DNA of 64,000 bases from Octopus vulgaris (lineage: Eukaryota). The notes beneath the pieces are model-generated. The model searched no databases. It had not been told where the DNA came from and was given only the letters and a program-made list of their open reading frames with translations. Position 1 is the first letter of the stretch. Each line of letters begins with the position of its first letter. A program made the translations under genes and the position numbers. The stretch covers positions 11,904,001 through 11,968,000 of the forward strand of contig OX597824.1 in the NCBI GenBank assembly GCA_951406725.2. Reading direction: 5' to 3'. Of this stretch, positions 1 to 64,000 are shown in pieces.

Positions 1-179
1 GATTCATATCGAGCCCTTCTGGGTATTAGCGCGCGTCTACGATGAGTCTACGATTTAAAAAAAATTTTACCATCATTTTTTCCCATTTTTTTGCTATTAT
101 ATAAGAGAAGTAACTCTCTAAAAATGCTTATATAGTTATTTCCCTTACAAACCCGAGCAACGCCGGGCGATACTGCTAG
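1..179 (+). mobile_element. Helitron 3' end (non-autonomous, runs off the window start)
   Basis: Subterminal GC hairpin CCCG-agcaacgc-CGGG followed shortly by CTAG|T at 176-180, the typical Helitron 3' terminus. A decayed copy of the same end is at about 6767-6796. Confidence 0.65.
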
Positions 180-247
180 TAGCTTATATACGTTTATATA
201 TTTGTTTCGCAAGATTTTTGATGTGAAATCGTGTGTTGAAACAGATA

Positions 248-515
248 TTGTTGTATTTCAGAATGGTCATTTTGCCAATTTAGCCAATAAAAACACACGC
301 ACTATATATTTGGTGTTACTTTGCTTCAGCGTTATTTACTTTTTACATTAATCTTAATCTTATTTCGGCCAGAAGTGTGACGAAAGAACTCTGGCTGAAA
401 TAAGATTAAGATTAATGTAAAAAATAAATAACGCTGATGCAAAGTAACACCAAATATATAGTGCATATGTTTTTATTGGCTAAACTGACAAAATGACCCT
501 TCCTAAATACAACAA
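248..515. repeat. Long foldback (inverted repeat) element
   Basis: Arms about 248-373 and 390-515 are near-perfect reverse complements (e.g. tatttggtgttactttgc / gcaaagtaacaccaaata), with a 16-nt loop. Confidence 0.9.
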
Positions 516-647
516 CAGCTTATATAATTAACCAATAAATCTCTTTTGTTTTGAATCTCATGTAATCAAAATTTGTGCAAATAGTCAAATATCTCCACTT
601 CAAGTCTTTTAATTGTCTTTTTCATTATCATTCAAACATAGTTAAAA

Positions 648-1060
648 AGGTGGCTGTGTGGTAAGTAGCTTGCTAACCAACCACATGGTTCCGGGTTCAG
701 TCCCACTGCGTGGCATCTTGGGCAAGTGTCTTCTGCTATAGCCCCGGGCCGACCAATGACTTGTGAGTGGATTTGGTAGACGGAAACTGAAAGAAGCCTG
801 TCGTATATATGTATATATATGTATATGTATGTATGTGTATGTGTTTGTGTGTTTGTGTTTGTACCCCTAGCATTGCTTGACAACCGATACTGGTGTGTTT
901 ACGTCCCCGTCACTTAGCAGTTCGGCAAAAGAGACCGATAGAATAAGTACTGGGCTTACAAAGAATAAGTCCCGGGGTCGATTTGCTCGACTAAATGCGG
1001 TGCTCCAGCATGGCCGCGGTCAAATGACTGAAACATGTAAAAGAGTAAAAGAGAGTAAAA
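648..1060 (+). mobile_element. SINE family A (tRNA-like head, internal TA/TG microsatellite, (gtaaaaga)n tail)
   Basis: Head tggctgtgtggtaag...gggttcagtccc has A/B-box-like motifs; tail cagtcaaatgactgaaacaagtaaaagag. Near-identical copies on + at about 8775-9178, 13540-13948, 25381-26070, 27671-28080, 29670-30085, and on - at about 12024-12560, 14385-14778, 19725-20146, 30826-31220, 40780-41200, 43156-43566. Confidence 0.85.
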
Positions 1061-1700
1061 GCAGTAATGAGTTTAGAGATTTCAGCTTCTAATTAAATGT
1101 AGTCGGATTTTAGGGCAACTTCTGGTCCCATTTTCTTTGTTAGTAAGTTCTCAGTGTAATGGAGGACGTTTTGAAACTAACCATCATCATCATCATTATC
1201 ATCATCATTAGCCCAGAAGATTCTAGAAGCCATTTGGCAGGAAAACTTGCACACTCCTCTGAACTTATCTCCACTGCTACGAATAAACCTGGGCTGATTG
1301 GTCAAATCATATTCACATTGGTGTTAATTCCTTTTATGGCAATGTTTTACCTTTTATGGAAATATATTAGGAAAATTTGAGAACTGTGGTTTGAATCTCA
1401 GCATGGTTCCTACTGTAGCATGTCACTAACTCTACCTCAAGTATTGAATACACGTTTTTCTCCTTGTTCACATTAAGATGTACACAATCACATTTTTATT
1501 GATACACACCCACCCACCCACATTTTTATTGATACACCTCCTACACACACACACACATATGCTGTCAGCTTTTGTGAATTTCTCTTTTAAAATCTGTAAT
1601 CATGGCTGACTGCTTTCACTTTGATGTGAATTGTAAAAAAAAAAACGTGAACAGTTTTGAATTGACCTAACATACTTGTCTGCACGAAGAAAGCCATTTA

Positions 1701-1740
<40 letters not shown>

Positions 1741-1793
1741 AATATTGCTTTTGTTGTCTTGTTTATTTTTACGTGAAATGTGTATTACCATTG

Positions 1794-1830
<37 letters not shown>

Positions 1831-2728
1831 TTTAGTGTTCACTTTCCCGTCCATGCGTGTATGGGTCAGGCAGAATTCGAAGAGGTAGATTTTCTACTGC
1901 TGGATGCCCTTCCTGTCACCAACCCTTGCCTGTTTTCCAAGCAAGGTAATATTTCCCCATGGCCAGACATGTTTTTGTAGTAGACTGAAAACAAACGACA
2001 CTGCTTGTGTACCAGTAAGTCTTGTTTACAACCATTGCATGATGTCATGGCAAGGAGGCACAAACACACAGACACCCCCACACACACATACACATACACA
2101 TGCACACACACACACATGCACACATGCATATACACACATACATGCACACACGCATACACCCACATGCACATAGGCACACTCACACACATACACATGCATA
2201 CACACAACACACACATGGACACATGCATACACACACATACATGCATACACACTCACAGACACACATGCACACACACAGATACATACCCACACACAGATAC
2301 ACTCACACACACATATATTTATGTATATTCAATGGAATACAAGGCCATGAATTTCATCAGCACCTGATGAGAACTGCCACTGGTTTCATGTAGACCAGTA
2401 CCATCTGTTCCCTTGTCAAGTGGTCAGCAAATAAACTGGCCTTGCCACTGGGTAGCTTGCTACTATACTGAGGAAGGTGTTTGGACACCCAGCAGGGCTA
2501 AAAATAAGACCTGTCAAAGGACAGATGAGCTTCCTGTAGACCGATGGCCATCCAGTTGAGGAAGGTATTGGCAAACCACCCCAATGTCTCTGCTAAGAAA
2601 AAAACTCTATGAGAAGGCCAGAACAACGTAATGCTATGGTTTCAGCCAATGGGAGAATTCGCACTTAACAAGGAAGACTTTGTTGTAGCATAACCACAAC
2701 TAACTATTTATTTGCATAATACCATTTT

Positions 2729-3332
2729 GTGGTTGATGATTTCATCTTCCTTGGCTCCAAAATAAATCGAGGTGGTAACTGCACTCCAGAAATAAGGCGG
2801 CGGATAGTACTAGGCAGAGAGGCAATGGTCAGCATGAGCAGGGTCTGGAAGAGTAGAGACATCAGCCTTGCTACCAAATGCAGACTGGTGAATGCAATTG
2901 TCTTCCCTATAGCAACATATGGATGCGAGACCTGGACACTAAAGAAAGCTGACCAGAAGAGAATTAATGCATTCGAGCTTTGGTGTTGGAGAAAACTTTT
3001 ATGGATTCCATGGACAGCAAGGCTCACCAATGGAGAAGTTCTTAACCAGATAAAGCCAAAACTGTCGCTGGAAACTAGGATCACCAAGCATAGATTGGCA
3101 TATTTTGGTCATATTATGTAGAAAAAATCCCTGGAGAAGGACATCATGCTTGGAATGGTCAGTGGCAAGAGAGGAAGAGGCCGACCAGGAACCCGCTGGC
3201 TTGACACCATCAAGAGTGATACCGGAATGGCCATAGCCAATCTGAAAGAAGCACCCAGGATAGAACTGGCTGGAGAACACTGATCCATCGAGTAACCAAG
3301 AGTTGACTTCAACTGAACAGATAGATAGATAG
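2729..3332 (+). mobile_element. RTE/BovB-like LINE 3' fragment (degenerate ORF C-terminus)
   Basis: Translates DDFIFLGSKI..EIRRRI..YGCETWT..FELWCWRKLL.IPWT..YFGHIM*..GKRGRGRP..RW.D, the conserved post-RT region of RTE LINEs. One in-frame stop; ends in an (agat)n tail. Confidence 0.9.
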
Positions 3333-4421
3333 ACCATTTTACCCACATCATCACATCTTTTCCTTTCTTTTTTTTATTCTCAGGCATACGACTACATTAT
3401 ATTATAGCATATATCCAATTATGATTTGAGAAAGATTTGACTGCTATTTCTTGCATGATCCCTCAATGGCTTTTACTTGTGTATTATGAGGGTGATGGAA
3501 AAGGAATTTCCATTAGGAAGCTGGGGATTAACTTTTCTGGAGAGCGTATCTGTTTGTTTCATAAACCGGAAACAAAGCTCATTACTTAGAGAACTTAAAG
3601 ATAAAGATGACATTAGATAGTGTTAGTCAGAATTCTTATAACTAACTGTAATGGTGCTGGAATGAAGGTTGCCAATTTGAAAAATTCACCAAAGCCTGGC
3701 AGTGTTTGAAAAGATTTTTATCAACACAGGATATGAAAGAGTTTTTCAAATGGGAATTGTTAAAACCATCTGAAACATTAAACATATGTGATTGAGTAGT
3801 TTATCCTTTATTTTTTTATTTTTTACACGCTTCAGTTATTTGATTGTGGCCATGCTGGGGCACCACCTCGAAAGGCTTTAGTTGAAGAAATCGACACCAG
3901 GACTTATCTTATAATGCCTGGTACTTATTCTCTTTTACCAAACCGTTACGGGGGATGTAAACACACCAGTTGTTGAGGACAAAGACACGCATGCAAACAC
4001 ACACACACCTACATACAAATTTCTTCCAGTTTCCATCTCTCGGATCCATTCACAAAGCTTTGGTCATTCTGAGGCTATAGTAGCAGACACTTGCACAAGG
4101 TACACACAGTGGGACTGAACCCTGAACTATATGGTTGAAGAGTAAGCTTCTTACCACAGGCTAGCTTTTGAATTTATCTCTCAATTTATCTGTTAAGTCC
4201 AGAATATTGTTACTAAAAAAACTTGTCTGTAAATTGTATAATGCCTTTGCCGCTTATGTTGGAACAATGTACTTCACTATAGTACCTGTATATAACTAGC
4301 AGGTGTGATATAGATATTTTGGTCACAAACGGAAGATACAACTCTTCAGCTATTATTAATGTAACATCCAACTCGCAGCTTTATCAAGGATAACCAGACT
4401 TATGTAACTTCAATGCCACAT

Positions 4422-4790
4422 ATCATCATCATCATCATCATCATCATCGTTTAACGTCGCTTTCCATGCTAGCATGGGTTAGACGATTTGACTGAGGGCT
4501 GGGAAACCAGATGGCTGCACCAGGCTTCAACTTGATCTGGCAGAGTTTCTACAGCTGGATGCCCTTCCTAAAGCCAGCCATTCTGAGAGGAGTGTAGTGG
4601 GTGCTTTTTACGTGCCACTGGCACATAGGCCAGTCAGGCGGTACTGGTAATAACCACACAGAAATGGTGTTTTTTTACGTGCCACCTGCACAGGAGCCAG
4701 TCCAGCGGCACTGGAAACGATCTTGCTCGAATGTTTTTTCACATGCCACTGACACAAGTGCCAGTAAGGCGATGCTGATAATGATCACAG
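4422..4790 (-). mobile_element. SINE family C ((GAT)n tail, internal tandem subrepeats)
   Basis: Conserved ggttggcgttaggaagggcatccagctgtagaaac...ggacgttaaacg(atg)n. Further copies at about 5057-5425(-), 12243-12415(-), 15688-15880(-), 15975-16545(+), 28310-28553(+), 34255-34540(+), 36618-37075(-), 40510-40740(+), 45090-45412(+), 48185-48458(+), 54682-55160(-), 55207-55358(-). Confidence 0.8.
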
Positions 4791-6084
4791 GTGTTTAATA
4801 ACCATAAGGATGAATGTAAAAGCTACATATACCATAAGCTGAATAACTGTAAAAACTACAAGGATAAATTTCAGATATTTGATATCTGCATGTAAAAAAA
4901 AATGAAGCTTTACTGACACAAATACAAATTGTATAACCCACCTGAGACTAAACTTGGTTCTATAATACTAACTTCCTGTTTAAAGAACCTAAATTAAAAT
5001 CTTTCATTAAAATCTCATGCAGATTTATGTGTCAAACACCATTTTAATAATAATAATCATCATCATCATCGTTTAACGTCCGTTTTCCATGCTAGTATTG
5101 GTTGGATGGTTTGACCAGGGTCTGGGAAGCCAGGAGGCTGCACCAGGCTCCAGTCTGATCTGGCAGTGTTTCTACAGCCTGATGCCCTTCCTGACGCCAA
5201 CCACTCCGTGAGTGTAGTGGGTGCTTTTTATGTGCCAGGTGAGCCTGGCAATGGCCACGATCGGTTGGTGCTTTTTACGTGCCACTGACACGGAAGCCAG
5301 TCAAGGTGGTGCTGGCATTGGCCACGTTCGGATGGTGCATTTTACGTGCCACTGGCACAGGTATCACAACTACAATTTCCATTTGATTTTTTGATGTTGA
5401 TGTACTTGACTCAATAGGTCTCCTTGACAACATTATTTCATTAAATTCTTCGTTATTTTCAAAAGTAATTGCAACGGAGGTAATGTATCTCAACAGAAAT
5501 ATGGTAAAAAAGGGGTTAATGTTTTTCACTCATTGTGAATATCATCCCTATATTTTAATGTTTGTACAGAAAGAGGGATTCTGTTTTATGTTCTATAAAC
5601 AATTGAGAATTGTTAATATATACCTTTAATATTGTGATCAAAACAAGAGATTGGTTTATATATTTCTATGAAGCATTCATGTGAAAGAATAATCAAAGGA
5701 TAGTTAACTGTCAAAGAATATCATGTACTTTTGTATGTCACAGCTTGGGCAAACTGGCACTGTGTGTGTGTGTGTGATCAGTTGTAGCTCTTAGGAAAAA
5801 AGCAAAGAGCATTCAACTATGAATATGGTAAAGGCATATGTGATAGTTTAGGCAGCAGCTTTATATGGCATGCCCTGTTTGAACTACGGTGGCCCAACTT
5901 ATTGTACTGGTAGCATGCAGGTTCACATTGAACAATGATTGTATTTATAGTTTTCCATGCTTGGAATCCATCTCCTGTATTTTTAATTTATATAAAGAAG
6001 ATCATTTATTAGAATGAAAATCATCCATATTTTTCATATCATTAGTGTTTTTTTAAATTGTTGTTTCTGTAGCTATGGTATATT

Positions 6085-6400
6085 TCGGTATTGTCTTTTC
6101 TGCTAGCTCCTCGACAGTTATGATGAGATTTTGTTCCACCAGGGTTTGCAGGACGTCCTCATTGAGCTCTACAGATCTTCCAGGATGAGGTTCATCTTCT
6201 AGGCTGTAGTTTCCAGCTCAGAATTTCTGGAACCACTGTTGACACTGGCTTACGCTTATTGTTCAATCCCCATATACTGCAATAATATTCCTCACACCTT
6301 CCATTGCATTGTTACCTTTATTGAACTCATAAAGCAAAATATGGCGAATATGCTCCTTTGTCACATCTATAATAGCTCTGAAAAAATAACTGTTAAAATC
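6085..6400 (-). mobile_element. Mariner transposase N-terminal remnant
   Basis: The minus strand reads ..EDEPHPGRSVELNEDVLQTLVEQNLIITVEELAEK.., the GRP linker and HTH region of mariner transposases. Confidence 0.75.
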
Positions 6401-7103
6401 AAACTGCACTCTTCAAAACTTGCACTAAGAATAAGGCTAAGGTAAAATTGCTACCTGCTTTTATTGTAAGTTGATGCAGGTAGTTTATCCTGCCCCACCT
6501 CCGACCTTTAGTCCATACAATTGAAAAACTGATGAATAAAAGGGAAGTTACTCTAATAGGTATAATAAAAGAAAAAAAGAAAAAAGAAAAGATAAAAAAT
6601 ACAAGCAACCATAATGTTAGGATCTGGAATCTTCCAAACATGCATGACATGTCAGTCGAATTAGCCCTTCATTTACTCCACAAATGTTTTGTCGTTAATG
6701 CTGCACTTCCCTGTATCACATGTTTCAACTTAACTGTACCATATATAAAAAACTATGCCATTTAAATCCCAAGCAACGCCAGGTATATCTGCTAGTTTTT
6801 TATATAAGGGAAAATATGGTCATTGTTAAGAGTGGATTGTTGAGAATTGAAGAGTTGTTTTGTATATTAGGAGGAAAGGTCAATTTGGAAATCCAGAACA
6901 GAATACTGGAGAGAAAGGGGTGGGGTGATATAGGGGGAAAGTGTAAAAAAAAGTAGGGAAAAGAAAGACACAACTACCAAATGGATGAAAGGCTGAATAG
7001 AGGGTCATCTGGGAAATAATTGTGGAGGTGAGAGAGCAATTATAGCCTTCCCTTAAGGCAATTTGGAGCAGTATATTAGAATGTAAACAAGGTGTAAGCA
7101 TGT

Positions 7104-7710
7104 CTTATTTCTTTATTGCCCTCAAGGAGCTAAACATAGAGAGAACAAACAAAGACAGACAAATGGATTAAGTTGATTATATCAACCCTAGTGCGTAACT
7201 GGTACTTATTTAATAGAGCCCGAAACGATGAAAGGCAAAGTTGACCTCGGCAGAATTTGAACTCAGAATGTAAAGACAGATGAAATACCTATTTCTTTAC
7301 TACCCACAAGGGACTAAACATAGAGAGAACAAACAAGGACAGACAAACGGATTAAGTCGATTATATCAACCCCAGTGCGTAACAGGTACTTAACTTATCG
7401 ACCCTGAAAGGATGAAAGGCAAAGTCGACCTCAGCAGAATTTGAACTCAGAACGTAGTAAAGACAGACGAAATACCTATTTCTTTACAACCCACAAGGGG
7501 CTAAACACAGAGGGGACAAACAAGGACAGACAAACGGATTAAGTCGACTATATCAACCCCAGTGCGTAACTGGTACTTATTTAATCAACCCCGAAAGGAT
7601 GAAAGGCAAAGTCAACCTCGGCGGAATTTGAACTCAGAACGTAGTGGCAGACGAAATACCGCTAAGCATATCGCCCGGCGTGCTAACGTTTCTGCCAGCT
7701 CACCGCCTTA
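7104..7710 (-). mobile_element. SINE family B, tandem trimer
   Basis: Three head-to-tail units of about 185-240 bp sharing ctgagttcaaattccgccgaggtcgactttgcctttcatcctttcggggtcgataaa. Dimer on + at 9982-10433; monomers at about 31405-31648, 32362-32592(-), 33712-33930, 40310-40500, 43690-43905, 60878-61115(-). Confidence 0.85.
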
Positions 7711-8090
7711 AACATGTTTGGCTAGGTATTTAAGTATATCCAGGTCATAAGTCAGCATTTTATATTGTGTGTGTGGGTGCTTACACGCACACATGCACAC
7801 ACACACACATGCACTTGTATAAACTTAACCTTGTACAACAAAGAATGCAAAGCCATATGGTGGATATTTTTTCATTGTGTCCATGGTTCAGGCATTAGTT
7901 TATGTAAATTTACGAAGCACTTTACGTGAATCAGAGCTAGGTATCAGACATGTCATGAACCAGTTCAGGTAACCTTTCCAGCAGGTATAAATAACTCTGC
8001 ATATGTTGTAAAAAAGAAAACCATTAGGCAAATTTACAGAATATACAGCCGTGGTTATTCAGTTATTATAGACACGCATATCTTATTTAA

Positions 8091-8534
8091 CCCTTTCATT
8101 ACTGTATTTATTTTGAGATGTTCTGTGTTTCTTTCAATTACTTTAAATATACCAAAGAATTTAGTAAAATGACTTAGTTATCATTAACCCTTTCGTTACC
8201 AACCTGACTGAAACTGGCCCTGCCTCTGAGTACAAATGTCTTGTTTTCATAAGTTTTGAATTAAAATCTTCCACCAAACTTTAGTCACAATTTATGTTCC
8301 TAACACTAGCTTAATGGTAACTAAGTTACTTTACTAAATTCTTTGTTATATTTAAAGTAATTGAAATAAACACAGAACATCTCAAAATAAATACAGTAAC
8401 GAAAGGGTTAAGCTAGTGTTAAGAACATAAATTGTGACTAAGGTTTGGTGGAATGTTTTAACTCAAAACTTATGAAAGCAAGACATTTGTCTTCAGAGCC
8501 AGAGCTGGTTTTAGACGGGTTGGTAACGAAAGGG
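8091..8534. mobile_element. piggyBac-type MITE with a second copy nested in opposite orientation (8188-8407)
   Basis: TTAA|CCCTTTC ... GAAAGGG|TTAA termini on both copies. TTAA flanks at 8087-8090 and 8535-8538 (outer) and 8184-8187 and 8408-8411 (inner). Confidence 0.85.
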
Positions 8535-10781
8535 TTAAATGGAAGTACAAAAAAACCTGGGTGTTTTCTTCCTGGTTATGTCTAGCTAAAAATTTTAATT
8601 TTCAAACAACCAAGTCCACCTAGTCAAACTGTGAAGTATGAACTGCTATATGAAATAAGTCTCTGAGTCGTTGATGGCATCTCTTGGTAGTAAATCAATC
8701 TGCTAGAAATCACAGCAAATTTTTATTAGTCTTAAAAGGAAAATACGTCTTTTCCTTGAAAAAAAAAAAACATAGGCGCAGGAGTGGCTGTGTGGTAAGT
8801 AGCTTGCTTACCAACCACATGGTTCCGGGTTCAGTCCCACTGCGTGGCATCTTGGGCAAGTGTCTTCTGCTATAGCCTCGGGCCGACCAATGCCTTATAA
8901 GTGGATTTGATAGACAGAAACTGAAAGAAGCCTGTCGTATATATGTATATATATGTGTGTGTATATGTTTGTGTGTCTGTGTTTGTCCCCCTAGCATTAC
9001 TTGACAACCGATGCTGGTATTTTTACGTCCCCGTCACTTAGCAGTTTGGCGAAAGAGACTGATAGAATAAGTACTGGGCTTACAAAGAATAAGTCCTGGT
9101 GTTGATTTGCTCGACTAAAGGCGGTGCTCCAGCATGGCCGCAGTCAAATGACTGAAACAAGTAAAAGAGTAAAAGAGTATATAATAAAATAGCCTTACTT
9201 GGTACTCAGTGGCTTTAGATTGGTGGAACTACCAAAGTGAAGATATGTAGTCTTGTAGTTAGGTGTTGCCCTTACAATCTTGCAGTTGTGGTTTCGATTC
9301 TTGGACCAGGCAGTTCATTGTGTTCTTGAGCAAAACAACTTCATTTCACATTGCCCCTTTCCACTCAGCAGTAAATGAGTGACCCTGCAATAGACTAGCA
9401 TTCGGTTCAGAGGGGACATTGTGATCTCTGTCACTTATTTGCCATGGGAACTGATTAACCGACTTTGTGAGTCCTAATATTTGATACAGTAATGTTCAGG
9501 GGTTGTTGCTGTTGTTATCGTTGATGATGATGATGATGATGATGATGAGGATGATGACGACGACGATGAGGAGGATGAGGATGAGGGTGATGATGATGAA
9601 TTAACAAAGCGTTAAATGTGGTGCCTTGTGGTATTCATGCTCAGTTCTTTGTGTTCTGAGATCTTGGGTTTTAGATTTAATCCATCACCTGCCATCATCT
9701 GATTTAAAAGCAACACCTGGTTGGTCTTTGGGTGCCTTTAGTGGAGTTTACTCTGTTGCAAATAATTAGACCAGGTCTCTAGTCTAACGATAGATTTTCT
9801 CCTCCTTTTTTAGAAAAGGCCCTGAAAAAGGAAAGCAAAAACTAGAATCATAGATGCCACACTCCCCTCCCTGTTTAAGCAGTAAAAAATGACAAAAACT
9901 GTAAAATATGAAGGAGCCTCTATATGGTTACTTGGTACTCTACTGATTATGGTAAAATGCAATGCAGTTTCTATATAGTTAAAGGCGGCGAGCTGGCAGA
10001 AACGTTAGCACGCCGGGCGAAATGCTATGCGGTATTTCGTCTGCCGTTACATTCTGAGTTCAAATTCCGCTGAGGTCGACTTTGCCTTTCATCCTTTCGG
10101 GGTCGATAAATTAAACCCCAATTACACACTGGGGTTGATGTAATTGACTTAATCCCTTTGTCTGTCCTCGTTTGTCCCCTCTGTGTTTAGCCACTTGTGG
10201 GCAATAAAGAAATAAGAATCGTTAGCATGCCGGACAAAATGCTTAGCGGCATTTCATCTGCCGCTACGTTCTGAGTTCAAATTCCGCCGAGGTCAACTTT
10301 GCCTTTCATCCTTTCGGGGTTGATAAATTAAGTACCAGTTACGCACTGGGGTCGATGTAATCAACTTAATCCGTTTGTCTGTCCTTATTTGTCCTCTCTA
10401 TGTTTAGCCCCTTGTGGGCAATAAAGAAATAAGTATCTATATAGTTATCTGAGTTTCTGTTGATTATAAAATGTGTAGCAGAGTCTCTGTATGCTTGACT
10501 GGTGCTCTACCGATTATGAAGAGTACGAGAGAGCTTCCATATGGCTGTCTGGTACACTATTTAGAAATTTTAGGAGGGAATAGTCAATTATATTCATTTC
10601 ACTACTTTATCACCATTATTAGCCTGTCTGTAACGCTTTCATGTGGTTAGTTGAAGGGAAAGGTGAAGAACAAAAGAAAAAGGAGAGAGAAAAAGGGGAT
10701 ATGGCGAAGAGTGAGGGAGAAAGAGGGAGAGTGCTGTGTATTAAGTTTATAAAATTGTGCATAAAGTATATAAAGTGTATA

Positions 10782-11304
10782 CTGTAAATCCTCGAGTATA
10801 ATCCGCATTTTTTTCCCCAAAATTTAAAGGTCAAAATCCCTAGTGCGTACTATATACGAGGTTAAAAATGAAAATTATTTTCTAAGCAATGTCTGCATCT
10901 CTATTTGGTGTCCGGCAATGTTTATTCAGATGCATTTTGTGATGTCGAGCGCGAAAATACCTTAAGCTAAGCCTGAAAGCAATGAAGTCATAAAAGAATC
11001 AGCCATAACTTGCAGTAAGCAACATTTATTAAAATAAAAATATTTAGAACACAGAATAACATGTAACAAAAACAATTTGCAAACATATTTACATTCCCAT
11101 ATAACAGTTAAGAACATCACCATTATTGTATTATGCATGCGCCGAAGTGTTTATTCGACTAGGTGCTGCTGGCTTAATTATGCACGGCTCAAGTTAAAGA
11201 AGGAGTGCGTATTATACACAAGGTTTAGGTTTTTCAGAAGTACAGCCCCCTAAAAATCCCCTGCGTATTATACTCAAGGGTGGATTATAATCGAGGAATT
11301 ACGG
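10782..11304. mobile_element. Tc2/pogo-type non-autonomous DNA transposon
   Basis: TA|CTGTAAATCCTCGAGTATAATCC ... GGATTATAATCGAGGAATTACGG|TA terminal inverted repeats with TA flanks. Second copy at 43906-44607. Confidence 0.8.
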
Positions 11305-12981
11305 TATATAAAATATTCCAACTTCCTTCACTTTTCCATGAATAACTAATGAGTGACTATTTTTTGATACAGACACAACACAGGCTATGCCTTCAGGTTT
11401 TTGGATGAAATTTTTCAGAGACAACCTAATAAGTTTACCATTAATTCCATGAAATATTCATGGGTCCCACTAAAGGAGCACTGCCTTTAGTCGAGCAAAT
11501 CGAACCCCAGGACTTATTCATTGTAAGCCTAGGAATTATTCTATCGGTCTCTTTTGCTAAGTTACAGGGACATAAACACACCAGCATCGGTTGTCAAGCG
11601 ATGTTGGGGGAACAAACACAGATATACAACATATACATACACACACATATACATATATATACATATATATAAATAAAGGCAATAATCAACATTAACAATA
11701 CTCGCTCAAAATACTGACATTCCTATGGCTGTAATGAGTAATTTGGTTTCAAGAACAACCATCAGTTTGAACCAGATGTTCTTCATCTTCAGTTTAAATC
11801 ACAATCTGGATCGGCATTCCTAAGATTTTAGTTTATCTATGGTTAAAATCACCTATTTAGATCTGTATTCTATAAATAGCTCCTCTTCAGTTTAAATCTC
11901 AAATTTGGATCGTCATACTCAAGATGGTAATTTATCTTTGATTAAACCCTTAATCAGCAGGGAAGATTGTATGGATGTGTGTGCCAAGTGGGCAAAAAAA
12001 AAAAAATATCTTGTTTTCTTAACTCTCTACTCTTTTACTTGTTTCAGTTATTTGACTGTGGCCATGCTGGAGCACAGCCTTTAGTCGAACAAATCGAACC
12101 TAGGTCTTATTCTTTGTAAGCCTAGTAATTATTCTATTGGTCTCTTTCACCGAACCGCTAAGTTACGGGGACGTAAACACACCAGCATCGGTTGTCAAGC
12201 GATGTTGGTGGGAACACACACAGACACACATACATACATATATCATCATCATCATCATCATCGTCGTCGTTTAACGTCCGCTTTCCACGCTAGCATGGGT
12301 TGGACGGTCCAACTGGGGTCTGGGAAGCCAGAAGGCTGCACCAGGCCCAGTCTGATCTGGCAGTGTTTCTACAGCTGGATGCCCTTCCTAACGCCAACCA
12401 CTTCATGAGTGTAGTATACATATACATATATATGACGGGCTTCTTTCAGTTTCCGTCTACCAAATCTACTCACAAGGCTTTGGTTAGCCCGAGGCTATAG
12501 TAGAAAACATTTGCCCAAGGTGCCATGCAGAGGGTCTGAACCTGGAACCAAGTGGTTCGTAATAATGAAAAAAAAAATAATAATAATCTGTTGCTTTACT
12601 AAATCCTTTAAAAAATTCTGGATTAATTTCAAGACACATGAACACATTGCTAGTCTATTACTGTAGAAATATGATCACAAAAGGATTAAGTTATTGCAGC
12701 TGGTGCAGTATTCTGGTGCTGGCCTCCAATATTCAGGAAGTAACCTCTAAATGTTTGACGCTAAACTCTACTGAAACAGACATGTTAAGGTCAGACAAAA
12801 TACTTAAGTAAATATTTGTTTCTTTTTGATCATGAAACTTGAAAGAAAAGAATTGGGTTGGGGAGAATGGTGGTGTGGTGCTTTCCATGCTTTTCTTTTG
12901 AAGTCTTAAAGACGTAAATGATGCAACTGAAGTGAAGTAGTTATAACTGGGAAAAGAAATTAAATCACAGACCTGGGACAG

Positions 12982-13503
12982 TCATATCAATGAGGAGGCA
13001 TGATTTTTGTAGTCTTTCAAAATAATGTCTGGCCTATTTGCATCTATCTTTCTGTCAGTTTGAATGGTGAAGTTCCAGAGGAGTGAGATGTGGTCATTTT
13101 CAAGCACTGGAGGTGATTTGTATTCCCACCAGTTTTTTTCATGGGGCAAATCCAGGTTTTTGCAAATTACCCAGTGGATATATTGTGCAGCTCTATTGTG
13201 CCTGTTGAGATACTCTGTAGGCGCTAGAAGACTGCACTTGGAGACAACATGATCAATGGTTTCATTTTGTTGTTGACATACACGACATGTTGGGCTACTG
13301 CCGTTCTTTAATATGTTGGCCTGGTAGTTTCTTGTTGATAGGCATTGATCTTGAGCTGCTATGATAAACCCTTCTGTTTCAGATTTTAAGCCAGAAGCCA
13401 TTAGCCATTGATGGGTAAGGGCTTTGTCAACATCTGCATTATTCGCTCTCTTTGGGTATTTGCCATAGAGAGGTTTTTCTTGCCATTTATCACTCAGAAT
13501 ATC
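12982..13503 (-). mobile_element. R4/Dong-like non-LTR retrotransposon fragment (CCHC knuckle plus restriction-like endonuclease)
   Basis: ETEGFIIAAQDQ..CRVC..ETIDHVVSKC..YLNRHN..LLWNF.IQTD...ANRPDIIL is the RLE-clade C-terminal signature. Confidence 0.85.
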
Positions 13504-16463
13504 TAAGGCAGAATATCATCATCATTTTCTTTCACCAAGCATGGGAGTGGCTGTGTGGTGCATAGCTTGTTTACCAACCACATGGTTCCGGGTTCAGTCC
13601 CACTGCGTGGCACCTTGGGCAAGTGTCTTCTACTGTAGCCTTGGGTCGACCAAAGCCTTGTGAGTGGATTTGGTAAACGGAAACTGAAAGAAGCCCGTCG
13701 TATATATGTATATATATATATGTGTGTGTGAGTCTGTGTGTATGTTTGTGTGTCTGTGTTTGTCCCCCCAACATCGCTTGACAACAAATGCTGGTGTGTT
13801 TACGTTCCCGTAACTTAGAGGTTCAGCAAAAGAGACTGATAGAATAAGTACTAGGCTTTCAAAGAATAAGTCCTGGGGTCGATTTGCTCGACTAAAGGTC
13901 GTGCTTCAGCATGGCCACAGTCAAATGACTGAAACAAGTAAAAGAGTTAACGATTAACTGAGTATTTCCTTATCAGCACCATTGGTTTCCTCTGCAGAGC
14001 AAAGCAATAAAGATGATTTAGGAATACTTACTTGTAGGAAAACGATCCAGTACATTTGGGTGTATTAATCAGGGTGTGTATAGCATGTTTAGAGATGACA
14101 TTTTTCTCATTCCATGCTGGAAGAAACAAATACTTGAATATTATTTTCAAGAAGTCTTTTATAAACACCCACTTGTCACTTCAATATTCTTTTTATATAT
14201 GAACACAAACCAATCTGATAATTGTTTGTTTTTGTATTTTGTTTGTTCTTTGTTCTGTTTTTTTACATCTTACTCATGTTTTTGTTTCAACTTAATGCCA
14301 CATTCAAAATTCCATTGCTTTGATGCCAAAAGTTTTGGCCTTCAGTTTATTTGTTCAGGTCATTTCTTACTGTCTCAGTTCTCTTTTATTCTGTTTCAGT
14401 CATTTGACTGTGGCCATGCTGGAGCACCGCCTTTAGTCGAGCAAATCGACCCCCAGGACTTATTCTTTGAAAGCCTTAGTACCTATTCTATCGGTCTCTT
14501 TTGCCAAACCGCTAAATTACAGGGACGTATACACACCAGCATTGGTTGTCAAGTGACATTGGGGGTACAAACACTGACACACAAACATATACACATACAC
14601 ATACACACACATATATATACATATATATGATAGGGCTTCTTTCAGTTTCCGTCTAAAAAATCCACTCAGAAGGCTTTGGTCTGCTTGAGGCTATAGTAGA
14701 AGACACTTGCCCAAGGTGCCACACAGCGGGACTGAACCCGGAACCATGTGGTTGGTAAGCAAGCTACTTACCACACAACAGGGCATCTTATCTTTACAAT
14801 TTGAAATATTCAGAAAAAAAAGAATGGTATATAAGGATAACTGAACAGGGTTTATTGAAAAACATAGGCAAACTAAATTAAGTTTTATTAGAAACATCAG
14901 AACACTTCTACATGGGCTCCTTTGGTTGCACACCACACATCTAGATGATCTCAACTTTAATTGGTACAATGGATCGTGGAAGTTGTAAAGATAATTTAAA
15001 AACACTCTGTATGTATATCATGTGTGTGTGTGTGTGTGTTGACATTATACAAGGGTTGTAAACAAACATCATTGTCATACAAGTGGTGTACTTTGTTTCC
15101 AGTCTTTCATGAAGACGAGTCTGACCAGGGGTAAATATTACCTTCATTGGAAACAAGTGAGGGTTGATGACAGGAAGGGCATTTGGACAGAGAAAATCAG
15201 CAGATCCAAACAAACATATTTATTTCATTTCATCTAGTTTCAGCTCACGAGCTGTGGCCATGCTGGGGCACCGCCATTTATTTCATATATGAAATAGTTG
15301 TAGAATCAACAGCTTCAGTGTTTCATCTACCCTCCCCACACACACACACATATACAAACTATAATTGGATGTACATCACCAATAGCAAGTGTAGAGGAAC
15401 AGCCACTGTCCTGATCTCTAGTATTCAATGGCATAAATTCAGTGAGGGATCCTTCTCTAGGCGTAGGAGTGGCTGTGTCGTAAATAGCTTGCTTACGAAC
15501 CACATGGTTCCAGGCTCAGTCCCACTGTGTGGCACCTTGGGCAAGTGTCTTCGACTATAGCCTTGGGCCAACCATACCCTTGTGAGTGGATTTGGTAGAC
15601 AGAAACTGAATGAAGCCCGTCATATATATGTATGTATGTGTGTGTATATGTTTGTGTGTCTGTGTTTGTCTCCACAACATCGCTTAGCGGTTCGACTGGA
15701 GTCTGGGAAGCCAGAAGGTTGCACCAGGCCCTAGTCTGATCTGGTAGTGTTTCTACAGCTGGATGCCCTTCCTAACGCCAACCACTCCGTAAGTGTAGTT
15801 GGGTGCTTTTTATGTGCCACCAGCACAGGGGCCAGGCGAGGCTGGCAATGGCCACGATCTGTTGGTGCTTTTTTATGTGCCAGGAAAACTCGAGCGCATG
15901 CCAAAACCACGAATGGTCATAGTCACAACAACTGACCGCAGATAGATAGATAAATATAAATAGCATATCTGCTTGCTTGCGAAAACCTGTTGGGGCAAGG
16001 GAAATCGAAATTGAACCAAGTTCGATGACTGGCACCCATGCCAGTGGAGCGCTAACAGCTCTATCCAAGCATGTTCACTGCCAGAGCAGCTGTCTGGCAC
16101 GTAAAGAGCACCATTTGAGCGTGATCGATGTCAGCGTCACCTCACTGACACTTGTGCTGGTGGCATGTGAACAAAACATTTGAGCGAGGTCATTGCCAGT
16201 GCTGCTGGACTGACTCTCGTGCAGGTGGCACATAAAAAAAAACACCATTTTTGAGCGTGGCCGTTGCCAGTACCGCCAGACTGGCCCTCGTGCCAGTGGC
16301 ATTTTAAAAGCACCCACTACACTCTCGGAGTGGTTGGCGTTAGGAAAGGCATCCAGCTGTAGAAACTCTGCTAGATCAGACTGGAGCCTGGCACAGCCAT
16401 CTGGTTTGCCAGACCTCAGTCAAATCGTCCAACCCATGCTAACATGGAAAGCAGACGTTAAAC

Positions 16464-16544
<81 letters not shown>

Positions 16545-16875
16545 AATGATCTGAATATGCAGTATAAGTTTCAGCTAATCAGTAGAGTGATATAGTTGGA
16601 GCAGCAGTTCTCTGGGTTGCACCCAGTTGTTTGGTTGTATATCTACCTGCGTGCCTTGTGCCTGCTTGATCAGAGCTGATCTGCACCAACACTTCCACAA
16701 CAACTGCAATAACAGCAACCTCAAGTTAACAACCTGTGCATCACCTTAATATCCGTGTACTCATTTGACTCTCTAATTGAAATTATTTAACAACTGGTGT
16801 CTGGGTTATAGTTCTGTACCACCTCTGCCTCTCCTCCCTCTGATATACATATACATATATATATTTATATATATA

Positions 16876-17016
<141 letters not shown>

Positions 17017-17405
17017 TGACACGCCCATAAATGTATTTTTAAATTTAAACACGCAGAAAAAAAAAACAAATTGTACCTGAAAGTAGGTTTTTTTATTATT
17101 TTATTTTATTTTATTTTATTTTATTTTATTTTATTACTTAGTGCAGAACTGATGTAAACATTTAACAAACTGGTAAAACAACTTAACTTTAAAAATAATA
17201 TTCCAGTTTAACATTATTATTATTATTTTTGTATTTGCCCTTTCTAATTTTGGTACAAGGCCACCAATTTTGAGCGGAAGGAGAAGTTGATTACACTGAC
17301 CTCAGTTTTCAACTAGTATTTTATTGGACGAAGGGAAAGTTGACCTTGGCAGAAATGCCGCTCAGCATTTTAGTTTCTTACCTTGATTGTTATTATTATT
17401 ATTAC

Positions 17406-17444
<39 letters not shown>

Positions 17445-17820
17445 TATTATTCTGTGTTTGACTTTTGTTTTATATTTGTACAAGTTGGCTCCAAGTCTCA
17501 CCCAGAGACCTCAAGAGACAACAGGTTGGAAGTTTGTGATGTTGTTATGCCTAGTGTGCCATATATTTGGTTTTGTATTTAGTGTTGTACTAGTGAATGT
17601 CAAAAAAACGAAAACTATGTTTGTTTTAAAACTTCAGATTACACAGAAAGTATTTTGCGTAGGATATGAGCAGTTCCCATGAGCACTATCTTTTGAATTT
17701 CTACCATTTTGGGGTTTCCTGATTTCTGAATTAGGTAGCGATCAGCCCCTTTTGCTATCATTCCCAGGGCACCTATGACAACAGGTTTTGTTTTAGTCTT
17801 CAGGTTCCACATTTTGCTGT
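17445..17820 (-). mobile_element. R4/Dong-like LINE 3' end between (TAA)n tracts
   Basis: The minus strand reads WNLKTKTKPVVIGALGMIAKG..IQKIVLMGTAHILRKILS*, then a 3' UTR ending in (TAA)n. Related fragment at about 18150-18435(-): PVIVGALGMIKKG. Confidence 0.75.
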
Positions 17821-18077
17821 TATTATTATTATTATTATTATCATTACATTAAGACGGCAAGCTGGTAGAATCATTAGCACATCAGGTGAAATATTTAGCG
17901 GTATTTCACCCATTGCTACATTCTAAGTTCAAAGATCGACTTTACCCTTCATCCTTTCGGGGTCAATAAAATAAGTACCAGTTAAACACTGCGGTCAATG
18001 TAATCGACTCATCCCCCTCCCCCAAAATTGCTGCTCTTGTGGCAAAATTTGAAGCCATTATTATTATTATTATTATA

Positions 18078-18124
<47 letters not shown>

Positions 18125-19252
18125 GTTACTTTTAATCTGCATGTTTGTTACAGTCACTTGCCGAGACACACTCAGCATCCTGGGGTGAGTGAAGGATAAG
18201 AGATGTTACAGTATGACTGAAAGCTTGGGTGGGGGGAGGTAGTGAAATATCTTCATGTAATACAACACAGATATTTAAATGGATAGGGTTTTTTAAGGAT
18301 GTGGGCAGTACTTATAAACACAATCTTTTGGATTTCTCTGGATTTCTCCTGGGATTTTATCTAGATGTTTCTGATATCCCTTTTTTTATCATACCTAGGG
18401 CACCTACAATAACAGGAACTGTTCTCGTATTAGGACTTCTTGTTTTATTATTATTATTATTGAGTGAAAGAGCAGTGTATGCCATCAAAGTGACATTGAG
18501 GTACAAATATATGAAGCTCAATATACCTATCATGACTACCTGTCTGATAAGGGTACACCAGACACATGCATCACAGCCATATGTACACGACATGCTGATC
18601 TCATATCAAGATAAATAGTACATGACCTTGCAGGTGGGGCCAAGTTAGAATTTTCTTCAGGTTGAGTAGCCCATCCTGCTCAAAAGGTCCCTGACTAAGG
18701 TTTGTTTAAAGATGTTGAAAGTACCACCCATGTTTCCAGAGGTGACTTATTCAAACCCCAAAGAATTCCTGTCAACACATACCTGTGATACTCCCCAATA
18801 ATGCCTGCTCTTGATCAGAGACACACATATCATCAGCCACTAAGGGACATGCTCAATTGGTTAAGGTCAAGCAACTGACAAGCAAATCTGTGGTATTGAG
18901 CAGAATATTTGCTGTAGCCCATCTTTTATACCAAGGCAAAACAATGTACATGATAACACTTCCAATCAGTTGAGATCAGAAGCCATGAGAGCCACTGCCT
19001 GGTACTGCATCAGGGAATTTATTATTATTAACCATTTGTGTATTATCTGAGCTGTCCACATGTCTGTCTCTCAAATTTCACCTGAAGTCAGTCATTCTTC
19101 TGCATGCTGTGCACTTTATCCAGATACAACAAGTGGGAGAGAGAGAGGAAGAGAGTGAGAGAGCAGAAGAGAGAAAGAGAGAGAGAGAGAGCTGAAGAGA
19201 GAAAGAGAGAGAGAGAGAGGGCAGATGAGAGAAAGAGAGCGGAAGAGAGAAT

Positions 19253-19286
<34 letters not shown>

Positions 19287-19309
19287 TGGAAGAGTGAAAG
19301 AGAGAATGA

Positions 19310-19345
<36 letters not shown>

Positions 19346-20479
19346 AGGAAGAGAGAATGAGAGAATTACAATTTATTGATTAAAAATGATAGACAGAAAC
19401 ACTTTCCTTTCTCCTCATACACATAAAGAGAAATGGGTTTACATACATAAAGAGAGAGAGAGAAAAAGAAAGGGAGAGAGAGAAAGAAAGAGAGGCAGAT
19501 AGAGATACATAGATAGATAGAGAGAGAGAGAAAGAGAGAGCACAAAAGGAAGACAGAGACACAGAGAGAGAATGAGAGAAATATTAAAATGCCTGGTGTC
19601 AAATTAGTCAGCATCAGATCAACGATGCTAAATTGGTGGCACAAAAACGTCTCGTTCCCCTGCTGGGGCACTGCCACCAATGGTGACAGCAACTCAATGT
19701 TGCTAACACTGTTTCTGTTGTATATCTCTTTACTCTTTTACTCTTTTACTTGTTTCAGTCATTTGACTGCGGCCATGCTGGAGCACCGCCTTTAATCGAG
19801 CAACTCGACACCCGGGACTTATTCTTTTGTAAGCCCAGTACTTATTCTATCGGTCTCTTTTGCCGAACCGCTAAGTGACGGGGACATAAACACACCAGCA
19901 TCGGTTGTCAAGCAATGCTAGGGGGACAAACACAGACACACACACACAGACACGCATATATATATATATATATACATATATACGACGGGCTTCTTTGAGT
20001 TTCCGTCTACCAAATCCACTCACAAGGCATTGGTCGTCCCGGGGCTATAGCAGAAGACACTTGCCCAAGGTGCCACGCAGTGGGACTGAACCCGGAACCA
20101 TGTGGCTGGTAAGCAAGCTACTTGCCACACAGCCACTCCTGCGCCTATATCTGCATATTTTGAAATCCATGTTTCATCATGTTTATTTATTGCATGTTCA
20201 TGGCTTGTTTTTCTCATTGAAAACCAGGTGTTGCTTTCGATTCGTCAGGTGAATAGTCAATGATGAAACTGTCCCAACATGTTTCTTTCTATCTGTCATT
20301 ATTCTTTATTCTTGTTTCATCATGCGTGTTCTTATTAAGGATGGATGAAAAAATTTTTTTAAATATTCATTAATAAATCATGAAGTATAAATTATCAAGC
20401 TGAGTAAAACGCAAGCAACGTTTTTGAAACATGAAATTCATCACAATATATTTAAAAAAAAACAGAAATTTTATTCATC

Positions 20480-21470
20480 AAAGTGAGTATCATTACAATA
20501 AACACATTTTTGCCAATGAGTTACAAGTTTGTTTATTCTGGTAACACAAAAATATGGGTTTCTGAATGAACTCTTTCAATGCACTTTCAGCACCGGTTTG
20601 ATTTTTGAACTCCTTCTCTCACAAGAAACCATCAAGGTGCTTGAAAAAGTGGTAGTCAGAAGGAGAAAAGTCTGGGGAATAAGCTGGGTAGGGAAGAACT
20701 TTGTGGCCAAGTTCCCTTCAACTTCTGGAACATCATTAGTGAAATGTGTAGTTAAGCATTGTCCTCAAGAATGATTGGCGCTGTCTTCTGTTGACCTGTC
20801 TGGGATGGATGAGTAACAGTTTTACATTCATTTTGGCAATTTCATGGCGATATGTTTCTGCGGTAATGGTTTTTCTGGGCTTTAAAAAGTTATAGTGGAG
20901 GAATCCAGCAGTACACCACCAAACAGTTACCACAACCTTCTTTCTGAAGAGCTCAGGTTTAGGGAAGGTTTTCTGTTCTTCATTTTGGTCCAACCACTGC
21001 AAAGAACGTATTTTATTATTGTACAGAATCCACTTTTCATCACAAGTTACAATACAGTTGAGAAATGGATTGGTCTGGTTACGGAGGAGCGATGAGCAAA
21101 TTTCATGTCTGACCATTTTCTGATTTTCATTCAAATCATGTGGTACCTATTTGTTGGACTTTTTTGATTTTCCAATCGCATGGAAATGGTTACAGGCAGT
21201 TTTCTGGCTAACTTGAAATTCTTTTGCCAATTTTCAAGTGGTTTTACGTGGATCTATCTCAATGACGGTCTTTAATTGATCGTCATTGATGACAGATGAG
21301 TGTCCACTATGCTCACAATCTTCAAGGCTCATGTCTCCACTGCGAAATCGCTTCAACCATTTTAAAGCTGACCACTCACTGGTCATTTCCTCACCAAATG
21401 TTTCACTGATATCACAAGCAGTTTCAGCTGCTTTACGCCTTTTTTTGAAGTTCAATAGCAAAATTCAATG
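20480..21470 (-). mobile_element. Decayed mariner transposase
   Basis: Frameshifted pieces: AAETACDISETFGEE..WLKRFRSGD.SLED; VPHDLNENQK..IVTCDEKWILYNN; YSPDFSPSDYHFF. Confidence 0.9.
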
Positions 21471-21816
21471 CCAGGATTTCAACATTTTTGGCACAAGGCC
21501 AGCAGTTTTGAGGGAGCAGATAAGTCAATTATATGGACCCCAATGCCCAACTTGTACATATTTTATCAACTCTAAAAAAGATGGAAAGCAAAGTCGACCT
21601 TGGCAGCATAGAATTCTGAAAAATTGATCTAAATTCACTGAAATGTGTCAGCCTGATTTTTCATTTACTTCACATGGTTGAATTGAGGAAAGGATATTTG
21701 CAATATCAATATATGGATATTTTGTTTACAGCATTGATTTGACCAATCAATCAGATTTTAAGACCACAACTGTAGTGGAAGAGATGCACAAGACAAATGG
21801 CCTTGAAGTGTTTAGT

Positions 21817-21880
21817 TTGATTGATTGATTGATTCTAGTTTCAGCTCACGAGCTGTGGCCATGCTGGGGCACTGCCATTT
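21817..21880 (-). mobile_element. Short LINE-like 3' tail with stem-loop and (AATC)n end
   Basis: The minus strand reads AAATGGCAGTGCCCCAGCATGGCCACAGCTCGTGAGCTGAAACTAG(AATC)n. Same unit at about 15220-15279(-) and 25033-25095(+). Confidence 0.65.
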
Positions 21881-22178
21881 AAAAATTAGATTGGTGTTCA
21901 GTTATATCGAACAGGCTGCTAACCGACAACTATTCACAGGTGCGATCCCACTACTGCTCGACACGGGGCCTTTTGCCTGCTGCGTTTCCGCCCTGGGCCG
22001 AAGCGACCCTCCTTAGACAACCTGGTCCTGATGAGCTCCCTCTCCAGCACCATATTGATGCCGAGCTTAGCGCGGACACCCGGTCGCCATAGAAGACCGA
22101 CTACCAGGACTCCCATCCTCAAACCGGCCAACCAACCAAGCCTCCGAGTAGCTAGATTACAGGAGCACGCCACAACTC
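21881..22178 (-). ncRNA. Signal recognition particle RNA (7SL), gene or recent retrocopy
   Basis: The 298-nt minus strand is colinear with metazoan 7SL. Alu-domain TGGCGTGCTCCTGTAATCTAGCTACTCGGAGGCT (UGUNR motif); GGGTGTCCGCGCTAAGCTCGGCATCAATATGGTG; helix-6 GAG-GGAG-CTC; helix-8 CCCAGGGCG-GAAA-CGCAGCAGG; CAGTAGTGGGATCGCACCTGTGAATAG; ends in a T5 Pol III terminator. The first few nt appear absent. Confidence 0.93.
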
Positions 22179-22182
22179 TTAA

Positions 22183-22393
22183 CCCTTTCATTACTGTATT
22201 TATTTTGAGATGCTCTGTGTTTCTTTCAATTACTTTAAATATAACAAAGAATTTAGTAAAATAACTTAGTCATCATTCAGCTTGTGTTAGGAACATAAAT
22301 TGTGACTAAGGTTTGGTGGAAGATTTTAATTAAGAACTTATGAAAACGAGACATCTGTACTAAAGAGCCAGAGCTGGGTTGGTAACGAAAGGG
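22183..22393. mobile_element. piggyBac-type MITE (same family as 8091-8534)
   Basis: TTAA|CCCTTTC...GAAAGGG|TTAA. Another copy at 59813-60032. Confidence 0.85.
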
Positions 22394-23578
22394 TTAATAT
22401 CTTCAGTTCAAATCCTACCAACATTGATTCAGGCTTTCATCTTTTCAGATTAATAAAACGATAACCTTAAAGTGTGAAGCTGGCAGAATTTATAGCATAC
22501 TGGACAAAATGGTTAACAGCATTTCATCTTTCTTTACATTCTGGGTTCAAATTTCACAGAGGTCAACTTTGTCTTTTGTCCTCTCGGGGTTCAGTAAAAT
22601 AAGTATCAGTTAAGCACATGGGTTGATGTAACTCTCCCCTAAAATTGTTGGCCTTGTGCCAAAATTTGAAACAAATAAATTAAGAACCAGTGGGATACTG
22701 TGGCTAAATTTCATTGACTATTTCTTTCTCCAAAGTGTGGGATGAACTGGCAGAATTATTAGTATGTTGGGCAAAATGTTAGGCAGCATTTCTTCTAGTT
22801 CTTTAAGTGCTGAGTTCAAATCCTGCCGAGGTCAAGTTTGCCTCTCATCCCATCAGGATTGAGTAAATGAAGTACTAGTCAAGTGCTGGAGTTAATACCA
22901 TCAACTTGGCCCCTCCCCTCAAAAATTGCTGACCTGGAATTCTGGAATGGACTTATGTCCCATTCAGGTTAATGTGTAAACTCAGTCACTAATACATCAC
23001 AGAAACCAGGCAACCAAGCTTACAAGTCCCAGGACTTGAGAAAAAGTGTGGGACCTTGTGTCATCATCAATATCATCACTGTTTTAACATCTACATTTCC
23101 ATGCCCTCATGGGTCAGATGATACCTTCTTGAGGTAAATTTTTTCTAAGACCAAATGCTCATCCTGTTGCCAACTCCTACCATTTTCCAAATAGAATAAT
23201 ATTTTCCTTAGTTCTTAGAACAACGAATAACTCAACAGTTGGACAAAAAAAGTAACATTATTTGTATAATAGTGACTTTTCATTACAATTAATACTCTTA
23301 GTTAGCTAGCATCGGTCAGATGGAACTCATTGAAGCAGATTTCCTGTGCCAAGATGCCCTTGTTCTTACCAATCTTCATCTGTTTCCAAGCAAGGAAATA
23401 TTCCCCCATAGCTAGACATGTTTTCATGGAAGTTAGGAAACATGAGACATTGTTTCTGTGAGGGTGAAGCTTGTTTATTACCATTGTGTGATGTCAAGAC
23501 AAGGAGACAGATATGCACACACACATACACAAAAATATATGTAGATATACATGTGTGGGTGTGTGTGTTTACATATAT

Positions 23579-23790
23579 GGGGTGCTAAAAAGTTCTTGGC
23601 TTTGGGCAAAAGAAAATACTTGAGGATCAGTTAATTATGATTTTACTCAACATATTTCCCTCTCAGATTCACACACTTATTGCAGTGGTCCTTCAGTTTC
23701 TCTAAGCCCTGTAAAAGAACTCGAACAATTGGGCCTCCAACCAGGCCTTTCATAATACCCTTAAAGCCAAGAACCTTTCAGCACCCACCC
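23579..23790. mobile_element. Mariner-derived MITE
   Basis: Terminal inverted repeats gggtgctaaaaagttcttggcttt / aaagccaagaacctttcagcaccc. Confidence 0.7.
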
Positions 23791-23879
23791 CATATGTCTG
23801 TCTGTCTATATGTATGTATGAGTTGCACATGAGAAAGTAAGGAGGGATGTCAGGAAGGGCATCGCTGTTACACTTCCAG

Positions 23880-24300
23880 ATGGGAAGGGTCTTCCTATGA
23901 TGTTGACATGCAGTGTCTGTGCAAGACCCTGCCTCAGTAAAGCTGGACTCAAGGGTCATCTTCGTAGTCATAAAGCGAGACAGATGAGTGTCAACTTGGC
24001 CACTGGTGGTGGTGTAACATACCATACTAATCATATCTGTCTGGCATGTGGAAGAGAGTGTAATTCGGCAGGAGGACTTAAATGACATGCAAAGGTACAT
24101 GAAGCCCAGTTACAACTACAGCTGGCTATTGCCGGTAAAGGCTTTAGTTGCCAATTCTGTACAAGACATTTTAGACCTTTAGCTGGGCTAAAAAGTCACA
24201 TTTGATCACAGCACCAGTAACAGTTAAGCTTCGTGCAATGGCCATACCCGATAACGAGGGGGCCGCCATAATGTATGTATGTATGTATGTATGTATGTAT
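23880..24300 (+). mobile_element. LINE (probably RTE clade) 3' end encoding three C2H2-like zinc fingers, with stops
   Basis: CSVCARPCLSKAGLKGHLRSH; CLACGRECNSAGGLK*HAKVH; CQFC..AGLKSHI*SQH, then a short UTR and an (atgt)n tail. Confidence 0.6.
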
Positions 24301-25137
24301 GTGTGTGTGTATGTGTGTGTGTGTGTGTATGTATGTAAGATATGTATGTATGTGTTTCCATGAACCAAATCCACTCACAAAGCTTTGGTCAACCTGAGGC
24401 TGTAGTAGCAGACATTACCCAGCATACCTCACAGTGACACCAAGCCCCAAACCCCTAACCCTAAACCCCAAACCACATGGTTGCAAAATAAACTCCTTAA
24501 TCACATAAGCCCTGCCTGAACGTAGTTCATTCATGCTTCTGTCTGTTCATATATTTAAAATAGTTAGCATTAGAAACCTAATTAAAAATAATTATGTGAT
24601 AAGGAAAAGGTATTAGCTTGATGACTGATGTTATTTCAATTATATTGACAAATATAGCAAGCAGGGTGCTGGGGATGTTTCTACATCGGTAGGTTGCTTT
24701 AGTAAAGAATGTTAAATATTCATATCTGCTCATGTGCAATATTGTGCATCTAATTAGTAGGGAATCAAGCAATTGGGTATTGTTATTTGTTGGATGCTGG
24801 TAATATGGCACGACTGACTGGACATGGAATCTGTTTTGGTGCCAGTACTGTTTAGCACTGGAGACTAACACAAATGCTCGCAGATAAAGCTGGACCTCTT
24901 CCTGTCAGGTGTCCCAGATGAACCAACTTCGCAGCAGGAGGTGCAGATGAGGGCAGCTGCATCAAACTCTCTCAGGCACCAAATGTCAATTGCTAAAAAA
25001 ACATTCATGAAGTAAAATTATGTAGCAACACCAAATGGCGGTGCCCCAGCATGGCCACAGCTCGTGAGCTGAAACTAGATGAAATAAATAAATGAAATAA
25101 AAAAAGATATACATGAACAGACATATACACATACTGT

Positions 25138-25191
<54 letters not shown>

Positions 25192-25504
25192 TGGGTAAAT
25201 AGATAGATAGAATAATAGAGAGTGAGAGAGAGAGAGAGAGAGAAATGGTGAGGTACATTACAATTTATAGATTGAACATGATTGACATAAAAACTTACCC
25301 TCTCCTCAAACACATAAAGAGAAATATGATCACACACATAAACAGAGAGAAAGACACACATACAGAAAGAGACAGACATTAGGCACAGGCTTGGCTGTGT
25401 GGTAAGAAGCTTGCTTCCAACCACATGATTCCAGGTTCAGTCTCACTGCACGGCACCTTGGGAAAGTGTCTTCTGCTATAACCTCGGGCCAACCATACAC
25501 ACAC

Positions 25505-25535
<31 letters not shown>

Positions 25536-25538
25536 TAG

Positions 25539-25572
<34 letters not shown>

Positions 25573-25573
25573 G

Positions 25574-25607
<34 letters not shown>

Positions 25608-25699
25608 TAATTAAATAATAAGGGTAGAAATTGATATTAATCAATTAAAACCAGTTGCTTAGCATATTTTTAAAAATCTGAAGATTAAAGATTTTATAA

Positions 25700-25849
25700 A
25701 TACAAAATTTAAAGGACTGACCACTAAAAGTGGACAGTCTATATGCTAAACATAGATGTCAAATCGCCTTCGTGGTAAATGGCGATTTGACATCTATGTT
25801 TAGCAAATAGGCTGTCCACTTTTAGTGGTCAGTCTTCTAAATTTTGTAT
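25700..25849. repeat. Foldback hairpin in a TA-rich microsatellite inside a SINE A copy
   Basis: Arms 25700-25768 and 25781-25849 are reverse complements with few mismatches; 12-nt loop. Confidence 0.9.
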
Positions 25850-26357
25850 ATAGATATATATGTGTGTGTGTGTGTGTGTGTATTTATGTGTGTCTTTGTG
25901 TCTGTGTTTATCTCTCTTCACTTGGCAACTGATGCTGGTGTGTTTACATCCCTGTAACTTAGCAGTTCAGCAAAAGAAACCGATACAATAAGTACCAGGC
26001 TTACAAAGAATAAGTCCTGGGGTCGATTTCTTCAACTAAAAGGCGGTGCCCAAGTAAAAGAGTAAAAGAATTACAATATATTAATTGAATACGACTGATA
26101 TAAACATGTTGCCTCTCCTCATACAAATAGAAAAATATGCTCACACGCAGAAAGAGAAAGAGAGACAGACAGACAGACAGAGAGATTAAAACGTCTGATG
26201 TCAAATAAGTCACCTTCAAATAAGTCACACCAAATAGGTGCCATCAAAACAGCTGTGCCAAAATGTCTCATGTCTTACTTAGTGATTGTTCATTCATTCT
26301 TTCAGCAAGTATGGTGAAGTCTGAGTTTCCCTGAAAAAATGTAATAAGACTGAAACA

Positions 26358-26771
26358 TGTCTAAAGTCATCTACCATACTTGCTGAAATTATAAGACTTG
26401 CTAATAGAAATTGAAAAAATGTGGCATCTCAAGGCAACTACAGTACCAGTGATTGTAGGATCACTAGGAATGATTGAAAAAAAGGTACTGAAACCTATTT
26501 GAAAATGATACCAGGCTTACCATCCCTACAGGATGTGCAAAAAATCGTGTTAACTGGAACGACTCATGTACTGAGAAGAGCATTATTGCTGTGAAAACAA
26601 CATCCATTCATTTATTTATCTATTAATTTTTTAAATACATATTTTATCTGTGAATTTGCGTGTGTAATCTGGGAATGCATGCAATGAGCTTCTCTGCCCC
26701 TAGGTGTACGGAAAACACTCGGCGAGAAATGAAAGAAAATTTGAAGAAAGAAAGAAAAATAATAATAATAT
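26358..26771 (+). mobile_element. R4/Dong-like LINE 3' end with (TAA)n tail
   Basis: EIEKMWHLKATTVPVIVGSLGMI..VQKIVLTGTTHVLRRALL. The 3' UTR (gagcttctctgcccctaggtgtacggaaaacactcggcgagaaa) is shared with about 42650-42900. Confidence 0.8.
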
Positions 26772-28787
26772 TATGTCAATGAGCTGGCGTTGTCTTTTCT
26801 TCACTACATAACTATTTTTAATTAGATTTTTTATGTTCATTACATTAGATATGGTATCACTGGATAACGATTTCTTGTGTATGACACTCTCTTGCATGAC
26901 AGCACTAACATGTTGGATTGTCAACAGAAGAAATAAAGCAAGACATGCATACACTTGTTTCTCTGAATAATAATGATTTATTGAATGCGCGCATGTGTGT
27001 GTGTGTTTCATGTCACTTTGTCAGTGGTTACATATGTTTCCTTATAAAAAAAATTGAGCGCTTTGTGTTGAAATTTGACAGCGATGTGTAAAAACTTCTG
27101 TGAAATCCCGTTACAAATTACAGTAATAAAAAAAAAAAGAATAAATCATCAAGGGAAATTACTCAGAGACACTATTGATTAGTTCGTTAATATATCGTAA
27201 TAGCTTTATTGTTGTCTGGTTTGTCTGGCTTCTTTTGCATATATCTTTACTATTGCTATTGCAAATGAAAGAAACGATAAGAGAAACTATTACCAATGGT
27301 TCCAAATGTTGGCACAAGGCCAGCAATTTTGAGGATGGGGTAAATCAATTACAGTGACCTCAGTGCTCAACTGGTACTGATTTTATTAATGCAGGAAGGA
27401 TAAAATGTAAAGTTGAACTCAGAACATAAAGGAGGCAAAATTCTAAGCATTTTTGCCTAACATGCTAGTGATTCTGCCAGCCAATTCAATGCCTTAAAGA
27501 AGCCCTTAAATAATAATATTAATAATGACAATAGCAATGATAATAAAAATTCTCTCTACTATAGGCACAAGGCCTGGAATTTAAGGATGGGGAGGGGTTA
27601 GTCAAATATACTGACCCCTAGCATTCAACTGGTTCTAATTTTATCAACGCTGAAAAGATGATAAAATGATAAGGAGTGGCTGTGTGGTAAGTAGCTTGCT
27701 TACGAACCACTTGGTTCTGGGTTCAGTTCCACTGCGTGGCACCTTGGGCAAGTGTCTTCTACTATAGGCTCGGGCCAACCAAAGCCTTGTGAGTGGATTT
27801 GGTAAATGGAAACTGAAAGAAGCCCATCGTATATATGTATATATATATATGTGTGTGTGTATGAGTGTATGTGCTTGTGTGTGTATGAGTGTATGTGCTT
27901 GTGTGTCTGTGTTTGTCACCCCAACATCGCTTGACAACCGATGCTGGTGTGTTTACGACCCCGTAACTTAGTGGTTCGGCAAAATAGACCGATAGAATAA
28001 GTACTAGGCTTACAAAGAATAAGTCCTGGGGTCAATTTACTCAACATGGCCACAGTACAGTCAAATGACAGAAACAAGTCATTTTGTATTTTATAAAGTC
28101 CTGTGGGCCATGGCTGGCCTGAAAAGCCATATCTGCTCACTTGATGGGATGAAAGTAAACCAGAACAATCAGGATGAAAGTGAGATGGCCATCATCTGAC
28201 CAGATGAGGCAATCATCATTATATAAGGATAAAGTGGCAAGCTGGCAGAATTGTTAGTGTCTTTTCTTCTGGCTCTTTCTGTTCTGAGTTCAAACCCTGC
28301 CAAGTGACTCATAAAAAGCACCAACTGATCGTGGCCGTTTGCCTGCCTCGTCTGGCACCTGTGCAGGTGGCACGTAAAAAGCACTCACTACACTCACGGA
28401 GTGGTTGGCCTTAGGAAGGGCATCCAACTGTAGAAACTCTGCCAGATCAGACTGGAGCCTGGTGCTGCCTCCTGGCTTCCCAGACCTCGGTCGAACCGTC
28501 CAACCCATGCTAGCATGGAAAACGGACGTTAAACGATGATGATGATGATGATGAAAGCCTGGTACTTAGTCTATCAGGTTCTTTTGTCAAACCACTTATG
28601 TTACAGGGATATAAACATACCAACACCGGTTTTCAAGTGGTGGGGAGAAACACTTTACCTTTCATCCTTCCAGGATCTTTAAAATAAGGTACCTGTCAAA
28701 TTACTGGGATTAATGACATTGACTATTTCGTTTTTGGATTTGGTTTGCAAGATTCTTTATATGAGTTCGTGTGTGGAAGCATATTCT

Positions 28788-29166
28788 GTTGTGTCTGGGG
28801 AGAGTCATTTTCTTTTTGTGCCTTATAATGTAACACACTCACCGGTAAAATTTCCTCTTATTTCTTATTTTTATTTTCCTAATATTTTCGTTGTGTCTTG
28901 CAACCTTTTCAATAGTGTTACTTTCTAGCCATGCAGTTCTCAAGTTCAATCCCATTGCACAGCACTTTGGGTAAGTGTCTTCTGCTATGACTTTGGGTGT
29001 CTTCTGCTATAATCCCCTGGGCTCACCAAAGTCAAGACTGTTGAAAAGGCTGCAAGACGCAATGAAAATGTTAGCAAAATTAAAATAAGAAATAAGTGGA
29101 AATTTTACCAGTGAGTGTGTTACATAATAAGACACAAAAAGAAAATGACTCTCCCCAGACATAACA
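28788..29166. repeat. Foldback element, about 130-bp arms around a SINE fragment
   Basis: 28788-28916 and 29037-29166 are reverse complements (gtctggggagagtcattttctttttgtg / cacaaaaagaaaatgactctccccagac). Confidence 0.85.
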
Positions 29167-30294
29167 TGATATTGACTAATCTCTCTCTTTAATCTTTTCG
29201 TACTCAGATTACTTTGTCAGTTGTATTACTTATTTATTCACATTGTTTTGAATTATCCATGCATTATCTCATAACTGTGAGATTTCCATGATGTAACTCT
29301 ATTTTAGGAAAGCTATTGTAGGGTAGATGTTAGAAGCTGGACTTGGCTGGTTTAAACATAAAGGAAGATGAATATTAAGGCCAGATACAGCTGGTTTGAA
29401 TGCTAGAGAGTTAAAAAGAAAACTCTGGCTCTGTATCTAAATCAGAAAACATAATTTTATTATTTAAAGCTAATCTGATTAAACACAGTCTCTTGTAAGT
29501 CATTGTGAATGTTATGAGACAGCTTATATTTATCTCAACTTTATTATGTCATACTTTAGTTATTTATGACTGCCACTTAAGACTAAATAACTATCGAGAC
29601 TTTCAATTAGGGTGATGGAAGTGGTGGTGAGGGTTGTTGCTTAAATAGATAAAGGCTGACAAAATGCTCTAGGAGTGGCTGTGTGGTAAGTAGCTTGCTT
29701 ACAAACCACATGGTTCCTGGTTCAGCCCCACTGTGTGGCACCTTGGGCAAGTGTCTTCTACTATAGTCTTGGGCCGACCAAAGCCTTCTGAGTGGATTTA
29801 GTAGATGGAAACTGAAAGAAGCCTGTCGTATATATGTATATATATATATATGTATGTGTGTATATATGTTTGTGTGTCTGTGTTTGTCCCCACCAACATT
29901 GCTTGACAACCAATGCTGGTGTGCTTATGTCCCCGTAACTTAGTGGTTTGGCAAAAGAGACCGATAGAATAAGTACTAGAGGCTTACAAAGAATAAGTCC
30001 TGGGGTCAATTTGCTCGACTAAAAGCGATGCTCCAGCATGGCCACAGTCAAATGACTGAAACAAGTAAAAGAGTAAAAGAGAGAGTCTGACTGTGGACTG
30101 TGGGAGGAAATATATAGAAGAAGAGTTAAGTAGATCAATAGTTGCTGCTTATGGTCCCTCGGTGAGCTGGAATTCACAGCCAGCAGATCCGCTATCATTA
30201 CTTGACACATGTGAGTGAAGCTCATACAAAAAGGGAATTTCTTTATACCCATCATCACCAGCAACATCAACATCATCATCACCAGCACCATCAC

Positions 30295-30347
<53 letters not shown>

Positions 30348-33130
30348 CAACCACCACCACCACCACCATCATCATCATCATTATCATTATCATCATCATC
30401 ATCGCCTATAGTGTCAACATAGTGTCCAAAGAGCCGTGAAGGAGCTTTATAAGGTCGCTCAATGTGCTAGCAATAGCAGTCAAATCTTCCTCATATCGCG
30501 ACCAGTTTATCTTTAAAAAAGAAGACATTGAATAATTTGGTTTATATGTATCTTCTATGTTTCGTTTGTTTTGGTTATAAGACTGTGGCCATGCTGGGGC
30601 ACCACTTTGAAGGGTTTTAGTTGAACAGGTAAACCGCAGCACTTAGATTTTTAAATCTGGTACTTACTCTATTGGTCTTTTTAGCTGAACAACTAAATTA
30701 TGGGAATGTAAATCAACCAACACCGGTTGTCAAGTTGTGTGGGGGAGGATGACAAACAAAGACACAGACACAAACACTGCAGGGAAGCCATCATGTGTGT
30801 GTTTGTGTGTGTGTGTGTGTGTATACTCTTTTACTCTTTTACTTGTTTCAGTCATTTGACTGCGGCCATGCTGGAGCACCGCCTTTAATCGAGCAACTCG
30901 ACCCTGGGACTTATTCTTTGTAAGCCCAGTACTTATTCCATCGGTCTCTTTTGCCGAACCGCTAAGTGACGGGGATGTAAACACACCAGCATCGGTTGTC
31001 AAGCAATGCTAGGGTGACAAACACAAACATACAGGCACACACACATATACATATATACGACGGGCTTCTTTCAGTTTCCGCCTACCAAATCCACTCACAA
31101 GGCTTTGTTCGGCCCGAGGCTATAGTAGAAGGCACTTGCCCAAGGTGCCACGCAGTGGGACTGAACCCGGTACCATGTGGTTGGTAAGCAAACTACTTAC
31201 CACACAGCCACTCCTGTGCCTATACATGCATGTGTACATAAATAAGTACAGGTGTGACTGTGTGGTTGAGAGACCTTCTTCCCAACCATGTGGACCTGGG
31301 TTCAGTTCCACTGTGCAACACCATGGGCAAGTGCCTTCTACTAGAGACCTGGGGCCAACCAAAGCTTTGTGAGAGGATTTGGTAGACAGAAACTGAAAGA
31401 AGTCGGCAAGCTGGTAGAAACGTTAGCAAAGGCCGCGAGCTGGAAGAAAAGTTAGCACGCTGTATTTCCTCTGCTCCCACGTTCTGAGTTCAAATTCCGC
31501 CGAGGTCGACTTTTCCTTTCATCCTTTCGGGGTCTATAAATTAAGTACATGTTACGCACTGGGGTGAATGTAATCGACTTAATCCCTTTGTCTGTCCTTG
31601 TTTGCCCCCTCTATGTTTAGCCCCCTTGTGGGCAATAAAGAAATAAGAAACTGAAAGAAGTATGTTATATATATGTGTGTGTGTGTTTGTGTGTGTGGAG
31701 GGGGGTCTGTGTGCAGTGTGTCTTTCGTCAGCAAGAAAACCAAGGAAGCAAAGCTTCACAAATGAAATCCCTTGAGATGTTTGCTTTGCCACCACTTACA
31801 GATACTCCCTTGACACTCTTAGCACCAGAAATTCAGTGAACCAGTGTTTGACTCATTGAAAACCTGTAACCAGCAACGATGATGCTACCATTCACCATTC
31901 ACCAGTTGCAATATCATTATAAGACTGTATGACTATATCAGACAGACTATCAGATATTGTTATACACCGCTGCTCACAGTACACTTCCTTGCATTATTGT
32001 AGCTTTCAAATGATGCAACCTTGTTGTCAATGTGGGCAGGTCAACATTCCCCATTAACAGAATGCCAGTCTGTAACAAGGGTACCCATTTACAGCTGAGC
32101 AGACTGGGACAGCATGAAATGAAATGTTTTGTTCAAGAATTGAAACCATGATCTTGGGATTGTTAACGCAACACCCTATCCACTTGACCATGCACCTTAG
32201 TAGTTGTGATGTCATTACACCGTGGCCATGCTGGAGCACCACCTTGTAGAGTTTTAGTTGAACAAATCGACGCCTATACTTATTCTTTTTTTTATAAAGC
32301 CCAGTACTTATTTTATCAGGTTCTTTTGTCAAACCACTAGGTTACAGGGATATAAACATACCTATTTCTTTGCTACCCACAAGGGGCTAAACACAGAGAG
32401 GACAAACAAGGACAGACAAACGGATTAAGTCGATTATATCGACCCTAGTGCGTAACTGGTACTTAATTTATCGCCCCCTAAAGGATGAAAGGCAAAGTCG
32501 ACCTCAGTGGAATTTGAATCCAGAACGTAGCGGCAGACAAAATACCGCTAAGTATTTCACCCGGCGTTCTAACGATTCTACCAAGCTTGCCATATAGGGA
32601 TATAAACATACCAACACCGGTTGTCAAGTGGTGGGAGGTGGGGCAAACACATACATAAAGACATATACACACACTCACGCATATACATGACAGGCTTCTT
32701 TCAGTTTCCTTCAACCAAATTCCCTCACAAGGCTTGGTCAGTCCGAGGCTATAGTAGAAGACACTTGCCCAAGGTGCCGCGCAGTGGGACTGAACCCAGA
32801 ACCATGTGGTAGGGAAGTAAACTTCTTACCACGCAGCCACACCAAGAATTCAAGGCCTTTATTCTAAAGTATTTTGAAAAGGGGAACAAAAACCCATAAT
32901 CTATCAGAGAACTTGGAGTTGTTTACAGCCAGAACGAGATCAATTCCGAAACGGCTGCGACTTATTGGATTACAGCTGTAATGGGCGTCTTCTAAATATT
33001 TCTCACCAGCTGGAAGACTTATTTTAATGGGTCACACTTTTTTACAAATGATATATGTACATATATTTTGGTGTATGTCTGTGTGTGTGTGTATCCATAT
33101 AGAGATATATTTAAATACATATCTATTATT

Positions 33131-33168
<38 letters not shown>

Positions 33169-33241
33169 CTCTCCCTCTCGTGCTCTCTCTCTCTCGCACT
33201 CTGTCTCTTTTCCTCTCTCAGTTTGTCTTTAACTGTCTTTT

Positions 33242-33293
<52 letters not shown>

Positions 33294-34867
33294 CCTACCT
33301 ATCTCTCTCTCTCCCTCCCGCTCTCTCTCTCTCTCTATCTATCTCTAGCTATCTATCTGTCTGTCTGTCTGTCTTCCTGTCTATCTATCACTTTATCTGA
33401 CTGTTTGTCTGTCTGTCTGTCTATCTATCACTCTCTCCCTCTCTCTTTCTAGCTATTTGTCTGTTTGTCTATCTATCTATCTCTTGCTCTTGCTCTCTCT
33501 CCCTCTCTCTCTCTCTCTCTCTCCTTAGCTATTTGTCTGTCTATCTATCTCTCTCTTTCTAGCTATTTGTCTGTCTATCTCTCTATTAGACATTATCCAG
33601 TATACTCATCCATAATTAGGACGGTAGATTAATGATTTATCCACTCCTCAATATCCATCGATATCTATACTGATATTCCCATATTTTCCATCAATATCCA
33701 TACAAAAATATAAGGCGGCAAACTGGCAGAAACGTTAGCACTCTGGACAAAATGCTTAGCAATATTTCGTCTGTCTTTACATTCTGAGTTCAAATTCCGC
33801 CAAGGTCAACTTTGCCTTTCATCCTTTCAGGGTCAATAAATTAAGTACCAGTTGCATACTGAGGTCGATCTAATTGGCTGCCCCCCACCCCAAAGTTTCA
33901 GGCCTTGTACCTAGAGTAGAAAAGAATATTTATACTAATATTCCTATTTTAGCATGTCGGTTGTGTAGAAAAAGATGAAGACTGTTTTACCATAATAAAT
34001 AAAATTTATTACAATGAATGGTATAAGCACAGCTTTTACGTGATGTTAGATATCAAATGTCCTTGTGTTTTGGGTCTCTTTGAATGACCAGTAAGAGTTA
34101 CTTAGTCATGAGAGAAGATTGTCAAAGTAACAGAAATGTGTGTGCAGTAGAAAGCATATTTGGTTCACGGCTGGCATTTTCTGTAATGAATTCATATCAG
34201 GCGTTATTGTGCCAACGATGATAAGAAATCGGCTAAACTTATTCTTTTCTTATGCCAGCCTCGTCTGCCCCCCCCCCTGCCGGTGGCACGTAAAAAGCAC
34301 CATCCGATCATGGCCGTTTGCCAGCCTCGCCTGGCACCTGTGCAGGTGGCACGTAAAAAGCACCCACTACACTCACGGAGTGGTTGGCGTTAGGAAGGGC
34401 ACCCAGCTGTAGAAACACTGCCAGATCAGACAGGAGCCTGGTGCAGCCTTCTGGATTCCCAGACCCCAGTTAAACCTTCCAACCCATGCTGGCATGGAAA
34501 ACGGACGTTAAACGATGATGATGATGATGATGATGATGATGAAAGCCTGGTACTTAGTCTATCAGGTTCTTCTGTTAAACCACCAGGTTACAGGGATATA
34601 AACATACCAACACCGGTTGTCAAGTGGTGGGGAGAAACACATACATAAAGACATAGACACACACATACATATACGCGCGTGCATGTGCACATATATGAGA
34701 GTTTGTCTGACGACTCAAGTGTCACACAGCTGAGATCTTCTGGCAATCTTCTCACCTGAAGATCACAGTGTTGTGAACCTGATGGCTAGAGGCAAGCTCT
34801 CGGTTCCAGTTCCAATAAACAAAAAAATATCCTCTATAACATGTACTGAGCACTCCTCAAAACAACA

Positions 34868-34904
<37 letters not shown>

Positions 34905-35036
34905 CAGTGAGAGAGAGAGGGTGAGTAAAGGAGTGATTTGCATATCTCGTATATGTGAAGTGGTTTATGACAGGGCGGACATGAAACCATAATATTTATG
35001 TCCAAAACGCTTGACATACGAATCAGCAAAAACTGG

Positions 35037-35288
35037 TGGTCAGAGAACGTCTGGTCAGAGAACGTCTGGTCAGAGAACGTCTGGTCAGAGAACGTCTGGT
35101 CAGAGAACGTCTGGTCAGAGAACGTCTGGTCAGAGAACGTCTGGTCAGAGAACGTCTGGTCAGAGAACGTCTGGTCAGAGAACGTCTGGTCAGAGAACGT
35201 CTGGTCAGAGAACGTCTGGTCAGAGAACGTCTGGTCAGAGAACGTCTGGTCAGAGAACGTCTGGTCAGAGAACGTCTGGTCAGAGAAC
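35037..35288. repeat. Perfect 15-bp minisatellite (TGGTCAGAGAACGTC), 16.8 copies
   Basis: 16 identical units plus 12 nt, with no variant unit. Confidence 0.97.
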
Positions 35289-35923
35289 AAGCATACACAA
35301 AAGATGATGATGACAGTGGTGGCAATGTTAGTAGTGTTGTTGGTGGTGTCATCATCATCATCATCGTCATGAAGATGATGGTGGTGATGATGATGGAGGA
35401 AGAGGGGGTGGTAGTGGTGGTGGTGGTGGTATCAGTGATGCTGCTACTGTTGATGATGATAACTGTGGTTGAGGTGGAGGTGGAGGTGGTGGCAATGATG
35501 CTGCTGCTGTTGTTGTTGTTGTTGTTGTTAAGCAACAAGATGGGTAAGGGTGATTAAATGATGGTCTAGGGCTTAGGGGTGGGAGACCCCAGACCTTGGG
35601 GAAAAAAAACCACAACTTTGGTCGTCTTGTTGTAGTCGAGGGCTCTTTGTTGACGCCCGACACCACTGGGAGGTGGCCTTTGAAGTCACTGGAAATGGAG
35701 ATCTCCAGGTCCAAATTCTTGGACGGCTGCTGCTGCTGCTGCTGTCGATGATGATGATGATGATGGTGGAGGTGGTGGTGGTGGTGGTGGTGATAGTAAT
35801 GATAAAGATGTGATGGTAGTGTGGTGGTGAAGATGATGATAATGACGATGATGACGATGATGACGACAAAAATAACGATGACAATAATAATGATTATTAA
35901 CGTATTTACCTTTCTCGTTACAG

Positions 35924-36088
35924 CCAATCACACCTGTCTTGACAAGGAAAGACTTGCCAGTTTCCTCGACGTCATCGCCAGCGATCCTCTCTATGCATAT
36001 AATGTTATACAGGGGAACAGCCAAGTGACAAACCGATGGACATTTTCTGGATCTTTCTGTTTTGTGGTAACAACAGTTACAACAATTG
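35924..36088 (+). CDS. K2P (KCNK, TALK/TREK-like) potassium channel: cap plus pore helix 1 exon
   Basis: Acceptor tttctcgttacag|, donor |gtaagt, phase 1/1. Encodes xNHTCLDKERLASFLDVIASDPLYAYNVIQGNSQVTNRWTFSGSFCFVVTTVTTI(G), with the cap Cys and P1 pore helix. Confidence 0.9.
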
Positions 36089-37350
36089 GTAAGTGGTACC
36101 TTTTTCTCAATCATACACACCTGTCTCTTTGTCAGCATACCAGGTACACCTGTGTATTTGCATTTTTATAGTTAAAAAGACTGACAACAATCAGTAAATT
36201 ATACTTCTCATTCATCATCATCATCATTATTGTTTTAACGTCCAATTTTCCATGCTTGCATGGGTTAGGTGGAGTTTTTTGAGGCAGGTTTTCTATGGCT
36301 AGATGCTCTTCCTGTCACTAACCCTCACTTGCTTTCAAGCAAGATATTTCCAATGGCCAGACATGTGTTCCATGGAAGACTAGTTTTTAGCCATCATATT
36401 ATGTCAAAGACTTAGCTGCATACACACACACATGCGCGCACACAATCACACACGCACAAATATATATACATATTAGAAGATCCCTAGCTCCAGTCTCAGC
36501 AGTGAACTTGGAACCTAACGGATGACCAATTATAGCACTTACTGAGCATACCAATTTGTTTAGGTCACCAATGAACTAAACCCCACCATATTCTTTATAT
36601 ATATATATATATATATATCATCATCATCGTTGTTGTTTAAAGGCTGCTTTCCAATCTGGTCTGGCAAAGTTTCTACAGCTGGATGCCCTTCCTAACACCA
36701 ACCACACCAAGAGTGTAGTGGGTGCTTTTTACATGCCACCAGCACAAGAGACAGTCAGGCGGTACTGGTGTCAAACATGCTCGAATGGTGCTTTTTATGT
36801 GCCACCGGCACAGGACCAGTTGGCTGGCACTGGCATCGACCACGCTTGAATGGTGCTTTGCACGTGCCACCGGCATGGGTGCCAATCAGGCGGTACTGTC
36901 ATCAGCCATGACAATGACTTCACTTGCCTCAACAGGTTTTCACAACTGCATTTTATTGCCCAATGATTAAGTGAGCTGGTTATGCTGCACTGGCATAGGC
37001 CACGGTTACAGTCTCACTTGGCTTGCCAGGTCTTCTCAAGCACATCATATCTCCAAAGGTCTCGGTCACTTGTCATCTATATATATCGTTAATCGAATAT
37101 ATTCAATAAGAATACAATATACTGAATTTCTAATAAGTGCTCTTGGTAGGGAAATGTCTTAAACATTAAAGGTATTTAGACATTTAATAAAAGCAATTAT
37201 ATATTATAAAGTAAGAGCAGGAAAATTACATCAAAAATCATCACAGGAGATAAAAGTCCCAAATAATATTGTATCAATAGATAGATGTATAAATATATAA
37301 AGTCTGATTATTTAAAAAGTTTAAAATATCTTACGATCGTTTCATGAATG

Positions 37351-37406
<56 letters not shown>

Positions 37407-37544
37407 ATATCAAATTAGATACAGAACCGAAAGAGTTACTAATAGTTTCATGCTATTATGATACTTGAACAGGCATATTTATAAAATACACCATGTGTGT
37501 GTGTGTGTGTGTGTGTGCTAAAATTGAACAGTGAGAATTAGTGC

Positions 37545-38310
37545 TCAACTTTGCATTTGGGGATAAATATTCTTTATTTGCAGATTAACAAGGAAATCAA
37601 TGGTTTCATTCAAAACGTATCTTTCTTATTATCCAATTGATCCACTTGTGACCATTTATATATATATGAGATGCTTCCAATATTTGGCAAAATATCATCA
37701 ATGTAGGCCTTTACATCACTATGGTAGTGTGGGAAAGCCTCATCTTGCTGGAAATAAAACTCCATATTTTCAAAGTCTGCTTGAACATTTGGCATGGCAG
37801 ATTGTCACAAGTTCAAGTAAATAAGACCAGTCACTGCACCATCAAAAAAAGAATGGTTTAATCAATAATTTTGCCTGCACCATACTGTAACTCTTGGTAA
37901 ATTAATATGATGGCTCCTGCATAATATGCAGGTTTTCACTTCCCCAGTAGGTGCAGTTGTGGTGCTTATCTGAGCCATTTAATTTAAATGTAGCTTCATA
38001 ATTTCATTCCTTTGTTAGCAAGTGTTCGTCTTCTGCAAATCTTGCCAAGTACCACTTGCGAAACTTCACTCTTTGGGCTGGATCATCTTCATTGGAGCAA
38101 AGACTATCCTTAGAAGGTAACTATTCCAATGCCAGTACTTTAAAGATACAGAAGATACTTGATTTTTAAATTCCTATCTCACCACTGGCTTGCCCGACAG
38201 ATTTTCTTCAACTTTGGTAATATGTTTCTAGCACCCTGTAAGGCTTTCTCTTTATAAAAGTTCTGAAAACTATTCACAGTCTTGGATTTTTTATCTCATT
38301 CTGTTAATTC
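37545..38310 (-). mobile_element. Decayed Tc1/mariner-superfamily transposase (rosa/maT-like)
   Basis: Fragments [18 protein letters not shown] and FYFQQDEAFPHY; many frameshifts. Confidence 0.65.
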
Positions 38311-38393
<83 letters not shown>

Positions 38394-38394
38394 A

Positions 38395-38437
<43 letters not shown>

Positions 38438-39688
38438 ATGTATGTGTGTATATATGTATGTATGTATGTATGTATAATACATTAGAAGTGAGCTTGAATC
38501 TTGCTTGTTTGCTTGCAATGTTACCCACCCAAACTGGCACTTAATGGGAAAACTACGAATTAAGTTGCTCCTGAAATGTGAATACAAATGAAGTAAAACA
38601 AGTTTTGCATAAATCGGACAGCTAGTCGAGATATTAGGGGTTTTCAGGATATAAATACCCAAAATGGTGCATAATGGGAAAATTCTCTGAAAATAACTTA
38701 ATCCTGAAAGGGAAGAAACTCTTACCTTTCAATTAGACTCAGTGACTTGGCAACAAAAAATACGATTTGTTTTTTATAGTAAATGTTTATATTTTTGTTT
38801 TTGCTAAACACTATTTTAATCATTTAGAAATATTTAAAACCAAATGTGATTTCAAAAATGTAAGTTGTTTGTACAGAAAGTATTTATATTTTAGCTTTCT
38901 TTAAACAGACAATATTTTAATGTTAATTTAAATTATTTTCAAGTGAATACCATTACAAAATTTTTCTTTTAGCATATTTAAAAAATATTTTAAAGTGAAA
39001 ATAACTTTAAAGATATGGTAAATATTTCATAAAAGTGCATTCAATGTATCTGACCTCCAAAGATTTGGCTGCTATTTCTAGCACACCCTCCTACCACGTA
39101 ACAGCTATTTGTGATAAAGGACCCAAAATACCTATTACGTGGTAGCAGAGCATGCAAGAAATAGCAGCCAAATCTTTCCTTTTCTGGGGAAAGGAACCAT
39201 TTACATATGACTTCAATGTCATATAGAAAATAATCATATACATTTTGCACAGACCTCCATACATACTTCCTCTCCTACATCCTTTCATTCTTATTTATTG
39301 AGTCATTAAACTGAAATTTTCTAGTTTCTAAATTTAGTTTGCTGTGTAATCCAATTCTCATTGCCAAGCTTGAAATCATAGACACCAAGTGAAATACCAA
39401 GTGTCCTACTGTATCATGTTACCTAAAAACCTGTAGACTTTTCTCATAGGGAATTCTATTAAGTCCCACTTTGGCATCACTTCAAATAATTTTTTTTTAT
39501 ATGCATGTGCAGTCTTTTATTCTTGTGTTTCTTTTTTTTTTTTTTTTTTTTTTTTTACTTGTTTCAGTTACTAGACTGCAACCATGCTAGAGCATGGCCT
39601 TGAAGAATTTTAGTTGAACTAGTAGGATTGAACCTGGAACCATGGGGTTGGGAAGAAAACAACTTCTTACCACACAGCCATGCCTGTG

Positions 39689-39728
<40 letters not shown>

Positions 39729-39782
39729 CATATATATATGTGTGTGTATGTGTGTGTATATATGTATATTTATATATATATG

Positions 39783-39832
<50 letters not shown>

Positions 39833-39942
39833 ATGTGTGTGTGTATATATATATACATATGTTTATATATGTGTGTGTATATATATATGTATATATATAT
39901 GTATATATATATATATATGTATATATATGTGTGTATATATGT

Positions 39943-40004
<62 letters not shown>

Positions 40005-41327
40005 TAATCTCAAAAAGATAAGTACTGCAGGTCTTATTGACTAAACCCTTCAAGGCACGCACACACACACACACACACACACGCACATGCACACATACAT
40101 ACATACACACGCACACACACACACACACACACATCAGCACGGACACACACATCTGCACGCACACACACACACACACACATGTACAACAGGGCTTCTTTCA
40201 GTTTCCATCTAGCAAATCCTGCTTTGGTCAGCCTGAGGCTATAAGAGAAGACACTTGTTCAAGGTGCCACACAGTGGCACAGTGGGACATTGCATTATTT
40301 TAACGTCTTAAGGCAGCAAGCTGGCAGAATTGTTAGCACACAGGACAAAATGCTTATTGCTCTTTTGCCTGTCACTACGCTCTGAGTTCAAATTCCGCCG
40401 AGGTGGACTTTGCCTTTCATCCTTTCAGGGTCAATAAATTAAGTACCACTTGCATACTGGGGTCAATGAAATCGACTTACCCCTCCCCCAAATTTCAGGC
40501 CTTAATATTTGATCGAGGTCGATGCCAGTGCCACTGGACTGGCTTCTGTGAAAGTGGCACGTAAAAAACACCCACTACAATCTCAGAGTGGTTGGTGTTA
40601 GGAAGGGCATCTAGCTGTAGAAACAATGCCAGATCAAGATTGGAGCCTGGTGCAGCCATCTGGTTCGCCAGCCCTCAGTCAAATCGTCCAAACCATGCTA
40701 GCATGGAAAGGGGACGTTAAACGATGATGATGATGATGATGGGGAGGAGGATGCCTTTAGCAGAAAGGATCGTTTTAATACTCTTTACTCTTTACTCCCT
40801 TTTACTTGTTTTAGTCATTTGACTGTGGCCATGCTGGAGCACCACTTTTAGTCGAGCAAATCGACCCCAGGACTTATTTTTTGTAAGCCTAGTACTTGTT
40901 CTGTTGGTCTCATTTGCTGAACTGCTAAGTTATGGGGACGTAAACACACCAGCATTGGTTGTCAAGCGATGCTGGGGCAACAAACACAGACACACAAACG
41001 TATACATACACACAAACACACACACACATGTATATATACAAATGGGTTTCTTTTAGTTTCTGTCTACCAAATCCTCTCACAAGGCTTTCGTTGGCCCGAG
41101 GCTATAGTAGAAGACACTTGCCCATGGTGCCACGCAGTGGGACTGAACCCGGAACCGTGTGGCTGGTAAGCAAGCTACTTACCATACAGCCACTCCTGCG
41201 ACAATGTCTTGTTTTATTTATTTTTACTGTTTCTTCTTCACCTTTCCTTCCTTCATCTCAAATACAGAATTGGTTTTTTTTTTCTAATTAATTTAATATT
41301 TCGTCTGTTTTCTTCTTTTCCTTGTAG

Positions 41328-41660
41328 GTTATGGCGTCATGGCTCCTGTGACAGATATCGGCAAAATCGTGGTGATCATATATGCTCTGATAGGCATCCC
41401 TTTGACTCTTGTCATGTTGGGACATATCGGAGACAAGCTGAAGGATGTTGCCAACAGAATCAACAACTTGAGCCTTTTCTCTCGTAAACCAATCATTAAC
41501 AAAGCCGCAAACATGGCCATTATCATTATTCTGGGGTTGACGTTACTCTTTGTAGCCCCTGCGCTCATTTTTCGAGCGGTGGAAAAATGGACGATCTTAG
41601 ACGCTATATATTTCTGTTTTATCACTCTTAGTACCATCGGATTTGGGGATTATGTTGTTG
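41328..41660 (+). CDS. K2P channel exon: GYG filter 1, M2, M3, pore 2 (GFG)
   Basis: Acceptor ttttccttgtag|, donor |gtaagt, phase 1/1. Splicing to the previous exon rebuilds TTIGYG. Reads GYGVMAPVTDIGKIVVIIYALIGIPLTLVML...EKWTILDAIYFCFITLSTIGFGDYVV(G). Confidence 0.96.
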
Positions 41661-41669
41661 GTAAGTTCC

Positions 41670-42372
41670 TGCTGTTGTTGTTGTTGTTGTTGTTGTTGTT
41701 ATTACTGTTGTGGTGGTGGTAGTGGTGGCGACGGTTGCGGCTACGGTGGTAGTGTCAGCACCGGTGGTGATGGTAGCAGTGGCAGTGGTAGCAGTGATGC
41801 TGGTTGTGATGGTAGCATGGTGGTGGTGGTGGTGGTGGTGGTGGCAGTGGTCGAGGAGGCAGCAGCTGCAACAGTGGTGGTGGCAGTGGTAGTGGAGTTG
41901 GTGGTGGTGGTGGCGGCAGTGATAGTGCTAGTGGTGGTGGTGGCAGCGGTGGTGTTGGTGGCAGCGGTGGTGTTGGTGGCAGCGGTGGTGTTGGTGGCAG
42001 CGGTGGTGTTGGTGGCAGCGGTGGTGTTGGTGGCAGCGGTGGTGTTGGTGGCAGCGGTGGTTGTGGTGGTGGTAGTGGAGGTGGTGGTGGTTTTGGTGGT
42101 GGTGGTGGTGGAAGCGGTGGTTGTGGTGGTGGAGGTGGTGGCAGTGGCAGTGGTGTTTGTGGTGGTGGTGGTGTTGGCGGCAGCAGCAGTGGTGGTTGTG
42201 GCAGCAGTGGTTGTGTTGGTGGCAGTGGCAGCAGTGGTGGTGGTGGTGGTGGCAGCAGTGGTTGTGGTGGTGGTAGTGGTGGTGGTGGTGGTGGTGGTGG
42301 TGGTGGCAGCAGTGGTTGTGGTGGTGGCAGTGACGGCAGCAGTGGTGGTGGTAGTGGTAATGGTGGTGGCCG
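41670..42372 (+). repeat. (GTG/GCA)-rich trinucleotide array including an 18-bp higher-order unit (gtggcagcggtggtgttg)
   Basis: Directly visible, starting about 10 nt after the splice donor. Confidence 0.9.
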
Positions 42373-42867
42373 CTGTTAGTCATGCTAGTCTTGTCATTAT
42401 GGGTTGTTTTTCAGTCTCTTGCTACATTCTTGTTATAATGTAAATAAATGTAAATAAACCCCAGTCATTTAATACAGTTCTATATTTAAGAGATGAGGAA
42501 TTATATACATTATTTACATTTGACGGATATTTGTCCACGGGCATATGGCGTAGTGGTTAAGAGCATAGCCTACTAACACCAAGATTCTGAGTTTGATTCC
42601 AGGCAGTGACCTAAATAATAATAATAATGATAATAATAATGATAAAAATCATGTTAACTGGAACGGCTCGTGTATTGAGAAGAGCATTATTGCCATGAAA
42701 ACAACATCCAGTCATGAATTTATTTATTTATTGATTTTTATAAATACATATTTTACCTGTGAATTTGTGTGTGTCATCTGGGAATGCATGCAATGAGCTT
42801 CTCTGCCCCTAGGTGTACGGAAAACACTCGGCGAGAAACGAAAGTAAGTTTGAAGAAAGAAAGAAAA

Positions 42868-42904
<37 letters not shown>

Positions 42905-42952
42905 TCGAAAAAATACCTTAGGAATGAGAACCCAGGTTCAAAATTTCCCCAA

Positions 42953-42998
42953 GACACCTGATGAGGGCTGGAGGGTATATCAGCCGAAACGTTGTGTT
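42953..42998 (+). ncRNA. Minimal type-I hammerhead ribozyme motif (Penelope-like)
   Basis: Stem I GACAC/GTGTT; core CTGATGA(G); stem II GGCTG/CAGCC; GAA-ACGT-T with palindromic stem III. Predicted cleavage after 42993. Confidence 0.7.
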
Positions 42999-43600
42999 AA
43001 CAACAAACAGGATGAGGACAAATATCCGTCAAATGTAAACAATGTAAATAACCCAGTCATCTAAGTTGGCCTTTCACATGCTGTAGGCACTTCTCTGGAA
43101 CATAATATAAGCTGTAGCGTACCTGAACACTATACAACCAGCTCATCATATAGATACTCTTTTACTCTTTTACTTGTTTCAGTCATTTGACTGCGGCCAT
43201 GCAGGAGCACTGCCTTTAGTCAAGAAACTCGACCCCGGGACTTATTCTTTGTAAGCCCAGTACTTATTCTATCGGTCTCTTTTGCCGAACTGCTAAGTGA
43301 CGGGGACATAAACACACCAGCATCGGTTGTCAAGCAATGCTAGGGGGACAAACACAGGCACACACACACACATATACATATATATACATATATACGACAG
43401 GCTTCTTTCAGTTTCCGTCTACCAAATCCACTCACAAGGCATTGGTCGGCCCGGGGCTATAGCAGAAGACACTATAGCAGAGGCCCAAGACACCGCGCAG
43501 TGGGACTGAACCCAGAACCATGTGGTTGGTTAGCAAGCTACTTACCACACAGCCACTCCTGCGCCTAGTATATAAGTTATTATAAACAAGATCTGTTTAA

Positions 43601-44750
43601 CCCTATAACTTTCAGATTACTCTGTCAAATATTCTGCTTGTTTATTCATATTGTTTTGAATAAATCATCCAATGTGTGTGTAGCTTTGAAAGATGGTAAA
43701 CTGGCAGAAACGTTAGCACACCGGGCAAAATGCTTAGCAGTATTTTGTGTCTTTATGTTCTGAGTTCAAATTCTACTGGGGTCGACTTTGCCTTTCATCC
43801 TTTCAGGGTTGATAAATTAAGTACCAGTTGCGCACTGGGGTCGATCTAATCGACTGACCCTCTCCCCCAATATTTTGGGCCTTGTGCTTAGAGTAGAAAA
43901 GAATACTGTAAATCCTCAAGTATAATCCGCATTTTTTCCCCAAAATTTAAAGGTCAAAATCCCTAGTGCGTACTATATACGAGGTTAAAAATGAAAAATA
44001 TCTTCTAAGCAATGTCCGAGTCTCTATTTGCTGTCCGGCAATGTTTATTCAGACGCAATTTGTGATGTCGGGTGTGAAAATACCTTACGCTAAGCCTGAA
44101 AGCAATGAAGTCATAAAAGAATCATCCATAACTTGCAGTTAACAACATTTATTAAACGTTATTACTGTTATTTCTTTACTTTCTGCAAACAAAATGCACA
44201 AAAAAGCTACACGTTTGCATTATGTTATATATACAATAATAATAAAGTATGTTACTGTATACATTTTTACAAACCAAGGACGTTATATAGAGGGAAGGTT
44301 TACGAAAATAAACAAAAGATGAAGGCAGGTGGAGTACAAACAAATAATTGTATTAGTATGGCGCTCGGGAATAGAAATAAAACAAGTCTTTTACGTTTCG
44401 AGCCTACGCTCTTCGACAGAAAGATACAAAGAAAAGAAACAAGGAGAGAAAAAAATGCATGTAGGAGCTAATGGTCCAAGACCTCCTTGACTCAAGTTAG
44501 AGAAGGGGTGTGTATTATACACAAGGTTTAGGTTTTTCAGAGGTACAGCCCCCTAAAATTCCCCTGTGTGTTATACTCAAGGGCAGACTATACTCAAGGA
44601 TTTACGGTATATGTAGCTTTGAGGTTTTGATGATGGGATCATTTATTTCTAGAATGACATTGCAGGGTAGGTGTGAGAGGCCTGATCTGGTCAGTTTGAA
44701 CATAAAACAGAATATTTAGGATTGATATGGCCAGTTTAAATGCTAACGGG
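43601..44750. mobile_element. Second piggyBac-type MITE family, interrupted by SINE B and a Tc2-type element
   Basis: TTAA|CCCTATAACTTTCAGATTACTCTG ... AATGCTAACGGG|TTAA. Uninterrupted relatives at about 29190-29414, 50340-50562(-), 60443-60681. The SINE is flanked by a duplicated tgtagctttga. Confidence 0.75.
44387..44424 (-). ncRNA. Minimal type-I hammerhead-like motif with a core variant
   Basis: Minus strand TCTTT-CTGTCGAA-GAGC-GTAG-GCTC-GAA-ACGT-A-AAAGA: 5-bp stem I, 4-bp stem II, ACGT palindrome; core A6 is replaced by U. Confidence 0.55.
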
Positions 44751-44773
44751 TTAATGCTTTTTGCCTTTAACAG

Positions 44774-44943
44774 GGATTGGAGAGAAAAGTGAAAATGATG
44801 AAGCTAGCACCAATGTTTACCGAATTGTCACTTATGCTTGGATTGTCATTGGTTTGGCTTACATTGCTCTTATTATCAACTATATCAGTAGCACATTGGC
44901 AAAGAAAGGACAACAGGTACAGAAACATGTGAAAAGACTTGAG
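44774..44943 (+). CDS. K2P channel exon: M4 and proximal C-terminus
   Basis: Acceptor ttgcctttaacag|, donor |gtaaga, phase 1/0. Reads (G)IGEKSENDEASTNVYRIVTYAWIVIGLAYIALIINYISSTLAKKGQQVQKHVKRLE, with the K2P M4 pattern Y..W...GL. Confidence 0.92.
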
Positions 44944-45045
44944 GTAAGATCTTTACCATTTACTCTTTTACTATTTTACTTGTTTCAGTCATTTGAAACG
45001 CACAAGACCAGTAACAGGGCCAGTATATATATATATGTGTGTGTG

Positions 45046-45083
<38 letters not shown>

Positions 45084-45422
45084 CATCAATGGAATTTGTA
45101 TCCGGTGGCACATAAGAAAACCATCCGAACGTGACCGTAGCCAGTACCGCAATGACTGGCCTCCGTGCTGAGGGCACGTAACAAACACCATCCGAGCGTG
45201 GCCGTCCGCCAGCCTCGTCTGGCACCTGTGTCGGTGGCACATAAAATCACCCACTACACTCTCGGAGTGGTTGGCGTTAGGAAGGGCATCCAGCTGTAGA
45301 AACACTGCCACATCTGACTGGCCTGGTGCAGCCTTCGGGCTTCCCAGACCCCAGTTGAACCGTCCAACCCATGCTAGCATGGAAAGCGGACGTTAAACGA
45401 TGATGATGATGATATATATATA

Positions 45423-45678
45423 GCAAGTATAGATGGGCTGGACACGTCGCCCGGCTCACCGATGATCGGTGGACGCACGCAGTCGTCGAGTGGTACCCGC
45501 GTGAGCGGAAAAGACCACCCGGAAGACCTCCACGACGGTGGAGTGACGATTTCAAGAGGACGATTGGGATCACATGGATGAGAAAGGCGCGATCCAGAGA
45601 GGAGTGGACAGCGTGCTGTGACCAGCGGTGTCAAATGGACGCCTGACGGACTGGTCAGTCAAAGTGATCAAAGTGATA
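45423..45678 (+). mobile_element. RTE LINE 3' end, CpG-rich with an open frame
   Basis: RWAGHVARLTDDRWTHAVVEWYPRERKRPPGRPPRRWSDDF...MDA*, then a short repeated tail (tcaaagtga x2) into (TA)n. Confidence 0.85.
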
Positions 45679-46761
45679 TATATATATATATATATATATA
45701 TAAATTAAATTAGAGATAAATCCACTATTAGGCAAATCAAACAGTGAAAAACATAAACCAAAACATAAAAGTAAAAATAATTAATATAATATATAAAATA
45801 TAAAATTAAAATTATTAATTTATATTTATAAATTTTTTAATTTAAATTTTTTTTTATTTTTATTATATATAACTATCAAAAAGTATTAAAAAGTTTAATA
45901 TAAGATTCGAAGATCATGGTTCTGATTCCTGGACCAGGCAGTGTGTTTGTTCTTGAGGCAAATACTTCATTTTATCTTGCTCCTGTCCACTCAGCTGTAA
46001 GTGAATTCCAGCAATAACTGGGAAGTTAACTCTGCAATGGACTGGTGTCCCATCCAGGGTGGTTGTTATCTCTGTCACTTTTATGCCATGGAAACTGGAT
46101 TAAGTTCTGGCATTATGAGTCCTAACACTCCTGAAATACTTAAGTACCCTCTTGCTACCATTCTCTCTCCTTCATCACTTTCTCTTGTATTCACCTCTTT
46201 TGTGATGTTGCCTTGAACAAACAGAAACAACAGGGGTTAGTGAGGACCCAGCCGTCCCTCCACCATTTTTTGCTGTTTTGCATCTGAGACAGAAATAGAA
46301 ACAGTGAACACATTTATTGGAGTATACCTTTCACCTTTACAAAAACTTTACCAATGCCAAGGGGTCAGATTGAAAAAATAAAGGTTATCATTATGATGAT
46401 TAGGGATAAATTCCGATAGTGTTGTTCTTGTAATGCCATTTCAGTCTGTTGCATTACCATTTCCGTTCCATTGGAAAATTTCCAGTTTTCTTAATAAATA
46501 GAGATTTTGTTTTTTTAAAAACAGAAAAAAAAAAAAAATTGTTTCCTGCTTTTTTGTTTGTTTGTAATTGTTGTTGCAGAAGTGTTTGTTGTTGTTGTAA
46601 TATTTAAACACCAACAACTTCCTTTAAAGTGCACCCATTTAACGGATGTTAACATCTTAAGAAATAAAAGATGAAGATGATGGTGACAATGAAGATGATG
46701 GTGGTGGTGGTGGTGGTGGTGATGATGATGATGATGATGATGATGATGGTGATGATGATGG

Positions 46762-46793
<32 letters not shown>

Positions 46794-47073
46794 GTGGTGA
46801 TGATGGTGATGATGGTGACAATGAAGATGATGGTGGTGGTGGTGGTGGTGGTGGTGGTGGTGGTGGTGGTGGTGGTGGTGGAGGGGGAGGGGGCTAGAGA
46901 TGGCAGCAGTCGTGAAGGTGGTGGTATAAGTGTTGCTGCTGCTGCTGCCACTGCTGCTGCTGCTACTGCTGCTGCTGGTGGTGGTGGCAGTGGTTAACAT
47001 GTGATGGTCATGATGGTGCTAGTGGTGGTAGCAATGGTTATTGTGGTTGTGGTTGTGATGGGGGAGGAAGCGA

Positions 47074-47107
<34 letters not shown>

Positions 47108-47451
47108 GGTGGTGGTGGTGGTGGTGGTGGTGGTGGTGGTGGTGGTGGTAGTGGTGGTGGTGGTGGTGGTGGTTGTGGTGGTGGTGGTGGTGGTGGTGGT
47201 GGTGGTGGTAGTAATGGTGGTGGTGGTGGTGGTGGAACGAAGAGGAGGAAGATGAGGAGGAAAACAATGATGACGCCAATGACAATGACACACAAGCAAT
47301 TAATGATACAATTTCCAGTTTTTCCTTTTTTTTTTAAAAATAGAATTATTGAAATGTCATTCATTGGAGAATAACCAACATTTTACTTGAAAACAACCAA
47401 CACTCCACATACACACACACACACACACATACAAACACACCTGCATGCATG

Positions 47452-47491
<40 letters not shown>

Positions 47492-47861
47492 CATGTACAC
47501 TCTTAATGAAGGTTGTTTTCCCATGAAAATATCTTTTGAAATTGCTTGTAAGAAGCAAAGTGTATGAGATAGATAGACAGACAGATAGACAGATAGATAG
47601 ACAGATAGATAGATAGGCAGATAGACAGATAGACAGATAGATAGACAGATAGATAGATAGGCAGATAGACAGATAGACAGGCAGACATATAGACAGACAG
47701 ACGGATAGATGGATGGATGGATGGATGGATGGATAGATAGATAGATAGATAGATAATGTAGTATACTGCATCCATATACAAAATACTTCCCCTAGTTGCC
47801 ATGTAGAGGGACTGAACCTGAAACCATGTGGTTGGGAAGCAAACTCATTTATAATACTTTA

Positions 47862-47960
47862 AGGCAAAGGTAAAGAATATGCATACCCAGTGTTTAGGGT
47901 TAGGTTTAGGGTTACGGTTACACCGAAAACAGGTGATGTGCGTATTCTTTACCGCTGCCT
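47862..47960. mobile_element. Mini element with inverted ends and internal TTAGGG-like repeats
   Basis: aggcaaaggtaaagaatatgcata / tgtgcgtattctttaccgctgcct enclosing tttagggttaggtttagggttacggttac. Confidence 0.65.
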
Positions 47961-48526
47961 GATTTGAATAGTTTATAATAATTTAAAAAGATAATTTGTG
48001 GCCATGTGATTTTGAGTTCAGTCCCACTGTGCAGCACCTTGAGCAAGTGTCTTCTACTATAGCTCTGAGCTGACCAATGTCTTGTGAATCAATTTGGTGG
48101 ATGGAAACTGTGTGGAAGCCCATCATATACATACACACATACACACACACACATATATATATATAATAATTATTTGAGGGAACCCCCGTGCCTGACTGGC
48201 TTCCGTGCCGGTGGCACGTTAAAAGCACCATCTGATCGTGGCCAATGCCAGACTCCCCTGGCACCTGTGCCGGTGGCACGTAAAAAGCACCCACTACACT
48301 CGCGGAGTGGTTGGCATTAGAAAGGGCATCCAGCTGTAGAAACACTGCCAGATCAGACTGGAGCCTGGTGCAGCCTCCTGGCTTCCCAGACCCCAGTTGA
48401 ACCGTCCAACCCGTGCTAGCACAGAAAACGGACGTTAAACGATGATGATGATGATGATTAATCCTAACTTACAGGGAAAGATTCAATTTAGAAATACTAA
48501 ATCAAATTTCACACAATATAATATAT

Positions 48527-48716
48527 ATATATAAATTAGAAAAAAACCACCTTTAATCAATTCAAAATGAACAATTAAATTACACCATCTAGAAAATTAC
48601 ATATAATAGAAATATTAAAATTTAATATTTCTATTATATGTAATTTTCAAGTGGTGTAATTTAATTGTTCATTTTGAATTGATAAAAGGTGTTTTTTTCT
48701 AATTTATATATATATA
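48527..48716. repeat. AT-rich foldback element (same family as 57893-58082)
   Basis: Arms of about 90 bp are reverse complements. Both copies are preceded by aacttacagggaaa.attcaatttagaaata.taaatcaaatttcaca and a (TA)n tract. Confidence 0.85.
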
Positions 48717-48793
48717 TAGCCACATCTAACCATCTGAAATATCTACTAGCAATAATACAATTCTTTTTGTTTTTTGGGTTTTTTTTACCACAG

Positions 48794-48823
48794 AAAGGAG
48801 AGATTTACCAAGCATGTAGTTAG
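48794..48823 (+). CDS. Possible alternative terminal exon of the K2P gene (KGEIYQACS*)
   Basis: Strong T-rich tract and accacag| acceptor; phase 0 fits the donor at 44943. Only 9 codons, so it could be chance. Confidence 0.3.
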   Translation, partial: KGEIYQACS

Positions 48824-49767
48824 AGGAAAATATAAAAAAGAACAAAAAGACTCAAGTCTTTAGTGACACAAAATATAAGCATTCAGTTCAATACTTAACT
48901 GTGTTTGTCATCTCCTCCAACTTACAAGGGTCAGTTTTAGTAGAAGGGGTGGGGGGAGGAGGAGGAGGCGGTAGTGGTCGTCTCTGTCTTTGTGGTGGTA
49001 ATAGTGGTAACTGATGGGGATGGTGGTGGTGGTAGTGCTGGTGGTGTGTGGGTGATGTCGGTGGCAGTGACAGTAGCTGTGATAGTGGTGGTGGTCACCA
49101 TCATTGTGGTTGTCTTTATGGTAGTGGTGGTGGTCACCATCATTATCGTCATTGTCATTGTCATTATCGTCATCATGATGAATGTTTTGGTAGTGGCAGC
49201 GGTGGCCTGCGGTCATTGTCATCATTTTGGTTGTGATGGTGATGGCATTGTGGTGGTGGTTGTGGAGATGGTATGCTGGTGATGGTGATGGTGCTGGTGC
49301 TGGTGGCAGCAGCAAGTGTGGTGTTGATGGTCCAGTCAGTGATATAACTAAAGTTATGAGACAAGGGTGGTGGTGATAATTGTTGGGGTAGGGGCATGAG
49401 ATGTCACTAGGTTAATTCTAAATGTGAGAGACAAATTAATTACATTTTTGACATTTGAGATAATTACATTTAAATTAGTTTTGTTTTTGGTGAGAAACTG
49501 AGACATATTGTGTGTGTGTGGGGGGGGGGGATCACTTGAATTAAATGACCAGAATAGGGTCATTCTTAGTGGTGTTGATTAGATGTATAGATATTCACTG
49601 GCTGTGTGGGTGTAGAGAAAATAGAAGTCGTGTGGGAGTGAACAGAGCAGTGTGGTAAAAACAATACAATCATATGGTAGTGGTCTTGGGCAATATAGAG
49701 TGGACACATTGGAGTAGGGATGATAGTTACAAGAGGTTAGATGTACCTATATATGTTGGTCACAGCT

Positions 49768-50181
49768 GTGTCAACTTTGATGTGGTCAGCTTTGGAATGA
49801 TCAACATTGACATGGCCAATTTTGACATTGTCACCTTTGACATGGTCAACTTTAATGTGGCCAATTTTGATGTGGTCATCTTTGGCATGGTTAACTTTGA
49901 CATTGTCAGTTTTCACACTGTCAACTGTGGTGTGGCTGGCTTTGATGTGACTGTCTTTGGCATGGTCAACTTTGACATGGCTAACTTGGATGTGGCCAGC
50001 TCTGATGTGGTTGTCCTTCACACGGCCAACTTTGATGTGATCAACTTTGACATGGTCAACTTTTCCATTGTCAACTTTGACGCGGTCATCTTTGACGCGG
50101 TCATCTTTGACGTAGTCAACTTTGATGTGGTCAACTTTGACATGATCTAATTTGACATGGTCATCTTTGACATGGTCAACA
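49768..50181. repeat. Degenerate 15-bp minisatellite (consensus about GTCAACTTTGACATG)
   Basis: About 27 diverged units with no indels; this produces the spurious (NFDVV)n and (DHIKV)n ORFs. Confidence 0.9.
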
Positions 50182-50899
50182 TTGGCAGACTGAGGCTTCT
50201 ATGCATTGCATTGCTATCTATCTACATGTAGGAATGTATACCTCTACATATGTGGCCAGTATCTGAATGTATGCTATAACATTGAGAAACATATATTGAA
50301 AAATAAATTCATACACATAGATACATGCATAATATCTTTTAACACCTTTAGCATTTAAACTGACCATAACCAGCCCAAATATTCTATCTGTCTTCTACTC
50401 CAAATGGCCAGATCTGGCCTCTCACACCAACCCTACAATGCCATTTTTAGGTAAACAATCACATCATTAAAATCTTGAAGCTACAGCATAATGTGTGACT
50501 AATTCAACACAATATGAATAAATAAACATCATTTAACAGAGTAATCTGAATGCTAAAGGGTTACATATTAATGGTTATAATAGTTAATAGTGTGAAATAT
50601 ATTCAAACACTAGTGAGATGTGCAAAGTAAAATAGTCTTGTATTTAACTCTTTGATTAATCACGTTTTGCCTCTGGTGGCGAGTTTGTGATCAAAGGGGA
50701 GAGAATCACCTCTTGGTTAAACAAAATAGATGAACCCATATGTTTAATTTTCAAAGCAGGTCTCTATCTGTCACTATTGCTGCCAGTAAAAGTATTTGTT
50801 AATTGTACATATACATACTTTTAATTGTAGACTGTTATATGGTGAAAGTCTCATTAGTTACTATGGTAACAACAGTCTACCTATCTATCTTTCACACAC

Positions 50900-50938
<39 letters not shown>

Positions 50939-51003
50939 CACTCTCTCACTATATTTCTCTCACAACAACAACCTGGTTTTTTTCTTGAAACAAATTTTAA
51001 TTC

Positions 51004-51036
<33 letters not shown>

Positions 51037-51321
51037 TGCACGTGCACACAGACACACATGCACGTGCGCGCACACACACACACACACACATACACATGAA
51101 CATACACACACACACACTCTCTTTCTCTTTCACACACACACACTTTCTCTCTCTCTCACACACTCACACACTGAATTTCTCTTTCAACAATGACAATCTG
51201 TCATAGTGAAATTCTTTTTTTAAAGTTTGTGTTGCATTGTATCTGCATTGAAAGACATACAGAAACACACACACACACAAACAAACAAACAACCCAAAGA
51301 ATAACAATCTATATTGTTACA

Positions 51322-52592
51322 TTGGGTTGGCAAGAAAGTAATTTCGGTTTTTTAGTTGTTTGAAATAAAGTCATTTTTTCGTACAAATAATGAACTGTAA
51401 TCAATTATATATTTTCCATTTTGTTTGATGACCTTTTGCCCTCTTTCTGGCAACTTCATGATTCTGCACTCATAGAACTTCTGGTCCTTATCAGCCAAAA
51501 ACTGAAGCAAGTGTGATTTTAGGTTATCATCATTATTGAAAGTTTTACCATTCAAAGAATTTCGCAAACTTCGAAATAAATGGTAATCTGATGGTGCAAG
51601 GTCAGGGCTATATGGTGGATGTGATCATCACTTCCCAACCAAGCTCCAATAATTTTTCATGAGTTAGCAAAGACATGTGTGGTCTAGTGTTATCGTGGTG
51701 GAACACGAATCCTTTACGATTTACCAATTCTGGATGTTTTTCTTTGATTGCTTCCTCCAGTTTCATTAGTTCTTGAAAGTAAACATCTGAATTGATCGTT
51801 TGGTTCCTTGGAAGCAGCTCAAAATACCCAACATCTTTGTAATCCCACCAAATTGACAGCATTGATGCAATTGATGCAATTCAGCTTTCGGTGTGGTCTG
51901 TGCTGGAACATGATCGTTTTTGATTGATGTTATGGTAGACAATCCACTTCTCATCACCAGTGATAATTTGTTTTAAAAAAAAGGTAGATTTCATTGCTTT
52001 TGAGATGCATATCGCAAATATTGATTCGTTGTGTTAAGTGAATCTCTTTCAATTTATGTGGAACTCAAATTTTGAGCTTCTTAACAAGTCCAAGACATTT
52101 TAAGTGATTTTCAATTGTTGTGTGTGATACATTTAACTTCTCTGCAATCTCTCACACAGTTATATGACAATCAGATTCAATTATGGATTTGACTCAGTCA
52201 TCATCATCTTAAGTGGATTCAATCAAAATGTTGGTCGTCTTTGAGTGAAAAATTTCCAGAATGAAATTTTTAAAATCATTTCTGACATGTGCGTTCTGTT
52301 AAGCAATCAAGGCCATAAACTTCACATATCTCTTTGTGAAACTCAGCAGCTTTCTTGCCTTTATGGAAATATAAAAGTAAAATATGACGAAAATGTTCGT
52401 TTTTGCACTCCATGTTAAAATTGACACTGAACTAACAGCTGTAAACAAAATTATGCATAGTTTGCTTCTAAAGTAAACTAAAAGTAATGGCTGTCAAATG
52501 TCAAAAGACAAAAATCATAACATTGACAAAAGTCGTTCAAAAAAATCCTAGCATTATTTGTGAAAAATGAAATTACTTTCTTGCCAACTCAA
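51322..52592 (-). mobile_element. Near full-length decayed mariner element
   Basis: TIRs ttgggttggcaagaaagtaatttc / gaaattactttcttgccaactcaa; about 1.27 kb. Fragments ITGDEKWIVY, MLSIWWDYK..YFELL, FHHDNTRPH, YSPDLAPSDYHLF. Confidence 0.92.
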
Positions 52593-54679
52593 TATATTGT
52601 TATATAATCTATATTGTTATATTTTTTTGAAGCTGTGTTGTGCTGTGTTCACAGAATTGCACTTAAAATCCCACCCCCTTGTTTGCTTCTAGGGTGACAA
52701 CACTATCTACCTATCTATTTATCTTACACATACACACTTGCTCTTTTTTTCTCTCTCTCTCTCTCTCTCACACACACACCCTTCTCTTCTAAAAATACAC
52801 CGTGAAGTATATTTTGGCTCTTCCTTTTCTTTCTCTCCCCTTTAATAAATGTTGTGATGGACAGACAGATGGAGATCCGCTTCTCTTTTATAGTATAAGA
52901 TTTAAAATATTTCTCTTTGTTTTTTTCTTACACAAAATAAAATAAACTTCCTAAATTATTTTGCTATTGGTAGCTGTGTATAGTATCAACATTCAGCAAA
53001 ATATTTTTTTAATTATATGAAACTGTGTTAGGAAGGGCATCCAGCTGTAGAAACTCTGCCAGATCAGATTGGGGCCTGATGCAGCCATCTGGTTCGCCAG
53101 TCCTCAGTCAAATTTTAGTTTGAATTCACCTGCTTACAATCAGAAGTTAACAAATGTAAATGTAGATAATACACTTTCAATTTTCAGTCATCGTTCCAAC
53201 GAACTTTGTCAATTTTTTTTAAACATGTCAATGTTGCCTATGTCTCTGCAATATGCATGTGTAGGCCTGGCAAGATTGTTTCATAGAAGGTTTGCAATTG
53301 ATCATACATGCAAGTTTTCCCTATTCTCACTACCAATTTTTATCCAAAGGAAAAGCTGCCAACATAAGCTGATACAGCTTAGCACTAGAGTCATTACAGG
53401 TGTTGCTGTTTTCAGAACACCAAGAACTAGAACAGATACTGCAAGGTATCTCACCTGGCCCTCTAGCAATTTCACCAATCCATCTCCATCATCCTCAAAG
53501 CAAACCAACTTAATTACTCATTTAAACTAGTTATACTTGCTAATTAAGGAAGCAGGCCATTATTCTTTTCCTTGGATTCTGCAGCTGACTTTACTGTCTT
53601 CAGTTAAAAGGTCATGTTGTTATTAAAGGCTTACCATTTACTTAAAATAGCATGCTGTTCTGTTTTTTAACATTTTAAATGCAGATCTGCCTGAAATTGA
53701 CCTATAATAAATTGTTCATATTTAAATTAAAATCTCATCGTAAAATGAACGATGTCATGTAATTTAAGTTAGTCAGCATTATTGCAAATATTTTACCAAA
53801 CCTTTCAAAAGTCTTCCTCCTCCTCCTCCTATCATCATCATCATCATCACCACTACCACCACCACCGCAACTACTACAACCATCGTCATCATGTTTCTGT
53901 TTCATGCATAGGATGGTTTGACAGAATCTGACAGGTTCAAATACTGCATCATGCTCTAATGTCTGCTTTGGCATGGTTTCTATAGCATGTACATGTTTTT
54001 TTTTGTGTGTGTGTGTGTGTTGCACCAGCATTAGAGGGGGTGCCATACAGTTTGCACCACAATGAACACTGAGGAGATATCTTTATGCCAGAAGGCGAGG
54101 TGTTAAAGTAAGAGAGAAGGGAGCACAGGGACAGTTCCTTGCTGTAGAGGAGCTGCATGACTATAATCAAAAGAAAGTTAATTAATACTAATTAATATTA
54201 ATTTCTGTAAAATCATTGAGCAACCCCCACCTTCACCATTACCACCACCACCACCACCACCACTTGTGAATTCCCACCAATATTTATAAAATTAGTATCT
54301 ATGATATAGTGGTGGTGGTGGTGATGGTGGTGGTGGTGGTGGTTTTGGTGGTGATGGTGGACTCTCCTGTTGTAAATGACAGTTAAGGGTTCTGCAAATT
54401 CTTCCTGTGCATCCTGTACAGATGTTTTTGTGAAGAGTGATCAAATGATTGTATTGGACATCAATTCACTCCCTCCATCAGATAAACATTGGTTGTACAG
54501 TTGCATGGTGTGCCACATGCCACATACCATCGTGATCACAGAGCAATGTGAAATGAAGTGATATGCTCGAGAACAGAATGCACTACCTGGTTCGGGAATT
54601 GAAACCACGAACTTGCAACCATGAGTGCAATACTCTAACCACTTGGGCATGTGCCTTCATTATCTATCATATAATAAAT

Positions 54680-54721
<42 letters not shown>

Positions 54722-55473
54722 GTTTAACGTCCACTTTCCATGCTAGCATGGGTTGGACGATTTGACTGAGGACTGGCGAACCAGATGGCTACACCAGGCT
54801 TCAATCTTGATCTGGCAGAGTTTCTACAGCTGGATGCCCTTCCTAACGCCAACCACTCCGAGAGTGTGTTGTGGGCATTTTTACGTGCCACCAGCACAAG
54901 GGCCAGTCAGGCAGTGCTGGCAACAGCCACGCTCAAATGGTGTTCTTTATGTGCCACCTACACAGGAGCCAGTTCAGCGGCACTGGCAATGACCTCGCTC
55001 AAATTATTTTTTCATGTGCCAATAAGGCGATGCTGGTTATGATCATGCTCGAATGGTGCTTATTACGTGCCACCAGCATGGAAGCCAGTTAGCTGCTCTG
55101 GCAATGATCACACTCGGATGGTTGCCAGAGCAGCTAACTGGCTTTCTTGCCAGTAACACGTAATATAATAAATATAATACAGTGTAATATAGTAATATAA
55201 TAAATATCATCATCATCATCATCATCATCATTTAGCGTCCGCTTTCCATGCTAGCATGGATTGGACAGTTCAACTGGGGTCTGTGAAGCTGAAAGGCTTC
55301 GTCAGGCCCAGTCAGATCTGGCAGTGTTTCTACGGCTGGATGCCCTTCCTAACGCCAAAATATGATATAGTATAATATAATATTATATAATATATTGTAA
55401 TGTAATGTTGTGTAATGACATGAAATAAATACAATATATAACATAACAAAATTTATATTTTTTATATTTTCAG

Positions 55474-55641
55474 TCCAGTATGGAAAACCTGCATCGGGAG
55501 AAAACACTTTCAAAGTCAGAAAAAAGTGAAAACACTGAGATACCGATGTCACCTGAGGATAAAAAGTCCATGCAAGAAAATGGAGTAACACTAGTGAAGT
55601 TCCTTCCAAGCAGAGACTTCAAAGTTGAACCAATCAACTAA
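55474..55641 (+). CDS. Probable terminal exon of the K2P gene (cytoplasmic C-terminus)
   Basis: Acceptor ttttatattttcag|; phase 0 matches the donor at 44943. 55 open codons of non-repetitive hydrophilic sequence, SSMENLHREKTLSKSEKSENTEIPMSPEDKKSMQENGVTLVKFLPSRDFKVEPIN*. AATAAA at 55649-55654. Confidence 0.7.
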   Translation, partial: SSMENLHREKTLSKSEKSENTEIPMSPEDKKSMQENGVTLVKFLPSRDFKVEPIN

Positions 55642-56077
55642 TGGATTTAATAAACTAAAGGATTTTATATTTTTGACAATATTTTTTAACATTAATCTGA
55701 TTAATTATCATCTTGGATCTATATATATATTCATATAAAACCATTTGTATCAATAACATCACATCGGATACCAGTAATATCATACATTTCATGCAAACCA
55801 TCCTCATATCGCACATTGTATATTGCACAAAGAAAAAACGATTTGTTAAACGTTGACACACATAAACACACATATACCTACCTACATACATACATACATA
55901 CATACATACATACAAAAATACCCTGTTGTTAATGCTGAAATTCCAATGAAGGAACCTTGGATCTACGTTAGAAACCAGTTCTTTCTCTATTGGCAAGAAA
56001 TCGTGAAATAAACTGAATAATGACATACATACACACACACATATATACATACATACACACATACATATATACACAAA

Positions 56078-56558
56078 CAGCTTTTGTGGAAACTGGATTC
56101 TCGGGGTGGTCATTAAGCTCTGCAGTAATTTTGAGAGCTGTACTTTTGTGATCCTTTCTAACAATTCGCATAAGGGTCTGATGGTCCCTATCTGAAAGTT
56201 TGGGTTTTCTTCTGGAGTTTTGTTTTGACGAAGAGGTTTTTCCTTCTTTCTCAAAGGCTGTCATTACTTTTGAGCCAGTACTTCTTGATACACGAAACAT
56301 TTCGGCTGTTTGCATTATGCTAGACCTGCCATGCAGGCACCAACAATTTGACGGCTTTGAAAATCCAATAGATCTGTCATTTTAATGGATTTTAAATACC
56401 TTTTTTTGATATTTCTGAAAAAAACCCAGCAATTTTAGCAAACCATATTAAGCAATACTAATAATAAATCAAAAAACATAAAAACATACAAGCGTTTTAT
56501 AGATATTTCAAAATTATGATGCTATGATGCAAGGCGTTTCCATTATTTTGTCCAACTC

Positions 56559-56562
<4 letters not shown>
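56078..56562 (-). mobile_element. Tc1-like element 5' part (TIR plus transposase N-terminus)
   Basis: TA|CAGGAGTTGGACAAAATAATGG terminus next to (TA)n; TAEMFRVSRSTGSKVMTAFEKEGKTSSSKQNSRRKPKLSDRD is a paired-like HTH region. Confidence 0.8.
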
Positions 56563-56599
<37 letters not shown>

Positions 56600-56657
56600 C
56601 ACACATTCATACACACACACACACATACATACACACATACATACACACACACATACA

Positions 56658-56691
<34 letters not shown>

Positions 56692-56885
56692 CATAGACAC
56701 ACATATACATAGACACACATATACATATACACACATATACATACACACATATATATATACATACATACATGCATACATACATATATATAAACACACACAT
56801 ATACATACACACATACATGCACACACATATACATACACACACATGCACATATATACATACATACATACATGCATACATACATACA

Positions 56886-56957
<72 letters not shown>

Positions 56958-56994
56958 AACACACATACACACATATACATGCATAAAGAAGACT

Positions 56995-57476
56995 GAAGAG
57001 TTATACACCTTCAAAACTTTTTATTACAGTATTATTTTCATTAAATCCACATTAAATTCCAATCTAATACATGTTTCTGCTGCACAAGTGTCCTAATGCC
57101 CTTTCATGTAGCATTTATGTGCATTCAGTTGCTACATATTTGTCCAGGGTAGACATTGCAATGCAGCTTTGTTCAAGGTTTTATCCATGCGGGTGGGTGA
57201 GGCAAACTCAGGAATTCACTGTCAGATAGTCCTTCTTGGAGTATATTCTAGATAAGAATAAGAACGACTAAAACACTAAATTTGCTATTAAATGAGCAAT
57301 TGCTAGTAGAACTTCACCATATATTATTGGGAACTCAAAGTGTAATCTATTCTTAAATTCCTCATCGAAGGACTTTTGGAGATTTATGTAGCAGAAACAT
57401 GTGTCCGATTGGAATTCAATGTGAGTTTAATAAGAATCATAACATAAGAATAAATGTTGAAGTTGTATAAATCTCC
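56995..57476. repeat. Diverged inverted repeat (about 100-bp arms)
   Basis: cacattaaattccaatctaatacatgtttctgctgcac pairs with gtagcagaaacatgtgtccgattggaattcaatgtg. Confidence 0.75.
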
Positions 57477-57692
57477 ATTCTTCTTCATGATGTCTCGATT
57501 CTTGTACACTTTGTAAGCTTTATGAAATATCCATTGAAGCAAACTCGGGATTTACCTAATGAATGAAGTACCACTTAATTGTTTATTTCAGACAATTCTG
57601 TATGTTCCCTAATACTCGATGTGGTTAGCCACATCTGAACTATATCAGAGTGCTAATAAGGATTCCAAATCCCTATTTTTTTATGTTTTATA

Positions 57693-57754
<62 letters not shown>

Positions 57755-57821
57755 GAGGGAATATTATTCCAAACTTACAGGGAAAAATTCAATTTAGAAA
57801 TAATAAATCAAATTTCACAAA

Positions 57822-57901
<80 letters not shown>

Positions 57902-58083
57902 AAAAAACACCTTTTATCAATTCGATAATGAAAAATTAAATTATACATCTAGAAAGTTACTATTGTAGAAAGATTAATGCTTTATCTTATATTTAATCTT
58001 TCTATAACATGTAACTTTCTAGATGGTATAATTTAATTTTTTATTATCGAATTGATAAAAGGTGTTTTTTTTCTAATTTATAC

Positions 58084-58132
<49 letters not shown>

Positions 58133-58304
58133 AGTGGTCACATATTTCATTCCATAACAGCTACCTCTGATGAGTACAGGGTTACATAATCGGATTGTTA
58201 CCTAACACTTTGTGGCACTCCTAACACAAAACTGATTGATAAGATCAGCCAAAATGGATATATAATACTGAATACTTCGAATAATATAAATATATATATA
58301 TATA

Positions 58305-58512
58305 TATTTAGAGAATGTTAGTTATGGCCAGTTCATAGGATTACCAAGTGCTTTGCTTTCATAAAGTATTAGCTTTAGACATGTCTCATCAGACCTTAAT
58401 GGCTGGTGACCTATAACCTCTCTTCATTAGGGTCTGACTAGACATGTGTAAAGCTAAGCAATTTATGGACATGAAACCCTAGGTAACCCTATAATCTAAC
58501 ATTCTCTAAATA
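58305..58512. repeat. Foldback element between (TA)n tracts
   Basis: tatttagagaatgttag / ctaacattctctaaata and agctttagacatgtct..tcagaccttaatg / cattagggtctga..agacatgtgtaaagct. Confidence 0.8.
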
Positions 58513-58595
58513 CTCTCCTGCTCTATATCTTAGGGTGTTCTTCTCTTTCGGATTTATAATTTACTGGTGAAATACACCCACCCACTCACATGTAC

Positions 58596-58748
<153 letters not shown>

Positions 58749-61682
58749 ACTTAGTGTTGATTGTTGGAAAAAAGAGCACTCAACACCACAGTAAAAGTAA
58801 AGTCATTCACATGCTACTCTGAATTCTATGCACAAAATACATATAAAGACACACAAAGATACATGTATTTTTTCATTTTATTTTAAAACTTTTAATTTCA
58901 AAAGAATGCTTTTTGAAGAACAGTTTTTCATAAATAATACACTTCAAAGTGAACAGATAATTAACTTTGGAAACAAACCCAAATTCCATCCGCACACCAT
59001 GAAGCTCTGAATGTCTCTTTTCAATGCTGAATGACACATTTGATCAGTGAAAATTTAGTTTTTGCCAAAGTGTAATACCAGTGTTTGAGAGTGACCAATA
59101 TAGCTGGTGTAATTGGCATTATTGTATTACTGTGGTTTATTTTATGGATTCCAGATGGATTTATAGGATCCAGTTAGCTCAAGACATCATCAGGAAGAAC
59201 CACGTCCGGTTTCAGCCCCTACTCCTCTACTGTTTTGATGTGCCCCCCTCCCCCACCTTTTGGAGGTGTCTTCAGTTCTGGTGTTGGGTGCATGTCTTCT
59301 TTCTTCTGTTCCCTGACCTCTTCGATGTAGCATCAACAAGTGTCACGGGCCTCTGACTGTCTTGTCAAATTTTTCCCTTTTAATACCTACTGCTAGGCTC
59401 CAGCAGGCAGCCTCAGCAAGTTGTCACGTGACACTGTCTCAATTTTAACTGACCAATGAAGGTGCATAGTTTCAGCCCACACATTCTCTAAACGATACTG
59501 TCATCTACCTAAAGGGATGAAGTTTAAATCCTGTTATGAACTCAAGGGCACATATAATTGCTAAATGCTAAAATTATATCCAGGAATCCCTGAAAAGATA
59601 TGAAGAAAAGCAAAATGAAACACAACTCTCTAATGTTTCAGCAGCTGCTCTTAATGAAGGACATCTATTCATTCTGTTGATTTTCTTCCCACTCCTTTTC
59701 TTTACTCCATATTGTAATTGCATTGATGCTCCACGTTTGTTTGTTATTTCTATTTTTGGAGGAATTTTTGCCTTGGTTTTGCCCATATTTTAACTGGATA
59801 TCTGGATATTAACCCTTTTGATACCAACCCGGCTGAAACTGGCTCTGGCCCTGAGTACAAATGTCTTGTTTTCATAAGTTTTGAATTAAAATCTTCCACC
59901 AAACCTTAGTCACAATTTATGTTCCTTACACTAGCTTAATGGTAACTAAGTCATTTTACTAAATTCTTTGTTATATTTAAAGTAATTGAAAGAAACACAG
60001 AGCATCTCAAAATAAATACAGTAACAAAAGGGTTAACCCTTTCACTACAAAATTTATTCTTATGGTTATTTCAGCCAGTATTAATGTTAAAAATCTACTA
60101 AAAATAGAACTGATATTTTCTGCCAACTCATGTTGTCTCAATAAAGTTAACAAATCTCAACAGAAAATAATTTCAAAAGACATTTTCAACAAAAAATAGG
60201 TTGTTGTGTAAAACTGCTTGCTGCGGTTAAGGGTAATGAAGTTCTGAGTTGATATATCTGCTTTCCACAGTAAAAAAAATTAATGATTGTACTAGCACAA
60301 ACTTAATCTGGGATACCACTAGAGCTATCAATCAATCAATCAAATTATAATCCTTAAAACTCAGTGAAATACCATCTCTAAAACTCAACAGAATCACTGA
60401 AAATCAATAAATTATAATCAAAATTTCAATGAATTTTAATCTTTAAACCTTCTAGCATTCAGATTACTCTGTCATATGTTATGCTTATTTATTTACATTG
60501 CTATGAATTAATCATGCATCATTTTGCGGTTTCAGGGTTTTAATGATGTGATTGTTTTTTTTTGTTTTTTTTTACTATGACATTGCAGAGTAGGTGTGAG
60601 ATGTTGGGTCTGGCCAGTTTGAACACAAAAGAGGCAAAATACTTTGGCCAGATATGGTCAGTTTAAATGCTAAACAGTTAAATCTCAATGAAATGTAAAC
60701 TAAAACTCAGTCAATAATAAACTCTAAAACCCGAGGTGAATGGGTTTGCTAGGTTTGTACAAGAGTCTACAGAGTGAAATGTAAAATAAATGGAATTTGA
60801 GTCGTTTCTTCAAAAGATATTAAAAAAGAATGTCAGATATTTTCTTTTGTTACAAAACAAACACCAACATACACTTTATTTCTTATTTCTTTATTGCCCA
60901 CAAGGGGCTAAACATGGAGGAGACAAACAAGGACAGACAACCGGATTAAGTCAATTACATCGACCCCAGTGCATAACTGGTACTTAATTTATCGACCCTA
61001 AAGGATGAAAGGCAAAGTCGACCTCAGCGGAATTTGAACTCAGAACGTAAAGACAGACGAAATACTGCTAAGCATTTCGCCCGACGTGCTAACGATTCTA
61101 CCAGCTTGCTGCCTTATTTCTTTAATACACTTTATTTCTTTAATTCTACTGAACTGCATGTCTAACCAAAAGCATCTTGGGGAAAATGAGCAATAAAATA
61201 AAGATGATGAGGATGAAGGTGATGATGATGAGGATGATGACAGGTCATCATCATTATAACTGTAAAGTTATTTTAAAATTTTAGTATGGTGTTTTATTGA
61301 CTTGTGTTTGTTTTCTACTAAAAGGAAAAAAGGGGGAAAAAATGATAGTCTAGATATTCTTTGAAATTTATATTGAGTTATAGTAACGTGTACTTCAATG
61401 TTCCTAGAACTTCTGGTCTTGAGTTTATTTCCAGGTGGGCAGAGTCACTAAACGTTTATTTTGGAAAATTGTGAAAATATTTTGCTCATGCTGGCTAAAG
61501 ATCTGATCTCCATGCTAAAGTCTTGTGATACAAGCAGGAAAATAGAATTCAAAACATGATTTTACATGCATGTATATATGTACATATATATGCATGTGTG
61601 TGTAAATATATATATATATATTATGTGGTAAATCTTCAACAAGTAGAATAGTACTTGATCAGCTAAGAGAGCAAAGATAACA

Positions 61683-61948
61683 TTATAGTAAAAACCACAA
61701 ATCTTGTGAAATACAACCACCCAGGGTTTCCTGACCAAAGCATTAATTTATTTTGCCATTTTTCAAACTGAGAATAAGGCCATTTGTCAGTTGCTTTTTA
61801 CGCAAAGGATTCCTATTCAAATGTCACCTGCTTAAAAACCAACTGACAAATGGTTTGTTCTTAGTTTGAAAAATGGCAAAATAAATTAAGGCTTCAGTCA
61901 GAAACCCTAGGTGGTTGTGTTTCACAAGACTTTCAGTTTTTATCATAA
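61683..61948. repeat. Foldback element (about 120-bp arms)
   Basis: ttaatttattttgccatttttcaaact / agtttgaaaaatggcaaaataaattaa and flanking pairing. Confidence 0.88.
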
Positions 61949-62114
61949 AATTATACACACATATACATATATATGTATATACACATAATTAGGATAAAGT
62001 CATTAAATTAATACAAAAAAGACCATATGGGTTAAATTTATATTTAAAGTATAATTATAAGAATATAATTGTAATAATATTTATTATATTTTTATAATTA
62101 TACTTTATACATAT

Positions 62115-63071
62115 ACATATATATATATATAAGATGGAAGATGTGTTTGTGTGTGTGTATGTGACAGGCCATTTACTCGATCCCACTTAAAATCAATATT
62201 TTTCTTCTGATTTCGTTCATGCTTGGCACTTACATCACTTATGTTCCACAGATGGTTCTACACTCTTTAGATTTTTCGCTTATAGAGTAATGGGGCTTCA
62301 TGTGTCAGAAAAACCGCCATTTCTGTTGAATTGGACCTTCGAACATCATGCTTTTAACATGGAGAGTTCTATGTCAGCTGTTCCAGAGTTGGCCATCTGG
62401 ACAACTTATTCATGTATGCTCCTGAAGGTAAAGCCAAAAATGTCATCTACAAAGTATCTCTACTGTAGATATTCCTCTACTGCATTCTTCACATCTATGC
62501 CAAACTGTAGCCGTTAGCAATCAAACCTCCTACAAGTATTTCATTGCTATTTTGCTTTACTTCCCTGATTGCTGTTAACAGTACATTTCCTTCAATGACC
62601 CTTCTTACTTCACGCACGCTGTTTGCTTATAAGTGTGCTCTGACATTTATTTTTGTACATGCTGTTATTCTATTTGTGTGTTTGCTATAAATGTTTGCTT
62701 TTCTTTATCACACATGACTTGTCATTGAAAAAAAAACTTCAATGCGGTTGTGTCAGGCATTATGAGAAAAATTAGGACACAGTACAAAACGCTTCGAGTA
62801 AGATATAGGATTCCTAATACCTACTGCAATTGTGATCTCATTTCATGGACTTTCATTTATTTCTAACTGCCAAATTTGTGTTCAAGAAAATTTATTCATT
62901 ATTTAAGTTGCTTAATACCATATCATAAGCTGCTAATGAAAATAGTAATTATACATTTTACGCTTATCACTTGAAACGACTTCTAACTGCGAGCTAATTC
63001 AACTTAAATCGTCCACAGGAGTGTACCATTATAATAAATTACACCACCAAAAGGACGGGTGCATTTGCTAG
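62115..63071 (+). mobile_element. Probable non-autonomous Helitron
   Basis: Starts in tatatataagatggaa plus (tg)n; ends with a weak hairpin cacc..gggtg and CTAG|T at 63068-63072. Confidence 0.45.
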
Positions 63072-63096
63072 TGTGTTTATATATATATATATATAT

Positions 63097-63418
63097 GAGG
63101 GCGCGTGGCTTAGTGGTTAGGGCATTCGGCTCATGATCGTAAGGTTGTGAGTTCGATTCCCGGCGACGCGTTGTGTCCTTGAGCAAGACACTTTATTTCA
63201 CGTTGCTCCAGTCCACTCAGCTGGCAAAAATGAGTTGTACTTGTATTTCAAAGGGTCAGCCTTGTCACTCTCTGTGTCACGCTGATTATCCTCGAGAACT
63301 ACGTTAAGGGTACACGTGTCTGTGGAATGCTCAGTCATTTGCACGTTAATTTCACGAGCAAGCTGTTCCGTTGATCGTATCAGCTGGGACCCTCGTCGTC
63401 GTAACCGGCGGAGTCTTT
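63097..63418 (+). mobile_element. tRNA-derived SINE family D
   Basis: A box TGGCTTAGTGG, B box GAGTTCGATTCC, then tgtgtccttgagcaagacactt. Decayed relatives at about 9240-9480, 45905-46120, 54530-54655(-), 32040-32200(-). Confidence 0.8.
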
Positions 63419-63429
63419 AAGATATATAT

Positions 63430-64000
63430 ATATCTTTTATTTTCATAAAGGCAAGACAGCTGCTGAGGCCCACAAAGAGATATGTGAAGTTTATGGTGTT
63501 GATTACTTAATAGAATGCACATGTCAGAAATATTTTTTTAAATTCCATTTTGGAAATTTTTCACTCAAAGATGTCCAATGTTCTGGTCAACCTACTGAAG
63601 TTGATGATGACTGAATCAAAGCCATAATTGCATCTGATTGTCATATAACTGTGTGAGAGATTGCAGAGAGGTTAAATGTACCATATACAACAATTGAAAA
63701 TCACTTAAAATGTCTTGGACTCGTTAAGAAGCTTGATATTTGGGTTCCACATAAATTGAAAGAGATTCACTTAACACAACGAATCAATATTTGCGATATG
63801 CATCTCAAACACAATGACATCTACCTTTTTTTTAAAACAAATCATCACTGGTGATGAGAAGTGGATTGTCTACCATAACATCATTCAAAAACGATCATGT
63901 TCCAGCACAGACCACATCGAAAGCTGAATTGCATCAACAAAGGTCATGCTGTCAATTTGGTGGGATTACAAAGGTGTTGTGTATTTTGAGCTGCTTCCAA
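63430..64000 (+). mobile_element. Decayed mariner, same family as 51322-52592, cut by the window end
   Basis: WVPHKLKEIHLTQRINICD..IITGDEKWIVYHN..VMLSIWWDYKGVVYFELLP. Confidence 0.9.

What the first reader, a model, noticed from the sequence alone, without database searches (positions are those of the whole stretch)
21817..22178. 7SL (SRP) RNA fused to a LINE-like 3' tail: possible 7SL chimeric retrocopy or nascent SINE
Seen: a 298-nt SRP RNA on the - strand keeps the UGUNR motif, the helix-6 GGAG loop and the helix-8 GAAA loop (stem GCG/CGC). Its T5 terminator runs with no spacer into AAATGGCAGTGCCCCAGCATGGCCACAGCTCGTGAGCTGAAACTAG(AATC)n, which is homologous to the 3' tail of SINE family A here. 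The first few 5' nt look missing. Established: 7SL-derived SINEs are best known from primates and rodents (Alu, B1), and Pol III RNA/LINE-tail chimeras form by template switching. Inference: this is how a new SINE is born, and it would be unusual in an apparent cephalopod.
Basis: partly seen in the sequence, partly recalled or inferred. Interest (0 to 1): 0.8.

Follow-up and report, generated by a model that had tools for sequence, protein, structure and literature searches.

The report
One-off 7SL–LINE chimeric retrocopy
A nearly complete copy of the signal-recognition-particle (7SL) RNA is joined directly to the last 47 bases of a LINE retrotransposon in what is likely an octopus-like genome; it is likely a one-off copying accident of a known type, not a new family of mobile elements.

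Summary
Rfam Metazoa_SRP scores 232.7 bits, and the T5 run joins a 47-nt two-hairpin tail plus (AATC)4. Two corrections. The tail is the LINE's own 3' UTR: 46/47 identical to a tail following a LINE ORF2 C-terminus at 24887-25079, against a median 31/47 for SINE family A. The clipped 5' end abuts the TTAA duplication of a piggyBac-like MITE. No genome was held. In assembled contigs of three public DNA runs, tail depth is 330-2,800 times the highest 7SL bin, and the window's letters at five 7SL sites stand at roughly single-copy depth. All 6 listed 7SL contigs that pass the 3' end lack the tail. No listed contig spans the junction. The T5 would stop Pol III before the tail, and the S domain is intact, unlike established 7SL SINEs. 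Best reading (0.65): a one-off template-switch retrocopy like platypus U6-L2 chimeras. Independent tail insertion 0.2; low-copy nascent SINE 0.08. My searches found no cephalopod report, but the kind is known.

The parts
21886..22178 (-). 7SL (SRP) RNA copy, Alu and S domains both present, about five 5' nucleotides missing; differs from the dominant 7SL sequence of related runs at five or more sites
   Evidence: Rfam 232.7 bits; five contigs align from 22178 only, and majority letters differ at 21920, 21922, 21928, 21941, 22083
21881..21885 (-). T5 run: Pol III terminator, likely the oligo-U end of the copied transcript
   Evidence: sequence; four or more T is the Pol III terminator (PMC11260458 passage)
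21834..21880 (-). 47-nt 3' UTR end of an APE-endonuclease/RT LINE, predicted to fold as two stem-loops
   Evidence: 46/47 identical to 25033-25079 and 15233-15279; folds
21819..21834 (-). (AATC)4 terminal microsatellite
   Evidence: sequence; the other two tail copies end in ATGAA/ATAA-type repeats
22179..22397 (.). piggyBac-like MITE (22183-22393, terminal inverted repeats 11/14) between two TTAA duplications; the TTAA at 22179-22182 abuts the clipped 7SL 5' end
   Evidence: related copies near 8184-8411 and 59809-60036
22394..22448 (-). decayed fragment of an old SINE-like repeat, likely the 5' flank of the insertion site
   Evidence: profile of 12 window copies, model positions 53-96, 9.5 bits
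21787..21817 (-). likely continuation of the same old repeat on the far side of the MITE+7SL+tail block
   Evidence: joined flanks score 14.7 bits, co-linear to model position 142; 0 of 300 shuffled and 6 of 599 random-window controls reach it; no hit on its own
24887..25079 (+). reference copy: 5'-truncated LINE, ORF2 C-terminus (stop 25013-25015) plus short 3' UTR ending in the same tail
   Evidence: 79% identical over 42 aa to residues 992-1033 of P0001, a 1033-aa endonuclease/RT protein
15233..15279 (-). reference copy: the tail alone, flanked by a 10-nt duplication

Best explanation
This is a nearly full-length 7SL RNA copy fused to the last 47 bases of a LINE, likely made in one insertion event in which the LINE reverse transcriptase switched templates, and likely unable to spread. 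Shown: the 7SL identity, the LINE origin of the tail, the direct same-strand junction, the 5' clip and the MITE neighbour. Inferred steps: (1) the LINE protein primed on its own RNA at the 3' microsatellite and copied the two stem-loops; (2) it left the LINE RNA at the base of the first stem-loop, the point where the solo copy and the SINE A tails also begin; (3) it jumped to the oligo-U 3' end of a 7SL transcript and copied all but about five bases (RNA ligation before copying would look the same); (4) the product landed in an old repeat with at most a 2-nt duplication; (5) a TTAA-targeting MITE came to lie at the 5' junction, order unknown. Pol III would stop at the T5, so a transcript would lack the tail the LINE protein is predicted to need, and upstream promoter help is replaced by the MITE.
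For: Both 7SL ends match transcript ends, and the parts are directly joined in one orientation, as in described chimeras (PMC2104539 passage). The tail is LINE 3' UTR. The 7SL-joined, solo and SINE A tails all start at the same column. The flanks read as two halves of one old repeat (modest). Independent arrival of a tail within 3 nt of a given point is about 1e-4 at the window's tail density. The window's letters are a minority: the other letter holds 84-100% of depth in 14 of 15 run-by-site cells (44% in one), leaving 0-4 single-copy equivalents. All five are transitions; two lie at CpG sites of the majority sequence, as does the one tail change. Tail depth is 328, 2,802 and 937 times the highest 7SL bin in X1, X2, X4. 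Of 14 listed 7SL records, 7 reach the 3' end: 1 stops there and 6 run on 16-199 letters without the tail. Platypus U6-L2 chimeras have the same build: clipped RNA, short LINE piece, 1-9 bp duplications (PMC4476161 section 10).
Against: No informative target-site duplication encloses the whole unit: a 2-nt one fits this model, a 3-nt one fits independent insertion. No listed contig spans the 7SL/tail junction; 59,742 pieces and 1,432 loose ends were not shown. The listed records are the longest, which favours old diverged copies over young identical ones, and they are perhaps only 4-5 independent loci. None of the five substitutions breaks a predicted pair: four interchange G-U and Watson-Crick pairs, one is unpaired, which also fits a constrained gene variant. 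A MITE lies exactly at the other junction, so one coincidence of that size happened here anyway. Summed contig depth is not a copy number. The 7SL of run X11 was nearly absent from the laying although the index gave it 0.41 of the words, so 7SL depth may be undercounted.
Confidence: 0.65

Rival explanations
1. Two steps: a 7SL copy (pseudogene or minor gene) was there first, and a severely 5'-truncated LINE later inserted by itself directly behind the T5.
For: The tail does insert alone, truncated at this same point (15233-15279, 10-nt duplication). It is very abundant, tens of thousands of times single-copy depth. A 3-nt AAA duplication would fit. Other 7SL copies exist without this tail. The five substitutions keep pairing.
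Against: About 1e-4 per site at window density, about 2% if 200 copies are allowed. No 7SL gene flank remains on either side: the flanks read as one old repeat. As a working gene it lacks its first bases and its upstream region and differs from the dominant sequence.
Confidence: 0.2
2. A low-copy, young SINE family: full-length 7SL head plus LINE tail, copied as a unit from a master whose T5 is read through or which is transcribed by Pol II.
For: It carries exactly the tail module that SINE family A uses, with both stem-loops intact. 7SL-like depth is 9-190 single-copy equivalents across bins and runs, and what follows the near-identical majority copies was not displayed. Hagfish has a 7SL SINE with a LINE-derived tail (PMC7245038).
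Against: The T5 lies before the tail. The S domain is kept, whereas established 7SL SINEs share a central deletion (PMC7245038; PMC13023118). Window-specific letters are at 0-4 copy equivalents, and 6 of 6 listed contigs that pass the 3' end lack the tail. There is no second copy in 64 kb against 13 SINE A-type tails. The O. vulgaris table of recently active SINEs has no 7SL class, though 893 families are unclassified (PMC13282606).
Confidence: 0.08
3. Assembly artefact joining a 7SL copy to a repeat end.
For: No listed contig spans the 7SL/tail or MITE/7SL junction. The best run holds 0.67 of the words. One X1 contig joins 22172 to 21883, skipping the 7SL, with the letters between not known.
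Against: Both outer flanks are identical in X1 (records 1 and 8, 0 differences), and the tail-to-flank junction is present in X1, X2 and X4. Contigs drop rare branches between repeats. The junction falls exactly at the biological 3' end and at the recurrent tail start.
Confidence: 0.05

Closest known systems
Platypus U6-L2 and U6-Mon-1 chimeras; Anolis U6 chimeras with L1, L2, RTE-X (Doucet et al. 2015, PMC4476161; abstract and section 10 read)
   Same: Pol III RNA copy, mostly 5'-clipped, directly upstream of a short piece of a stem-loop-recognising LINE; microsatellite end; tiny duplications; independent one-off events
   Different: RNA is 7SL, not U6; host is likely an octopod; no informative duplication could be shown here
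Human 7SL/LINE-1 chimeric insertions (PMC11838501, passages and section 22 read; 7SL also listed among chimera heads in PMC2104539, passages)
   Same: 7SL fused to a LINE 3' piece; rare (a few to at most 21 loci for each newly found RNA type)
   Different: L1 is a poly(A)-type LINE; the tail here is a 47-nt two-hairpin 3' UTR of a LINE whose clade was not tested
Hagfish SINE1-1_EBu (Kojima 2020, PMC7245038; parts 1-3 of 4 read)
   Same: 7SL head plus LINE-derived tail with a microsatellite end, outside mammals
   Different: 2,363 full-length copies, S domain deleted, bipartite RTE tail, about 17-bp duplications; that paper uses the internal deletion to tell it from a chimeric retrocopy, and the deletion is absent here
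P7SL_MD (marsupials) and P7SL_Cpo (guinea pig), as described in PMC7245038
   Same: full-length 7SL with S domain
   Different: poly(A) tail, over 12,000 copies for P7SL_MD; even these are not accepted there as SINE families
Alu, B1, Tu, Urop (PMC13023118, passages)
   Same: 7SL-derived, Alu domain present
   Different: about 183-nt central deletion, poly(A) tails, L1-driven, about 280,000 copies for Urop

Membership tests
SRP (7SL) RNA sequence, Rfam RF00017 | covariance-model score above gathering, Alu and S domains | tested here: met
   232.7 vs 70 bits, model 1-299; true homology starts at model position 6
Functional 7SL gene | intact 5' end and native upstream region | tested here: not met
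   about five bases missing, MITE TTAA adjacent
Functional 7SL gene | matches the dominant/expressed sequence | tested here: not met
   minority letter at five sites in DNA runs; the RNA run showed almost no 7SL when laid, so expression is judged only indirectly: 19.3 of 49 words expected if five sites differ, 19-20 held by X11-X14, whose RNA label is a guess
Functional 7SL gene | base pairing preserved | tested here: met
   none of the five changes breaks a predicted pair; five sites give little power
Small-RNA/LINE chimeric retrocopy | 5' part is a (near) full-length cellular RNA, 3' part a 5'-truncated LINE, directly joined, same strand | tested here: met
Small-RNA/LINE chimeric retrocopy | one target-site duplication around the whole unit | tested here: inconclusive
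   only 2 nt possible; 27.5% of platypus U6-L2 chimeras also had none found
Small-RNA/LINE chimeric retrocopy | both parts absent together from the pre-insertion allele | tested here: inconclusive
   flanks rejoin into one old repeat at modest significance; no outgroup empty site seen; tail-to-flank junction present in all three DNA runs
7SL-derived SINE family (SINE1) | many dispersed copies with the same head-tail junction | tested here: inconclusive
   indirect evidence against (1 copy in 64 kb; depth ratios; 6 of 6 contigs without tail); the junction could not be counted because no genome was held
7SL-derived SINE family (SINE1) | central S-domain deletion | tested here: not met
   whole model matched with one 1-nt gap
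7SL-derived SINE family (SINE1) | Pol III transcript runs through the tail (no internal T4 or longer) | tested here: not met
   T5 at 21881-21885 precedes the tail; actual read-through not measured
7SL-derived SINE family (SINE1) | 3' end shared with a partner LINE | tested here: met
   46/47 identity with the LINE 3' UTR
CR1/L2-group LINE as tail donor | RT phylogeny within the clade | not tested
   P0001 has endonuclease and RT domains; the clade label is recalled from the C-terminal motif; mollusc CR1 tails with stem-loops are described in PMC4824008 (passages)

The most novel reading that the evidence does not exclude
Some of the tens of near-identical 7SL-like copies seen in the read depth also carry this LINE tail, making a low-copy, S-domain-intact 7SL SINE family in octopods: the first outside chordates, caught before the Alu-type deletion.
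Probability: 0.08. Interest if true: 0.75.

Novelty: new member of a known kind. Interest (0 to 1): 0.3.

Why it matters
As a one-off it extends small-RNA/LINE template-switch chimeras to a likely cephalopod and to 7SL with a stem-loop-type LINE tail. It shows the raw material of a 7SL SINE and why it likely failed: a terminator left between head and tail, and an undeleted S domain. The shared start point of the 7SL-joined, solo and SINE A tails marks the 47-nt two-hairpin unit as the likely minimal signal for this LINE, which can be tested. If the junction proved multicopy, it would be a 7SL SINE outside the groups listed in 2026 (supraprimates, hagfish, shrew moles; PMC13023118) and would test whether S-domain loss must come before amplification.

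Tried and rejected
Genome-wide BLAST of the junction: not possible, no genome is held. Exact-pattern scans found nothing: tail in viral and metagenome contigs, 7SL in metagenome, genome and viral contigs; these collections are not expected to hold octopus DNA. Earlier findings of the scan: four look-ups, nothing. RNA run X11 gave depth 0-2 over the 7SL, so it says nothing on expression; lack of cover is not counted as evidence. Runs X15-X20 (0.20-0.27 of words, metatranscriptomes) were not used. Pairwise alignment of the downstream flank alone to seven old-repeat copies was no better than shuffles; only the joined profile test gave signal. 'Tail comes from SINE family A' was rejected. 'This LINE prefers TT/AAA sites, which makes independent insertion likely' is not supported by the two other window copies. 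Whole-molecule minimum-energy folding did not recover the SRP fold and was replaced by a duplex of the two long-helix strands. The bacterial promoter/terminator scan does not apply. Literature searches for a cephalopod 7SL SINE or chimera listed no paper whose title or abstract reports one; only the papers cited were opened. Repbase, Dfam, subscription papers, the O. vulgaris repeat library and the supplementary tables of PMC11838501 were not seen and may bear on novelty. The one supplement searched (PMC13282606, 5,371 characters of text) had no '7SL' or 'SRP'.

Full report
Observation. Rfam lists one RNA in the window: Metazoa_SRP at 21886-22183 on the minus strand, 232.7 bits, all 299 model positions, one 1-nt gap. 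The copy ends in T5 (21885-21881), followed without spacer by a 47-nt segment (21880-21834) and (AATC)4. There is no second 7SL copy in the window.

The 5' end. The first five positions Rfam counts belong to a 211-bp MITE (22183-22393) with inverted ends and TTAA duplications, the piggyBac pattern (label from established knowledge). It has relatives near 8184-8411 and 59809-60036. Five diverged 7SL contigs from public runs align only from 22178 and have 46-294 unrelated letters before it (records 3, 4, 19, 26, 29). So about five 7SL bases are missing and the native upstream region is gone.

The tail. Sixteen tail-like segments lie in the window. Thirteen are of the SINE family A type and match the tail at 25-34 of 47 positions (median 31). 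The other two besides this one match at 46 of 47. One of these (15233-15279) stands alone between 10-nt duplications. The other (25033-25079) follows a stop codon ending a peptide 79% identical over 42 residues to the C-terminus of P0001, a 1033-aa endonuclease/reverse-transcriptase protein. The tail is therefore the LINE's own 3' UTR. It is predicted to fold as two stem-loops (z -1.6 here, -2.3 for the LINE copy), and the SINE A version keeps both stems with different letters in the second. The 7SL-joined, solo and SINE A tails all begin at the base of the first stem. The closest named relative of P0001 is from Argonauta hians (66%), consistent with an octopod host. The LINE clade was not tested.

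The insertion site. The flank beyond the MITE matches positions 53-96 of a profile built from 12 window copies of an old repeat (9.5 bits). Joined to the flank beyond the tail it extends co-linearly to position 142 (14.7 bits). None of 300 shuffled controls and 6 of 599 random window segments reach that score; the downstream flank alone gives no hit. This is modest evidence that MITE, 7SL and tail interrupt one old repeat and that no 7SL gene flank is present. No informative duplication was found: 2 nt would enclose the whole unit, 3 nt the tail alone.

Copy number, indirectly. No genome is held. Of 24 listed runs, four were laid on 21560-22560, all as assembled contigs: three DNA-sized runs of organisms A, B, C and one presumed RNA run. 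X1 matches both outer flanks with no difference (records 1, 8), so organism A is the same or a very close species. The contig from the downstream flank runs into the tail in all three DNA runs, so the tail insertion predates their split (X4 differs by 6 letters and 1 gap in 282). Relative to listed single contigs, summed depth is 27-190, 19-75 and 9-81 over the 7SL bins and about 62,000, 211,000 and 76,000 over the tail. The tail exceeds the highest 7SL bin 328-, 2,802- and 937-fold. The tool warns that summed depth is not a copy number, so I use it as an order of magnitude only. At 21920, 21922, 21928, 21941 and 22083 another letter holds 84-100% of depth in 14 of 15 cells (44% in one), leaving 0-4 single-copy equivalents for the window's letter; 54 further rows were not shown. 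All five are transitions, two at CpG sites. Fourteen listed records lie on the 7SL. Seven reach its 3' end; one stops there, and six, 12-14% diverged, continue 16-199 letters without the tail. Some are likely the same locus in different organisms, so perhaps 4-5 loci.

Results against my reading. No listed record spans the 7SL/tail junction; 59,742 pieces were not shown, and the listed ones are the longest, which hides young identical copies. What follows the dominant near-identical 7SL copies was not displayed. The presumed RNA run showed almost no 7SL when laid, although the index credited it with 0.41 of the words; a filter probably removed it, so 7SL depth may be undercounted. None of the five substitutions breaks a predicted pair (duplex energy -63.7 vs -67.4 kcal/mol). 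One X1 contig joins 22172 to 21883, skipping the 7SL; I cannot tell a chance MITE/tail neighbour from a deletion allele. A MITE sits exactly at the 5' junction, which shows that unlikely adjacencies occur at this site.

Mechanism. Most likely (0.65) the LINE reverse transcriptase primed on its own RNA, copied the two hairpins, switched to the oligo-U end of a 7SL transcript and stopped about five bases short; RNA ligation before copying cannot be told apart from this. These steps are inferred. An independent tail insertion within 3 nt of a given point has a chance near 1e-4 at window density, about 2% over 200 copies. With the AAA duplication and the kept pairing I give that rival 0.2. A run of four or more T terminates Pol III, and 7SL-type transcription is helped by upstream sequence (PMC11260458, passages). 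A transcript of this copy would therefore likely be weak and end before the tail that a stem-loop-recognising LINE needs (PMC4476161 section 10). That argues against a SINE master (0.08). Artefact 0.05.

Comparison. It works like the platypus U6-L2 chimeras: mostly 5'-clipped RNA, short LINE piece, duplications of 1-9 bp in 72.5% of 40 cases. It also resembles the rare human 7SL/L1 chimeras (PMC11838501). It is not filed as a 7SL SINE, because the central deletion shared by Alu, B1, Tu, Urop and hagfish SINE1-1_EBu is absent and a terminator precedes the tail. Kojima notes that only a minority of LINE copies undergo template switching (PMC4494074, passages), so free tails should far outnumber chimeras, as seen here. 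The O. vulgaris table of recently active SINEs has no 7SL class but 893 unclassified families (PMC13282606, part 1 of 3); its one supplement has no '7SL'. PMC4758252 and PMC4824008 were seen as passages only. Searches listed no paper whose title or abstract reports a cephalopod case; Repbase, Dfam and subscription papers were not searchable.

Verdict. A real feature and a new member of a known kind; interest 0.3. A genome-wide count of the junction would settle the remaining SINE reading.

Noticed in passing
window 15233-15279 (-): The 47-nt LINE tail inserted entirely alone between 10-nt duplications, truncated at the same point as the 7SL-joined and SINE A tails; tail depth in public runs suggests tens of thousands of copies or more, long and short together.
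   Followed up: partly
window 24887-25079 (+): 5'-truncated LINE: last 42 codons of ORF2, stop, and a 3' UTR of only about 64 nt ending in the two-hairpin tail; possible 5-nt duplication.
   Followed up: partly
joint 21975-22128 in X1, X2, X4: One contig per run appears to skip 152 nt inside 7SL (letters between not known): possibly a single-copy internally deleted 7SL shared by three organisms, not at the Alu-type boundaries. Two more internal skips: 21940-22043 and 21976-22047.
   Followed up: no
joint 21883-22172 in X1: Single-copy-depth contig joining the MITE end plus 7 nt to three T and the tail, skipping the 7SL; chance neighbour or deletion allele.
   Followed up: no
table 8 records 2-4, 18-22, 26-31: Several dispersed 7SL-like copies, about 7-14% diverged, at single-copy depth and variously truncated, beside a dominant near-identical set at tens of times single-copy depth.
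   Followed up: partly
window 35806-36168 and 41297-41650 (+): Exons with Ion_trans_2 domains, likely a two-pore-domain potassium channel gene; the 7SL copy lies about 14 kb upstream on the other strand, intronic or not unknown.
   Followed up: partly
window 8087-8538 and 59809-60041: Nested or tandem copies of the TTAA MITE, one inserted into another.
   Followed up: no
window 20739-21146 (-): Decayed mariner-type transposase (Pfam Transposase_1, E 5.9e-23) about 700 bp downstream of the chimera; similar pieces near 51352-51967.
   Followed up: no
window 2720-3121 (+), 12982-13515 (-), 23822-24262 (+): Fragments that look like other LINE ORF2 remnants (labels recalled; no Pfam hit for the first, weak C2H2 zinc fingers for the last).
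   Followed up: no
window 35037-35288 (+): Perfect 15-bp tandem repeat, 16.8 copies, 100% matches.
   Followed up: no
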